Shown here in pieces: positions 1 to 64,000 of a stretch of 64,000 bases of DNA. The number at the start of each line of letters is the position of its first letter. The first letter of the stretch is position 1. The notes beneath the pieces were generated by a model. It had not been told where the DNA came from and did no database searches. It was given only the letters and a program-made list of their open reading frames with translations. The DNA is from Paraspadella gotoi. Lineage: Eukaryota > Animalia > Chaetognatha. The DNA lies in the NCBI GenBank assembly GCA_051294375.1, contig CM119265.1, forward strand, positions 25,444,297 through 25,508,296. The letters run 5' to 3'. A program made the translations under genes and the position numbers.

Positions 1-589
1 CTGTCACAGTACCTGACATTACGACTGACACTATCACTGACAACTCTATCACCGACTGTAAGACTGACGCAAAAACAGACGTTGACAGTGACACATTCAC
101 TGACAAGTGTCACTTTCACTGATATTTGTCACCGGAATAATTCTATCTCCTTTCTCTCGAAGGAAGACTGACGAGCGACGAATGAGATGTCAATAAGAGA
201 TAATGGAAACCGACGGGTGGTAAATGCCATTCGACGGCGTGTGGTAAATGCCATTCGACGGCGAACGAAGACGAAATCACCGCCTCTCTCATTTTTTTTT
301 CACTTCCTTTCGCTGGTACCGTGACAATTTCGTGTCACGCGGGAGACACGGCCTCTAAAATGTGTCTTCGCGTCTCGGGGTCCTCGAGTCACGCTTGTCT
401 GATTACCGTGACAGCGTGACACATTTTCATCCGCCGTGAAAATAAAAAAGCGTCACAGCGTTTCATCGACCGTGAAAACGAAGCGTGAAGAACGTCACAC
501 CAACGCGAGAGTTTGGAAGGGCGTGACATCGAACGTTGACGTCGCCGCCGCTGCCGCTGCTGCTGCCGACGCCGTAGGTGTCAAAGTTT

Positions 590-632
<43 letters not shown>

Positions 633-2516
633 CGAACGACGAGCACAAAGGCGACGATCAAACGTTTGTTTATGCTTTACGATCAACACAACAACGTCTG
701 ACGGACTGTGAAATAGAGCCTCACAAAAACGGGGCGCTCAGTCTGTGACACGCCTCACTGTGACACGCCGGTTCAANNNNNNNNNNNNNNNNNNNNNNNN
801 NNNNNNNNNNNNNNNNNNNNNNNNNNNNNNNNNNNNNNNNNNNNNNNNNNNNNNNNNNNNNNNNNNNNNNNNNNNNNNNNNNNNNNNNNNNNNNNNNNNN
901 NNNNNNNNNNNNNNNNNNNNNNNNNNNNNNNNNNNNNNNNNNNNNNNNNNNNNNNNNNNNNNNNNNNNNNNNNNNNNNNNNNNNNNNNNNNNNNNNNNNN
1001 NNNNNNNNNNNNNNNNNNNNNNNNNNNNNNNNNNNNNNNNNNNNNNNNNNNNNNNNNNNNNNNNNNNNNNNNNNNNNNNNNNNNNNNNNNNNNNTCCCTC
1101 TCTATCCCACTTTATATTCTTATCCTCACTTCCCTCTCCCTCACTGTCTCCCTCTCCCTCATGACTCGACTCCCTCTCTATCCCGCTTCAAATTCCCCTC
1201 CTCTCTTCCCTCCCTCGAAGCGTCTCTCTCTCTCTTCTCAGGTTTTAACTATTTATGGCTTCTCAATTTTCGTTGACTTTTTTGAGGCAAAACGAAAAAA
1301 AAAGAAGAAATTTTTAAGAGGAAAATATTGATTGAGTCTTTAGCATTTTGAAGGATTCATACTTGATGTCTTTTCCCCTCCTACCTTGTGTTTGTTGTTG
1401 TTATAATTTTAGTTGTTGTTGTAGTTGCCGTGGACGTCGTCGTTGATTTCGTCATCATCTTCGTCGTCTCTGTCAATCTTTCCGATCGAAGTCTCTCACA
1501 TCATAAATGACACTGACGCATTTATTGTCATTTCAACTGTCGTCATATTTCCATTGCTGTCAGCCTGTCAATAACATTCCTTTTACTTTGTTCGAAGACG
1601 TTTAGCGCGTCTTGTTGTTGTCCTCGCTTCCGTTACAGTCAGCCTCGTCGTCTTCGTTGTCATCATTTTCATCATCATCATCTTTGTCATAATCATTATT
1701 GTCGTCATCCTCTTCATCATCATCACCATCATCATCATTGTCGTCGTCCTCGTTCTCGATTTCCATCGCAAAGTGTTTCTACGAGTCGCTCCGGACATTT
1801 GAAGAAAACATCTCCATCTTTCTTTCCCTTTTATTTTTTCCTTCTGTCTCTTTTCTTNNNNNNNNNNNNNNNNNNNNNNNNNNNNNNNNNNNNNNNNNNN
1901 NNNNNNNNNNNNNNNNNNNNNNNNNNNNNNNNNNNNNNNNNNNNNNNNNNNNNNNNNNNNNNNNNNNNNNNNNNNNNNNNNNNNNNNNNNNNNNNNNNNN
2001 NNNNNNNNNNNNNNNNNNNNNNTTCATTTTATTCGTGACCGCTCGTTCCTCCTTCACCTTTTCCTCTCTTCTTCTCGATCTATTTTTATCGCGAGTTTTA
2101 ACCATCACATTTTATAATCTCACATCAAATTCGATCACATCTCATATCACATCGGATCTCATTAAATCTTATTGGAGATCACGCAAGGTGATCTAGAATG
2201 TGAAAGGTTTTTTCTTTTAGCTCTCGACTAAATAATTTGCTTTTTGAAGATCACAAGGAATATTCTTTCGCATAACCGTTCACTTCTTCACGATACTTCT
2301 CAGTCTTTACTCACAAAGATTTCATCGCTTTCGTCAAACTATAGTCGCGTCATCATCATCTAAATGACAATTTATTTTTCTCCTTTTCCATTTCGACATT
2401 CGTCCTTCAAAAGTGAATCTTTTTCGTCGTAGCGACTTTTACAGATTTTCTCCTCAAGTTTTTTAAAAAAATTTTTTAAATTTAATTTTTTTAAATGCAG
2501 CCACGCAACTCCAATC

Positions 2517-2555
<39 letters not shown>

Positions 2556-2862
2556 NNNNNNNNNNNNNNNNNNNNNNNNNNNNNNNNNNNNNNNNNNNNN
2601 NNNNNNNNNNNNNNNNNNNNNNNNNNNNNNNNNNNNNNNNNNNNNNNNNNNNNNNNNNNNNNNNNNNNNNNNNNNNNNNNNNNNNNNNNNNNNNNNNNNN
2701 NNNNNNNNNNNNNNNNNNNNNNNNNNNGCGTAGTAAAAGTCACGTATGAAAATTAAAATTTGCCAACAGGTCATAACCAAAAGAAGTGAAATATCATCCT
2801 ATAGATTTTGGTGAAATATGATCCGTGAAAATTACTCCTACTTATTGACGTGATAAACGCCC

Positions 2863-2914
2863 CCGGAAGCTCCGACGGTGAGGTTTCCGGAAGTGGGCGT
2901 GCCGGAAGTGGGCG
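2863..2914. promoter_or_regulatory. Tandem ETS/GABP-like sites (possible promoter)
   Basis: CCGGAAGC followed by CCGGAAGTGGGCG twice (2887-2899, 2902-2914) at the edge of a GC-rich island. Confidence 0.35.
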
Positions 2915-3020
2915 ATTCATCCTCTTCATCTTCACCGCCCATAAAATTTGGCGTTAGATGACGATTTCCCGCGACGACCGTTTGAGACGATGAAGACGCC
3001 CAACGTTATTGCCGACCTTC

Positions 3021-3215
3021 CATGCCGTCCCGTGATGCCGTCCCGAGATGCCGTCCCGTGATGCCGTCCCGTGCTGCCGTCCCGCGATGCCATCCCGTGA
3101 TGCTGTACCGTTTTGCCGGCCCGTGATTCCGTCCCGTAATGCCGTCCCATGCTGCCGGCCCGTGATGATGGCCCGTGATGGCCCGTGATGCCGGCGCATG
3201 ATGCCGACCCGTGAG
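3021..3215. repeat. 13-bp GC-rich minisatellite (CCGTGATGCCGTC), ~15 copies
   Basis: Direct tandem reading with substitutions. Confidence 0.9.
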
Positions 3216-6141
3216 CGGCTCATAACGGTTGAGGGAATTCACTCTCAGGTCGTGAAAAGTAATTCGTCGTTACTTTTCCTTCAGTTATTATGAGAGCGAA
3301 ATAAAGTGATAGTTAAATTTGAATAGTAGTATAGCAGTAGTAGTAGGTAGTAGTAGCAGTATTAGCTATAAAATTATCATAGGTAAGAAATCATAAGTAA
3401 TAAATAAATTAAAGATATTTTGTTAATTTACCGAATCTCACCGCATCGTTTTACGCGCACCGCATTTCAGTTTTTCTTAATTTATTTTCTTCTTCTTTCA
3501 AGTTTTTTTCTATTTTAATATTTTTTTCCAATTTTTTTCTCCTCATTTTTGTCTGAGCCTTAATCGACTTCAGAACCCCTCCCCGAGATCGGAGGAGAAA
3601 CCTTGTGCCATTCTTTATCGAGAAATCAACTGGATATGTTTAGTGGATTTTCTTTATTCTTAAGTTTTCCTTCTTTCTTTGCTTCTAAATGTATATCGCC
3701 ATAGTTTGTTGTACCTGATTAGGAATCGAAGAAAAGCCATGAATTTTCGAAAGCAAAACTCTTTACATTGAAATTTTATAATGAACTAATTTCAGTGTGT
3801 GTGTTACTCAAGCCATTACTCACCGGTTGAAAGCGGGAGAAATAATTAGTTCCTGTCAGTTTAACATTTCTGGGCGAAGGGATGGAAGCTTTTGGTAAAA
3901 AAAAGAAATTGAGCAAAAAATAAAAAAACAAAACCAAAAACACCAAAAAAAACCAACTAAAAACAAAAACAAAAAAACCGTGTAACTAAGAACCAAAACA
4001 ACTTCCGCGCGAGAGGGAGCTTTGACCGTGGATCAGGGGGTGAGGCTGAAAGAAAGCTGGGGTTAAGCGAAGGTAAGTAAAAGTGTTCGCTTACTAACTC
4101 AGCTAAAGGACAGTCTGGCTTTTCTCGATTTCCAGAATCGCTTTTTCGAATTAACGAGAGACAAAGGATGGAAATCGCTATGGGATTTCTTAGAAATTCC
4201 ACTTTCAAGGATTTCGCAGAAATTAACTTTTAATGAAACTTGTAATATTTGAAAAAAAAGTTTTTATATCGCTTTTTTCATTAGACTTAGTAGAAAAATG
4301 AAAGAGAATAAAAATAATAGGATTCAGAAGGTCGTCATCCTTTTCATTTAACATGGGTGAGTGAAGCAGTGACTTTTCCAATAAAAGTAAAAGACTATCA
4401 ATTTCAATCTTTGTTAAGTTTTAAGTCCTTTTATGCAATTTAAACATTGTTTATAATCAGGGGCGGCGAGAGGGGGGGGACGCCCGGGTTCCAGGGGGGG
4501 CCGGTAGGGCCCAGGAAAAAAAAGGAAAGAAATGAAGAAAAAAAGAAGAAAAGACAGGGGCAAGATAGCTTAGTTATTAAATGAATGGTTAATTTTATAT
4601 TGGTTGTACTAATTTCATTTCATAAGAATACCTAAGATTTCGTTACGCGCGCACCCAACGAAAATCGTTTCGAATCGCGAGAAAAGACAGAAAAACAGAA
4701 TCTCCCCTTAATTTCTAATAAATCTTTTTTTTTTCTTTTTCTTTTTCCTTTCATCGGTTTAGCCTTGAGAGTTTTTCACGATTTTCTCCGTTCGAAGCCT
4801 GAAATTCAATTAATTTTGATTTCCACCGGAAAAAAAAAAGTTTTTCTTTTTTTTATTAATCAAAAGTTATTACTTTTTTTTTTAAATAAAAAAAATTTCC
4901 CTGGAATCGTTTTAATCCCGCGGAATGACTCGATATCAAGATGTCAGTTTCCCTCTTTCCCAACTTTTCGCGTTTTTATGAAATGATAACGAGAAATTCC
5001 GAAGCGAAGCGAAAGCAATAAAAACCTGCTCATCATATTTTCTCCCGATTTATCACAAAATTATGACAAGCCATAACCCAACTACATGTTTATATCATAA
5101 GTAACAATATCACTTGATTATATGTGTCGCACCATCTTATTAAATCACATTAAACTACCGCTTAGTAAAATACGAGACTGCGATGTTACAAATAAAGGGA
5201 AAAAATTCAGAAAAGTTAATGCTCAATGATCCGATAATATGTCAAGTCATAACGATTTGATTTTTTTTTTTAAACATTTCCGGTCTTCGGTCTGACCCTC
5301 AGTTCTCGTTCACCCCGGACAGTCATCACAGTAGAGTGGTGCTGTTTTTTTATGTTATTGTGTTCTAATACTAAGATTATTATTTATTAATCTATATAAG
5401 ACAATATAATTAATATTAAAAAAAATTATATTATATATTTAAAATTATTAATATTCATTATCCTAAAATTCATAACAAAATCAAATTATGTATATAATTA
5501 ATAGGGGATTTTAATATATATATATACATTTTAATAATTTAATTTTCAAGTATTACAAGATTTTAAACAATTATGGTATAAATTTTAATATACTACATTT
5601 TTTACAGATATAAATAAACAATAATATTTTTTATCCAGATACTTTTTAAATTTTTTTTTGCAATTTCCCCTAAATTCGAACCGCCCTACTATTTCCCGCG
5701 TTTCGAAATCCGATCGTTTCGGAATTTTGGTCAGAAAAATTCTTTCGCTTCATGAATTATGCGACTCGATTTTTTTTTCTTTCTTCTGAAACGGAAAACC
5801 ACAGCGCAAAAAAAATAAAAAGAATTCGATATCAGAAAATCTCCGTTCGGAAGATTTAAGCGCGGGGTGACGATGTAAAGGAAATTAAGACGTGGGGTGA
5901 TCTTGAAAAGATAAAAATAAAAGGAGCAGGAAGAATATGGGAAGAGAGAAAGGGGCAAAAGGAGATTATATGAAAAAGAGTTTGTAGTAAGTTTGACTAA
6001 CGCTAAATCTTTCCCTCTCTCTCTTTTTCCCCTTTCCTACTTTCCCCACTTATCCTTTCTCTTCTATTCTTTTTCTCTTTCCTTTGTTTCTTCTCTTTCC
6101 TCCCTTCCTCAATTCCTCCCTACTTTCTTTCATTATACTTT

Positions 6142-6175
<34 letters not shown>

Positions 6176-9100
6176 NNNNNNNNNNNNNNNNNNNNNNNNN
6201 NNNNNNNNNNNNNNNNNNNNNNNNNNNNNNNNNNNNNNNNNNNNNNNNNNNNNNNNNNNNNNNNNNNNNNNNNNNNNNNNNNNNNNNNNNNNNNNNNNNN
6301 NNNNNNNNNNNNNNNNNNNNNNNNNNNNNNNNNNNNNNNNNNNNNNNNNNNNNNNNNNNNNNNNNNNNNNNNNNNNNNNNNNNNNNNNNNNNNNNNNNNN
6401 NNNNNNNNNNNNNNNNNNNNNNNNNNNNNNNNNNNNNNNNNNNNNNNNNNNNNNNNNNNNNNNNNNNNNNNNNNNNNNNNNNNNNNNNNNNNNNNNNNNN
6501 NNNNNNNNNNNNNNNNNNNNNNNNNNNNNNNNNNNNNNNNNNNNNNNNNNNNNNNNNNNNNNNNNNNNNNNNNNNNNNNNNNNNNNNNNNNNNNNNNNNN
6601 NNNNNNNNNNNNNNNNNNNNNNNNNNNNNNNNNNNNNNNNNNNNNNNNNNNNNNNNNNNNNNNNNNNNNNNNNNNNNNNNNNNNNNNNNNNNNNNNNNNN
6701 NNNNNNNNNNNNNNNNNNNNNNNNNNNNNNNNNNNNNNNNNNNNNNNNNNNNNNNNNNNNNNNNNNNNNNNNNNNNNNNNNNNNNNNNNNNNNNNNNNNN
6801 NNNNNNNNNNNNNNNNNNNNNNNNNNNNNNNNNNNNNNNNNNNNNNNNNNNNNNNNNNNNNNNNNNNNNNNNNNNNNNNNNNNNNNNNNNNNNNNNNNNN
6901 NNNNNNNNNNNNNNNNNNNNNNNNNNNNNNNNNNNNNNNNNNNNNNNNNNNNNNNNNNNNNNNNNNNNNNNNNNNNNNNNNNNNNNNNNNNNNNNNNNNN
7001 NNNNNNNNNNNNNNNNNNNNNNNNNNNNNNNNNNNNNNNNNNNNNNNNNNNNNNNNNNNNNNNNNNNNNNNNNNNNNNNNNNNNNNNNNNNNNNNNNNNN
7101 NNNNNNNNNNNNNNNNNNNNNNNNNNNNNNNNNNNNNNNNNNNNNNNNNNNNNNNNNNNNNNNNNNAAAAACAATAATAAAATAAGGCATTTAAAATAAG
7201 ATTAGGTGCGAAAACGGAACATTAGGAAAAATAGAATAATGACAACAAAATTAAAATAAATGGTTAAATTAAAAAACGCAAAAATCTAACTAATGCTTCC
7301 TAAATCTTAGGCGATTTAATTATCTTGAAGCCTATCCTTTAAAGATTCTTTATGCTTACTAGTTGACTAAGCATTAGTGAGAAATAGCTCCCTTTGTTAA
7401 ACTTTTTAAAAAGCTTCACTTAACAGCCTCACTTCGATTTTTTCACACGACACCTGACTGAATCACCATCGTCCTCTTTCACCCTTTAAAACCTCACTCT
7501 GAACTCACCTTTCACTTCACCTCTTTTTTTCTCTTAAAACCTGACGCTCACGATTCATTAATTTTATTTCCTTATTCGCTTTTTTTTCTCGCTGTTGCCA
7601 TGGAGATACTTTTGTTTATTTTTTTTCTATCTTAATTTTTCATGTCGTTTCGTTGATGGGAAGAGAGAGAGAGATNNNNNNNNNNNNNNNNNNNNNNNNN
7701 NNNNNNNNNNNNNNNNNNNNNNNNNNNNNNNNNNNNNNNNNNNNNNNNNNNNNNNNNNNNNNNNNNNNNNNNNNNNNNNNNNNNNNNNNNNNNNNNNNNN
7801 NNNNNNNNNNNNNNNNNNNNNNNNNNNNNNNNNNNNNNNNNNNNNNNNNNNNNNNNNNNNNNNNNNNNNNNNNNNNNNNNNNNNNNNNNNNNNNNNNNNN
7901 NTAACTAATATCCGTTTTACTAGATTATCCAGAAAGCATTAGTCTTTAAAGAATATAAGCTGTTCAGTTTTTGCTCAAAACTCAAAATCGTCAACCTCAA
8001 GATATTTAGTCAGAGACGGTCTGAACGCCAGAAGGGCNNNNNNNNNNTTCGCTCAAAAATCAAAATCGTCAACCTCAAGATATTTAGTCAGAGGTTTGAA
8101 CGCCAGAAGGGCGGGAGTGTCGTGAAAGGATTTGAATGGAAAATGGCAAGTAGATTTTTGCGATGCTGCCAAGCATCTTTTAAAGATATATTTACAAGAC
8201 AGTCGGTTAGTGTAAAAATAGTTTGTTTTTTTTTAAATTTATTAAAATTGATTAACCAATCAATATAAATAAAANNNNNNNNNNNNNNNNNNNNNNNNNN
8301 NNNNNNNNNNNNNNNNNNNNNNNNNNNNNNNNNNNNNNNNNNNNNNNNNNNNNNNNNNNNNNNNNNNNNNNNNNNNNNNNNNNNNNNNNNNNNNNNNNNN
8401 NNNNNNNNNNNNNNNNNNNNNNNNNNNNNNNNNNNNNNNTTTTTTTTTTTTGAGTGAGATTCTCAGTCGCGATCGAAAAGATCACAAATCGATGTGAGAA
8501 ATCGTGAAATTGGAATTTGATCAGCTGTGAGCGTCTCGTAATCACAAAAAAAGAAGGGAAAAAGGGAGTCAGAGAGTGAGAGAGAGAGGGAGAGAGAGAG
8601 AGATGATAAAAATAAGGAAACAAAAAATCGTAAATGGAAAAAAAGCGAAGTTAAATAACAAGAACAGAATTTTGATGAAAAGTTTGAAACTAAGACAGCA
8701 GCAAGAACGCTGATAATGTACAATTTATAACTATTATTACCTTCAAAAAAAAAATTAAATCGCATTTGATATTTGCCTCATCAGAATTCAGAGGTAAATA
8801 GTTTCACGCCAATTTCCAATTTCGCGCCCGAAAATTCAACTGCAATTGCACTCTCCTTTGGAACTAAAAGGCCCCCAAGATTTAAAAGCATGAAAAGGAA
8901 TCTGGTCCGATCGGCTGAGCAGCATTCTCTTGACAAATGATGGGTACTCAGAGAATGAGAGAGAGAGAGAGGGAGGGAGAGAGAAAGAGAGAAAGAGAGA
9001 GAGAGAGAGAAATAAAAATAAAAACAGACAATCAGACGAAGAGATCGATCGGAAATCCTCTTATTGACTTGCCTCTAGGAGTCGCAAACAAAAAAAAGGA

Positions 9101-9322
9101 GATAGACAAGGAATGAAAAGGTTAATTAAGGAAATAAAAAAATATATTTTTTGTTCCTTAAGCAAAGACAAGTGAACGACAAAGTGAAGACAAGACAAGA
9201 GAAAGACAAGTGAACGACAAAGTGAAGACAAGACAAGACAAAGACAAGTGAACGAAAAAGAGAATCTCTCTCTTTTGTGATGTCCTTTCTCTCACCCAAT
9301 CTGCGACCAAGGTCCATGGAGA

Positions 9323-9361
<39 letters not shown>

Positions 9362-10394
9362 TCGGGAAATCCGGGTGGTTTTTTTCTCGTCTCGAGGGAT
9401 TCCTCCTTAAGTATTAAGAAGTTTATCTCTCTCGCTATTTTTATTTTCTTTCTTTCTTTCCTTCTTTTTCTCTCTCTGTCATTTACTTTCTCTCTCTCTC
9501 CCTCCCTCCCTCCCTCTCTCTCACCCTCTCTCTCATCATCTTTTTTTAACATTCCATACGAACTGCACCCACATGTTCTTTATATTATGACCTCGACTCT
9601 TAATGTCTCTCCATCTGCCCCCAAAATTGCATATGACCTTCCCTTTAAACGCCTTACCTTCCCTTACCTAATCGATCAAGACTCAAACCAACTTCTACCC
9701 CGAAAGAATCTCTTTTCCCAGAGTACCTCCTTTTCGATTCGTTTTTCCCACAATTTAATNNNNNNNNNNNNNNNNNNNNNNNNNNNNNNNNNNNNNNNNN
9801 NNNNNNNNNNNNNNNNNNNNNNNNNNNNNNNNNNNNNNNNNNNNNNNNNNNNNNNNNNNNNNNNNNNNNNNNNNNNNNNNNNNNNNNNNNNNNNNNNNNN
9901 NNNNNNNNNNNNNNNNNNNNNNCCTGAACCCTAACCCGAACCTTTAACACTAAATGCTAGTTATCCCAAATCCTTCACTAAAATTATAAACTAGGTCCCT
10001 AACTTTAATCACTCACCTAATCCCTAAACTAATCCCCAACCCTAACCACTAACTTATATTTTTAACTAAAAAAAAATAACTTAATTCAGAATTTAAGATA
10101 AAATGGGTCGTTCTGGGAAAATAAGGCCCTGCTTTCAACCCTTCAGCCTCCAACCCGTCGTCAGCTTAGACTTCCAACTTCCACTTTCTTCTTCCTCTTT
10201 TCTTTAATTGGGGATTAAATCTTAAATCCTCGATCTTCTCTCTCTCTCTCTCTCTCTCTCTTCTCGATATTCTTTCTCGGCGAAAGAGAAAAGTCTTTTC
10301 CGGTTCGTCGCTCGGTTTAGTCCGGATGGCCGGAAAGAACGTCATTTTCCGTTAGGAAAGGAATTTTATTTGTTTATTATTATTATTATTATTA

Positions 10395-10427
<33 letters not shown>

Positions 10428-10869
10428 TTCATAATTTTGTCAGTTTTTTCCGTCCGTCCGTGTAACCGTCTGTCCGTATGACAATCGTTTTAGCAATGTT
10501 TAACAATTTAATAAAAGATCATAATTAATGCTGAAATTTTTTTACCTAAAGCGCAACAGTTTTAACTCGTTGGATTTGAAACAATCTTCTTCGCCGATAG
10601 TCCGATAGTAGTTGATAGTTCCTTGGGAATTTCACTGTCCAGGTGTTCATGCGGTGATCGAGTTGTCACAAATCTAATCCTAGCGATTGGTATCGTTGTC
10701 TTTCTTCGTTGCCATGACAACTTGACTGACGTCCCGCAAATGGCGATTGCGACTCGCAAGTAGAAGTGACAAACCGAAAGACAAGTATTTGAACGTCGAT
10801 GAGAATGAGTGAGAGAAAACGCTGTAACTAAAATTCATGATATTCTATATTCATAGGATGTCTGAAAAT

Positions 10870-10989
<120 letters not shown>

Positions 10990-12501
10990 GAACCAAACGA
11001 ACACAACATAAAAACAAAACCAAAACATGAAAATGAAACAGAAACCAATAACGAAACATTTCGGCGGCAACGTATTTTCAGTTTTTCTCTCGATTCGATA
11101 CAATTCATCGCTGAATCTCATTATGAATGTCATTCTGAATGTCATTCTGAATCTTTTAGCGAATCGAAATGAATTAGGAGATAGAGACTCGAAGGGTGCC
11201 ATTGGCGATTTGGTCAAAAATGCCATAGGCTATATCCTGAGTGATGCCATTGAAGATGCCATCAGCGATGCCTTTCGGCGATTGAATCGGCAATGCGGTC
11301 AGTGCAACAATCAAGAATCAGTAAGCGTTGCCGTCGATAATGCCATTGAAGGTGCCCATAGAGATGCCACCAATTATACAATGATCGATACCATCATCGA
11401 AGCCTAATGCCATTTTCTGATGCCATCACCGATGCCATCAAAGATTCCACTCGTCGTCCCAATAGACGTCCCTCCTCGATTTTTCTCTCTCTTTTCCAAT
11501 TTGTGGTTTTTGGGTGACGCATCATTCCTTGTCTCCGCCAATACTCCTTCGTCTCAAGAACATTTTTTTCTCTCATGGTCTCTTCAATGTCCCTCTAGGG
11601 CTTTTCGCTTCTTTGTCCCTCTAGGGCTTTTCGCTTCTTTGTCCCTCTCGGAGACCATCTTTGTTCTCTGTCCCTGTCTTTGACTCTCATTTCTTTTTTC
11701 AAAATCTTTCATAAGATTAAGAGTCTCAATTCATTATTCACCACTTTTTTTTGCTTCCATTGTCTCTCAGCTTTTCTCTCTCGATGCCTCTATTAATTTC
11801 AAACTTTAACCCTTAATTTGACCATGGATAGAGGACATTTGCTTGTTTCTCATTGTTCTCAATCTTTGTCTATCATTGTCCTTTATCTCCTCTAGTCTCT
11901 CTTCTCTTTTCTTGTACCCCCCCCTCCTTTCCTCTTTTATTTCTCTTCCAATTCCCCCCTTCCCTTTTTTTTGAGTCTTTCTATATTATTCCTCGTCTCT
12001 ACGTATTTGACCCCTTATGTCCCTTTTTCTCCTGCGTTCCTGTCTTCGCTTATCTCTCTTCTTTCTCCCATTTTGTTTATGTTCTCCCCGCAGTCTCTCT
12101 TCCAACCTCGGAACTCATTTTAGTCCTGTCAAAATTTCTCTCAGCCAAACATGAATGTCACCGGCCCCACTCTGTATATACTCACCCCAGCAGAGAAGCA
12201 TTTTCTTCGCTCGCTCTTTTCGCCTTCTTGCATTTTCATTTCATTCCTGACCCATTTCTTCGTCGGGCGAGTCCACCAGGCTGTTCAAACAAATTTGGGC
12301 CTATGATTTAATATTATATATTTTTTGGCTTATTATTTAGTCAATACTTTTTATAAATATAAGCTTATATAAATAATATTATAAAAAGTATTTGTACCAA
12401 TTACTTATCGACTCTACAAACAACTTAAGCTAAATTTAGATTTAATAAATCACATTACTCTCCCCACTACCCCTAANNNNNNNNNNNNNNNNNNNNNNNN
12501 N

Positions 12502-14620
12502 ATAACATTGTGTATGAGATAGGCGGACGGAGGAAGGAAGAGGGCATTAACCTGGAGGCCTTTTTAAAAATATAACATTGTGTATGAGATAGGCGGACGG
12601 AGAAGGAGCAGGCCATTAACCTGGAGCCTTTTTTAAAAAAAATATAACATTGTGTATGAGATAGGCGGACGGAGGAAGGAACAGGGCATTAACCTGGAGG
12701 CCTTTTTTAAATATAACATTGTGTATGAGATAGGCGGACGGAGGAAGGAGCCAGGGCATTAACCTGAGGCCTTTTTAAAAATATAAACATTGTGGTTGAG
12801 ATAGGCGGACGGAGGAAAGGAGCAGGGCATTAACCTGAGGCCCCTTTTTAAAAATATACATTTGTAATGAGATAAGGCGGACAGGACGAAGGAGGGCAGG
12901 GCATTAACGCTGGAGGCCTTTTTTTTAAAAATATAACATTGTGTATGAGATAGGCGGACGGGAGGAAAAGGAGCAGGGCATTACCTGGGGCCTTTTAAAT
13001 AGTAACATTGTGTAATGAGATAGCGACGGAGGAAGGAGCAGGGCATTAACACTTGGAGGCCCTTTTTTAAAAATATAACATTGTGTTGAGATAGGCGGAC
13101 GGAGGAAGGAGCAGGCATTAACCTGAGGCCTTTTTTAAAATATAACATTGGTGTATGAGATAGGCGGACGGAGGGAAGGAGCCAGGGCATTAACCTGGAG
13201 CCTTTTTAAAAATATAACATTGTGTATAGAGATAGGCGACGGGAAGGAAGGAGCCAGGGCATTACCTGGAGCCTTTTTTAAAAATAATAACATTGTGTAT
13301 GAGATAGGGCGGAAGAACGGAGGAAGGAGCAGGCCATTAACCCTGGAGGCTTTATTTTAAAAATATAACATTGTGTATGAGTAGGCGGAGAGCAGGAGCA
13401 GGGCATTAACCTGGGGCCTTTTTTAAAAATATAACATTGTGTTAGAGATAGCGGCACGGAGGAAAGGAGCAGTGGCATTAACCTGAGGCCTTTTTTTAAA
13501 AAATCATAAATTGTGTATGAGATAGGCGGCACGGAGGAACGGAAGCAGGGCATTAACCTGGAGGCCTTTTTTAAAAATATAACATTTGTGTATGAGAATA
13601 GGCGGACGGAGGAAGGAGCAGGGCATTAAACCTGGAGGCCTTTTTAAAAATATAACATTGTGTTTGAGTACGGCGGACGAGGAAGGAGCAGGCATACCTG
13701 GAGGCCCTTTTTATAAAAATAAACATCTGTGTAGATAAGGCGGACGGAAAGGAGCAGGGCTAATTAACCTGGAGCCTTTTGTAAAACATATAACATTGTT
13801 GTTAGTGAGATACGGCGGACGGAGGGGAGCATGGGCATTAACCTGGAGCCTTTTTTAAAATATAACATTTGTGTATGAGATAGCGGACGGAGGACGGAGC
13901 AGGGCTTAACCTGGCGAGGCCTTTTTTACAAAATATATACATTGTGTAATGCCAGATCCATGCGCGGACGGAGGAAGGAGCAGGGCATTAACCTGGAGGC
14001 CTTTTTTAACAACTATTCTAACATTGTGTATCGACGCATCAGCCGCGTCGACGAGAAGGACAGGCGAGCATTAACCTGGAGCCCTTCTTGTAAACAAGGT
14101 ATTAAACATCTTTGTGTATGGACGACTAGGCCGACGGAACGAGAGGATCCAGGCACGCAGAAAAGAAAAGCATAAACACGCTGGAGAGCCGCATTCTTCT
14201 TGGTAACAACATACTATTACGGATTACTCGTGTCCACCTACATAGGACAGGACGGTACGAGAGACGAGTGCACCTACACCTCTGGAGGCCTTTTTTTAAC
14301 AATATCGATCTTTCGAAACATTAGTCGTATGAGATAGGCGGGACGGAGTTATTAGGACAGGGCAATTAACCTGGAGGCCTTTTTTTAAAATTATAACATT
14401 GTGGATGAGATAAGGCGGAGGAGGCAGAGAGGTGCCCACTTAACCTGGAGGCCTTTTTTAAAAATATAACAATTGTGTATGAGATGGCGGACGGAGAAGG
14501 TAGCAAGGGCATTACTGGAGCCTTTTTTAAAATATAACATTGTGTATGAGATTAGGACGGACGGAAGGAAAGGAGCAGGGCAATTAACCTGGAGGCCTTT
14601 TTTAAGAATATAACATTGTG
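12502..14620. repeat. ~71-bp tandem array, ~30 copies
   Basis: Unit ATAACATTGTGTATGAGATAGGCGGACGGAGGAAGGAGCAGGGCATTAACCTGGAGGCCTTTTTTAAAAAT repeats head-to-tail with scattered indels and no spacers. Confidence 0.95.
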
Positions 14621-16429
14621 CCGCGCGCGGAGAGCCCCCCAACTTTCTCCCCCCAAACAAGAAAAAGTCGCAGAAGACGAAATGTGGGGGTGAAAAACGT
14701 CTGCGGCCCACGGGAGACAGAGGGAAGACCCCCATGGAGTGGTCTTCGGTTGGTCGGGAAGGCGCAGTTTTTTTTTTCTTTTTTATTCTTTTATCCTTCT
14801 TTTCTGTTTTACACTTGGAATAAAGTTTTAAAAGTTTGTATGATTTTTATCTCTTTCTACAAATGTTGAAATTTTCTCGTTTTAGTTTTAAATATATATA
14901 TATTTTTTTCGTTTGTTCCTTTTTAAAATCGCTTTGAATATCTTTGAAAAATCTAAATACTTTTTATTTTTGGTTTGATTCAGGTTCCATCGTAAATAAT
15001 GATTGCTTTTATTATATATTTTTTTCTTTTCTGTTAAGCTTTTTACATTAATCTTGAGCTCAGTTTTGAGTTTTTCTCAATAATGCTGAAAAAAAAAACA
15101 GCTACAGAGCTCAACAAGCGCATCGAATTATTTTCACACAAAAACGAAATCGGGTTTTCGTCTTCAATTGAGAGACGAATCCTTTCCTGACGTCCCGCTC
15201 TCTTTTCCTTTACTCACATTCCCTTTTTTTTTCTTTTTAGAATTCCCGATATTTTTAATGAATAAATTTCATTGCGTTTCTTTCTTTTTTTNNNNNNNNN
15301 NNNNNNNNNNNNNNNNNNNNNNNNNNNNNNNNNNNNNNNNNNNNNNNNNNNNNNNNNNNNNNNNNNNNNNNNNNNNNNNNNNNNNNNNNNNNNNNNNNNN
15401 NNNNNNNNNNNNNNNNNNNNNNNNNNNNNNNNNNNNNNNNNNNNNNNNNNNNNNNNNNNNNNNNNNNNNNNNNNNNNNNNNNNNNNNNNNNNNNNNNNNN
15501 NNNNNNNNNNNNNNNNNNNNNNNNNNNNNNNNNNNNNNNNNNNNNNNNNNNNNNNNNNNNNNNNNNNNNNNNNNNAGAGAGAGAGAGCGAGAGAAGGACG
15601 CAGGAATTTTTTTCTAATACAGAGAAAACTAATCTTCTTCGTCCGATTAAAGTTTTTTTTTAAATTTATTAAATTTCTATTTTATATTGGTTATACCAAC
15701 TTCATACAATGTACAATGTATAATAGTTAATTGATAACCATCTTCCTAGACATAAATGATAAATGTAGTTGCAACATTGTAATGAAAATCATATGCTGTT
15801 CATTTGCCGTCATTTTATTAAAACCTCTAATTTTATAATTGAGACTAGAGTTAGTCAGTCCTTCAGTCAGTCAGTCAGTCTGTGAGACGATGTGGTCATT
15901 AAACTAATCTCACTCAAGTTCTCTGTCTTGTGAAAATTTCAAAAAGGATCGACTGAGATTTCGAGATCTTGTGACTTGAATTTTTNNNNNNNNNNNNNNN
16001 NNNNNNNNNNNNNNNNNNNNNNNNNNNNNNNNNNNNNNNNNNNNNNNNNNNNNNNNNNNNNNAAAAGATTTTAGAAAGAAAAAAATAAAAGAAAAATGGA
16101 GAAAAGAAAAAAAAAGAGAAAAAAGAGAAAAAAAAGAGTAATAAATGAAAGAAAAGAACAGAAGTTAGAAAGGAATGAAAAGATAGGAAAAACATAAATG
16201 AAGGAAGGAAGAAAAAAAAAGTAGAAAGGAGGAAAAGAATAAAAAAAAGAAAGTTAAAAAAAATAGAGAAGAAAGGGAATAAAATATGATAATAGACTAG
16301 GATCTCTTACAAAAAAGTAAATAAAAAAAATAGTAAAGAAAAAAAATTTAAAAAAATAAAAAATAAAAAGATTAAAATGAAAAAGAGAGGTGAAAATATA
16401 TTAAACGTTTAAATTTGACGAAAAATAAA

Positions 16430-17709
16430 GTTTTGTCTTATTTCTATGAAAATATAGAAATAATCTCGTAGCTTAGTTTTCCTTCACGTTAACGTCTTAA
16501 TTCTGTTTTTTATTTGTTGCTGATGTATGCTACTGTATCATTATTTATATGAAATAAAATTCTCATTAAAGAAAGAAGAAATATCGACAAAAAAAAAGAA
16601 AAGCAAAAGAATAAGAGAGAAGAAAATGATGAGATTAAAAAAACCGATGAAAGTAAAGACATCGGAAGCCAAAATGACCCTCGTTGCCAGGCGACCGTAA
16701 ACAACCCCTCGGGCGATCGTTCGACGGAGCTGAGAAACTTCTTTTTTTCCTTCCTCTCGATCTGGGAGCCATCAAGCGGGATGGCAGGTAAAAAGCTTGC
16801 CTCAATAACTGCCTGAAGTAGCTTTTTTTTTAAAAAAACGAGCTTGACCCGAGTTGCTTGGTAGAAAATGAGAAGAGGAAGAGATGAAAGATGGGTACTA
16901 TTTTCCGAAAGTCCCTCGTTTCTGTTCCTGATCGGCAAACTTAATTTCAATCTTAAAGTCTAATCTTAAGCTATTTTTAAACGCATAATAAATCCTTAAC
17001 CTCAATTACTAACCCTAATATATAATACTTAACCCTAATATCTACTTTTAATCCCTAACCTTAATCCCTAATCTTTATTTTCTAATCTTAATTCTTACTT
17101 TATTCCTTAATCCGTAACCTTTTTTTTAAAACCCTAATCGCTAACCTTATTTACTAACCTAATCCTTATCCTTCATCTTAAAACTTGTGTTTAGTCCTAA
17201 AAACAAATTTAATTTTGAATTTAAATTGAAATACGGCGCATTCGGGAAAGAAGGTCGAAAAATAAAAGTCAAAAAGTAAGCTAAGTGTTTCGTAGCGGAA
17301 GAAAGATGTGAAGATGGGAAAAAAATTGTAAGAGATGATAAAATGAAGATGAATGGAATAGAAAATGTAAACGAAAAAAAATAACAACACCGTAAAAAAT
17401 ATAAAAAAGGTAAAGAAAATATTAATGTATAAAAGATTAAAGATTTTTCGAGAGGCTAATTTCACGCCGAGCGAGTCTCAACATTTTTTCAATATTTATA
17501 GTTTTGTCATTCTTTTTTCCTTTTTTTTTTCTAATTCATTGTTAAATAATTCTCTCCTGCTCTCCCGTTATCTACTGTAGAGCCGATTGGACAACAACGA
17601 CAACAAACGAAGAACAACGACAACAATAACGACGGTTATCGACCCTCCACGTTCGTCAGCGAACCTGACAGGACAATGAGGATCCGGCGAAGAAAACGAT
17701 GTCATAATG

Positions 17710-17777
<68 letters not shown>

Positions 17778-18219
17778 CGAGAGGAGAGAGAGACGAGAGA
17801 AACAGCCAGGATAAAACGCTTCCGGAAGACCTGTCTTCTCCCTAATTGACTTCGAAAGAAAGGAGAGAAACAGTAAAAGAAAGGAAAAAAAGGAAAGAAA
17901 GGAAAGAAAGATGAGGTGTGACGTATGGAGTGAGAAATGAAATGGTTTTCAACCGGAAATGAGGAAGAGGAAGAAGGGGAGGAAGAGGAGGAGGGAGAGG
18001 GATGAAGAAGGAAGGAAAGGTAGTGGAGAGGGTAGTGAAGAAATGAAATCTAAACCGCAGATGGCTGAGGAAAGTTTAAAAAGAGCGAGAAAGCCCGCAA
18101 TGTGATCATTGCTTCGCTGCTTAAATTCAACGGACGGCTTTTACGATTTCGATGCGTGAAGATCGTCTTCATTGTTCATATAGATCCATCTGTCCGTCTT
18201 TGGGACTTTTATTCGTTCA
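16430..18219 (+). repeat. ~1.8-kb direct duplication, copy 1 (copy 2 at ~28465-30178)
   Basis: Collinear near-identity with indels. Copy 1 ends at a 25-N gap and copy 2 contains one. Confidence 0.92.
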
Positions 18220-19917
18220 NNNNNNNNNNNNNNNNNNNNNNNNNAGAGAGAGAGAGAGAGAGAAGACACAGGATAAACCGCTCCCGGGAAGAACCTGTCC
18301 CTTTCCCTATTGACTCCGAAAGAAAGGAGAGAAAAAGTAAAAGAAAGGGAAAAAAATGCTCTCAGTTTTTGGGAGCGGCGATGTCCGATGAGGACGATGC
18401 ATTTGAAGAGGGTGTTGATGGACGACGCGTGAAGAGCACGCTCGAGTTATTTGTTGGACTTTTTTTTTGGTTTGTCCTGTGCTGAGGTCGACGGGTAAGA
18501 CTGGACTTGAGTCGATCTGGACTGGTATGCTTCTATCTGAGTGGACGTCTCACTATGGTAAACTCCTATAGTAACTGTGTTTGGGATGTAGTTAAGGGGA
18601 GGGGTGGGCGTGTGGAAAGAAGTTGAGAAAAAAAAAATACGCGAAATTTTAATTAATTGTTGAGTTTTGTCCGTAACTTGCTTTTCCGGTCTCTCTCTCT
18701 AAAATCCCTTTTTCTCTCTCTCCTCTTTCTGCAAGACATCTTGTTCGGGATTCGCGCTCCGGTCATCTTTAGCTTCTTAGATTGGCAATGATCCTTACCT
18801 TGGACCACCGACAAGAGGAATAGGACCGATGAGATCGTAAGGGTCAAGTTGTCCGGGCGATGATAAAAGTGGATCAGGAGAGAGCTCGTCTCAACTTCTT
18901 TTCTACTTCTATACTCGTCACAATCCTCACCTTTTTCCCTTCTACCTTTTTATTTCTCTCTTAAGATTAGAGTTGCAATATTTTACTTTTCGGACTATCC
19001 TTATTTGTTTTTATTTTTTATTTATTTATTTATGAATTTTGATTCATTTGGTTGGAAAAAATTACCTTATTTTTTTGGTTTTATATATTATATTATTGTA
19101 TTTTCGTTTAATATATGGTTTTTGGCAAATTTGGAGTTCGGTCATGAAAAAATACCTATATTTCTTTATGCTGAATATTTAATTGTTATAGTTTTATTTA
19201 TGGATTTTTTAACGTAGTCCACTTAAATGAAATTAGAATTTTTATAATATTGATTTATATTTTTCTTTTATCAACTTTTGATGAGGAGGATCAATTATTC
19301 TGTAATTCAAAAATTAAATTAAGGCCTATTTTTGAAATTTTTTCTGATTTATATAATAGTTACTTTATTTTTATAAAATATAGGCTTTACTTGCAAAAAT
19401 AAAGAACATTAATTTATATTTTTAAAGTTTTTTACAAATTAATGTTCCACTGATGGTATGTTGTTTCATAATTGCGAGACATTTAGAATTTTCGTAATTT
19501 AACTTTCACTTCCGCCGATTCCTTCTATTCTTACATGCTATATTTTGAAAATTGTTTTATAAATTTATGAAGGGGCTGAAACTAAATAATTCCACCTATA
19601 CCTTAATTAATCACAATATTTATTTATTCTATTTAAAGTTTTTTGTTTTTTTTATTTATTTAATTTTGCTTTTTTCGTCTTCTACAATCCTTTTCTTCTC
19701 TCCTTCCCTTCCTCTTCTCTCCCTAACTCTGAAGTTGCATGAAAGAGGGTAATGGATGACGAGACCGAGAGAAACTTTTGAAGGCGAGCTGGTATGATGG
19801 CGTCTGTTGGGAAGGTTGAAGGTGATGGAGTTCGGGGCCGTTCGTTTCGCCGTATATGTGAGTGTGTACGCTATGGAAATGGGTCCTTGCTCTAATATCA
19901 CTTCCAAAATACTTACG

Positions 19918-20135
19918 TTATTATTATTATTATTATTATTTAATTATTATTATTTTAATATTTATTTATATTATATTATTAATTATTATATTATTATTAT
20001 TATCACTAATAATTATTTTATTATTATTATTAATTATGTATTATTATTATTATTATTATTTTATTTATTTTATTAATTATTTATTTATGCACTAATATTA
20101 TTATTATTATATTATTTTATTATTATTATTTATCT

Positions 20136-20167
<32 letters not shown>

Positions 20168-20210
20168 ATTATTATTATTTATTATTATTATTATATTGAT
20201 TGTTATTATA
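19918..20210. repeat. (ATT)n imperfect microsatellite
   Basis: Direct reading. Confidence 0.95.
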
Positions 20211-20566
20211 TCCATCATCAATTCATTATAGAATTATTTACATTCTCGATTCTCATTAATATTTTTTTATTTTCTTCGCCTCCATTACTTTTTGTCATTT
20301 CTCTGACGTCTATATCTATCTGGCTTAATTGAGCCGAGTTCACAATGACCCGTGGCAGCTGTTGTGTTGCGACTTTGTTTCTTTTAGCTTTTAGTTTTCT
20401 TCGTCATTAGTCTCGTCTTCTCTCTCTTTCGTCTCTCTCTCTCTCTCTCTGTTTCTTTTTTTTCTTTTTTATCTTTCTCCCTTTTTCGTTTTCTTCGCTC
20501 CTCTTCTCTCTCTGCTCATCTCTCTCGTCTCTCTATAACTGAATCTGGCTCTAACAATAACGCACA

Positions 20567-21200
20567 TTAGACTAACCCGTAAAAGGCGAAAGGCGTATAT
20601 AAATAAGTCAAAGAGGGAAGTACAACGATATTGTCATGAGGGCGCCGTTTGTATTGTGCTCTTGACGTATTCTCTGGGGATGAACGCATCTTGTTGGCGT
20701 CAATGGAATCACAGAGGCAAAATGTTCCTATGAAAGTGTCTTCTTCGTAAAACTTATCACACAACAGTGTTACTTTCCCTACGCCACGGGGAGGCATATG
20801 TCGCTGAATAGCTCCAAAATCACCGCCCAAGTTGCTAGAACTCGGAAATCCGCCATTGCTAACATGTAATCACATTGGCTGGTGATGCAGCCCACAAACC
20901 AACTGTCTCGCATCAATTGTATCCTTGTAGGGCTTTAAAAGTTAAGCAAGCAGCTAATGACCGCTCAAAAACCGGATAGCATTCCTCATTAAGATTGGAA
21001 AGGATGGTGGTAAATTCCGACTGCTTACAGTTTGCCAGGGCGCGTTTCTATTTGGCTCGCAAATATTTATCTATATATAGTTGTTTTATTTAAGCCCTTA
21101 ATATTTGTCTCCTCTAAGTAAAGTATGTCACCTTTGTGCATCCGATCAAAGGCCCAATTTGACACTTACCCTGGGCCTGAGCCTTGTACTTCGATTATTC
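20567..21200 (-). CDS. Putative Cys-rich gene fragment with short introns (unidentified, error-prone)
   Basis: Phase-0 GT-AG joins give QGKCQIGPLIGCTK|INICEPNRNAPWQT|PYKDT...LLCDKFYEEDTFIGTFCLCDSID followed by a hydrophobic tail. In-frame stops are present. Confidence 0.3.
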
Positions 21201-21983
21201 TCTCAAACGTTTTCAGCGATTGGCCACTCCTTGCAGACAGCCACAATTCTGTGCCATTGCCTGAAGGGCGGGAAGGTCGTTCGACGGGGCAGTGGAGTCG
21301 CGGACGACGGCATGTTGGAAGATGAATTTGACTTTAGTCCCGACGAGTGAATTGAGGACGTGGGCCGAAAGAAGCGAATGATCGCCACGACGAACGGATG
21401 CTTCGGAATGGGAGAGCATCGGAGGACTGAAGGCTGGCAGTGATGAATCATGATCATGACGTCACGGTTGTGAGGTAGTAGAGAACGCGTCGTTGAATGA
21501 TAGGCTGGAAGGTTTTGGGGGGGGCGCTATAGTTTGCCTATTTGTGTAAATGAAACGACGTGACATTGACCTTTTGAATTGTAAGTCGACATCTCTCTCT
21601 CTTCTCTCTTCTCTCTCTCCCTTAAACAATTTTTAAAAAACCTTGACGCAGTAGATTTTTTTTTTTTTATGTTGTCGCGTTTTTACTTTCTTTGACCTTT
21701 TTTTTCATGAGCCATAAACTAAAATAACATCGAACAACTTTAATTGTATTTCTTTCAATTTTGAGAGGTAAAGAATTAAAACCTTTTTTTCCTTTATCGT
21801 GTTTATTTTGATTCTCTCACTCTACTATCTCTCTCTTCTCATGCCTTTTATTCTCTCCTCTCTTCATTACATTTTCTAGTATTTGGTACTCTTCTCGTCT
21901 TCCTTCTCTCTTTCTCATCTGCTTATCTACTCTCCTCCTTAGTATTGATTAATATCTCTCCTTCTCTCATCATCTTCTCTCAT

Positions 21984-22030
<47 letters not shown>

Positions 22031-23833
22031 CAGAAGTAGTATTGCCATGCGAAATCATATATTTTTACTGATGGAGAATATATCATTCATAAACTAAAAA
22101 AATTGTAATCGATCCACCCAAAAAGTTTCATATGTAATTTAATATAAGCGGTGTGCATTGCTCTCCAGTGCAAAACCCGGATGTTAAGAGCGAAAATTAA
22201 ACCACGAGGCCCTGCCTTGGCGGCAGAAGCCGATTGTATGAGCGGCGCAGATCCGATCTCCACTCGAAAGAATGTAGGACAGGTTGAGTGAAGTTGATGC
22301 TTGGACGCGTTGGCGAATCGTTGAAAGGGTTGAGTCTCTCGATTTCGACGGAGAGTTGCAAAGGCCTCGCCGTAGCCTCAACGAATTTGCCGATTGTTCG
22401 TCATTGCTTTTGCTTCAATTTCTCGGTTTTCACTCGGAATTTTGTATTGGCGCCAAGAATCGTTCACCTAAAGTTAATATAAATATATACTTGTCTGTTG
22501 GGGCGACGGGCGGTGGAGGAGAAGTTCACCGATTCGGGCGGCTCGACAGCGACAGGGGTTGCGGTTCGCCAGGAGGGTCGGTGAATCCGGGCGCACTGCC
22601 CAGTAAGCCAACAGTGAGATGGCCCCCCATCCAAAATGGCATCAAGAGCAACCCGTGATTTAACTTTTAAATAGTTACGTGAGGTCGAGACTTGTTTAAT
22701 ATTTCATGAAATTCGAATTGTGATACCACACTTACCTGTGACTGGTTGAGTACCAAACGAAAGAATAAAGCGGTGGAGTTCTTCTACACTATTTAATTCC
22801 CCTTATTACTTGTATATGGATTATTGGTTTTGTGAGTTTAGTCTTATAGAATGCTCACTCGCCATTAACCCGCTGAGGTGTTGATCGATGGGGGAAAATT
22901 AGTATATTTACAAAGTTTTACAAATTCTATATCTTATTTGTGGATGAACTTGTTTTATTTATTAATTTAAAAAAGTAACTACGTTAAGAGACCTTCAAGA
23001 TGCGTCTCATCAAGGCAAGACGCTTGAAGTGCATATCCTCAATTCCTCCGAGTTGACATGCAATTCTTGCTCTGACTTTGCGTTCGTGCATGCACTGTGC
23101 TTGGATCGGTCTGGTCAGTCGGTCGGCAGCGTGGGCCGGAGGCCGGAGGTGTCTTGATCTGGTATTCCGAAATGTCTAAATGTTTGTCGGTATCTGCCCT
23201 TTTCTCTCATCGAGTGGCGTTTCAGATGTTTCGGTTGTCAGGTTTTGCATAAGATTCGGGAAGAAGCGATTTCTCTTTCTCCTGAGTGACTACCATACTC
23301 TACCTATCATTCTCGGGCTTTCATTTCTCTCTCTATTCGTTCTTGATCTATTCTCTTCATCTTCTACTCTATTCTTCTTTCATTCTTCTTCGGTTTTGTT
23401 CTCAGGGGTCTTTCATCTCTCTGTCTCTTCGTCTTCATCTCTACTGTTATCTCGCCTTCTTCTTTCATCTTTTATTTATTCGCTCTATTAGCTCTATTTT
23501 CCCAATGCAGAGACAACGTAGTCGATATATGTATAATAAAGAAAGAAAAAATAGGGATTCGAAAATATGACGGGTGGCGATGACGGAACTCCTATGAAAA
23601 AAGTCTGACTATTGTCCCCCTACGGAGTTCAATTCGTGGGAATGTTTAGATGGCCTGTTGTATATTGTTTTATTGGGTGACTTTGTATATATTTTATGAT
23701 TGAGTAGATTAATAGAATTAAGTTTTTATTAACGTAATAAAAAAGAGTCCGAATGGCGTTCGGATTCGTTAAGTGATCTTGCGGGTTGAGTTGAATTACT
23801 GTGACTGACCAAAAAAACCGGTTTTCTAAGTTT

Positions 23834-23866
<33 letters not shown>

Positions 23867-25825
23867 CGAGAGAAAAGAAGAGAGAGAGATTAGCTATAGA
23901 GAGGAGGGTAGAGAGAGAGGAGAGATGTATGAGTAGAGGATGTCTGAGTATAGATGAGAGTATGATGGAAGAGAATTTCAGACGAGGGAAGACGCGGAGT
24001 AAACAGGAATTCGATATTATATCAGCTTTGTTCCGTCTGACGGTGGTTCCCAAATTATTCTTTTTTTTTCCAATTTTGGAGTTTTGTCTGGCGAAGATAA
24101 CTTTTTTTCAAATACGCCTCTCGAGCGGTATATGAGTCGTCTTAGGTAGGAGAAGGTAAATAAATAATTAAACCTTGATCTATGTTTCTGATGCTGGACT
24201 TTATCGTTTTATTGGTAAAGTTGGTTCTTTTTTCTCTCTACTATATTTTTTTATGAAACTATGTTTATAATCCTCGATATCCCTTAGAAAGGAGACGACG
24301 CCTATCTTAATCCTAATTAATAGGGTTGAGTTATTAAGAGGAGGAGGAGGAGGGGGGGAGGATAGCTATGCTACACGGATCTCACAGAGCAACGAAGGTC
24401 CAAGGCGAGGCAGAAGGGGATAATAGGGGGACGAGGAGAGGAAAGGGAGTTGTAGACCTGGTGAGAGCGAGTGTGCAAGGAGAGAGCCAGACTCTGGGGA
24501 GCAATCGCAGCGTTCGTGCATGTCAGAGAAATGAGAGTCAGAAGTTGAGTGGGGAGACACTGAAGGGGGAAAGAGAGATGGGGAAGAGGAGGATCAATAG
24601 AGACTGAGACTCTCATGTAAATGATTATTTGAGTAATGGAAAAAAATTTCAAAAACCTTCACGGTTGGTAGAAATTAGGCTTGCCTGTAGTGAATATAGG
24701 CGATCTGGACGACAAGTAAATTACAATCGGTTGAGATGTAGGTGTAAAAGTCCGTGTTCTGGTTGGTTTCCGGGCAATGGTGATAGCAATCAACTGGTGA
24801 GGGGGACTGAAAAGTAAGAGAGGAAGGATAAGGCGCGTGAGCGAGAATTCGTGCGAGAGAATCTGTCAGAACGTCTGAGAAGAGTTGCCAAGGTGATTTA
24901 AGGTAATCATCTTTCTAGTGAAGCGGGCGCCGATCGAGCATTATAGTATTTGGACTTGTTACTAAATAACTTGAGTAAGGGGAAAAAAAAAAATATCAAG
25001 AACGGAAAATTCAAATGTGTGTGGGTGCCGCCGCAGTAGACTGGTTATAGTCGCGTCTTTTTAAATTCTTTATGATGGGTCAATAGATTTACGGAAGGCT
25101 GGCGCGAGCCAGTCACTTAGATTTTGAGTTTTTTTTTTTTTCTGTTTTTATACAAGAGCAATTACGGCGTACGAGATAGACGAGTTATGACATTGGTGGT
25201 AAGAGCAAGAAGTGTGTTTGCAAGAGGACGTTGCGTGGCAGGCGCGGAGAGTACTGAGCGCGGGGGGGCCGAAGTGACGTGGAGGCGATCACTGGGGAGG
25301 GTGGGGAGGAAGGCCCCGACGAAGAGGCCAAACAGTGAGATGCTCGCTTAACTCAATGGGCATGAGCACAGGCAACGGCGGGCCGGTATGCCATAAGAGT
25401 CAGGAGTCATGAGAATTGAAACCAAAAGATGAAGACTGTTAAACGTAAACGCGTAAAGAGGCGGGGGAATTACGCAATCAAAAACATTGAGAGTATTCAG
25501 AAACAAATAAAAACAACTGAGCAAGCAAAACAAAATGAGCAAAAATTCTATATGACTAAGGGACAAGGGGACAAGGGACAAGCAAACTCACGCTGGACGG
25601 TGAATATAAACTCAGCCATTATTTCGAATTTGGGGCAATTCGGAGGATATTTCGATCTTTGTTCCAGGTGTAACTTACACGAAACATCAATTGATTTCAC
25701 TGGAGGAAAACATTTTGGGTAAAATTTGTTCACAATCTCTCACTCACTGTCAAACGTTATCTCGTTATCGGGAATCTGTCTCTCTCGTCATCCTCATCTA
25801 CTCTCTCTGCTTCTCTCTCTTCTCT

Positions 25826-25858
<33 letters not shown>

Positions 25859-25989
25859 GCTCTCTCTCCTAATCAAACTGAAAAAGTTTTTCCCTCCAAA
25901 AAAGAACGCCGTGATGAAAATCTATCGTCAACATCTGAAGGATGGATGTGGCTCCTAAAATGAGCGAGAGAGAGAGAGAGAGAGAGAGA

Positions 25990-26041
<52 letters not shown>

Positions 26042-26918
26042 CTGAAGTTTTTCTTGATTTCCGTAAAAAAAAATGTTGTAGATGTGTAAATTTTAAGAAA
26101 TTGGGATAAAGAACGTGTCCGGGTCGGAGAGATTCAGTTGTTGAGGTCTCGAATAGATCATTTGCTAAAGCGGTGTGTATTGAATCGCGAATGATTGCAG
26201 TCGGATGTGTGTTTGAGGTAGTTTCACTATAAAACCCGGCGGTTTTGAAATATAATAAAATTCCTCAAATCCTTCTTGTTTAACTCTTTTTTAATTATAA
26301 GCCCAGACAATTGTTTAATTTGAATAATTCCCAAACGATGTATCCGGGTCCCTTTTTTTTCCTCTTTTTTTTAATTTTTAAAAATCCAGTATATTAATAA
26401 TGATTATAAAAATTAAACAAAACTTGGAAAACCCGTATATTTCCAATTTTAAAGTATTAAAAAATAAAAAAGTACAAGTGGTTAGATCATAAGGACGAAC
26501 TGGCGCGAGTAAGTTGGGTAAAAGGCTTTTTCGGCTCGGTGCGAAAGCGAAGATTTTTTTTCTACTCTTCGCGGAAAGTGGGAAAAAAAAAAGGTAAGAA
26601 ATGAAATGACCTTTTTGAATTCGATAAAAAAAAAAAAGTTTTCTTTTTTTTCTTTTTGCAATCACGGAAGCTCCTTCTGTTTGCACGTTCCCAATTCGGC
26701 GGATGCAGTGTCTGCGTTCGTCCACGCGATTGAACAAGTGGCGCTGATTCTTCTCGACAAGAACAACGAATCGATCCGACGGAAGTGAGAATTAAGTAGA
26801 GGAATGAAGTGCCGATACCAATAAGATGAGAACAGAACTACGGTTACAAGAAAGGATTGTTCATCGATTTATTGTGATTGGTTATTTTTTTTATTTCTTT
26901 GGGGGGTCGGGTATGTGT

Positions 26919-27005
<87 letters not shown>

Positions 27006-28464
27006 ATCAAACACTGTCTCTTCTTTACCCGCACTCTACAAGAGGACGAATACCTTATGTTGAGGAGCTTTAGTTTTCCAGAGGAATAGTTTTATCTCAC
27101 TCTCGAGATCTTTGATACTTCAGCTCAGATGATGATAATGAGATAAAGTCGAAGTGGAAGGTGAAAGCAAATCCCTACGATTTATGCCTTTTCTTTGTGA
27201 TCCTCTCTCTCATCTGTCTCGGTTGTTTGGGTCTCTCTCTCTCTCCTCCTCTCTCTCTCTCTCTCTCCTCTCATCTCCATCTCTCTCTCTTGTCATTCTC
27301 TGCAAGTAATCTTTCTCTATACTTTCTGTATTGGGTCTCATTCATATTCGTCTCGTCTTTCATTCTCCTCTCTTTCTCGTCTATTTTTTTTTTTCCTTTT
27401 TTATTGTGGGTATGGCTTTCTCTCTCACTGCTCTCAATTCTGTTGAGCTTGCTCCCAGTATTTATTCCTCTTTCAAAACGGTAATTCATATCTTTCTCGA
27501 ACAGGAATATATAACAGTGGCAAAGTAAAATTTCGGAAATTTCAGCCGCCTTCTTATTTCAAATTGAAATGCCAAAATAGCGTTTTCTCTTCCTTTTTCA
27601 GAAATGGAGGGCAAGGTGTGAAGGTTAGCGTCCAGGGTTTCACTCACTGATACGTTTTTCTTTCTAAATTTTTGATCTATTGGTTCACATACATGTCCTT
27701 GTGGTGATATTTTTATTTTAAGAGGGGTTTGGGATTTTTTAAGCTCTTAGCGATGTTCTTTTCGAAATATCCTTACCTTGGGTCTTGTGACTTAACCAGA
27801 AAAGTGCTATTTGGTAATTTGTAGTAATTAAAATAGTTAATAATAATGACCAACCGTTTTGGGTCTGGACGATGACGTACGACGACGACGAACAAAAACT
27901 ACTATTACGAGACATCTCCCCTCGAACACAACAAATTCAACTTAAAAAAAAAAAATGTCATCTCCAAAAATAACAAGAAAACGGCAGACCGACAGATGGC
28001 AGATGGGTGATTCTCATGGAAGATTTATTCGTCACATATTCGTGTGAATAGCACTTGGTGTGGCGACGGAAAGAGAAGAGACGCCAAAACTCGAGTCGAG
28101 GCCACGGAAAAAAAGTTTTTAACGTGAAAGAAGAGGAAATAAAGAGAATTGGAAATTATCCTTCCTTTTTTTTTTTTGGCTTCATGAAATCGTATGAAAT
28201 GTGAGCCCTTCTTCTTTCCGTTTTTTTGTTGTTGAAGGGCAGAGAAAAAGGCGTGACTATGACCCTGAATTTTGTGAGTGATTTTTGTTGAAGGGGGGTT
28301 TATTAGGTTGTGGGGTCGGGAGTATAGTGGTTGTGGTGGTTGAGGGGGTGAGGGGTAGGTTAAATGGGGGTTTGTGACTTGTCAGAGGTAGATCTCTTGC
28401 GATGTCGTAAGGTTTATTTTTTAGTTCTGTGGGGTGATAGTATTTTAGGTTTTTGAGTTTATAA

Positions 28465-29623
28465 GAGTTTTGTTTATTTAATGAATATTGATATTCGTAG
28501 TTACGTTTTTTCACGTTAGTTTATTGTTTTTTAAATTTGTTGTGTATTATGCTATTGTTATATTTATAATAGATATTTCATTAAAGAAAGGATATGACAA
28601 AAAAAAGGAGCAGAATAGAGAGAAGAAAATATGAGATTAAAAAGATGTGAAGAGTAAAGAATCGGACAATGACTGTTGCAGAGAAGTAAATCGGGGATCC
28701 GTTTGATGGAAGCTTGAGAAATTTTTTTTTCTTTCGATCTGGGAGATAAGGGGATGGAGGTAAAGCTTGTAATAACTGTGAAGTTTTTTTTTTTTAAAAC
28801 GAGATTGAACCGAGTTTGCCTTGGTAGAAATGAGAAAAGAGGAGAGATGAAGATGGGTACTAATTTTGAAAGTGTTTTTTGTTACTGATCGGAACTTAAT
28901 TTCAATCTTAAAAGTCTAAATCTTAAGCTATTTTTAAAACGCATAATAAATCTTACATCATATATAACCTATATATAATATTAATATATCTACTTTTAAT
29001 CCTACCTTAATCTAATTTTATTTTTAATCCTTATTCTATTTATTCCTTAAATCCGTAACCTTTTTTTATAAACCCTAATGCTAAAACCTTATTTACTTAA
29101 CTAATCTTATCCTCATCCTTAAAACTTGTGTTAGTCTAAAAAAACAAATTTAATTTTGAAATTTAAAATTGAAATAACGGCGCATTCGGGAAAAAGAAGT
29201 CGAAATAAAAAGTCAAAAGTAAGCTAAGTGTTTGTAGCGGAAGAATATGAGATGGGAAATTGTTAAGAGATGATAAATGAAGATGGAATGGGATAGAAAT
29301 GTAAATGAAAAAAATAACAAACCGTAAAAAATTAAAAGTAAAAGAATATTAATGTATAAAGATTAGATTTTTTCGAGAGGACTAATTTCACGCGAGCGAT
29401 TCTCAACATTTTTTTTCAATATTTATGTTGTCATTCTTTTTTCTTTTTTTTTTTTCATTCATTGTTAAATATTCTCTCCTGCTCTCCGTTAATCTACGTA
29501 GGCCGATTGGAACAACAACGGACAACAAACGAAGACACGACAACAATAAGAGTTATCGACCCTCCACGTTTCGTGTGCGCGACCTGGACAGGATGGATCG
29601 GCGAAGAAAACGATGTCATAATG

Positions 29624-29696
<73 letters not shown>

Positions 29697-30178
29697 GAGG
29701 GAGAGAGAGAGAGGAGAGAACAGCCAGGATAAAACCGCTCCCGGGAGACCTGTCCTCTCTTCCTAAAATTGACTCGAAAGAAAAGGAGAGAAAGTAAAGA
29801 AAGGAAAAAGGAAAGAAAGGAAAGAAAGATGAGGGTTGTTGACGTATGGAGTGAGAAATGAAATGGGTTTTCAACCGGCAATGAGGAAGAGGGAAGAAGG
29901 GGGGAAGAGGAGGAGGAGAGGAGATTNNNNNNNNNNNNNNNNNNNNNNNNNAAGATTAGAAGAAGGAAAGGAAAGGTAAGTGGGAAGAGGGTGAGTGAAG
30001 AAATGAAAATCTAAACCAGATGGCTGAGGAAAGTTTAAGAAAGAGCGAGAAGCCCCAATGTGATCATTGCTTCCGGCTGCTTAATTCACGGGACGAACTT
30101 TAAAGGATTCCATGCGTGAATACGTCTTCATTAGTCATAAGATCCGTCTGTCCGTCCTTTGGACTCTTTATTCGTTCA
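28465..30178 (+). repeat. ~1.8-kb direct duplication, copy 2
   Basis: Matches 16430-18219; its first part shows many dropped C bases. Confidence 0.92.
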
Positions 30179-31108
30179 CTCCTCAAAAAAAAAACTGTAT
30201 CAAAATAACGTTGTGTATTTTAATTTGTTATTGTTTAAATTCGGCAGTGTCTTTTATTAAGGTCTTGCTAAAATATTTATATCAAAGAGACGATGATGAC
30301 TACGATGATTTACCAAGGATAAAATGACCAAACGAGAAGAAGAGAAAAAGCGGCGAAGGGCAAAGATATCTAATCTATATTCAGCCGAAGATGAAGAGAA
30401 GAGAAAAAAAGGTGATTTTTGATGGGGATGTAGTTAATGATGGAGAACCGCGGTGGAAGTCAGGAGGAAAAAGAAAATTCGATGAGAAGAACCGGTCGAC
30501 CCTTTTAATCCAGCCTATTATCGACCTGGGTATTAAGGTGGTCTAACGAACCTAACGAAATCGACACTTTTCGTGTGTGTGTTTTCTTAAATGATTAGTA
30601 GGTCGTCTCAGAAGGAAATTAAATTTTAGCTATAAAAATTTTTTTACATAATTTTAAGTAAAAGATGCTTGCAGCTAATTTTGTGATCTAAAAAGATTCA
30701 TAAGATATGGTTTCATAATTAATAGGGCGTTTTTAAAATATTGAGACATAAATTGGAAAGTGACTTTGCTAATTCTTATTCTTATCTCGTGAGAGAAAAA
30801 AAAACTCCTAAAATCTTGTTTCCGCAGTGGATCGACTCACCGTCCGATTCCACAATGGCCTCTCGAATTCAGAGTCTGCTCCGCGAACCCCGAACAATGG
30901 AATGAGAATTCTATGGAGTCCAGATGTGGATGACGGTTACAGATGACGTCTCTACCCAGTAACAGATGTTGTCGAAAGATTCGGAGCATAAAGAAAAAAA
31001 CCCTTCGATGTTTCCCTTGTTTCTTTATTTCTTTGTTTCTCTCTCTCTCTCTCTATAGAGAGGAGATAAAGCACTTAAAAACGAAAAAAGACGAGAGAGA
31101 ACGAGAAG

Positions 31109-31147
<39 letters not shown>

Positions 31148-32101
31148 CAGAGAGAGAGAGAGAGGACAGGCGAGAGGAAGAGAGGAGAAATCGAGGTTTC
31201 TTTCCATTGAAGATCGACTCTCATGGTAGCTTNNNNNNNNNNNNNNNNNNNNNNNNNNNNNNNNNNNNNNNNNNNNNNNNNNNNNNNNNNNNNNNNNNNN
31301 NNNNNNNNNNNNNNNNNNNNNNNNNNNNNNNNNNNNNNNNNNNNNNNNNNNNNNNNNNNNNNNNNNNNNNNNNNNNNNNNNNNNNNNNNNNNNNNNNNNN
31401 NNNNNNNNNNNNNNNNNNNNNNNNNNNNNNNNNNNNNNNNNNNNNNNNNNNNNNNNNNNNNNNNNNNNNNNNNNNNNNNNNNNNNNNNNNNNNNNNNNNN
31501 NNNNNNNNNNNNNNNNNNNNNNNNNNNNNNNNNNNNNNNNNNNNNNNNNNNNNNNNNNNNNNNNNNNNNNNNNNNNNNNNNNNNNNNNNNNNNNNNNNNN
31601 NNNNNNNNNNNNNNNNNNNNNNNNNNNNNNNNNNNNNNNNNNNNNNNNNNNNNNNNNNNNNNNNNNNNNNNNNNNNNNNNNNNNNNNNNNNNNNNNCTGC
31701 GGCCTTGGCAATCTAGATGGCCTCGGGGGCATTGTATACGGCATCGTCGGCATTGAATACGGCATCGGCGGTATTAGGATCAAACCGTTGGGCCAACACC
31801 AATCAATACGAGAGACAATTGCGATTCTCTCTTCAGCTCGCCATGTCGCGGCAGAAGCCTATTTGCTCTGTGGCTCTTTGGGGTAAACATAAAAAAAGTC
31901 GCCTGTTCAATATGAAAGGCGATTGGTTGACAAATTATTGGTTGTTTACTCGAATTTACGCAGTCACGTGACCAACAATGAATAAACTACCAACAGAAAC
32001 CGTCTTTTGGAGTATCAACAATAATTATATTTTTATAAATTTTTTTTATATAAATTGTCAGCAGGAAATTTGTCTATTCTGCTAAATAATGTATAATGTA
32101 A

Positions 32102-32303
32102 TGGATAAGGCTGTAAGTGGGTTAAAGACGAGTTTCAGCAATTTCTTTATCCCCATCTAGCAGCCATAGATCAGGGTCCTGGCTAAGAATAGAACCCGGT
32201 ACCTAGTGGTCATGAGTTGATGACGGCTTCACTTAATGAGCCACCGAGTCACACCCGTGAGGTTCATATTTGTATGCGGGGCGAACCTGAGCAACGCCCG
32301 TAC
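32102..32303 (-). mobile_element. tRNA-like SINE, copy C (diverged, internal deletion)
   Basis: Shares TGGATAAGG, CTAGCAGCCAT, GAACCCGGTACCTAGTGGTCATGAG and AATGAGCCACCG with copy A. Lacks one hairpin arm and the adjacent sequence. Confidence 0.7.
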
Positions 32304-32796
32304 GAGTGAGGCTGACCGACCGACCGACATTCGGTTGAAAATAATTCATGATAATTTTTTTGCGATTCGAGTAAGTTCTTTTACAACGCCTGCTACCTTG
32401 TCTTCTAATTGCTTGGCTAAGATTACCAGCGAGAGCAGCGTTGTCATATTAAAAATGTTATTGTAATCGTTACGCCAACTGAAAAGTTTTAAATTGCATT
32501 GCATTGCATCGTTTGGTCAATAATTCGAACTCGACAAACCAAAAAAAAAAACAAATCAACAAAGACAAGTTTGACAGAAATTATTGCAAGGCGTCCAATA
32601 AAAACGTCCCACTGAATTGACCATTTTAGGAATAATAATAAAAACAGTCGACAGAAACAAAAGAGAAACAGAAAAGAAACAGAAAAGAAACAGAAAAGAA
32701 ACAGAAAAGGACGATGAAGCCGACGAAACCGACAAGAGAAACCGACATGAGATTGGATTCCGGGCGCCGGAAATTACGAAGTGAGTCACCCCGGTC

Positions 32797-32840
<44 letters not shown>

Positions 32841-33086
32841 TATTATTGGGGTCGTGATAGGGTCAGGCCCTGCAATTCTTAACCTCATTAATACAAGTCA
32901 TTCCGAATCGAGGGCCTTTTTTTTTCCTTCCAGCCCAACATTTTGACCCAATTTATTTATAGCAGGGAATAACGAAAAATCAAAGTTGGATTTTATAGGA
33001 ATAAATAGCATATAAAATGTTAATCGATGCAGACGGGTCTCGGAAGTTATTCCGATTAAATACTTGAGTTTATTTAAAGCGACGAC

Positions 33087-33214
33087 ACTTAGAATTCTTG
33101 CCTTTTAACTTAGACTTCTTGCCTTTTAACTTAGACTTCTTGCCTTTTAACTTAGACTTCTTGCCTTTTAACTTAGACTTCTTGCCTTTTTACTTAGACT
33201 TCTTGCCTTTTAAC
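33087..33214. repeat. 21-bp tandem repeat (TTAGACTTCTTGCCTTTTAAC) x6
   Basis: Direct tandem reading. Confidence 0.92.
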
Positions 33215-34979
33215 CAATTTTCTAAGAAGTTTCTACCCTAATCTCTATCCTAAAACCTTTTTGAGTCTTTACCAAGCTGCTACGAGTGCAAGTTGGATCC
33301 CTTACAAACCCTCGGCATTACCCTGTAAACCAGAGACCCTCGATTCTCAAAGCACGAACATTAATGGGTTCATTTCAAACCGGTTCATTGTATTGTTCTA
33401 TCTTTCCTAACTAAATTGACCATAATGAGTCTTCTTCTTGGCCCTACCTCCCTGCCGAACACTTACCCTCTGAATATTCCCCCCACCTTCAAATCCATCG
33501 ACCCAGATGAAAAAAAAATCCCTCCTTCGCCATTTTCTCCGCTTCTATTTATTCTATTTATTCTTTTTCTTTCCTCTCGATCTCGTAACCGAGAAAAAAA
33601 AACTGGCACTATATTCCGAAAGCGCGCTAATTCCGTTCCAAATTCTAAATAACTAACTCTAATCTATTTTACATTACTCAATCTCTAACCCTAACCCTAA
33701 TCCCTAAACCTAATGTAATCAGTAATTCGAAACCCCAACCCTAAACAGTAAACATTAATCCCTAATTATTAAATTAAACAAAAATCTCTAACAAAAATCC
33801 CTAACCTTAATCTATAACTTAATCCCCATCCATATTCATTAATTTATTCTTCAAAGCCAAAAAAAAAAACAATGTTAATTTTAAAAATTCTAAGAAATTT
33901 TAGAACAAGAAGGCCCTAAAGATATATCACGCTCCTCGGTACGGGAAATCTTACAATCTGAGCGAAAGAGGTAGGAAACTGAAGGTTGGGGGCGGGTGAG
34001 AAAATTCTGGGGCAAGAAGAGTGAACGGTAGAAAGGATAGGATGAAGGGGAGGGGGAGAAAGGGTCGGTTATAAAGGGTGACATGTAAAGGGGGGGGCGA
34101 AAGTTAGAGAAGGGTGACATGTAGAGGGAAGCCAAGAGTGGTTAGAAAGAAAGGCGAAGCAGAGGGAAAGGGGAAATGAGCATGGAAAGTGGAGGTGGTA
34201 GGGAGAGGGGTGGGAAAGGGTGAACATGGGAATGATGTGACATTGCAAAGGGGGAGTAAAAAGCGTGGGAACGGGTCTACTAAAGGCTGGACCAGGGGGG
34301 GGGGCGAGTCGCAAACACGTACGGAAACGCCGTGGGCGAGAAAAAGGGCGGAAGGTCCATCCGTAGCAGGAATTCGGTGATTCGGCTAGCGTAAAGAAGT
34401 AGTATCAACGATCCTGATTGGCTACCGAAAATAGTAACAACGATCCTGAAATAAATTCGCGGTTAGGTCAAGCTTTTTTNNNNNNNNNNNNNNNNNNNNN
34501 NNNNNNNNNNNNNNNNNNNNNNNNNNNNNNNNNNNNNNNNNNNNNNNNNNNNNNNNNNNNNNNNNNNNNNNNNNNNNNNNNNNNNNNNNNNNNNNNNNNN
34601 NNNNNNNNNNNNNNNNNNNNNNNNNNNNNNNNNNNNNNNNNNNNNNNNNNNNNNNNNNNNNNNNNNNNNNNNNNNNNNNNNNNNNNNNNNNNNNNNNNNN
34701 NNNNNNNNNNNNNNNNNNNNNNNNNNNNNNNNNNNNNNNNNNNNNNNNNNNNNNNNNNGGCTAAGAGCGTTGGGGGATGAAATTAAAGTTCATTAAAGGA
34801 TAAAGCGGCGTCATTATGCCAAGACAAGAGAAGGAAAATGGGTTTTGAAAAGCGACAAAAATTGAGGCGGAGAAAAAAAAATCGAAAAACCGAAAAAAAA
34901 AGAAAGAGCGAGAAAATGGGTCGGTTTAAGTCGCCGAAAAAAAAAGGAAAGTGCCCCGGGGGAAGATAAGACGACGCCG

Positions 34980-35330
34980 ATGGCAGCGGGCGATGGTATC
35001 AGTGATGGCACCGGAGATAGCATAAGAGATGGCACCGTCGATGTCATCGGCGATGGCGCCGGTTTTTTCACTGGAGATGATACCAGTGATGGCACAGCCG
35101 TTGAAAACGGCGATCGCACCGGAAATGGCATTCGCGATTGCACAGTCTATGCTAACGCTGATGGCACCGTAGATGCCATGGAAGATGGCACCCGCGGCGT
35201 CAAAGACGTGACGCCATTACGTCCTTGAAATGGAACCGTAAATTTCGTCGTTTGCAAAAACGGTCGCCCGGTTTGGAGACTCTGGGCGTGACCGGAAGAT
35301 GATGCCACGAGGTGGCGACTGGGGTCAAGG
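34980..35330 (+). CDS. Possible first coding exon of the TMEM268-like gene (error-containing)
   Basis: A GC-rich D/G-rich ORF continues past a TGA (35226-35228) into NGTVNFVVC, resembling the TMEM268 NGQVLTVL motif. It contains stops or indels and has no clean donor. Confidence 0.35.
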
Positions 35331-35778
35331 ATTGGGAACGAGTTTCGAATTATGGGTGAAGCCGAATTTAGATACGCCTCTACTGAAGCAAGAAAGAGAG
35401 AAAAACTAAAAAACCTTAAATTCTACTATTGCAACAAAGAAATAAAGGAATTATCAGTAAATGAGACAGGAAAATTGTCCAAACATTACTCTAAAAAGGG
35501 ATGCAGTTTACTGAGGAAGCAGTTCGAGTTAGCATTCTTTTACACAGTTAACGAATTCATCACATAAAATCTTTTGGGGTTTTACTACGTGAACTCGGGA
35601 TAGTTCATATTATTATTTAATATTTAATTAAATCAATAATTTATAGTTTCTTTTCAAAGATTTTGAATATAAATCTAATTTTGATAAGGTAAAACTTAAG
35701 CAAAGCTAGTTCTTCAAATGTAAATGACTTTAAAAAAACGTGATTCACGATTAAGGTAATTTAAAAAAATTATAGCTT

Positions 35779-35870
35779 GCCTTAAACCACCAGAGCATGT
35801 CCAAAGTTAGGGGCAGGATAGTTTAGTTATTTAATGAAAGGATAATTTTTATATTGGTTGTAACAATTTA
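35779..35870 (+). repeat. Short dispersed repeat (other copies ~4555-4620, 15680-15707, 50453-50490, 58105-58140 minus, 59670-59770, 63160-63260)
   Basis: Shared blocks GCCTTGAACCACC..TGTCCAAAGTCAGGGGCAAGATAGCTTA and TTTTATATTGGTTGTACCAATTTCAT. Confidence 0.65.
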
Positions 35871-36033
35871 TAAATAATATTAATGTCCATAAGACTTTGT
35901 AAAAAGTAAGCATTCCCTCGCGACGCCTTTGAAACAGAAATCCGCTTGAGGGAACGCGACATAAAAAGACGACCTTTGATTCGACCTCTTGCGATGGAAG
36001 GGAAGAGAGAGAGAGAGAGAGGAGAGAGAAGAG

Positions 36034-36068
<35 letters not shown>

Positions 36069-36236
36069 TGAAGAGATATGGAGAGACAAGAGGCGAGAGA
36101 TGATAGGGAAAAGAGAGAGGCAGTAGAAAAACTGTTAGCCAATCGGAGTTGACAATCCGTCTCGATGTTTTCCTCAAAGTCTCTTGACCCCTAAACAGTT
36201 GCTATGAGAGATGAAGAGAGAGAGAGAGAGAGACGA

Positions 36237-36277
<41 letters not shown>

Positions 36278-36463
36278 AGAGAGGCAAGTGGCCATTTCTT
36301 TGTCTCACTACATCCCATAGGCGACTCAGAGCGACCATGAGGCTTTTTCTTGAAATCGATCCAAAGAAAATCCTTTCGAGATTTGGATTTCAATCAAAAG
36401 CACTTAGCTCATTCTTGGCAACCGCTGTGTCCGCCTGGCTGGTTTCTCTCTTTTCTCTCTCTT

Positions 36464-36494
<31 letters not shown>

Positions 36495-36714
36495 CTTCTC
36501 TTCTCTTTTCTCTCTCTCTGAATGTCTTGTTTTCCCTTCTCACCTCCTATCTGAATTCTTTATTAACAAAAGACTCTGAAATTCTCTTTAGCTCCTATTC
36601 TGTTAGTTGCCAATATATAGGCCAATATTTTTTAATATTTCACATTACGTTGGTACTGTGACCTATATTTCATATTTAATCATTTTATTCCTTATCATTA
36701 CATTGATTCCCTAG

Positions 36715-39700
36715 GTTCCTCCGGAAATCTATCACCGAGTCGTGTGTCTTTTGTTAAAAGACCCAAAATTAACTTGTCACACTTGCTGTTACAACAAATG
36801 GATCGCGACCGCCATCTATAGGTGAATGGTAGAGATATATATTGATTGAAATGCGTTCTTGATTTAATGATTGATTCATTGACATATTAATTAAATGACT
36901 TTATGATTTATAGATTTTTAATTATTAAATGATAGATTAGCTGATAAATGGATTGATTAAATTTCTGATTAATTAAATGATTTATTATTTAATAAATTAA
37001 TTACTTGATTTTTAAAAAAATTATTTATTTATTTATTTCTTTATTTATTTATATATTTTTATTTATTTATTAAACCTTACAGCGTGGTATTCGTCTCCTC
37101 GTGGTCCGTGGGTTTCTTCACCTTCGAATCTCACCGGGTCCCCTTAAGCGTCGGCGGAGCGGGTCTCATCCTCGGTTGGCTCTTCATCTTCTTCGGCCTC
37201 TGCTTCAATCTCTGCATCAGGAGGCGGGTGAGTTAAGAGTAAGGTGATGGGGAATGGTAAGGTCGATTGGATGGCCTGTGAAGAAGGCGTCGAAATATTT
37301 AACAAAGGAAAATTATTAAAGGAAAATGACGGGTTAAAAAATACGTAATTATTAGTAAGCATGAGAACAAAGACGACGACCGAATTGACTGGCACGATAA
37401 CTGGAAGGAAGAGAACAAAGACGAGGTCGACGACAACGATGACAAAGACGACAACGATGACAAAGACGAAAAGATCGACAATGAAAATGAAAAAGAGAAC
37501 AACGATTACAATTAGGAAGACGTGGAGGACAAAGATGGCGACGACGACAACGACGACGAAAAAACGTCAACTCCCACCTTTCGCCAATTTCCGCCCCCCC
37601 CCCGACCCCCCCCTCCTTGTCAGATGGACCGGTTGACTGAGCGCACAGTCTCTCAAGCGAATCAAATCCTGATGGATCACGACGTCTTGGTGGGCGTGGA
37701 AGATGGCGCCATGAACGTCTGCAATCGACTCTACCTGCATTTCGTCTACTTTAAAAAGGAAAAGTGCTTGGTGAGTTGGGAAAGGGCGTTTTTGCTTGGT
37801 TGAAAGATTGTTCTTTTGTTGAATTTAAAACCTTGCCAAATAAAATGAGCGTTGGGGATTGGAAAGGGCGTTCAGAGGCGCAAATAAATATATCTTACTG
37901 AATAAAGAAAGAATTTGTAAACTAAACTAAGTTATATAAATTGAGAACTGTTTTCAAAGTGAATTGGGTTCAGAGTACTTCGGAGATATGTAAATAAATG
38001 TTAAAATATTACTTCCTGATACTTTTTTTGAATAATTAAAAATATTTATTTTCTGAAGATTGCTTATTTGTTTATATATATACTATATGTGGATAAGGCG
38101 CTACGTGGGCTGAAGATGACTGTCCGTAACTTCTATAACCCCCTCTAGCAGCCATGGAACGGGTCCGCTGAGGCTTGATAGCCATGCCCCAAGGCGGCTT
38201 AAGCCGTCCTCACGCTTCCCGCAGGGTAGGTACCGGGTTGGGATTGAACCCGGTACCTAGTGGTCATGAGCTGATGGCTTTACTCAATGAGCCACCGGGT
38301 CACAACTGAAAGTGTCATGATTCTAGGCGGGGTGAACCTAGGCAATGCCCACTACATATATTACATACATAGATGTTTAACAAGATGAGTATATGTAATT
38401 TTATTATTCGATTGTTAGTTTTGTTGAATATATTAATAATTATAAAATTGAAATGATAACAATTCTTTCCCTCGATATAACTTTTTTTTTCGCAGGGAAA
38501 TATCGAAGAGACGATTGCACGGACGACTGAGAGAAACCTGCGCTACTGTGATAAAGTGAGGGACAGGGATCATCGCAAATGCAGCGAAAATGCTGTAATA
38601 CTGTAGAAAAAAAATTCCTGCACTTTTGGGCTTTTGAAATAGGTGGTCTAATTCTACTAAAATTTTGGAAACTGGATCGTTTAATTTTTAAAAAAAATTA
38701 ACTATAATTATTGACAATTTTATAAATAAAAGATATTTTTAACATCAAATTAGAAAAGCAAATCACGGAAGGAACTGTAATAGTTTTTAAGTTAGTAAAC
38801 TAAGGGTAAATTTGTTATAATATCACGTAAAAATAATAACAATAATAACCCCCTTTTTCCCTCAGCAGCAAAAACGCTCGTCCGAAGTCGTCCTCCAACA
38901 ACCTTCGGATTTCAAGTCGCCCTCGACCCAAACCATCGCCACTTTATTGACGCCGATGTCGCCTTCAACGCCGTTCGACGACGCCGCTTCGCCGTATCCC
39001 GCTTCGCCCTTCGCCCTTAGTCCTTTCGCCCCTTCGCCTTTCCCCGCTTCGCCCTTCGCTTCCTCGCCAATGACGATCACGACCCCTTTGAGTCCCGCGT
39101 CCGTCGAGAGTCCGCTCGATCCGGCGTCGCCGCGGGAACTGCTGCAGCGGCAACAGCAGCAGCAGCATCGAAACATTCCGCAGCTTCAGCCGCGGCGCGA
39201 CCGCGATTCGCCTTTTTCCGAAGCGCCTTCCATCAAACTCTGCCGCGGCGAGGCGTCGTTGTCGCCGACGCCGCCGTCGTGGGCGTGTCACGGAAACGGA
39301 ACCGGCGCCGCGTTGGAAGGTTGTCGCGTGACCGGAAACGGTTGTCGCGCGACGACGGAATGTCGGAGAGGCTCGACGTCGGACGTCGAGGATCGATTCG
39401 GTTTCGAGGTCATCGAATTCGAGGACGAAGAAGACGTTTGGTGGGCGGAACAAGCGATGGGTTAGAGATGGAAGGGTTGAGATGGGATACAGATGGGAAG
39501 GGTTGAGATGGGTTAGAGATGGGACGGAAGGGTTGAGATGGGTTGGGTCGGGGGAGAGATAGAAAGGGGCAGGGACAGAAATGAAGAAATAATAAAAGAT
39601 GGGAGATGTGAGAAAATGATTTGAGTTGAAAATGAAAATGAGTTCAATTTATGATACGGATTCTTATAAACATATGCATTAACAGCTAACGACGGAAAAA

Positions 39701-40123
39701 TAATAAAAAATAATAAAAAAATCATCTCAGATAAAAACTAAAGTACAAAGCTTGCTTTAAAAATGAAAAAAATCAATTTCTCAGAAAAATCTGCGCCGAA
39801 TCATCGAAACATCGACGTGAAAAGCAAAATTAACGAATCGCGCGGAATCATTTCCTCGCTTCATTGCTCAAATTATCAAAGACAAGTGAGATAGTTCGTG
39901 AATTTGATCTTCACGTGAAGTTGTGAACGATTTAATCGCCCTCTCCCGCTTTTTTGGTTCACAGAACCTCGCTCAGCTCCTCTTCCTCAAATACAGCGGA
40001 CTCTACGTGAAAGCGTTGGTGAAAGGAAAATTGCCGGAAGTGAGTTGCGCCCGTCACGTGGACAAATTCCTTTGCGTCTGTCAATTCATCGAAGCCAAAA
40101 GATGGAACGTCACTCATCTGTGA
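36715..40123 (+). CDS. TMEM268: TMEM268 (DUF4481)-like transmembrane protein, 5' end incomplete
   Basis: Exons 36715-36821, 37083-37227, 37624-37770, 38496-38555, 38866-39435, 39965-40123 with consistent phases. Motifs VPPEIY..LLKDP, hydrophobic helices, ANQILMDHDVLVGVED..LYLHFVYFKKEKCL and LAQLLFLKYSGLYVKALVKGKLP..RH..CVCQFIE resemble TMEM268 as recalled. The 39435 donor (GTTTGG) is weak. Confidence 0.8.
38088..38356 (-). mobile_element. tRNA-like SINE, copy A (TMEM268 intron)
   Basis: On the minus strand: A-box-like TGGCTCATTGAG, B-box GGTTCAATCC, 3' end GCCTTATCCACA followed by TA repeats. Homologous to 56854-57135 and 32102-32303. Confidence 0.75.
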
Positions 40124-41199
40124 TTCTGAGGGGGGAGTGAAAGAAAAGCGTGAATCGTGAGGAGTCCTAAACCGTGAAGTTTTTGACGTACATTGGGAGA
40201 CAGAGAGCGAATGATCGAGATATCAATGGATCGACAAAAAGTTTTATTACGCAATTTAAGCCTCTTTGCCCAGGGAGAAAAAAATGGTGACATTTTCGCT
40301 CTAATAAAAAGAAAAATAAAAAAATAAAAAAATAGAGAAATAGAATAATAGAAAAATCACTCCCTTTTGTGATTCTAAAAATGGGAAAAAGAATGTTTAA
40401 AGAAAGGTAATCGCTCATACTTTTGTGAGCATATACTTTATCTGTTACGATAATTGTTCAAACAAGACAATTTGACAGTCGGCAGTTGATTGTTAACCCA
40501 ACTTTTCTGAACCATTTTACCGCTTTTATTTTATTGTTTAGCTTTCCATAGTTATTGCACCGTTATAGTTCAATGTTAGATCTAAAAATAAGATTTGTCT
40601 TTCACCAAAACCGCATTTTTTTCACTTTTTCTCCCTTCGATATTTTGAGAAGTTGAAATTGCATTGAGCGATGGTTTAAATTAGTAAGGAATTTAAGTGT
40701 TTACGTAACCGGTTAAGGCAGAACGATTAGTATTTTTTACATTCAAAATGTCTTTTTGTTCTATCTTATAATTCATAGTTCCAAATGAAGAAATATATAA
40801 CTATTTTGATAAACTAAGTGAAAACCGAAATCACAGCAATTTACACGCACGCGATACGATCTCCTTTGCTCAAAACTGCTTTTTATCTTCGTTACTTAAA
40901 AAAAAAGGGTTTGATTGTGTTCATAATGTTTTTACTAACGATTCATTAGTTCTAATCAAAAGCAACATAATCGATTTAGCTTGTCTAACCTATCAAACCA
41001 AAATTCATTAAGAGATCACTCCAAAACAATTATTTTTAGTAAAATAACTCATTTTAAGGCATGAAATTTGATTTTTTTTCTTTTGGCATGGAATCGCAAA
41101 AAAATCTAATCACCAATTCCGCGTCTAACGATTGTTATATTCCTGAATAAAATTGAGATTTTTTTTATCACAAAAATCTAGTGTCCATTCATTATTGAC

Positions 41200-41256
<57 letters not shown>

Positions 41257-41982
41257 TTTTTCTAATCAAGTTAACTAAATTAGAACGATGAACCCAAAAA
41301 ATGTTCTTCGAGGACAATTTTTTTTTCTCTTCGAAAAAATATAGTAAAACGAGATGAAAGACTAGAAATGAAATTAAAAAAAAGAATAAAGAATAAAGAA
41401 TAAAAAAATAAATAAAGAATAAAAAGCGAACTTTTGTCTCAATGACGCATGATCGACCTTTACTTTAGACCATTTTTGTATACTTTATGCGTCTCAATTT
41501 TATTTTCTATTATTTTTTTTTATTTCGATTCTATTCTATTCTATTCTATTAAAAAAAACCATATCTTTTAAATATATATATATTAATATATTAAGGGTTT
41601 TGAAATAATTATTTTAATTAGATATCGAAACTTCACTTTTAAATCATACCCAATACTCATATCAAATCTTTTTAAGATTATTAATTATTATTTATTAATT
41701 ATTAATTTGATGCTCATAACATAAATTAACTGAAAATTTAAATACATTAAATTTAAATACATTAAATTTTACCTTCGATGGCTCAACTAAAAAAATAGTT
41801 TAATAAATAAAAAAATATTAAATCTAATCTGAAACAAACTACGCTTCAGCTTTTCGGCATCCAGCGGGATCCACTTGCAACGACTTCTTTGATATATCGG
41901 TTTCAAAGTCAACTTCCCGCAGTCTATTTGACATTATTTATTCTAAAGTATGTGGACTAAAAATCCACCAACCGTTCATCAG

Positions 41983-42170
41983 CGGCCATTGGTGCCAGAG
42001 GCAAGTCATTAGCCTCTTAACCCAAAGGTCTGGTGTTCTAGCCCAGTGGTCGTCTGGCAGTAAACAGCGACGGACCGCTTAACCCCCGCTGTAACATAGT
42101 GTTACAGCCTGATCCGAAGCTCAGGGACTGCTTATATTGAACGGTTCTGTCACTAACACATAACAATAAT
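41983..42170 (+). mobile_element. Possible second tRNA-derived SINE
   Basis: GC-richer island in AT-rich DNA with A-box-like TGGTGCCAGAGG, B-box-like GTTCTAGCCC and an AAC/AAT-rich tail. Single copy in the window. Confidence 0.4.
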
Positions 42171-43619
42171 TACTGTCTCTTCAAAAGTACATAAAACTGT
42201 TCTACACCCCTAATATATCTCTTTAATAAATTTTTTAAATGAAATTAATCAATCAAATGTTGCTCTTTCAATCGTTTACTCCATTCTTATTAAAACCAGA
42301 TTTTTTAAACTTTAATAACCTGTATTTCCAGTTTTCTTTCAAAACCTTTCATTTAGAATTGAAGTGTCTAATCAAAAACCGGTACAGATTCTAATTATCA
42401 TTCCCTCCCTTTTAGTCGACGTGACCTCATGAACAAAAAGAAGTTTAAAATACATATGAATAAACCACCGTAAACTACAAGTTTATCTGATAGCTATGTG
42501 CTGAACTGAAAGTCAAGATAATTCGGCATCTATAAATCTCGTTAAGAAAGTATTTCTTTGTTTAACTCTCTTTGTACATTGTACAATATGAATTCAAATA
42601 TAAAAAAAAAATCTTTTTAATAAATTTACCAAAATTTTTAACAACAAAAATATTTGAAATTAGATTTTAAAATTGTTTGCTACGCTCATTCAATTATCAA
42701 ACTTACGCGCACTCTTTTTATAAACTTAAACAAACCAATATGCAAACATCCTAAGATATTAATATCTTTGAAACCTCTCCCACGTTGCGTGTCGCTCATT
42801 TTTCACCTGAGTCATGAAATCTTCAATAAATCTAGACTTTTTTCTACTAAGAAATCAAAACTCTGTTTATATGACGATCGCCATCTATCCTTTCCGTTTT
42901 TAGTCGGATCTGCTTATCAGCAGATTCCGACTCTATAATTCACTTTGTCGGTCCGTCGGTCCACCCCCCTCAATCTTATCGGGCATTCACTTACATATAT
43001 CATGTCAGAACATCGAATTATGATAAAGTACGCAAAAATAAATTATGTCCGTACGTCCATCTGTCTGTCTGTCTGTCCGTCTGTCCGTCCCACAATTGGA
43101 TTGATGGATTGGAATGAAATTTTGTCTGTGGGTAGGGAAGTGTGTGATTGAGCTGGATATAAAGTTTCGATGGAATCGTCTGAGTGGAAAAAAGTTTAAA
43201 TGGAAAAAAACAAAAAACCTGTTTCACTAATTGATTATGCTTCTTTTTCTTTTTATATTAAATGTAAATGTAAGATATATTAATTATTCAAATAATTAAT
43301 CAGTTATTTAATCAATTAGTAAATTTATTAATAAATAATTAATAAATCAAACAAACATTTGGGATCAAATTAATTAATTAATAGCTTAATTAATTAATTA
43401 ATTAACTTGAATTAATTAATTATTAACTAATTACCAATAAAGATCGTGGGCAGATCCGACATTGTTTGCTCAAACTTGTTAAACTTAGCGATCGAAAGAG
43501 AGAGATTGACAAAATGTGCTGGTGGCAAAAGAATTAAATATCGACGATGATGTATCATTATGCTGGTTGCTTCATTCCTCTCCGTAAAACTTGTCCGACC
43601 AGAAAGACCAGTTTTGATT

Positions 43620-43659
<40 letters not shown>

Positions 43660-44451
43660 CCTTAAAAAAACTAATAAGTTCCACGTAAGAATTAGGGCGT
43701 TCTGACGACATTAAATTTCTTGTTTTATTTAGGAAGGCAAAAACTTGAAATGCGAAATGAACCAGTTTTTCAAAATGAAAATCGGCCATTTTTCTTTTTC
43801 CTTTTCTTATATCTCTTTCCTTTTTTTTTCTTTTTGGGATTCGACGTTCGGTTTGTGGGTCGTTCTTGTTTCAGTTATCGGAATTCGGCATGTACATTGT
43901 ACACGGTGGTTTATTAAAAATAAGTTACAAGTAAAAATATTTTCCTTTAAGACCCGCTTTTGGTTTTTATTCTAATTCTCTCTTCTTTTAGTTAGTATTT
44001 CGTTATCATTATCAGAATCACGAACTAAACGCTCCTAGTCACTCCACTTTTGATAAGGGATCTCTTTCGCCTTTAAACCTTCAAGTGGTTTTTGTTTTTC
44101 TCATTTGCTGATAAGAAAAAACTCAACCTTTTATAAAGTTCTTTTTTTATTTTAAATCTAACTCCAGGGAACAACGAGGTAAAAAACCGCCGGGAAAAAA
44201 GATCCAATATTAACAGGTATGATGACCGAAATGATATAGCAGTAAAAAATTAAAAATCCCTAAAACGATTCGATATGTGTAATACATATATCGAATAATT
44301 TTAATAATTTTAATTTTAATTATCTATGATAGATAGATATTTAAAATTATCTCCATCACTTTCCAGATGAACACCCCCGGAAAAATCTTATTAATTCCAC
44401 CCTACCGCGATTTTTCAAAGGATAAACAAAAATTAAAAAAATAAACAAATT

Positions 44452-47400
44452 ATGTCAACTGACGCTGACCTTGCGCCGATGGAATCAATACGAAAACACC
44501 GCGGCGCCGCTAAGAGGCGCCACGAAACGTCCGTCGAACGTCCGCGTCGCTCGGGCGCCGCCACGATCGGCTCCGTCCAATCAACCGACGCCGCGAAAAG
44601 ACGCCGGGAAGTGTCGACTGAACGCCCGAAACGTTCCGCCGCCGTCGCTGCCGCCGCTGCAGCCGCCGCTGCAGCGGCCGCTGCAGCCGCCAACTACGCC
44701 GCCGCCGATGACGACTCGACCGCCTCAGACAACGCCGGCAAAATCTCTTACGAAGCCCCTGACGTCAATCCGGATGACGCCGCCGACAACGCCTCTAGCG
44801 TCTCTCGTCCGAAACGCGTCAAGTCTCTTCGTTTAGCGAAGGAACCGGCGACGAAAGACTCGACGAAAAGAGTCAACAAAGCGAAGGAGAACGAGAAAGA
44901 GGAGAACGATGGAAGAAAGGAGAACGAGGGTGTTGAAAAGGAGAACGAGAGAAAGGAAACGACGACGACGAAGACGACGTCGGCAGCCGACGAGGTGTTG
45001 CGGGAGATGGTGGAGAAGATCGTGGAGGCGGAGGGAGAATCTACGACTAAAGCGGACGAGCCGTTCGACGATCTCGGCAACGTCTTCACTCGTTCTTGGC
45101 GATCGACAACTAAGATCGAACCTGATGCAGGAGCCGACGCCTCAGCAGCCGTAGACGACGCAGCCTTCGGCCCGCCAGCGTCGCCGCAATCCTCCAGATC
45201 TTCCTCCAAGTCTTCGCATCGATCCTTTCTGCTCAATCTGCCCGCCAAATCGGCGGACAAGACGACGGCGCAGGTGCTGCCCTTCGAGGTGACGCCGCTG
45301 CGCAACCTGCAGCAAATGCCGCCGCTGCTACATCAGGATCAGCTCAAGCGGGAGATCTCCGGGGAGCCGGAAGACATTGGCCAAATCATGGAGTCGCTGC
45401 CGAAGAATACGAGGAACATCTACATCGTGGATTCCAAGTTGAAGGATCTGGAAGAGAAGTTGATCGAAGGGGAAATGGGAGGAGGTGGAGGAGGAGGTGG
45501 AGCCATTACTGAAGGCGTTGGGACCACGCCCATCCCTGTAGAGACTCAGAAATCCACGAGCGACCGACCTATGGAACCATCCGCCTGTCGGATCAAACCC
45601 AGCGTCTTCAAGAATAATCAAGACTGTCGCCTGATTCAGTCCAAATTGGCCAGGAAGAAGTTCCTCGTCAAACTGGCCATGTCGGAGCGGAACGCGGCCG
45701 AGGAGGGCGCTGGGGTGCAGCCGAATCGAGAGAGCGGCGTCACGGAGGGTGAGACGAGGACGCCGAGGGCGGAGATCGGCGTCGATTCGACGCCGGGTTC
45801 CACGCCCACCGACACGCCGGCGTCGACGCCGCCGCTTAAAGTGCAGACCGTCTCCGTTGAAGTGCAGACGGATTTGCAGGAGGAAGCGTCCAGGGGTAAA
45901 TAAATTAAATTCTTGTTATCAAAAAATATAATTCTTCGAATCAAGAAAGGAACTAAAATAGTATGTTTTAAAATTTTTTTAATAAAAACATTTTTAAAAG
46001 TTTTACAAATTAATTAAATAATTTTCTTATTTCACTTCCAACTCCTAGCGACAACATCGGATCGAGAAGCGAGGATCGAAAGTCTCACGATCGCGAATCA
46101 AACGAACATCGAAGGTTTTATCGAAGCTTTGGAGCCGGAGTGTCGATCGATGACAGACTTTGAGAGGGAAGAGAAAAAGATCATTTACCTCAAGGTAAGG
46201 CCACTGGTCAGGTCGGGTCAAGTTATATTTTCTATCCCAACTGATGAAAAGAAAAACAGGAAATCTAGAAAATGCTATCTTTTTTTACGAATTCAACAGC
46301 GAATTGATCAGCCTGAAATAACTAAGAAAAAATAAAATTATTCGTACCTTTTTTCTAAACAATATTCAAACTGCCTTCCAGGAAATGGAACTGGCCAGCT
46401 TCAAAGAGTACTCCAAGCTCAAATCCATCAGGCGCCTGATAGAAAAGAGGTTGGAAGACAGAATCGCCCACAGGCCGGAACAGGCGGTCAAACCCGGCCA
46501 CAACACCGAAGTCGTCATCTTCGACGACGATCGAAGATCTTCGGCAGGCGACAGCGCCGGTAGCCCCGCCGCTGGAGAAATGGTTCGGAGCGCCGGAAGG
46601 ACTACGTCGCCGGCCGCGCCCATCGCTCGTAAAGACGACGCTCGTTTGGCGTCGCCGGAAAGAGCGATGGAACAAGTGACTCCGTATTATCCCCCGAGGC
46701 CGACGATGCCATCCGGATTTCCTACGGGCCACGCCCCACACGGAAACGGTCACGTGATGCCCCCGGCGGCGCCATCGTTCGGCGGTCGCATGATCGCTCC
46801 TAAACCGTTTGTCAGCGGAAGGCCGATGACCGCGGCGCGCCCTATCGGACTTACGGCGCCGATTAACGACAGCGGCGTCATCAAGTACACGGACAAGGCG
46901 TCGGTCGTGGGGATCGGTCGGCCAGGCGTCGCTCACGGAACGCTCGGCGGCGTCGCGGGAAACGGCGCGATTCTCTTGGGGTCCCATCAGAGATTGGCGC
47001 CGCCTTCTGGACAGCAAGATCACAACAGCAGTTCGGGACAGTCGGAGAAACATGATAAAGGTACGTTTAATGTTGAAATATTTATTTAAAATAATTTGAT
47101 TTGGCAAATGAATGAATGAATGAATGAATGAATGAATGAATAATTAAATTAAATTAAATTAATTAACAAATTTAGGCGACAAATTAAATTAATTAGTGAA
47201 TTAATGAAAGAATAAATGAATAACTTAATGATTGAATCAATAATTCATTGAATGAATAAATAAAATAATTAATGGAGTCATTAGTTTAATCTATCAATCA
47301 ATTAATTAATTCGAGACACGTTAATAAATCAATGAATGATTGAATGAATGATAGAGAAAATTTAATGAGTAAATGAATCAATTAATTAATCAATCAATCA

Positions 47401-49309
47401 AGCATTCAATCAAGCAATCAATCAATAAATCAATCTAATCCATCTCTCCAAGGCCTCGTCGACGTGGAACAAAAGATCAAAGAGGCCGAGACGCAAAAGA
47501 CGATGGCGAACGTCCTCTCGCTGAAGGGCAAGAAAGGCGCCTCCGTCGCGCCTCTGGTGCATCCCGCGCGGACGATCCCCTTCGCCCCCAGAGCTCCCAC
47601 TATGTCTCCGCCGCATCGAAATCCGCCGCCAGCGTACTACCAGAGAACCCGCCTCACCCCCTTGCGTCATCAGCTGCCGCCGGGGGTCGGGGCGCCGTTG
47701 AGGATTCCACAGTATCAGCCGCTTCCGCCGCAGAGCAGAATATCGCCTCGGCAGGCGTCTCCGCAGTCTTTTCCTCCGCCGCAGCATCAACATATACTCT
47801 CTCCGCCGCAACAGCAGCTTCAGCAGCAGCAGCAAGGTTCCTTGCCTTTTCCCGCGGGTTTTCAGGGAACGAGAGACCGACAACCGACTTTCGCCGTCGG
47901 TCAAAGGACGACGATCGGTCGGGCGAGGGAACGGGCGGAGGCGATGGGGAAGGCGGAGGATGGGCGGGCTAGGATGGAGGAGGGGCGGGCTAGGGTGGAA
48001 CAGGAGCGGAGTAGAGTGGAGGAAGGGGAGAGCTCCACTAAAACTGTCGTCAAGGAAGAGAACGAGCCGACGTCGTTGTGCTCCAGGTGCAAGAAGGTCG
48101 CCGAATACGCTTGCTCCAGATGCAGAGAGGTGAGGAAAGGGTTAGAAGTAAGGAATAAGGAATCGACATTCTCTTTACTTTTCTTATCACATTTTCGTCT
48201 TCATAATTTTATTTCAAAAGTTTCAAAGAACAATTTATGGACATCAATTAATCTTATCGTATCTCTCGATCAATACAAAGTATTTCATTTCATGTTGAGC
48301 TGAAAAAAAAACAGTGACCGTCAAACGTCAAAAATATTTTTTCATGATCACTAAATATAGCATTAAAAAAATTAGTAACTTTTGTTTAACTATTCACAAC
48401 TAATCATTAATATGAAAATCTGAGTCTTGTTTCCTAGGAAAAGAGTTAAATTTCTATTCAGATTCTGTTTATCATTCAAGATGTTTTTATTGTTAAAAAT
48501 GAAAATTGAATACTACCAGAAATAGCTGATAGGCCTGAGCCAGCAGGCACCATTTCCTCTTCATTTCTCCTCATCCTCTTTCCCGGAGATCCAGGGTCGA
48601 GTCCAGGGTTTAGGTTTTTCATTCACACTCCGGCACTTTTTTTCCAAAGAAGCCCCCTTGCTGCGGCTCCTGAAGCAGCGGATCCAAACACACGCACAAA
48701 ACTTGTCTCTTTTGCTACTTCCATCGTCGTATTATGCGTCACTCCTTTTGTCGTCGCTCTCACCGTCGCAACTGCTTCCTCCATTGTTCAAATTATCGTC
48801 GTCGTTTCTGTCGATCCCGATCCTGACGGAGGCTTAATTCTTTCTCTCGCTGAGTCACCCAGCAAGCCAGAATTTTATTGTTGCAAAAGTAGCATCGGGA
48901 AAAATGACACTAATCCCTAACCCTAATCCCAACCCTAATCCCTAACCCAAATCACAACCCTAATCCAAAACCCTAATCCCAACCCTAATCCCTAATATCT
49001 ATCCCTTAAACTAACCTTATCCCTAACCGAAACCCTAAACAATTAATCCATAGTTCAAATTATCGTCGTCGTTTTTGTCGATCCCGATCCTGACTCTAAT
49101 TCATCCAGCAAGAGAGAGAGCGAGAGAGATTCGCTGCTCCGTCATACGGCAAGGGGGCATCGATGATTGAAAAGGCTTGTAGTTTTCGTTAAAGACTACA
49201 CCTTATATTTATTTTCTCTTTTTTTTTCTAGGCTCGCTACTGCGGTTCCGAGTGCCAAGTCAGTCATTGGAAAGAAATTCACATGCACGAATGTCAACTG
49301 ATTGATTGA
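44452..49309 (+). CDS. MYND-type zinc finger protein (5 exons, ~1007 aa, mostly low complexity)
   Basis: Exons 44452-45895, 46049-46194, 46382-47060, 47453-48129, 49232-49309. GT-AG introns with phases 1,0,1,0 give one open frame of 3024 nt. The spliced C-terminus CSRCKKVAEYACSRCRE|ARYCGSECQVSHWKEIHMHEC fits the MYND consensus. AATAAA lies at ~49345. Confidence 0.92.
48910..49040 (+). repeat. Degenerate interstitial CCCTAA-like tract (similar tracts at ~9923-10050, 16995-17170, 33660-33830)
   Basis: Mixed CCCTAA/CCTAAT/CCCAA units. Confidence 0.8.
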
Positions 49310-49988
49310 TTGATTGATATATTTGATATATTTGATATATTTGAAATAAATAAAACCGGATCGTTCATTTCTTATTCATTAATGACATCATTTTCTGAAA
49401 ATTATTCACGGAAAGCATTTTAAGTAAAAAACTGTCGCCATAAATAAAGAAACAATTTGCTATACAAGTTTGAAACCCGTCGCTAGAAAAAAATTACATT
49501 TTTAAAATTATTTTTTATGTATTGTTATCATGTCCTTTTGCTTACTTTTATTTAAACAGTGAGATGTAAAAGATTACTTGTTAATGTTAATGTTAATGTT
49601 TTTAATGTTTGTAATGTTCAAAACGTTTTATAAAAAAAATTGTTTTCAGTTATAAGTTACATAATTATAATTTTTTTTAAATATTAAAATCTTTAAGTGT
49701 TTTTGAGTGGTAGATTTTGTATAGAGGCGGGTTTCGAATGGTCACGACTTCGGACAATTTTGGCGAGTTTTGGAAAATAAAGCAGGCACGAGTATTTGAT
49801 GAAATGCGCCACATGAAAAAGTACTATGTCATTGATTCGTTTTTATCATTAATTCTGAAGGATACATGATTATTAACCAAGTGATAATTAGGTTGTATCG
49901 TATAGAGTCGAGGCAGGAGAGTTAGAAAGAAAGAGAGAAGCAGAGAAATGGAGAGAGAGATAGAGAGAGAGGGACGAAAAAAAAACCT

Positions 49989-52900
49989 CTACTTCTTCCT
50001 CCCGGACTCCTCTTCTCTCAACAACGCCAAGAGGATCGTCCGGTAATCCCCGCTCGTGTCGTCCGCGATCCACTCGCCCAATGATCCCTTGAAGGCCTTC
50101 TGGAACTCCTCGCCGATCTGCACCAAGTCCACTTCCGATCTGGAGACGATGATTCGAATGAGCTCGTCGTCCGAGGTGCCCATGCCCTTCATTGCCCGCT
50201 GCAGCTGCCCGGCGAAGAATGCTGCTCTGTTTCGAACGCAGCGGACGACGGCGAGCATGCTGCGTTTCAAGTCTCCCGACATTTCGGATTTGATTGAATC
50301 TTCGATGTCCTTCTTGGAGACTTTTTGGTATTCGTCGAAAGTCAATCTGTGGGCGGGTGGGGGAAGTGGCGTGGTTGGAAGGATTTGGTTGGATTTGGTC
50401 GGATTTATTGAGATTTGGTGAGTTTTGGGCGGATTTAGAGATCTATATATCAAGCCTGTCCAAAGTCAGGGGCAAGATTGCTGGTTTATTAATTAAAATA
50501 CTAAATAAATATTTTTGTGAGTTGGAAATAGATTCAAAGATTACTCAACCTCAACAAGAAACTTATACATATAATATGAAATATAATCGTAAAATAAAAC
50601 TTAGCTTTGATTCACTCCTTCCTCCATAATCTTCGTGTAATCTCTCTTCCATTCTCCATTTAAAATTTTTTATTTGTTTAATCAGAAATAATTTTAAGAT
50701 TTCCGGTTTTGAAATTATTACTTCAGGAGAGAAACCGGTTAATCAGGTTTTTACGAACCAGATTATAATTTGGAACAAGAAATTCGCCGTCAATTATGGG
50801 GAATGAAGCGAAAACCTGAAAGTTGAGCTGACTACATTAATTCCTCTAAAATATGAATCCAAATCTATAATTACACGAACGATTGTTAATAAATAAAAGC
50901 GAATACAACTCTGTTCATTGTTTATGTCTATTAATAATCTCAGCTTTATCGGACTCAGGAGGAAATCAAACCTATAAAAAAAATTGAAAAATGAAGGAAA
51001 ATAATAATAATACATACAAAGGAAAAACTGACAACCCCCCCAAAAATAATATTTGGTGAAGACACTTAATATCATTTCATCACACTTGCTCCATCAATAA
51101 CATAAAGAACAACAAAAGCAGCAACAGCAACAGCATAATCAATTAATCAGCACGGAACAGCAGCAGCGCCGCACCTGAGCTGCGACGGGCTCCTCGACGC
51201 GAGGATAACGTTAAAGCGCGACTCGTCCGTTCCCCACGACTTCTCTCCAGCGTCGAAGAGGGCGCGCGCGTCCGTCTTGGCTTTTTCGCGGTCGATCTCG
51301 AGGCTTTCGCTGCGGTGGCCTGGGGGGGGGTTGGGGGAGGTTGGGTGGGAAAGTAGATGGAAGGGAAACTGTAGGAAATGAAAAGATATGACAAATACTG
51401 TGAGCTTGAGGTAATGTGACTCCCTTGCCCTTTCATCCTGTAACAAGGTAATCATCAGCCTCTTGAAGTGATTCCCTTGCCCTCTCACCCTGTAACAAAG
51501 AAACCATCAGCCTCTTGAAATGACTTTCTTGCCATCTCACCCTGTAACAAGGCAACCATCAGCCTCTTGACATGACTTTCTTGCCCGCTCACCCTGTAAC
51601 AATTCAACCATCAGCCTCTTGAAGTGAGCTCCTTGCCCCCTCACCCTGTAACAAGACGACCATCAGCCTCTTGAAGTGACTCCCTTGCCCTCTCACACTG
51701 TAACAAGCCTTTTGAAGTGACTTCCTTAACCTCTCACCCTGTAACAATTCAACCATCAGCCTCTCGAAGTGATTCCCTTGCCCCCTCACCCTGTAACAAG
51801 GCGACCATCAGCCTCTTGAAGTGATTCCCTTGCCCCCTCACCCTGTAACAACGTGACCATCAGCCTCTTGAAGTGACTCCTTCTTGCCCTCTCACACTGT
51901 AACCAAGCACCTTCTTGAAAGTGACTTTCCATCCTAACCTCTCACCCTGTAACAATTCAACCATCAGCCTCTTCTGAAAGTGATTCCCTTGCCCCTCACC
52001 CTGTAACAGGCGACCATCAGCCTCTTGAAGTGATTCCTTGCCCCCTCACCTGTAACAACGACCATCAGCCTCTTGAAGTGACTCCCTTGCCCCTCTCACA
52101 CTGTAACAACACCATCAGCCTCTCAAAGTGATTCCTTGCCCCCTCACCCTGTAACAAGGCGACCATCAGCCTCTGAAGTGATTTCCTTTGCCCCCTCACC
52201 CTGTAACAAGGCGACCATCAGCTCTTTAAAATGTCCCGACGTGTCGTCGACGATGTCTTTCTCCAAGTCTCGCGCGTAGAGCCTCTTGTAGGCCTGCTTG
52301 ATGTCGGCGACCTCTTGGTTCCCTCTAGTGCAGAGAATCTCGATGAGGGCGTCCTCGTCGGTGCCCGCCCCTTTGACCGCCTTGCGCAGTTCCGACGCCG
52401 CGTAGTCCGCCGGCGGGGATAGCGTCGCGAGGACCACCTGAGGAAAACGGGAGTGAGGAAATATAAATATAAATATAAATAAATATAATTAAATATAAAA
52501 ATATAAAAATAAATATAAATATAAATAAATATAAAAATATAAATATAAATATAAAAATAAATAAATATAAATAAATATAATTAAATAAAGTAACTCAGAT
52601 ATATAATTTATAACAAAGTACAAATATTTAATTAATTAAAATGTATCAGAGCTGGTTAAAGCGATAGAATATTTATTTAAACTTCGTAATAGTGTTTACT
52701 TCGCCGCCCCCCTCACCCTGTCCAATCTTCACCTTCAACAGATTCCCGCTCAACTCGCTCTTCAACTCCGCCTTCAAATCTTTGCCGAACATCTGCTTGA
52801 AGACCCGCTGCACTTCAAGCCGTTGATCGTTGGACCGATAGGCGAGGACGTCGACGATCGCCCCTTCGTCGGTCCCGAATCCTTTCATGGATTTGCGCAG

Positions 52901-52990
52901 CGCCTCCGCGTCAGCCTCGGCGTCGAAGTCTTCGGAGGGCGTGACGGTGCCTTCGTACTCTACGGCGTCTTCGTATTCGGGGATGCGTTC
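49989..52990 (-). CDS. Annexin core (exons 4-7): four annexin repeats with type II Ca2+-binding motifs
   Basis: Spliced translation [31 protein letters not shown]...[23 protein letters not shown]...[22 protein letters not shown]...[23 protein letters not shown]...[15 protein letters not shown] matches the canonical annexin consensus. Confidence 0.97.
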
Positions 52991-54923
52991 CTGAAGTGGC
53001 GGAGGGGAGAGGGGGGGGCGTGAGCAGCAGGAATGTGACACTGTTTTTAGTCGACGCATTTTTGTGAAGAAAAAAATATAAGTTTGATCCTTTCTTTCTT
53101 TATCTTTTTTTAAAACATTTGACAGCTTAAATTGCACTGGATCATGGCCTACTTTCTTTTTTTGTTAGTTAGTTTTTTTAGTTTATTTATATTTTTCTTT
53201 ATTTTTCTTTTCTTTTCCTCCATAATTTTACAAAACCTCTTTTCTTAGGGGATTTTTCAAATCTTTGTTGAAAGTCCAGGTTTCTGTGTGAAGAAACGTA
53301 ATCGTGTGAAAGACATCAAAAGGGTTGAAGGAAAGACGCCTCATGACCCTATTTCATGAACTTCTTGGTGCTTACTTGGTGCTTGCTTCGTGCTTGCTTG
53401 CTTCCATGCTTGCTTCCTCTCTCCCGCCATTACCTTCTTTCTGGCCGGCGGCGGCGGTTTCTCCTTCTTCTTCTTCTCCTGCGGCGGCGGAGGCGGCGGC
53501 GGCGCTTCCTCCTCTTCCTCTTCCATCGGCTCCTCTTCCTCCTCCCCTTCGAACGTCACCCCAGGCTTGGCCTTTCCGCCCCAATTCTTGGGCTGTGCCC
53601 GCTCGGGCGGCTTCCTCTTTCTCAGCCCATCGGGCCGCGCGAATTTGAGGAAGACGAGATATCCGTCTTCGGCGTCTTCCAGGTCGGCGTCGAGAAGGCG
53701 CCCAAGTCGCGGCTCCGCCAGCGCCGCGCGAAAATCGGGATGGCGCTGAGCGAACGCGGTAAGCTGCTTGGCAACGTGATTGGCCTTTAGATTGGAAGGG
53801 GGGGAGTGAGTAAAGATTGAGGTCTTTCTGAATATACACTTTTTCTTTTTTTTTTTAAAAACTCTCCCCTATCACTTAATACTACAAAATGCAAATGATA
53901 TTTTCGTCAAAAAAAAAAAAAAAAGCAAACCTGATCCTTCCAGTTTCCGTTTCCTGCGCTGACCATCGACGGCGGGTCGGGCCGCTGCATCTGACGCTGC
54001 ATCATCAGCTGCGTTTGATGCTGCTGCTGCTTCTCGCGATGCAGCTCCTCGACGACGCGTCTAATCTCCGACAGCGTCATGTCCCTCGTCTCCTCCAGAC
54101 GTCGCATCATCTTCTCCGTCTCGAATCCGACGTTGGAAGGCGTCGTCCACGGAGCCATCGGCGGCGGCGCAGGATTCGATGGCGGCGGCGTCGACGGCGG
54201 CAGCGGCGGCGGCGTCAACGCTCGAGGCGTCGACGGCGCGAAAGTGACGCCGCCTCGGTCGTTGGTGGAGAAGCCGGACCACGACGCCGGTAGAGGACCC
54301 CACACGTTGATCTGAGTCCCGGAATAGTTGGTCGGCGTTCTGGGATCGGCGTCTTCCGGCCGCGGCGACGTCGGCGGGTGCCAGGCGTCCTTTGGCGGGG
54401 CGGAAGAAGGCGTCGGTCCGCGTCGGGAAGGGGTCGGCTTTGAATTGTCGGCTTGGTCGTCTTCGTCGTCGTCCAAAGTGACAGTCTCTTCGTCAAGATC
54501 GAATTCGACGTCGACTTCCTTCGAGTCTTTCGTCGCGTCCACGAAGAGGGTCCGGGTGTTGACGGGGCTCTCCCGCATACCGTCGCGGGTCACGGCCATC
54601 GCCTTGGGGTGTTGAATGAGGTTGGGTGGGGAGGTGGATGGGTGGAGAAGTTGGAAATCCCGTACAAAATTTACCTTGACCTCCCGCTTTCCCGGATGTA
54701 ATTGAAATGGCGCTTTGTACTTGTGGGTCACGTGACGACCTCCGTATTTGGTCTTGAAGGGCAGAGGCTTCGAGCCGTCCGTCGTGAAGTAGATTTTGCA
54801 GCCGGCGGACTCCGTTTCAGTCCACGAACAGTGCCGATCCACGGACGTACTGGGGTTGTCCGGGTACGTACGTCGGACGGGGGTTTATCGTTGGGGGGAT
54901 GATAGCGCCCGCGGTGGGGCCAT
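49989..54923 (-). CDS. Annexin with DZANK1-like N-terminal region (7 exons, ~756 aa)
   Basis: Exons 54923-54675, 54602-53931, 53784-53434, 52990-52733, 52437-52200, 51319-51175, 50346-49989. All introns are GT-AG with matching phases (0,0,0,0,1,2). The C-terminal part has four annexin repeats ([49 protein letters not shown]). The N-terminal part has [30 protein letters not shown] and [24 protein letters not shown]. Exon 1 has an in-frame TAA at 54887-54885, explainable by two compensating homopolymer indels. Confidence 0.9.
51405..52232 (-). repeat. 52-bp minisatellite (~16 units) derived from the annexin exon 5/intron 5 junction
   Basis: Unit on the minus strand is CACTTCAAGAGGCTGATGGTCGCCTTGTTACAGG|GTGAGGGGGCAAGGGAAT. 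The TGTAAC core recurs 16 times between 51439 and 52202. Confidence 0.95.
53434..54923 (-). CDS. DZANK1-like N-terminal exons 1-3 (FN3-associated/chitobiase C-terminal-like domain, P/Q-rich linker, second conserved block)
   Basis: [10 protein letters not shown] and [24 protein letters not shown] resemble the DZANK1 N-terminal domain as recalled. [39 protein letters not shown] resembles the DZANK1 block preceding its ankyrin repeats. No CxxC zinc ribbons or ankyrin repeats are seen. Confidence 0.75.
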
Positions 54924-55173
54924 GGTGGGTGTGGGCTGGGGTTAGAGAGAGAGAGAGAGAGAGAGGAGGAGAGAGAGAGAGAGGAGAGAGGAGAGAGAGA
55001 GAGGAGAAGAGAGGAGAGTTTGCTATGAAGAATTAACGAACTGAGATGTAAACTGTCGTATTCGTAAAACACGTCTTAATGTTTATTAATGAACGTCAAA
55101 ATAATTTAATAATAAGTTTCGTAATTTCGTTTGAAAAGATAATATTAGCCCTGAGAGTTGTTTGCGCTCTCCT

Positions 55174-55186
55174 CTCGCTTAGCAAC
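55174..55186. promoter_or_regulatory. Candidate RFX half-site upstream of the annexin-fusion gene
   Basis: CTCGCTTAGCAAC has a perfect TAGCAAC half-site, ~250 bp upstream of the ATG at 54923. Confidence 0.3.
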
Positions 55187-55630
55187 GGAAATGATTGATC
55201 AACCAAAAGAACATCGCGGAAAATTAAGTGCGGAAGCCAAAACGCCCCGACATCTGTCGCTAAATCTTAAAACTTGGAGGGACTTTTGTTTTTGTTTTTT
55301 CAGCTAAAGGCAAACATGGTTAACTAAAATAGTGTTAGAAAAGGTGTTTTTTTAAATTAAAAAATATTTTTCTTAAATTTTGGCTGTTATCTTATTATTT
55401 TCTCTTTCGTTTTTAATATTCTTAAATTTTAGAAATTTATCCATGATTTTTTTTTAATTACAAATTAATATTAATAATTAATTGATAATAATATTATTAT
55501 CAATATTAATACGAATTAACAGAAATCAACACAGACATTTGAAAAGAATATTTTTAGTCCAGAGATTTTACTTGTTGTATCATACCGACTATATCGTAGC
55601 ATTCATCCCTGACCGACCGGTTCGATTTAA

Positions 55631-55738
<108 letters not shown>

Positions 55739-56604
55739 ACTCCATCCTTCAGTGAATCACAGGCGGAGGCGGAAAAAAAAACAACAAAATAAAAAAAAAC
55801 CAAGATAAAAAGAAACAGACTCTTCTTCAGCAACAGATCAAAAAACAAATAAAGCGCAAAAAAAAAAAACTCAAAAAACTAAAACAAAACCAAAAATTAA
55901 ATCTCAAAAAACAAAAAGCTACTTAGTGAAATATGTCTGATTCCACTCATATAGAAATCGGGGAGATGAGTGATGTCAACAGGTGAGAGAACTTTGCTCT
56001 TTTTTTTTTGGAAATTCGATCTCTCGATTATCGGTGTTGTGATTCGTGATTAGTGAAGTTTCTGTGAAAGATCGAATCAAAATCCAAACGCGGGACTTGA
56101 ATCGGTGATTAAGTTTTGCAAATTTGTAATGAAACCGAAATTAAATTCGTTATAAGCGAACATTTGTTTCACAAAAAAAATAATATTCGATATTTTTTTA
56201 TATTTAATATTGATATTTAATATTTTCATCTTAATCTTAAAAACTTATTCTTTACTTTTCCTTTGTTTGATTTTTTTTCACAGTTTTTTCCTCTTTGGAA
56301 TCATTCTTTTGATATTTTCCCCCTAATTTTGAATGCAGCAAGTTTAACGTATTTTTAACTAATCTCTGTTTTCCACTTTTTACTTCATAAACATTTTTTA
56401 CGATAAATCGCACTTGACTCGTAAAAAGTAAAAAGAGTCAAGCCGAATATTTTTCATAAGTTCGACTCTTCATATAATGGAANNNNNNNNNNNNNNNNNN
56501 NNNNNNNCTTCTTTCACACATTTTCGCCTATCTTACATTCACGTAATTTTAAGATTTTAACATACTTTCAAATATTATATTATTTAAACAAATGTCAATC
56601 CCAC

Positions 56605-56751
56605 CAGGTTCGCTTGTAGTCCGATCCTCCGTGGACCATGAGGAGGAAGAGGACGATGGAGAAGAGATGGACGAGGAGGCAGAGGACGAGGAAGAAGAGA
56701 TAAAGAGGATCGTGGCGAGGAGCTTGGGGAGGAAGAGAGGGGGGAGGGGGA

Positions 56752-56782
<31 letters not shown>

Positions 56783-57578
56783 TAATAAAAGGGGAGAGGG
56801 GGGAGGAGGAGGAGGAGGAAGAGGGAAAAGGAGAAGTTGAGAGAGAGGAGAGATGTAGTCGGGCATTGCCTAGGTTCACCCCCCCCCTAAAAGCATGAAA
56901 CTTTCAGTTTTGACCCCGTGGCTCATTGAGTAAAGCATCAGCTCATGACCACTAGGTACCGGGTTGGATTGAACCCGGTACCTACCCTCGGGAGCGTCGA
57001 GGACGGCCGTAAGCCGCCTTGGGGCGTGGCAAACCCTCAAGCCTGGTTCCAAGCCCAGGACCCGTTCCATGGCTGCTAGAGGGGGTTATAGAAGTTATGG
57101 ATAGTCATCTTCAGCCCACTTAGGCCTTATCCACAGAGAGAGAGAGATAATAAAAGATATAAGTTTAAACATAATTAAAGCGTTAAACGTTTTGATCAAT
57201 AACTCGAAAACCTCCTTTTTCAGGTCCCTCAAATGATTGATCTGATTCCTTGAAATAATTTACTCCCGCCGATAGTGTAGGGGTTTTTCCCCTTCGAGCC
57301 AACTCTGCCCATACAACCCATAAATAACCAAGGCCATACGGTCTTACCAATCCCACACCTGACCTTTTCCACACTAAACCTTCCATTGATCCCTCCCAAC
57401 GCAGTCTTAGCAGCCATGACCGACCGACCGACTTTAATAAGAGTTGGTCAAAAACTCACCCCGCCTCAACCCTTTACTTACCACCGATTCCCGCTCGTCC
57501 GACGCCTTTCTTTCCTGCACCCCGACCGGCGCCCTTCATCCAAGTTTCCCCCAAAGCCGTCGGATCGGGCGTTGCCAT
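56605..57578 (-). CDS. Exons 1-2 of an uncharacterized multipass membrane protein (in an inverted segment)
   Basis: Exons 57578-57482 (phase 1, GTAAGT donor; true start may be further upstream, ~57821) and 56722-56605 encode ...APRHDPLYLFFLVLCLLVHLFSIVLFLLMVHGGSDYKRTW. The phase-2 end matches the + strand exon starting at 59467. Confidence 0.65.
56854..57135 (+). mobile_element. tRNA-like SINE, copy B
   Basis: Reverse-complement match to 38088-38356 over the full length. Ends GCCTTATCCACA followed by (GA)n. Confidence 0.75.
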
Positions 57579-57584
57579 GGCGAC
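57571..57584. promoter_or_regulatory. Candidate RFX X-box
   Basis: GTTGCCATGGCGAC differs by one base from the palindrome GTTGCCATGGCAAC. Confidence 0.35.
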
Positions 57585-59466
57585 CCATCACGCGAATCGA
57601 CTTCCCCACACGAAACCGAAATTGACGAGATTCGAGGAGACGTCCTTCGCTGTATCCTTGGCGGCATTATACGGCGAAGGATCCGCGTTGTACCGAAAAG
57701 GGGCATCGGAAGATGGGTTAGGTTCGTCGTCGTCGTTGTTGTCGTTGTTCTCTCTTTGGTCGGCGGCCAAGAGTTGAGAGTCTTTTCGAATTCTCGTCAC
57801 CGAACTGAACGTTTTGTACATGTTTGATTGTTTAAATTTAGTTTATTTTAGTATTGATAAAATAGTTGATTTATTTAATTTTACTTGATTTAATTCCTTG
57901 GCTTTAGATTCTTTAGTTTGGTGACGTTATATAAGCGAAGTTTTGTTTAAACGTTGTAGGTTTTTAGTGAGCCTCGTCACAGAGAATTGGGCGTTGGTTT
58001 AATTTTAAATGATTTAATATTAACTAGATACTTTAGTTATGTGAAAATTATCTTTGTTACCAAGGTCATCGCTAGCATCTGAGTATTAATAAGATGATTA
58101 TACTTATGAAATTGGTACAACCAATATAAAAATATCCATTCCATTATATGAAGAGTCGAACTTATGAAAAATATTCGGCTTGACTCTTTTTACTTTTTAC
58201 GATCAAGTGCGATTTATCGTAAAAAATGTTTATGAAGTAAAAAGTGGAAGTTTTAAAACAGAGATTTAGTTAAAAATACGTTAAACTTGCTGCATCAAAA
58301 TTAGGGGAAAAATCAAGAAATGAATTCAAAGGGGGAAAGAAACTGTCGAAGAAAAAAAATCAAACAAAGGAAAAGTAAAGAATAAGTTTTTAAGATTAAG
58401 ATGAAAATATTAAATATCAATATTAAATATAAAAAAATATCGAATATTATTTTTTTGTTGAAACAATGTTCGCTTATAACGAATTTAATTTCGGTTTCAT
58501 TACAAATTTGCAAACTTAATCACCGATTAAGTCCCGCGTTTGGATTTTGATTCGATCTTTCACAGAAACTTCACTAATCACGAATCACAACACCGATAAT
58601 CGAGAGATCGAATTTCCAAAAAAAAAAGAGCAAAAGTTCTCTCACCTGTTACATCACTATCTCCCCGATTTCTATATGAGTGGAATCAGACATATTTCAC
58701 TAAGTAGCTTTTTGTTTTTTGAGATTTAATTTTTGTTTTGTTTATTTTTTTGAGTTTTTTTTTTTTCGCTTTATTTGTTTTTTGATCTGTTGCTGAAGAA
58801 GAGTCTGTTTCTTTTTATCTTGGTTTTTTTTTTTTTTTTTTTCCGCCTCCGCCTTGTGATTCACTGAAGGATTGGAGTAGAAAGAAGAGAGGAGAGAGAG
58901 ACGAGAGAGAAGTAGAGAGAAAAGAGAGAATAGAGAGATATTGACAATCGAACCTCGGTCAGGTCGATAATGCTACTATATATCGGTATTGTACAACAAT
59001 AAAATCTCTGTAGACTAAAATATTCTTTTCAAATGTCTGTTGATTTCTTTAATTCGTATTAATATTGATAATTAATATTATTATCAATTAATTATTAATA
59101 TTATTTTAATTAAAAAAAAATCATGATAAATTTCTAAAATTTAAGAATATTAAAAAAATAAAGTATTACTATGATCATTATTTTTGAACTTTAATATTAT
59201 TATAATTAACCTAAACACCGTAAGACTATTCAATATTTTGAAAAATCGCCATAAATTTACTAAATTATGAAATGATAAGTGTACGGCCCCATTAACAGCC
59301 TAACGGTTAAAAATAAAATTTTTAGTACATTTTATCTTTTACTTTTTTCAGTTTGTTGTGGTTGAAATATACAGAAAATAAGTTTTTATTTGTTTAATGT
59401 AAAATTAGTTATAAATTGTTTTACATCTTTTATCAAATCAAAGTTATATACTTTCTTGTTCAACAG

Positions 59467-61570
59467 GTTTGGATCGAGACAGAGAGACATCTTCCGAAAT
59501 TCAACGCTTTGGATTCATCCCAGTCAAAACGGAGACAATCTCTGGTTTATGTTGCAGATTTTCGCGGGGATGTGGATTGTCTATGCAGCATCGACGGTGT
59601 GCAGAGAAGGTAAGTGTGGGGGAAAAGTGTGTTCAGTGTGAGCTTGTTATTATCTTGTAAGGGGCTTGGAGGCCTTGAACCACCATCGTCTGTCCGAAGT
59701 CAGGGTTAAGATAGCTTATTCAATATTCATTTATGGAATAGATCATTTTCGTATTGCAATTTTCATATGTAATAAATGGACTGAAATACAATATGATTAT
59801 TGTTGGAATTATTAATTAGAAAAATAACTGTAAAAAATAAAAGAAATAATTAAAAATAAAAATAAAAATATTAAATATTAAAATATTAAAGAAAGATTTC
59901 CTTTCTTACTCCCCAATCCCATTTCGTTTTTTCCAGGCGACGGCGGTCCACTCTACATCCGCCCGGGCGTCATCCCGCGTTCGACCTTCGTCCTCGGATC
60001 TTCGCCCTACTCTGCTTCGAGCGCGACGCCCTTCGTAGCGGCGCAACTCGACGATCCTTTCTCTCCTGCCCTTTCTGCGTTGCAGCGGCTGCTTCGCCGC
60101 GCTCTCCCTGCAGCGCAGCGCCCTTCACTTGGCTGAGATAAAGGATTGGCTGCTGCAGAGATCGTTCGTCGATTTGAAGCTGAGCGGTGCTTTGGCCATT
60201 TCTTGTGAGTCGAGAATGAATGAATGGATTAAATTAATGAAATGAATGAATGGATTGAATTAATGAATAAATGAATGGAATGAATGGTATGAATGAATGG
60301 AATGAATGAAGCATGAAATGAATGAATGGAATTATTGAATGAAATCTAATGAATTGATATGTAGATGGATAAGATGGTTAGATGGACGGATTGATGAATT
60401 GATGGGGTGCAATTGATTGGTTGATAGATTTATCACAACTTTTTTTAGTCCGACAAAATACAAAGAGATTAATTTTTTACGTAAAAATCAATGATAACAT
60501 AATGATTAACTAATTATCCGATAATAATTCTTTCCCCCTGGTCCAGCCCTTCCGCATTCGTTGCTCTTAACGTTTATCTGATCTTCACTTCGTTTTGCGG
60601 TTTGTTTGTCGATTTGGATCTCGTTTCCATGGAGACATCATGCACCACGGGTCTGGTCATCCTGGCCGTGCTCGTCTTGGCAGGCTTCTTTGTAAAGGAG
60701 ACGATGGTTGCGTGAGAGAAGTTAGAGAAGCTGAGGTTTTCTTGCTTAACAGTTAATACAATTTAGTTATTATCTATTTTTTTTAAATCAAAAAATAATT
60801 TATCACTGCAATTTTCATTTTAGATTTACTTTCTTATCTTTACCAATAAAATAATTCACGGAAATAAAGGTTTCAGGAGAATATGGCTACGGGAAGACAT
60901 GCGCGATGGCCGGGGTGTGAGGCATCTCCCGACGAGCTGGCGCTCAAGGCTTTGGACCTGCAGTGACCACCACCGTGTCACTGGCGTGTTTTATGCGCGA
61001 CAACCATCACACTTTAACCAGCGTGACCGTGAGGGGATATAGAACCCGAAACTCACGGTTGGTGAACGAGTACTTAGCTGTCCAAGCGGCAGTTTCACAA
61101 GATATACGGGAGGCGAATTAATTATTCGCCAACAAGTTAAATTTTCACCGGATATAATTATGGTTAATGATTTACTCTTTACTAATCATCGACATTAAAC
61201 ATTGACTGCAATTTAACATACATAACAAACTAATAGATAATATATTAACTCCCATCAACCAACAGTTGAAATCCTCTTCTTTCGACCGCATTCTCCGTCA
61301 ATTGTCCGGTCACTACTTCTTCCTCACCGTGATGTTGGTCCTTCGTCTTCCTCAACCTCCGTGACTCCGCAAGATTCCGTCTTTCACAAAATCAATCTGA
61401 CCACCATTGTGTTGACGTCCATTCTCGCTGTGGGCAAGATTGTGGTCGGCGCGTGGAGAGAGAGGAGGGAGAAGAGGATGAGAGAGAGAGGGGAAGGGGA
61501 GGATCACAGGACGCAGTTTGGTATTAAGTTACAATCTTTAGGACCATCAAAAGTAAGCATAAACATTTAG
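59467..61570 (+). CDS. Exons 3-6 of an uncharacterized multipass membrane protein (si:ch211-161h7.5-like family)
   Basis: Exons 59467-59609, 59937-60204, 60547-60706, 61266-61570. Motifs TLWIHPS..LWFMLQIFAGMWIVYAASTVCR, GPLYIRPGVIP, VSMETSCTTGLVILAVLVLAGFFVKE, FDRILR and GKIVVGAWR are collinear with that family as recalled. Exons 4 and 6 contain apparent indel errors. Confidence 0.65.
60875..61100 (-). mobile_element. Possible SINE remnant in a membrane-gene intron
   Basis: GC-richer intronic island with B-box-like GGGTTCTATATCCC on the minus strand. Single copy. Confidence 0.3.
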
Positions 61571-62125
61571 GGGACGTAGACCTTCATGAAACAATCAATT
61601 TTTTTATTATTTAATAATATCCTTTAAAAAAATTGGTGTCATCGCTTTGAGATAAAAGTAATATATCAGGTGTTTAAGAGGGATTGGTCGGGCGGCAGTG
61701 TAATAACCAAGAGGGTGTGACTTCAAAGCAAGAGGCGATTGGAATTGAGCCCTGATGGCTTTTTAACTTCCCACCTTAATATATGATTGAAGCACCTACG
61801 GGTCAAAACTGAACAGTTTTTTATAGCTATCTTTAAGGGGGGTTCGGTGTTTGAACTTCTCTTAACTGGCAATTGCTGTCCTTCTAATCTTATCTTACTA
61901 CCTGTGGATACTATCTCAAAGTCCAGAGCTTTGTCCCTGCACATTCTTTTTCTTGGTTCGCTTCTACTTTTTTTTTTCTCTTTTCGTTTAGGTGGCGTCA
62001 AATGGATCCGGGCCTCATAAACTTCCGCTCCGCGCAGGTAATCCAATCCTTCGCTATATCTCTCATATTATCTTATTCTCACTATGGCTCTCCTTCCCCC
62101 TCTCCTGCACCCTCTCTTACTCCAG

Positions 62126-63310
62126 CTCTCAGCTAACGATCTCTTATCTCTTCTCCTCGTACCTCATTTGCTCCTCGTTCCATTTTCTTCTCCCATCGTA
62201 CGCCCTTCTTTCATCAATACGTCATGTTTCCGTGGGATGGACTACAAAGGCGAAACCTTGGTGGGCTTGAAATATTTTTTGTTTTTAAAAATATTATATC
62301 ACTGAAAAGGTAATGTTAAAAATCTTAAAATTACGTGATGTAAGATTAGGCGAAAAGTGGTGGAAAGAAGATAAGTATTTACTATGATTTTCATTATTTT
62401 GATAAATTCTTTAATATTATCATCAATTTAATCTATCTCAAAACAACTGTAAAAAATTCTATCTTTTTAATATATTATCTCTTCAATAAAATCCAATGGA
62501 AATCGGGTCATTTATTCCTAATTTCCCTAGCAATTTACTATCAGCAACCAATTCAAAATTTACTATTCATTGAGAGCTGTATACCGGCCACCTTCCTTAT
62601 TACTTACTCCTCATTCGTCATTCATCAGAGTTTATAATTCTTTAATTCAGCTCTCTTCGGCAAGGCAAAATATACACAATTTTTAGTACATTTTTCTTCA
62701 CTTTTTCCAAGTTTTGCATTCGTGCAACGTATTGAAAATATTCAACCACGAAAACTAATTAGTTTTTTATCTTGTTCGAACCGTAAACTCTTAGATTTAA
62801 AATTGTTTCACTCAATCTCTTTATCAAAATCAAAAAGTTATATAACCTGTCTTGTATCGTTTACTTCCTCATTTTTATTCACAATTTCAACTCACGTTTT
62901 ACATTCAATATTTGTTTTAGAGAATCGCACGAAAACACGAGAGCGCACTCGAGTTCCCGTTACAAAACCGCCTTTTTTGGATACAATCGCCCACCACGTC
63001 AAACACGGAGAACAATTTCTGGTTTATAGTTGGCCAGATTTTCCGCCGGCGGATTGTGGATTGTCCCTATGCGCATCGCGACCGGTGTGGCAGAGAAGGT
63101 AAGTGTGGGGGAAAAAAGTGTGTTCAGTGTGGCTTTGTTTATTATCTTGTAAAGGCTTGGAGGCCTTGAACCAACAATTCGCCTCGTCCGAAGTCAGGGT
63201 TCAAGATAGCTTGATTCATTTTATGGAATGATCATTTTCTATTGCAATTTTTCATATGTAATCAAATCAGATACACTGAAATACAATAATGATTAATTGT
63301 TGGATATTAT
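62126..63310 (+). pseudogene. Second, insertion-riddled partial copy of membrane-protein exons 2-3 with introns (paralog, haplotype or raw-read fill)
   Basis: 62126-62370 matches the reverse complement of 56508-56722. 62370-63310 matches 59158-59810, including intron sequence and the GTAAGT donor. Confidence 0.6.
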
Positions 63311-64000
63311 TATTCATTCCACGAGCGAAGCCAAGCTAAACCATGTACTCTACAATCCACAATAAACAGAAATTAATTCAAAAATACAATATATTCCAAT
63401 TATTTAAAATATATTACATATACTTTAACAGAAAGCATTATTCTCTCTCTTTACCTATCTGCCAAACTCAGGCCCCACACTTTTTCCCCACCACTTAGTG
63501 CCGTTTTTTCTTTCCCTAACCTTAGGTTTTCTTCTTCACACTTATCTCAATTCGCTTAAGTAATTTTTAAATTCTTCTTCGTTCACGTCTTTAATTTTCA
63601 TACGTTAGATAATTTGGTATTATCTCAGTGTTTTTTTTTTTTTTTTTTTTTTTATATTTTTATTTATTTTTTTTTTTGTTGCGGTTTTTCATTTCGGGTT
63701 TGAATCTTCACTTCTGGTTATTGAGATAAGGAATCCAAAACGACAGTTTCACGAATCACTCTGACCAATCACGGAGCCTGTCGTTTTTTGATATCGAGTT
63801 GTTTTTTTTCAACTGCTCTCCACGATATTCGACGCCGTCTGTCCCAGGAAAAAACATAATTTAACGACTAACAATAAATGTTCTGATTTAAACATTTTAC
63901 TGGCTAAATGAACAGCGGACTTAAGCATTCATTTAAGGGAGTTATCCTACCAATGGATCGAAAATAAATAGAGTTATTAAAAAAAATAATTTATAGGAAC

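Follow-up and report, generated by a model that had tools for sequence, protein, structure and literature searches.

A gene on the minus strand of contig CM119265.1 of the chaetognath Paraspadella gotoi (49989..54923 of the window, that is, of the whole 64,000-nucleotide stretch of DNA analysed) is predicted to encode a DZANK1–annexin fusion protein, in which two blocks resembling the N-terminal and central domains of DZANK1 precede an annexin core of four repeats. The protein belongs to a protostome Fn3_assoc–annexin family, with which it shares its N-terminal blocks, its core and the [11 protein letters not shown] motif peculiar to this family, and for which no published description as a DZANK1–annexin fusion was found in literature searches.

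Gene structure and probable assembly errors

As originally predicted, the sequence supports one phase-consistent model of seven exons, with GT-AG borders at all six introns (phases 0, 0, 0, 0, 1 and 2), a predicted product of 756 residues (frame corrected) and an N-terminus of about 436 residues ahead of the core, close to the 430 or so expected. All exons lie on the minus strand. Exon 1 (54675..54923) carries the start codon and most of the Fn3_assoc domain recognised by Pfam, while exon 2 (53931..54602) encodes the end of that domain, a disordered Pro/Thr-rich linker, the family motif, short conserved helices and the start of the central block, the remainder of which is found in exon 3 (53434..53784) together with a charged, Pro-rich spacer. 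The annexin repeats (Pfam PF00191) occupy exons 4–7: repeat 1 in exon 4 (52733..52990; KGFGT loop, E cap), repeat 2 in exon 5 (52200..52437; KGAGT loop, D cap), the first half of repeat 3 in exon 6 (51175..51319; WGTDE loop), and the end of repeat 3 (E cap), repeat 4 (KGMGT loop, D cap) and the stop codon in exon 7 (49989..50346). A minisatellite of 15.9 copies of a 52-bp unit is located in intron 5 (51416..52226), and in every unit the final exon 5 codons recur along with the splice donor of that exon.

The claim that this is a coding gene stands as regards the exon model, but not as regards a single open frame in the assembly, where reading from the ATG at 54923 leads to a stop at codon 13 and several frameshifts. 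Eight one-base indels between positions 54815 and 54879, and a 2-base difference at 54919-54920, were found in each of four DNA runs compared with the assembly, and runs X1 and X6 show gaps over the same region of exon 1. When the indels of the other runs are applied, exon 1 is open and the full frame is obtained; therefore, the stop and frameshifts (about nine indels, 54815-54920) are most likely errors of assembly, and a pseudogene reading was rejected, since the indels are absent from the other DNA runs. A single X1 contig spans 52611-53086 and 53223-53855 and thus places exons 3 and 4 next to each other in the DNA, although X1 is possibly the very sample behind the assembly and this contiguity comes from DNA only. 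Splicing at the exon 3/4 junction (53434/52990), which is in phase 0 on both sides and has canonical sites, is likewise predicted from DNA. It is very improbable that the fusion arose as an artefact of annotation or assembly, with an N-terminal half that has decayed or forms a separate gene and an annexin translated alone: the stop and frameshifts of the assembled exon 1, and a junction seen in P. gotoi at the DNA level only, would fit such a reading, but the corrected frame, the phase-0 junction and the occurrence of the same architecture in dozens of species, in some cases on contigs the size of transcripts, all speak against it.

Two further observations concern expression and the upstream region. 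Run X9, guessed to be RNA, matches the window only at repeats and has no bearing on expression. An RFX-like half-site is present at 55178-55186, 255 bases upstream of the gene; its pattern was chosen post hoc and occurs nine times in the window, the full X-box pattern does not match at this position, and the half-site was not used as evidence.

DZANK1-type blocks, linker and annexin core

Block 1 (residues 1-105; 54537..54923, minus strand) crosses intron 1 and corresponds to the DZANK1-type Fn3_assoc beta-sandwich; over 103 residues, its identity is 40% with human DZANK1 and 47% with that of Priapulus. Block 2 (residues 297-360; 53626..53963, minus strand) crosses intron 2 and corresponds to the DZANK1 central domain, a pair of predicted helices and a beta-hairpin with the pattern SxGxG...EP[KR]xG, which has no Pfam family of its own and matches bat DZANK1 in BLAST with an E value of 2e-11. 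A profile built from the N-termini of relatives scored 124-130 bits for block 1 and 57-63 bits for block 2 against bat, mouse and human DZANK1, compared with at most 26 bits for three Fn3-repeat proteins, and none of 200 shuffles scored above 0. Conversely, profiles of 57 DZANK1 sequences gave 91 bits for block 1 and 57 bits for block 2 on the window protein, while 26 Fn3-repeat proteins reached no more than 47 bits for block 1 and stayed below 0 for block 2. In the PDB, the sole match under E 0.7 was human DZANK1 in entry 11xu, at E 9e-48 and covering both blocks. Hence, the collinearity with DZANK1 originally proposed is borne out, with both blocks in the same order, and on these comparisons their homology is specific to DZANK1; a generic Fn3 match as the source of the similarity was rejected by the profile scores against the Fn3-repeat controls. 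The matches listed in a homolog search (best 120 of 1011) were all mammalian DZANK1 proteins, and the fusion gene was the only match in the window to Tubulanus DZANK1 with tblastn. Both blocks are confidently predicted in the model of one relative (pLDDT about 90); a Foldseek search with the predicted N-terminal model gave no match with an E value of 0.001 or lower, its hits being limited to weak Fn3/Ig-like folds, and an Atlas search with the N-terminal half returned generic Fn3_assoc clusters at scores under 0.9.

The likeness to DZANK1 is thus confined to the N-terminal Fn3_assoc domain and the central helix-helix-hairpin block, and the remaining parts of DZANK1 are missing, as had been predicted for the zinc ribbons and ankyrin repeats, in place of which the annexin core is found. 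No CxxC occurs in the N-terminal half of the window protein or of any of 48 relatives, and none of 57 proteins matched the zinc region, the part of DZANK1 that binds NINL. Ankyrin repeats were not matched in the window protein and, among the 57 proteins, were matched only in starfish and hemichordate ones. The TQTxGLF motif of DZANK1, which is likely an LC8 site, and the helix following it are also undetectable in the protostome fusions, whose best score with a profile from 46 DZANK1 proteins was 1.8 bits, compared with 35 bits for the starfish protein and 28 bits for the hemichordate one.

Instead, the linker of the fusion contains the family motif [13 protein letters not shown] (residues 173-185; 54297..54335, minus strand), whose GTQ core is kept in 47 of 48 relatives and which lies in a disordered region, undocked in monomer models (pLDDT about 40). 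The linker had been described as P/Q-rich; its motif and its Pro content were found as stated, whereas Gln makes up only 5% and is confined to one short run, so the linker is better called Pro/Thr-rich (P 17%, T 11%).

The C-terminal core resembles that of other PF00191 annexins (e.g., annexins A3, A4, A6 and XII in the PDB) in its four repeats, loops and acidic caps, from which the fusion protein differs in having a 436-residue N-terminus with two folded domains. All four repeats are intact by motif, as claimed, each with a G-x-G-T loop (W-G-T in repeat 3) and an acidic cap (ELSG, DTSG, EMSG and DTSG, respectively), and the type II calcium-site motifs are also intact in most repeats of nine relatives inspected. 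Annexin cores with such motifs bind acidic phospholipids as calcium rises. The window contains no second annexin tetrad, repeat 4 being followed by the stop codon, and membership in annexin A6 by repeat number was rejected, as the latter has eight repeats in two tetrads. When the window core was compared with both tetrads of eight-repeat relatives, the better match was divided between the first and the second, 12 against 24, with small score differences.

Distribution and origin of the family

The search for proteins combining FN3-associated and annexin domains, which the original prediction had proposed for invertebrates, found them across protostome phyla, namely in molluscs, annelids, brachiopods, nemerteans, flatworms and Priapulus (e.g., in Liolophura, Owenia, Lingula, Lineus, Macrostomum PAA61558.1 and Priapulus XP_014664979.1). 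This architecture was present in all 24 matches of one homolog search and in 46 of the 51 of another, and an Atlas cluster of 158 members contains annexin repeats in 100% and Fn3_assoc in 98% of them. Several relatives of 1043-1159 residues are encoded on contigs of only 3.3-5.2 kb, the size that would be expected of spliced transcripts. As anticipated, such orthologs are filed in databases merely as annexins ('annexin A6-like', 'Annexin') or remain unnamed. Eight annexin repeats were counted in 38 of 57 proteins, and the label 'annexin A6-like' on these probably reflects repeat number; the window protein has four, as nemertean and flatworm members do, in contrast to the eight of most molluscs. 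The age and wide distribution of the family, and the prevalence of eight-repeat members, had been overlooked in the original prediction.

In a tree of 36 chosen rows out of 86 (IQ-TREE), the fusion proteins form a separate clade with a support of 100/99, and the window protein falls inside it. Macrostomum, Tubulanus, Priapulus and Mya possess both the fusion gene and DZANK1; therefore, judging from gene content and phylogeny, the fusion gene is a domain-swapped paralog of DZANK1, as proposed, and an assignment as DZANK1 ortholog was rejected on the basis of the same four species and the separate clade.

A protein of the starfish Asterias rubens (XP_033629438.1, named 'DZANK1-like') combines features of both, and its domain content suggests that it is likely an intermediate of the domain shuffle. 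It shares with the fusion family the Fn3_assoc domain, the central block, four annexin repeats (core 58% identical), the lack of zinc ribbons and a Met-Pro start, whereas it keeps the ankyrin repeats and a DZANK1-type TQT motif and has no family motif. Its placement as sister to the protostome clade received a support of only 87/73, an alternative placement not being rejected (p-AU 0.24). A copy of DZANK1 would first have shed the zinc ribbons and acquired an annexin core; the ankyrin repeats may then have disappeared in protostomes, and a doubling of the core may have followed in some lineages.

Possible function of the fusion protein

DZANK1 is found at the basal body and on microtubules (PMC4617706). 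According to the main text of a preprint (bioRxiv 10.64898/2026.06.11.731632), a DZANK1 dimer and an LC8 dimer are assigned to the A-microtubule surface of transition-zone doublets, with a helix from the predicted DZANK1–LC8 complex between protofilaments A06 and A07, which is probably the helix following the TQT motif; that text gives no residue assignment for the globular DZANK1 dimer. Since the preprint places DZANK1 on these doublets, the best reading of the fusion protein, although a tentative one, is that of a calcium-switched tether between membrane and microtubules at the ciliary base, drawn from sequence and by analogy with DZANK1. The DZANK1-derived blocks would have kept the ability to form dimers and to attach to a structure built of microtubules, in the way DZANK1 is placed on transition-zone doublets, and the disordered linker may engage a conserved partner through its [11 protein letters not shown] motif. 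Flexible spacers would allow the annexin core to reach the ciliary or periciliary membrane, where, from established annexin biology, a core with these motifs would bind acidic phospholipids upon a calcium rise. Against this reading, the helix assigned between A06 and A07, if it is indeed the one following the TQT motif, has no match in the protostome fusions, and the family motif departs from LC8 preferences at two positions. The linker between doublets is described in the same preprint text as specific to mammalian multiciliated cells, and thus invertebrate transition zones may differ.

A less probable alternative is a non-ciliary annexin acting in membrane repair, the cortex or secretion, in which the DZANK1 blocks are a retained dimerisation or protein-binding module and the parts for ciliary docking have been lost. 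It would account for the disappearance of three DZANK1 parts whose partners are known or likely (zinc ribbons, TQT motif with helix, ankyrins), for the persistence of canonical DZANK1 for the ciliary job in four species, and for the doubling of the core in 38 of 57 proteins, as in annexin A6. The eight repeats of annexin A6 are suited to bridging two membranes. Nevertheless, the identity of block 1 to DZANK1 is still 40-47% between phyla, suggesting that a partner has been kept, and most of the carriers known by name are heavily ciliated, with no insect or nematode among the named matches of a survey that was not systematic.

The ciliary tether can also be framed more boldly. An ancient bilaterian fusion that vertebrates lost but protostomes and starfish retained might constitute a dedicated calcium-gated link from transition-zone doublets to the ciliary membrane. 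It would then be a reversible counterpart of Y-links, by which calcium tightens or releases the membrane; this proposal is speculative and, as it stands, unlikely.

Slightly more doubtful still is a calcium-dependent cargo adaptor connecting vesicles, by way of NINL or LC8, to the cytoplasmic dynein that would carry them to the cilium. In zebrafish, retrograde transport is impaired by loss of DZANK1, which binds both NINL and DYNLL1/2 (PMC4617706). However, NINL binding maps to the zinc-finger domains of DZANK1 (Dona et al., PMC4617706), which the fusion family lacks, and therefore the dynein transport link through NINL originally suggested fails. As for LC8, the T-Q-I core of the family motif resembles an LC8 anchor in predicted disorder (Val at +1 in 4/65), but the DZANK1 TQT profile does not match the motif and its fit, judged by sequence only, is poor at -4 (Tyr) and -3 (Ser), positions at which a bulky and a small residue, respectively, are disfavoured in LC8 sites (PMC6607443). 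In planarians, dzank1 RNAi results in fewer dopaminergic neurons (PMC13594227), and the target could be either paralog.

The family represents an unrecognised annexin subfamily, hidden as 'annexin A6-like' in many invertebrate genomes and now tied to DZANK1, and its starfish form is a record of a likely domain-shuffle step. The attachment of doublets to the ciliary membrane and the action of calcium at the ciliary base are open questions in the field, and a protein that likely combines, in its two halves, docking on microtubules with calcium-dependent binding to a membrane can be tested directly in Macrostomum, planarians or annelid larvae. Even if the protein proves to be non-ciliary, the family would still illustrate domain shuffling clearly and allow database annotation to be corrected.

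Gene structure and state of the assembly

The fusion gene occupies positions 49989-54923 on the minus strand, and its seven predicted exons (54923-54675, 54602-53931, 53784-53434, 52990-52733, 52437-52200, 51319-51175, and 50346-49989) are separated by six introns, all GT-AG, with phases 0, 0, 0, 0, 1, and 2. According to Pfam, the first open frame encodes Fn3_assoc (E 2e-6), and the four final exons encode annexin repeats. Read from its ATG, the assembled gene meets a stop at codon 13. In exon 1, each of four DNA runs from two studies departs from the assembly by eight single-base indels (54815-54879) and by a 2-base difference at 54919-54920, and two further runs present the same gapped region. 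When these differences are applied, the frame stays open over 756 residues, with the Met-Pro start of its relatives in other animals. Since this frame is open and the indels are absent from the other runs, the exon 1 indels and the stop are most likely assembly errors. The base accuracy of the assembly is locally poor here, with about nine indels and two substitutions within 105 bases (54815-54920) that other runs lack, and other gene models may be broken too. One contig of run X1, which may be the assembly's own sample, covers exons 3 and 4 together with the region of intron 3 between them.

Intron 5 contains a 52-bp minisatellite (51416-52226, 15.9 copies), each unit of which copies the last part of exon 5 together with the GT donor, so that about a dozen extra splice donors arise. 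In runs X1 and X5, 403 bases of the array are missing; thus, either its copy number or the assembly differs. The open frames of the convergent plus-strand neighbour (44437-48303) are long and of low complexity; at about 48080-48130 the gene has a CxxC...CxxC stretch that looks like the beginning of a MYND-type zinc finger. Three of the gene's frames gave no Pfam match. The pattern GTTGCYANG, similar to an RFX X-box half and chosen after a site at 55178-55186 (255 bases upstream of the gene) had been seen, occurs nine times in the window against 1.1 expected (including 7594, 10708, 57571, 60623, and 55178). Full palindromic X-box-like sites free of mismatches lie at three positions, 10708, 57571, and 60623.

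DZANK1-derived N-terminus and annexin core

The original prediction that two N-terminal blocks resemble DZANK1 is borne out by profiles in both directions. A profile of 48 relatives, with the window's protein left out, matches bat, mouse, and human DZANK1 at 124-130 bits in block 1 (residues 1-105, the Fn3_assoc domain) and 57-63 bits in block 2 (residues 297-360, the DZANK1 central domain), in the same order as in the relatives, while three Fn3-repeat proteins reach at most 26 bits and none of 200 shuffles rises above 0. Conversely, profiles of 57 DZANK1 sequences score the window's protein at 91 bits (block 1) and 57 bits (block 2), compared with at most 47 bits and under 0 for 26 Fn3-repeat proteins. 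Human DZANK1 (entry 11xu, E 9e-48) is the only PDB match of the N-terminal profile apart from one row at E 0.74. The N-terminus is DZANK1-derived, beyond generic Fn3 likeness. In predicted models of two relatives, a beta-sandwich is followed by a disordered linker and, in block 2, by a domain of two helices plus a hairpin. CxxC is absent from the N-terminal half of all 48 relatives and the zinc region from all 57 proteins checked, of which only two, both deuterostome, carry ankyrins. A search of protostome fusion proteins for the DZANK1 TQT segment gave no detectable match.

The annexin core is canonical by motif inspection, with loop and acidic cap in all four repeats, and its last exon matches 73 sequences of solved annexins, among them A3, XII, A4, and A6, with E values of 1e-20 or better; no second tetrad was found in the window. 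By these domains, the protein is an annexin in its core and DZANK1-derived, yet not a DZANK1.

Family, paralogy, and origin

All 24 matches of exons 1-2 among longer proteins combine Fn3_assoc and annexin, as do 46 of the 51 matches of a chiton query, the others being one annexin-only protein, bat DZANK1 (E 8e-35), and three Fn3-repeat proteins. Named carriers include chitons, bivalves, gastropods, cephalopods, annelids, Lingula, nemerteans, Intoshia, and trematodes. Among 1.84 billion representatives, 1675 proteins matched the family profile at E 0.001, the best 150 of which were heuristically labelled as 11 annexin fusions, 12 fusion fragments, 64 DZANK1, 34 block-1 fragments, and 29 others; look-ups of 30 of them added Macrostomum, Schistosoma, Anoplocephala, Echinostoma, and the ecdysozoan Priapulus. 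Among the named matches, which are no genome survey, none of the fusions comes from chordates, insects, nematodes, cnidarians, or sponges. In the ESM Atlas, a 158-member cluster named 'annexin A6-like' carries Fn3_assoc in 98%. The GTQ core of the family motif (residues 173-185, in the disordered linker) occurs in 47 of 48 relatives, a motif for which the searches themselves partly select. Judged by these matches, the fusion belongs to a conserved family. Eight annexin repeats were counted in 38 of 57 proteins and four in 12; the remaining seven have 0, 2, 3, 6, or 11, and several are probably partial models. The model from Paragonimus skrjabini miyazakii (P0022) has a long Gly/Tyr/Pro-rich stretch ahead of the core, similar to the annexin A7/A11 tail; either a chimeric model or a change specific to this lineage may underlie it.

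Macrostomum, Tubulanus, Priapulus, and Mya each possess both the fusion and DZANK1, in agreement with the proposed paralogy, and the fusion is, on this sequence evidence, a paralog of DZANK1. In a tree of blocks 1 and 2 (171 columns, 36 rows picked from 86 usable out of 102), all 17 rows of the protostome fusion type, among them the window's protein, group together (100/99), and FastTree on all 86 rows agrees (0.96). The DZANK1-like starfish protein XP_033629438.1 (Asterias rubens), with near-identical models in Asterias amurensis, carries Fn3_assoc, the TQT motif, block 2, ankyrins, and four annexin repeats but no zinc ribbons, and is likely an intermediate form. Its sister position to the fusion group has a support of only 87/73, and the AU test does not reject a placement beside chordate DZANK1 (p-AU 0.24). 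It shares the Met-Pro start found in 52 of 67 fusion and 2 of 65 DZANK1 sequences. Therefore, a single bilaterian origin is likely, although the fusion may have arisen independently. DZANK1-like proteins without zinc ribbons or annexin are P0184 from the hemichordate Glandiceps, P0192 from Batillaria, and P0246; the Batillaria protein groups with canonical mollusc DZANK1, and its missing ribbons may be a gene-model gap.

Fernandez, Morgan and colleagues reportedly treated atypical annexin domain architectures in a 2017 phylogenomic paper, which may already list this one. The literature searched, with most subscription journals outside its scope, yielded no account of a protein joining annexin to DZANK1 or Fn3. 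Judging by title and the beginning of the abstract, the five papers in it that contain both 'DZANK1' and 'annexin' deal with unrelated expression or proteome work. Main-text passages of flatworm and parasite annexin surveys (PMC3795353, PMC11195529), and passages of an LC8 ciliary-interactome preprint (10.1101/2023.09.15.557927) and a planarian cilia review (PMC10002865), do not mention the fusion, although supplements could list members. The fusion is a real, conserved, domain-shuffled paralog, apparently undescribed so far.

Possible role at the ciliary base

According to Dona et al. (PMC4617706), NINL binding maps to the DZANK1 zinc-finger domains, DYNLL1/2 occur in the DZANK1 complex, and DZANK1 is seen at the basal body and along microtubules. 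Since the fusion lacks the NINL-binding part, the dynein route via NINL originally proposed does not carry over. In bovine transition-zone doublets, a DZANK1 dimer and an LC8 dimer are assigned to the outer A-microtubule surface at protofilaments A06-A07 (2026 preprint, 10.64898/2026.06.11.731632), an assignment by which DZANK1 is a structural protein of the ciliary base that binds microtubules. Although the family motif looks like an LC8 anchor, its residues at -4 and -3 are disfavoured under the preferences described in PMC6607443, and LC8 binding by this motif is rather improbable.

A Ca2+-dependent microtubule-membrane tether would be the simplest use of two retained DZANK1 domains beside an intact annexin core. 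Against it, the preprint text (10.64898/2026.06.11.731632) names no residues for the DZANK1 dimer density, and the TQT motif and its following helix, the likely tubulin contact in DZANK1, are not detectably kept in the protostome fusion. The main rival, a non-ciliary annexin in which the DZANK1 blocks are reused for dimerisation, is somewhat unlikely. The tether is tentatively preferred, at slightly under even chances: the two kept DZANK1 domains would provide its microtubule side and the annexin core its membrane side, in a Ca2+-dependent manner.
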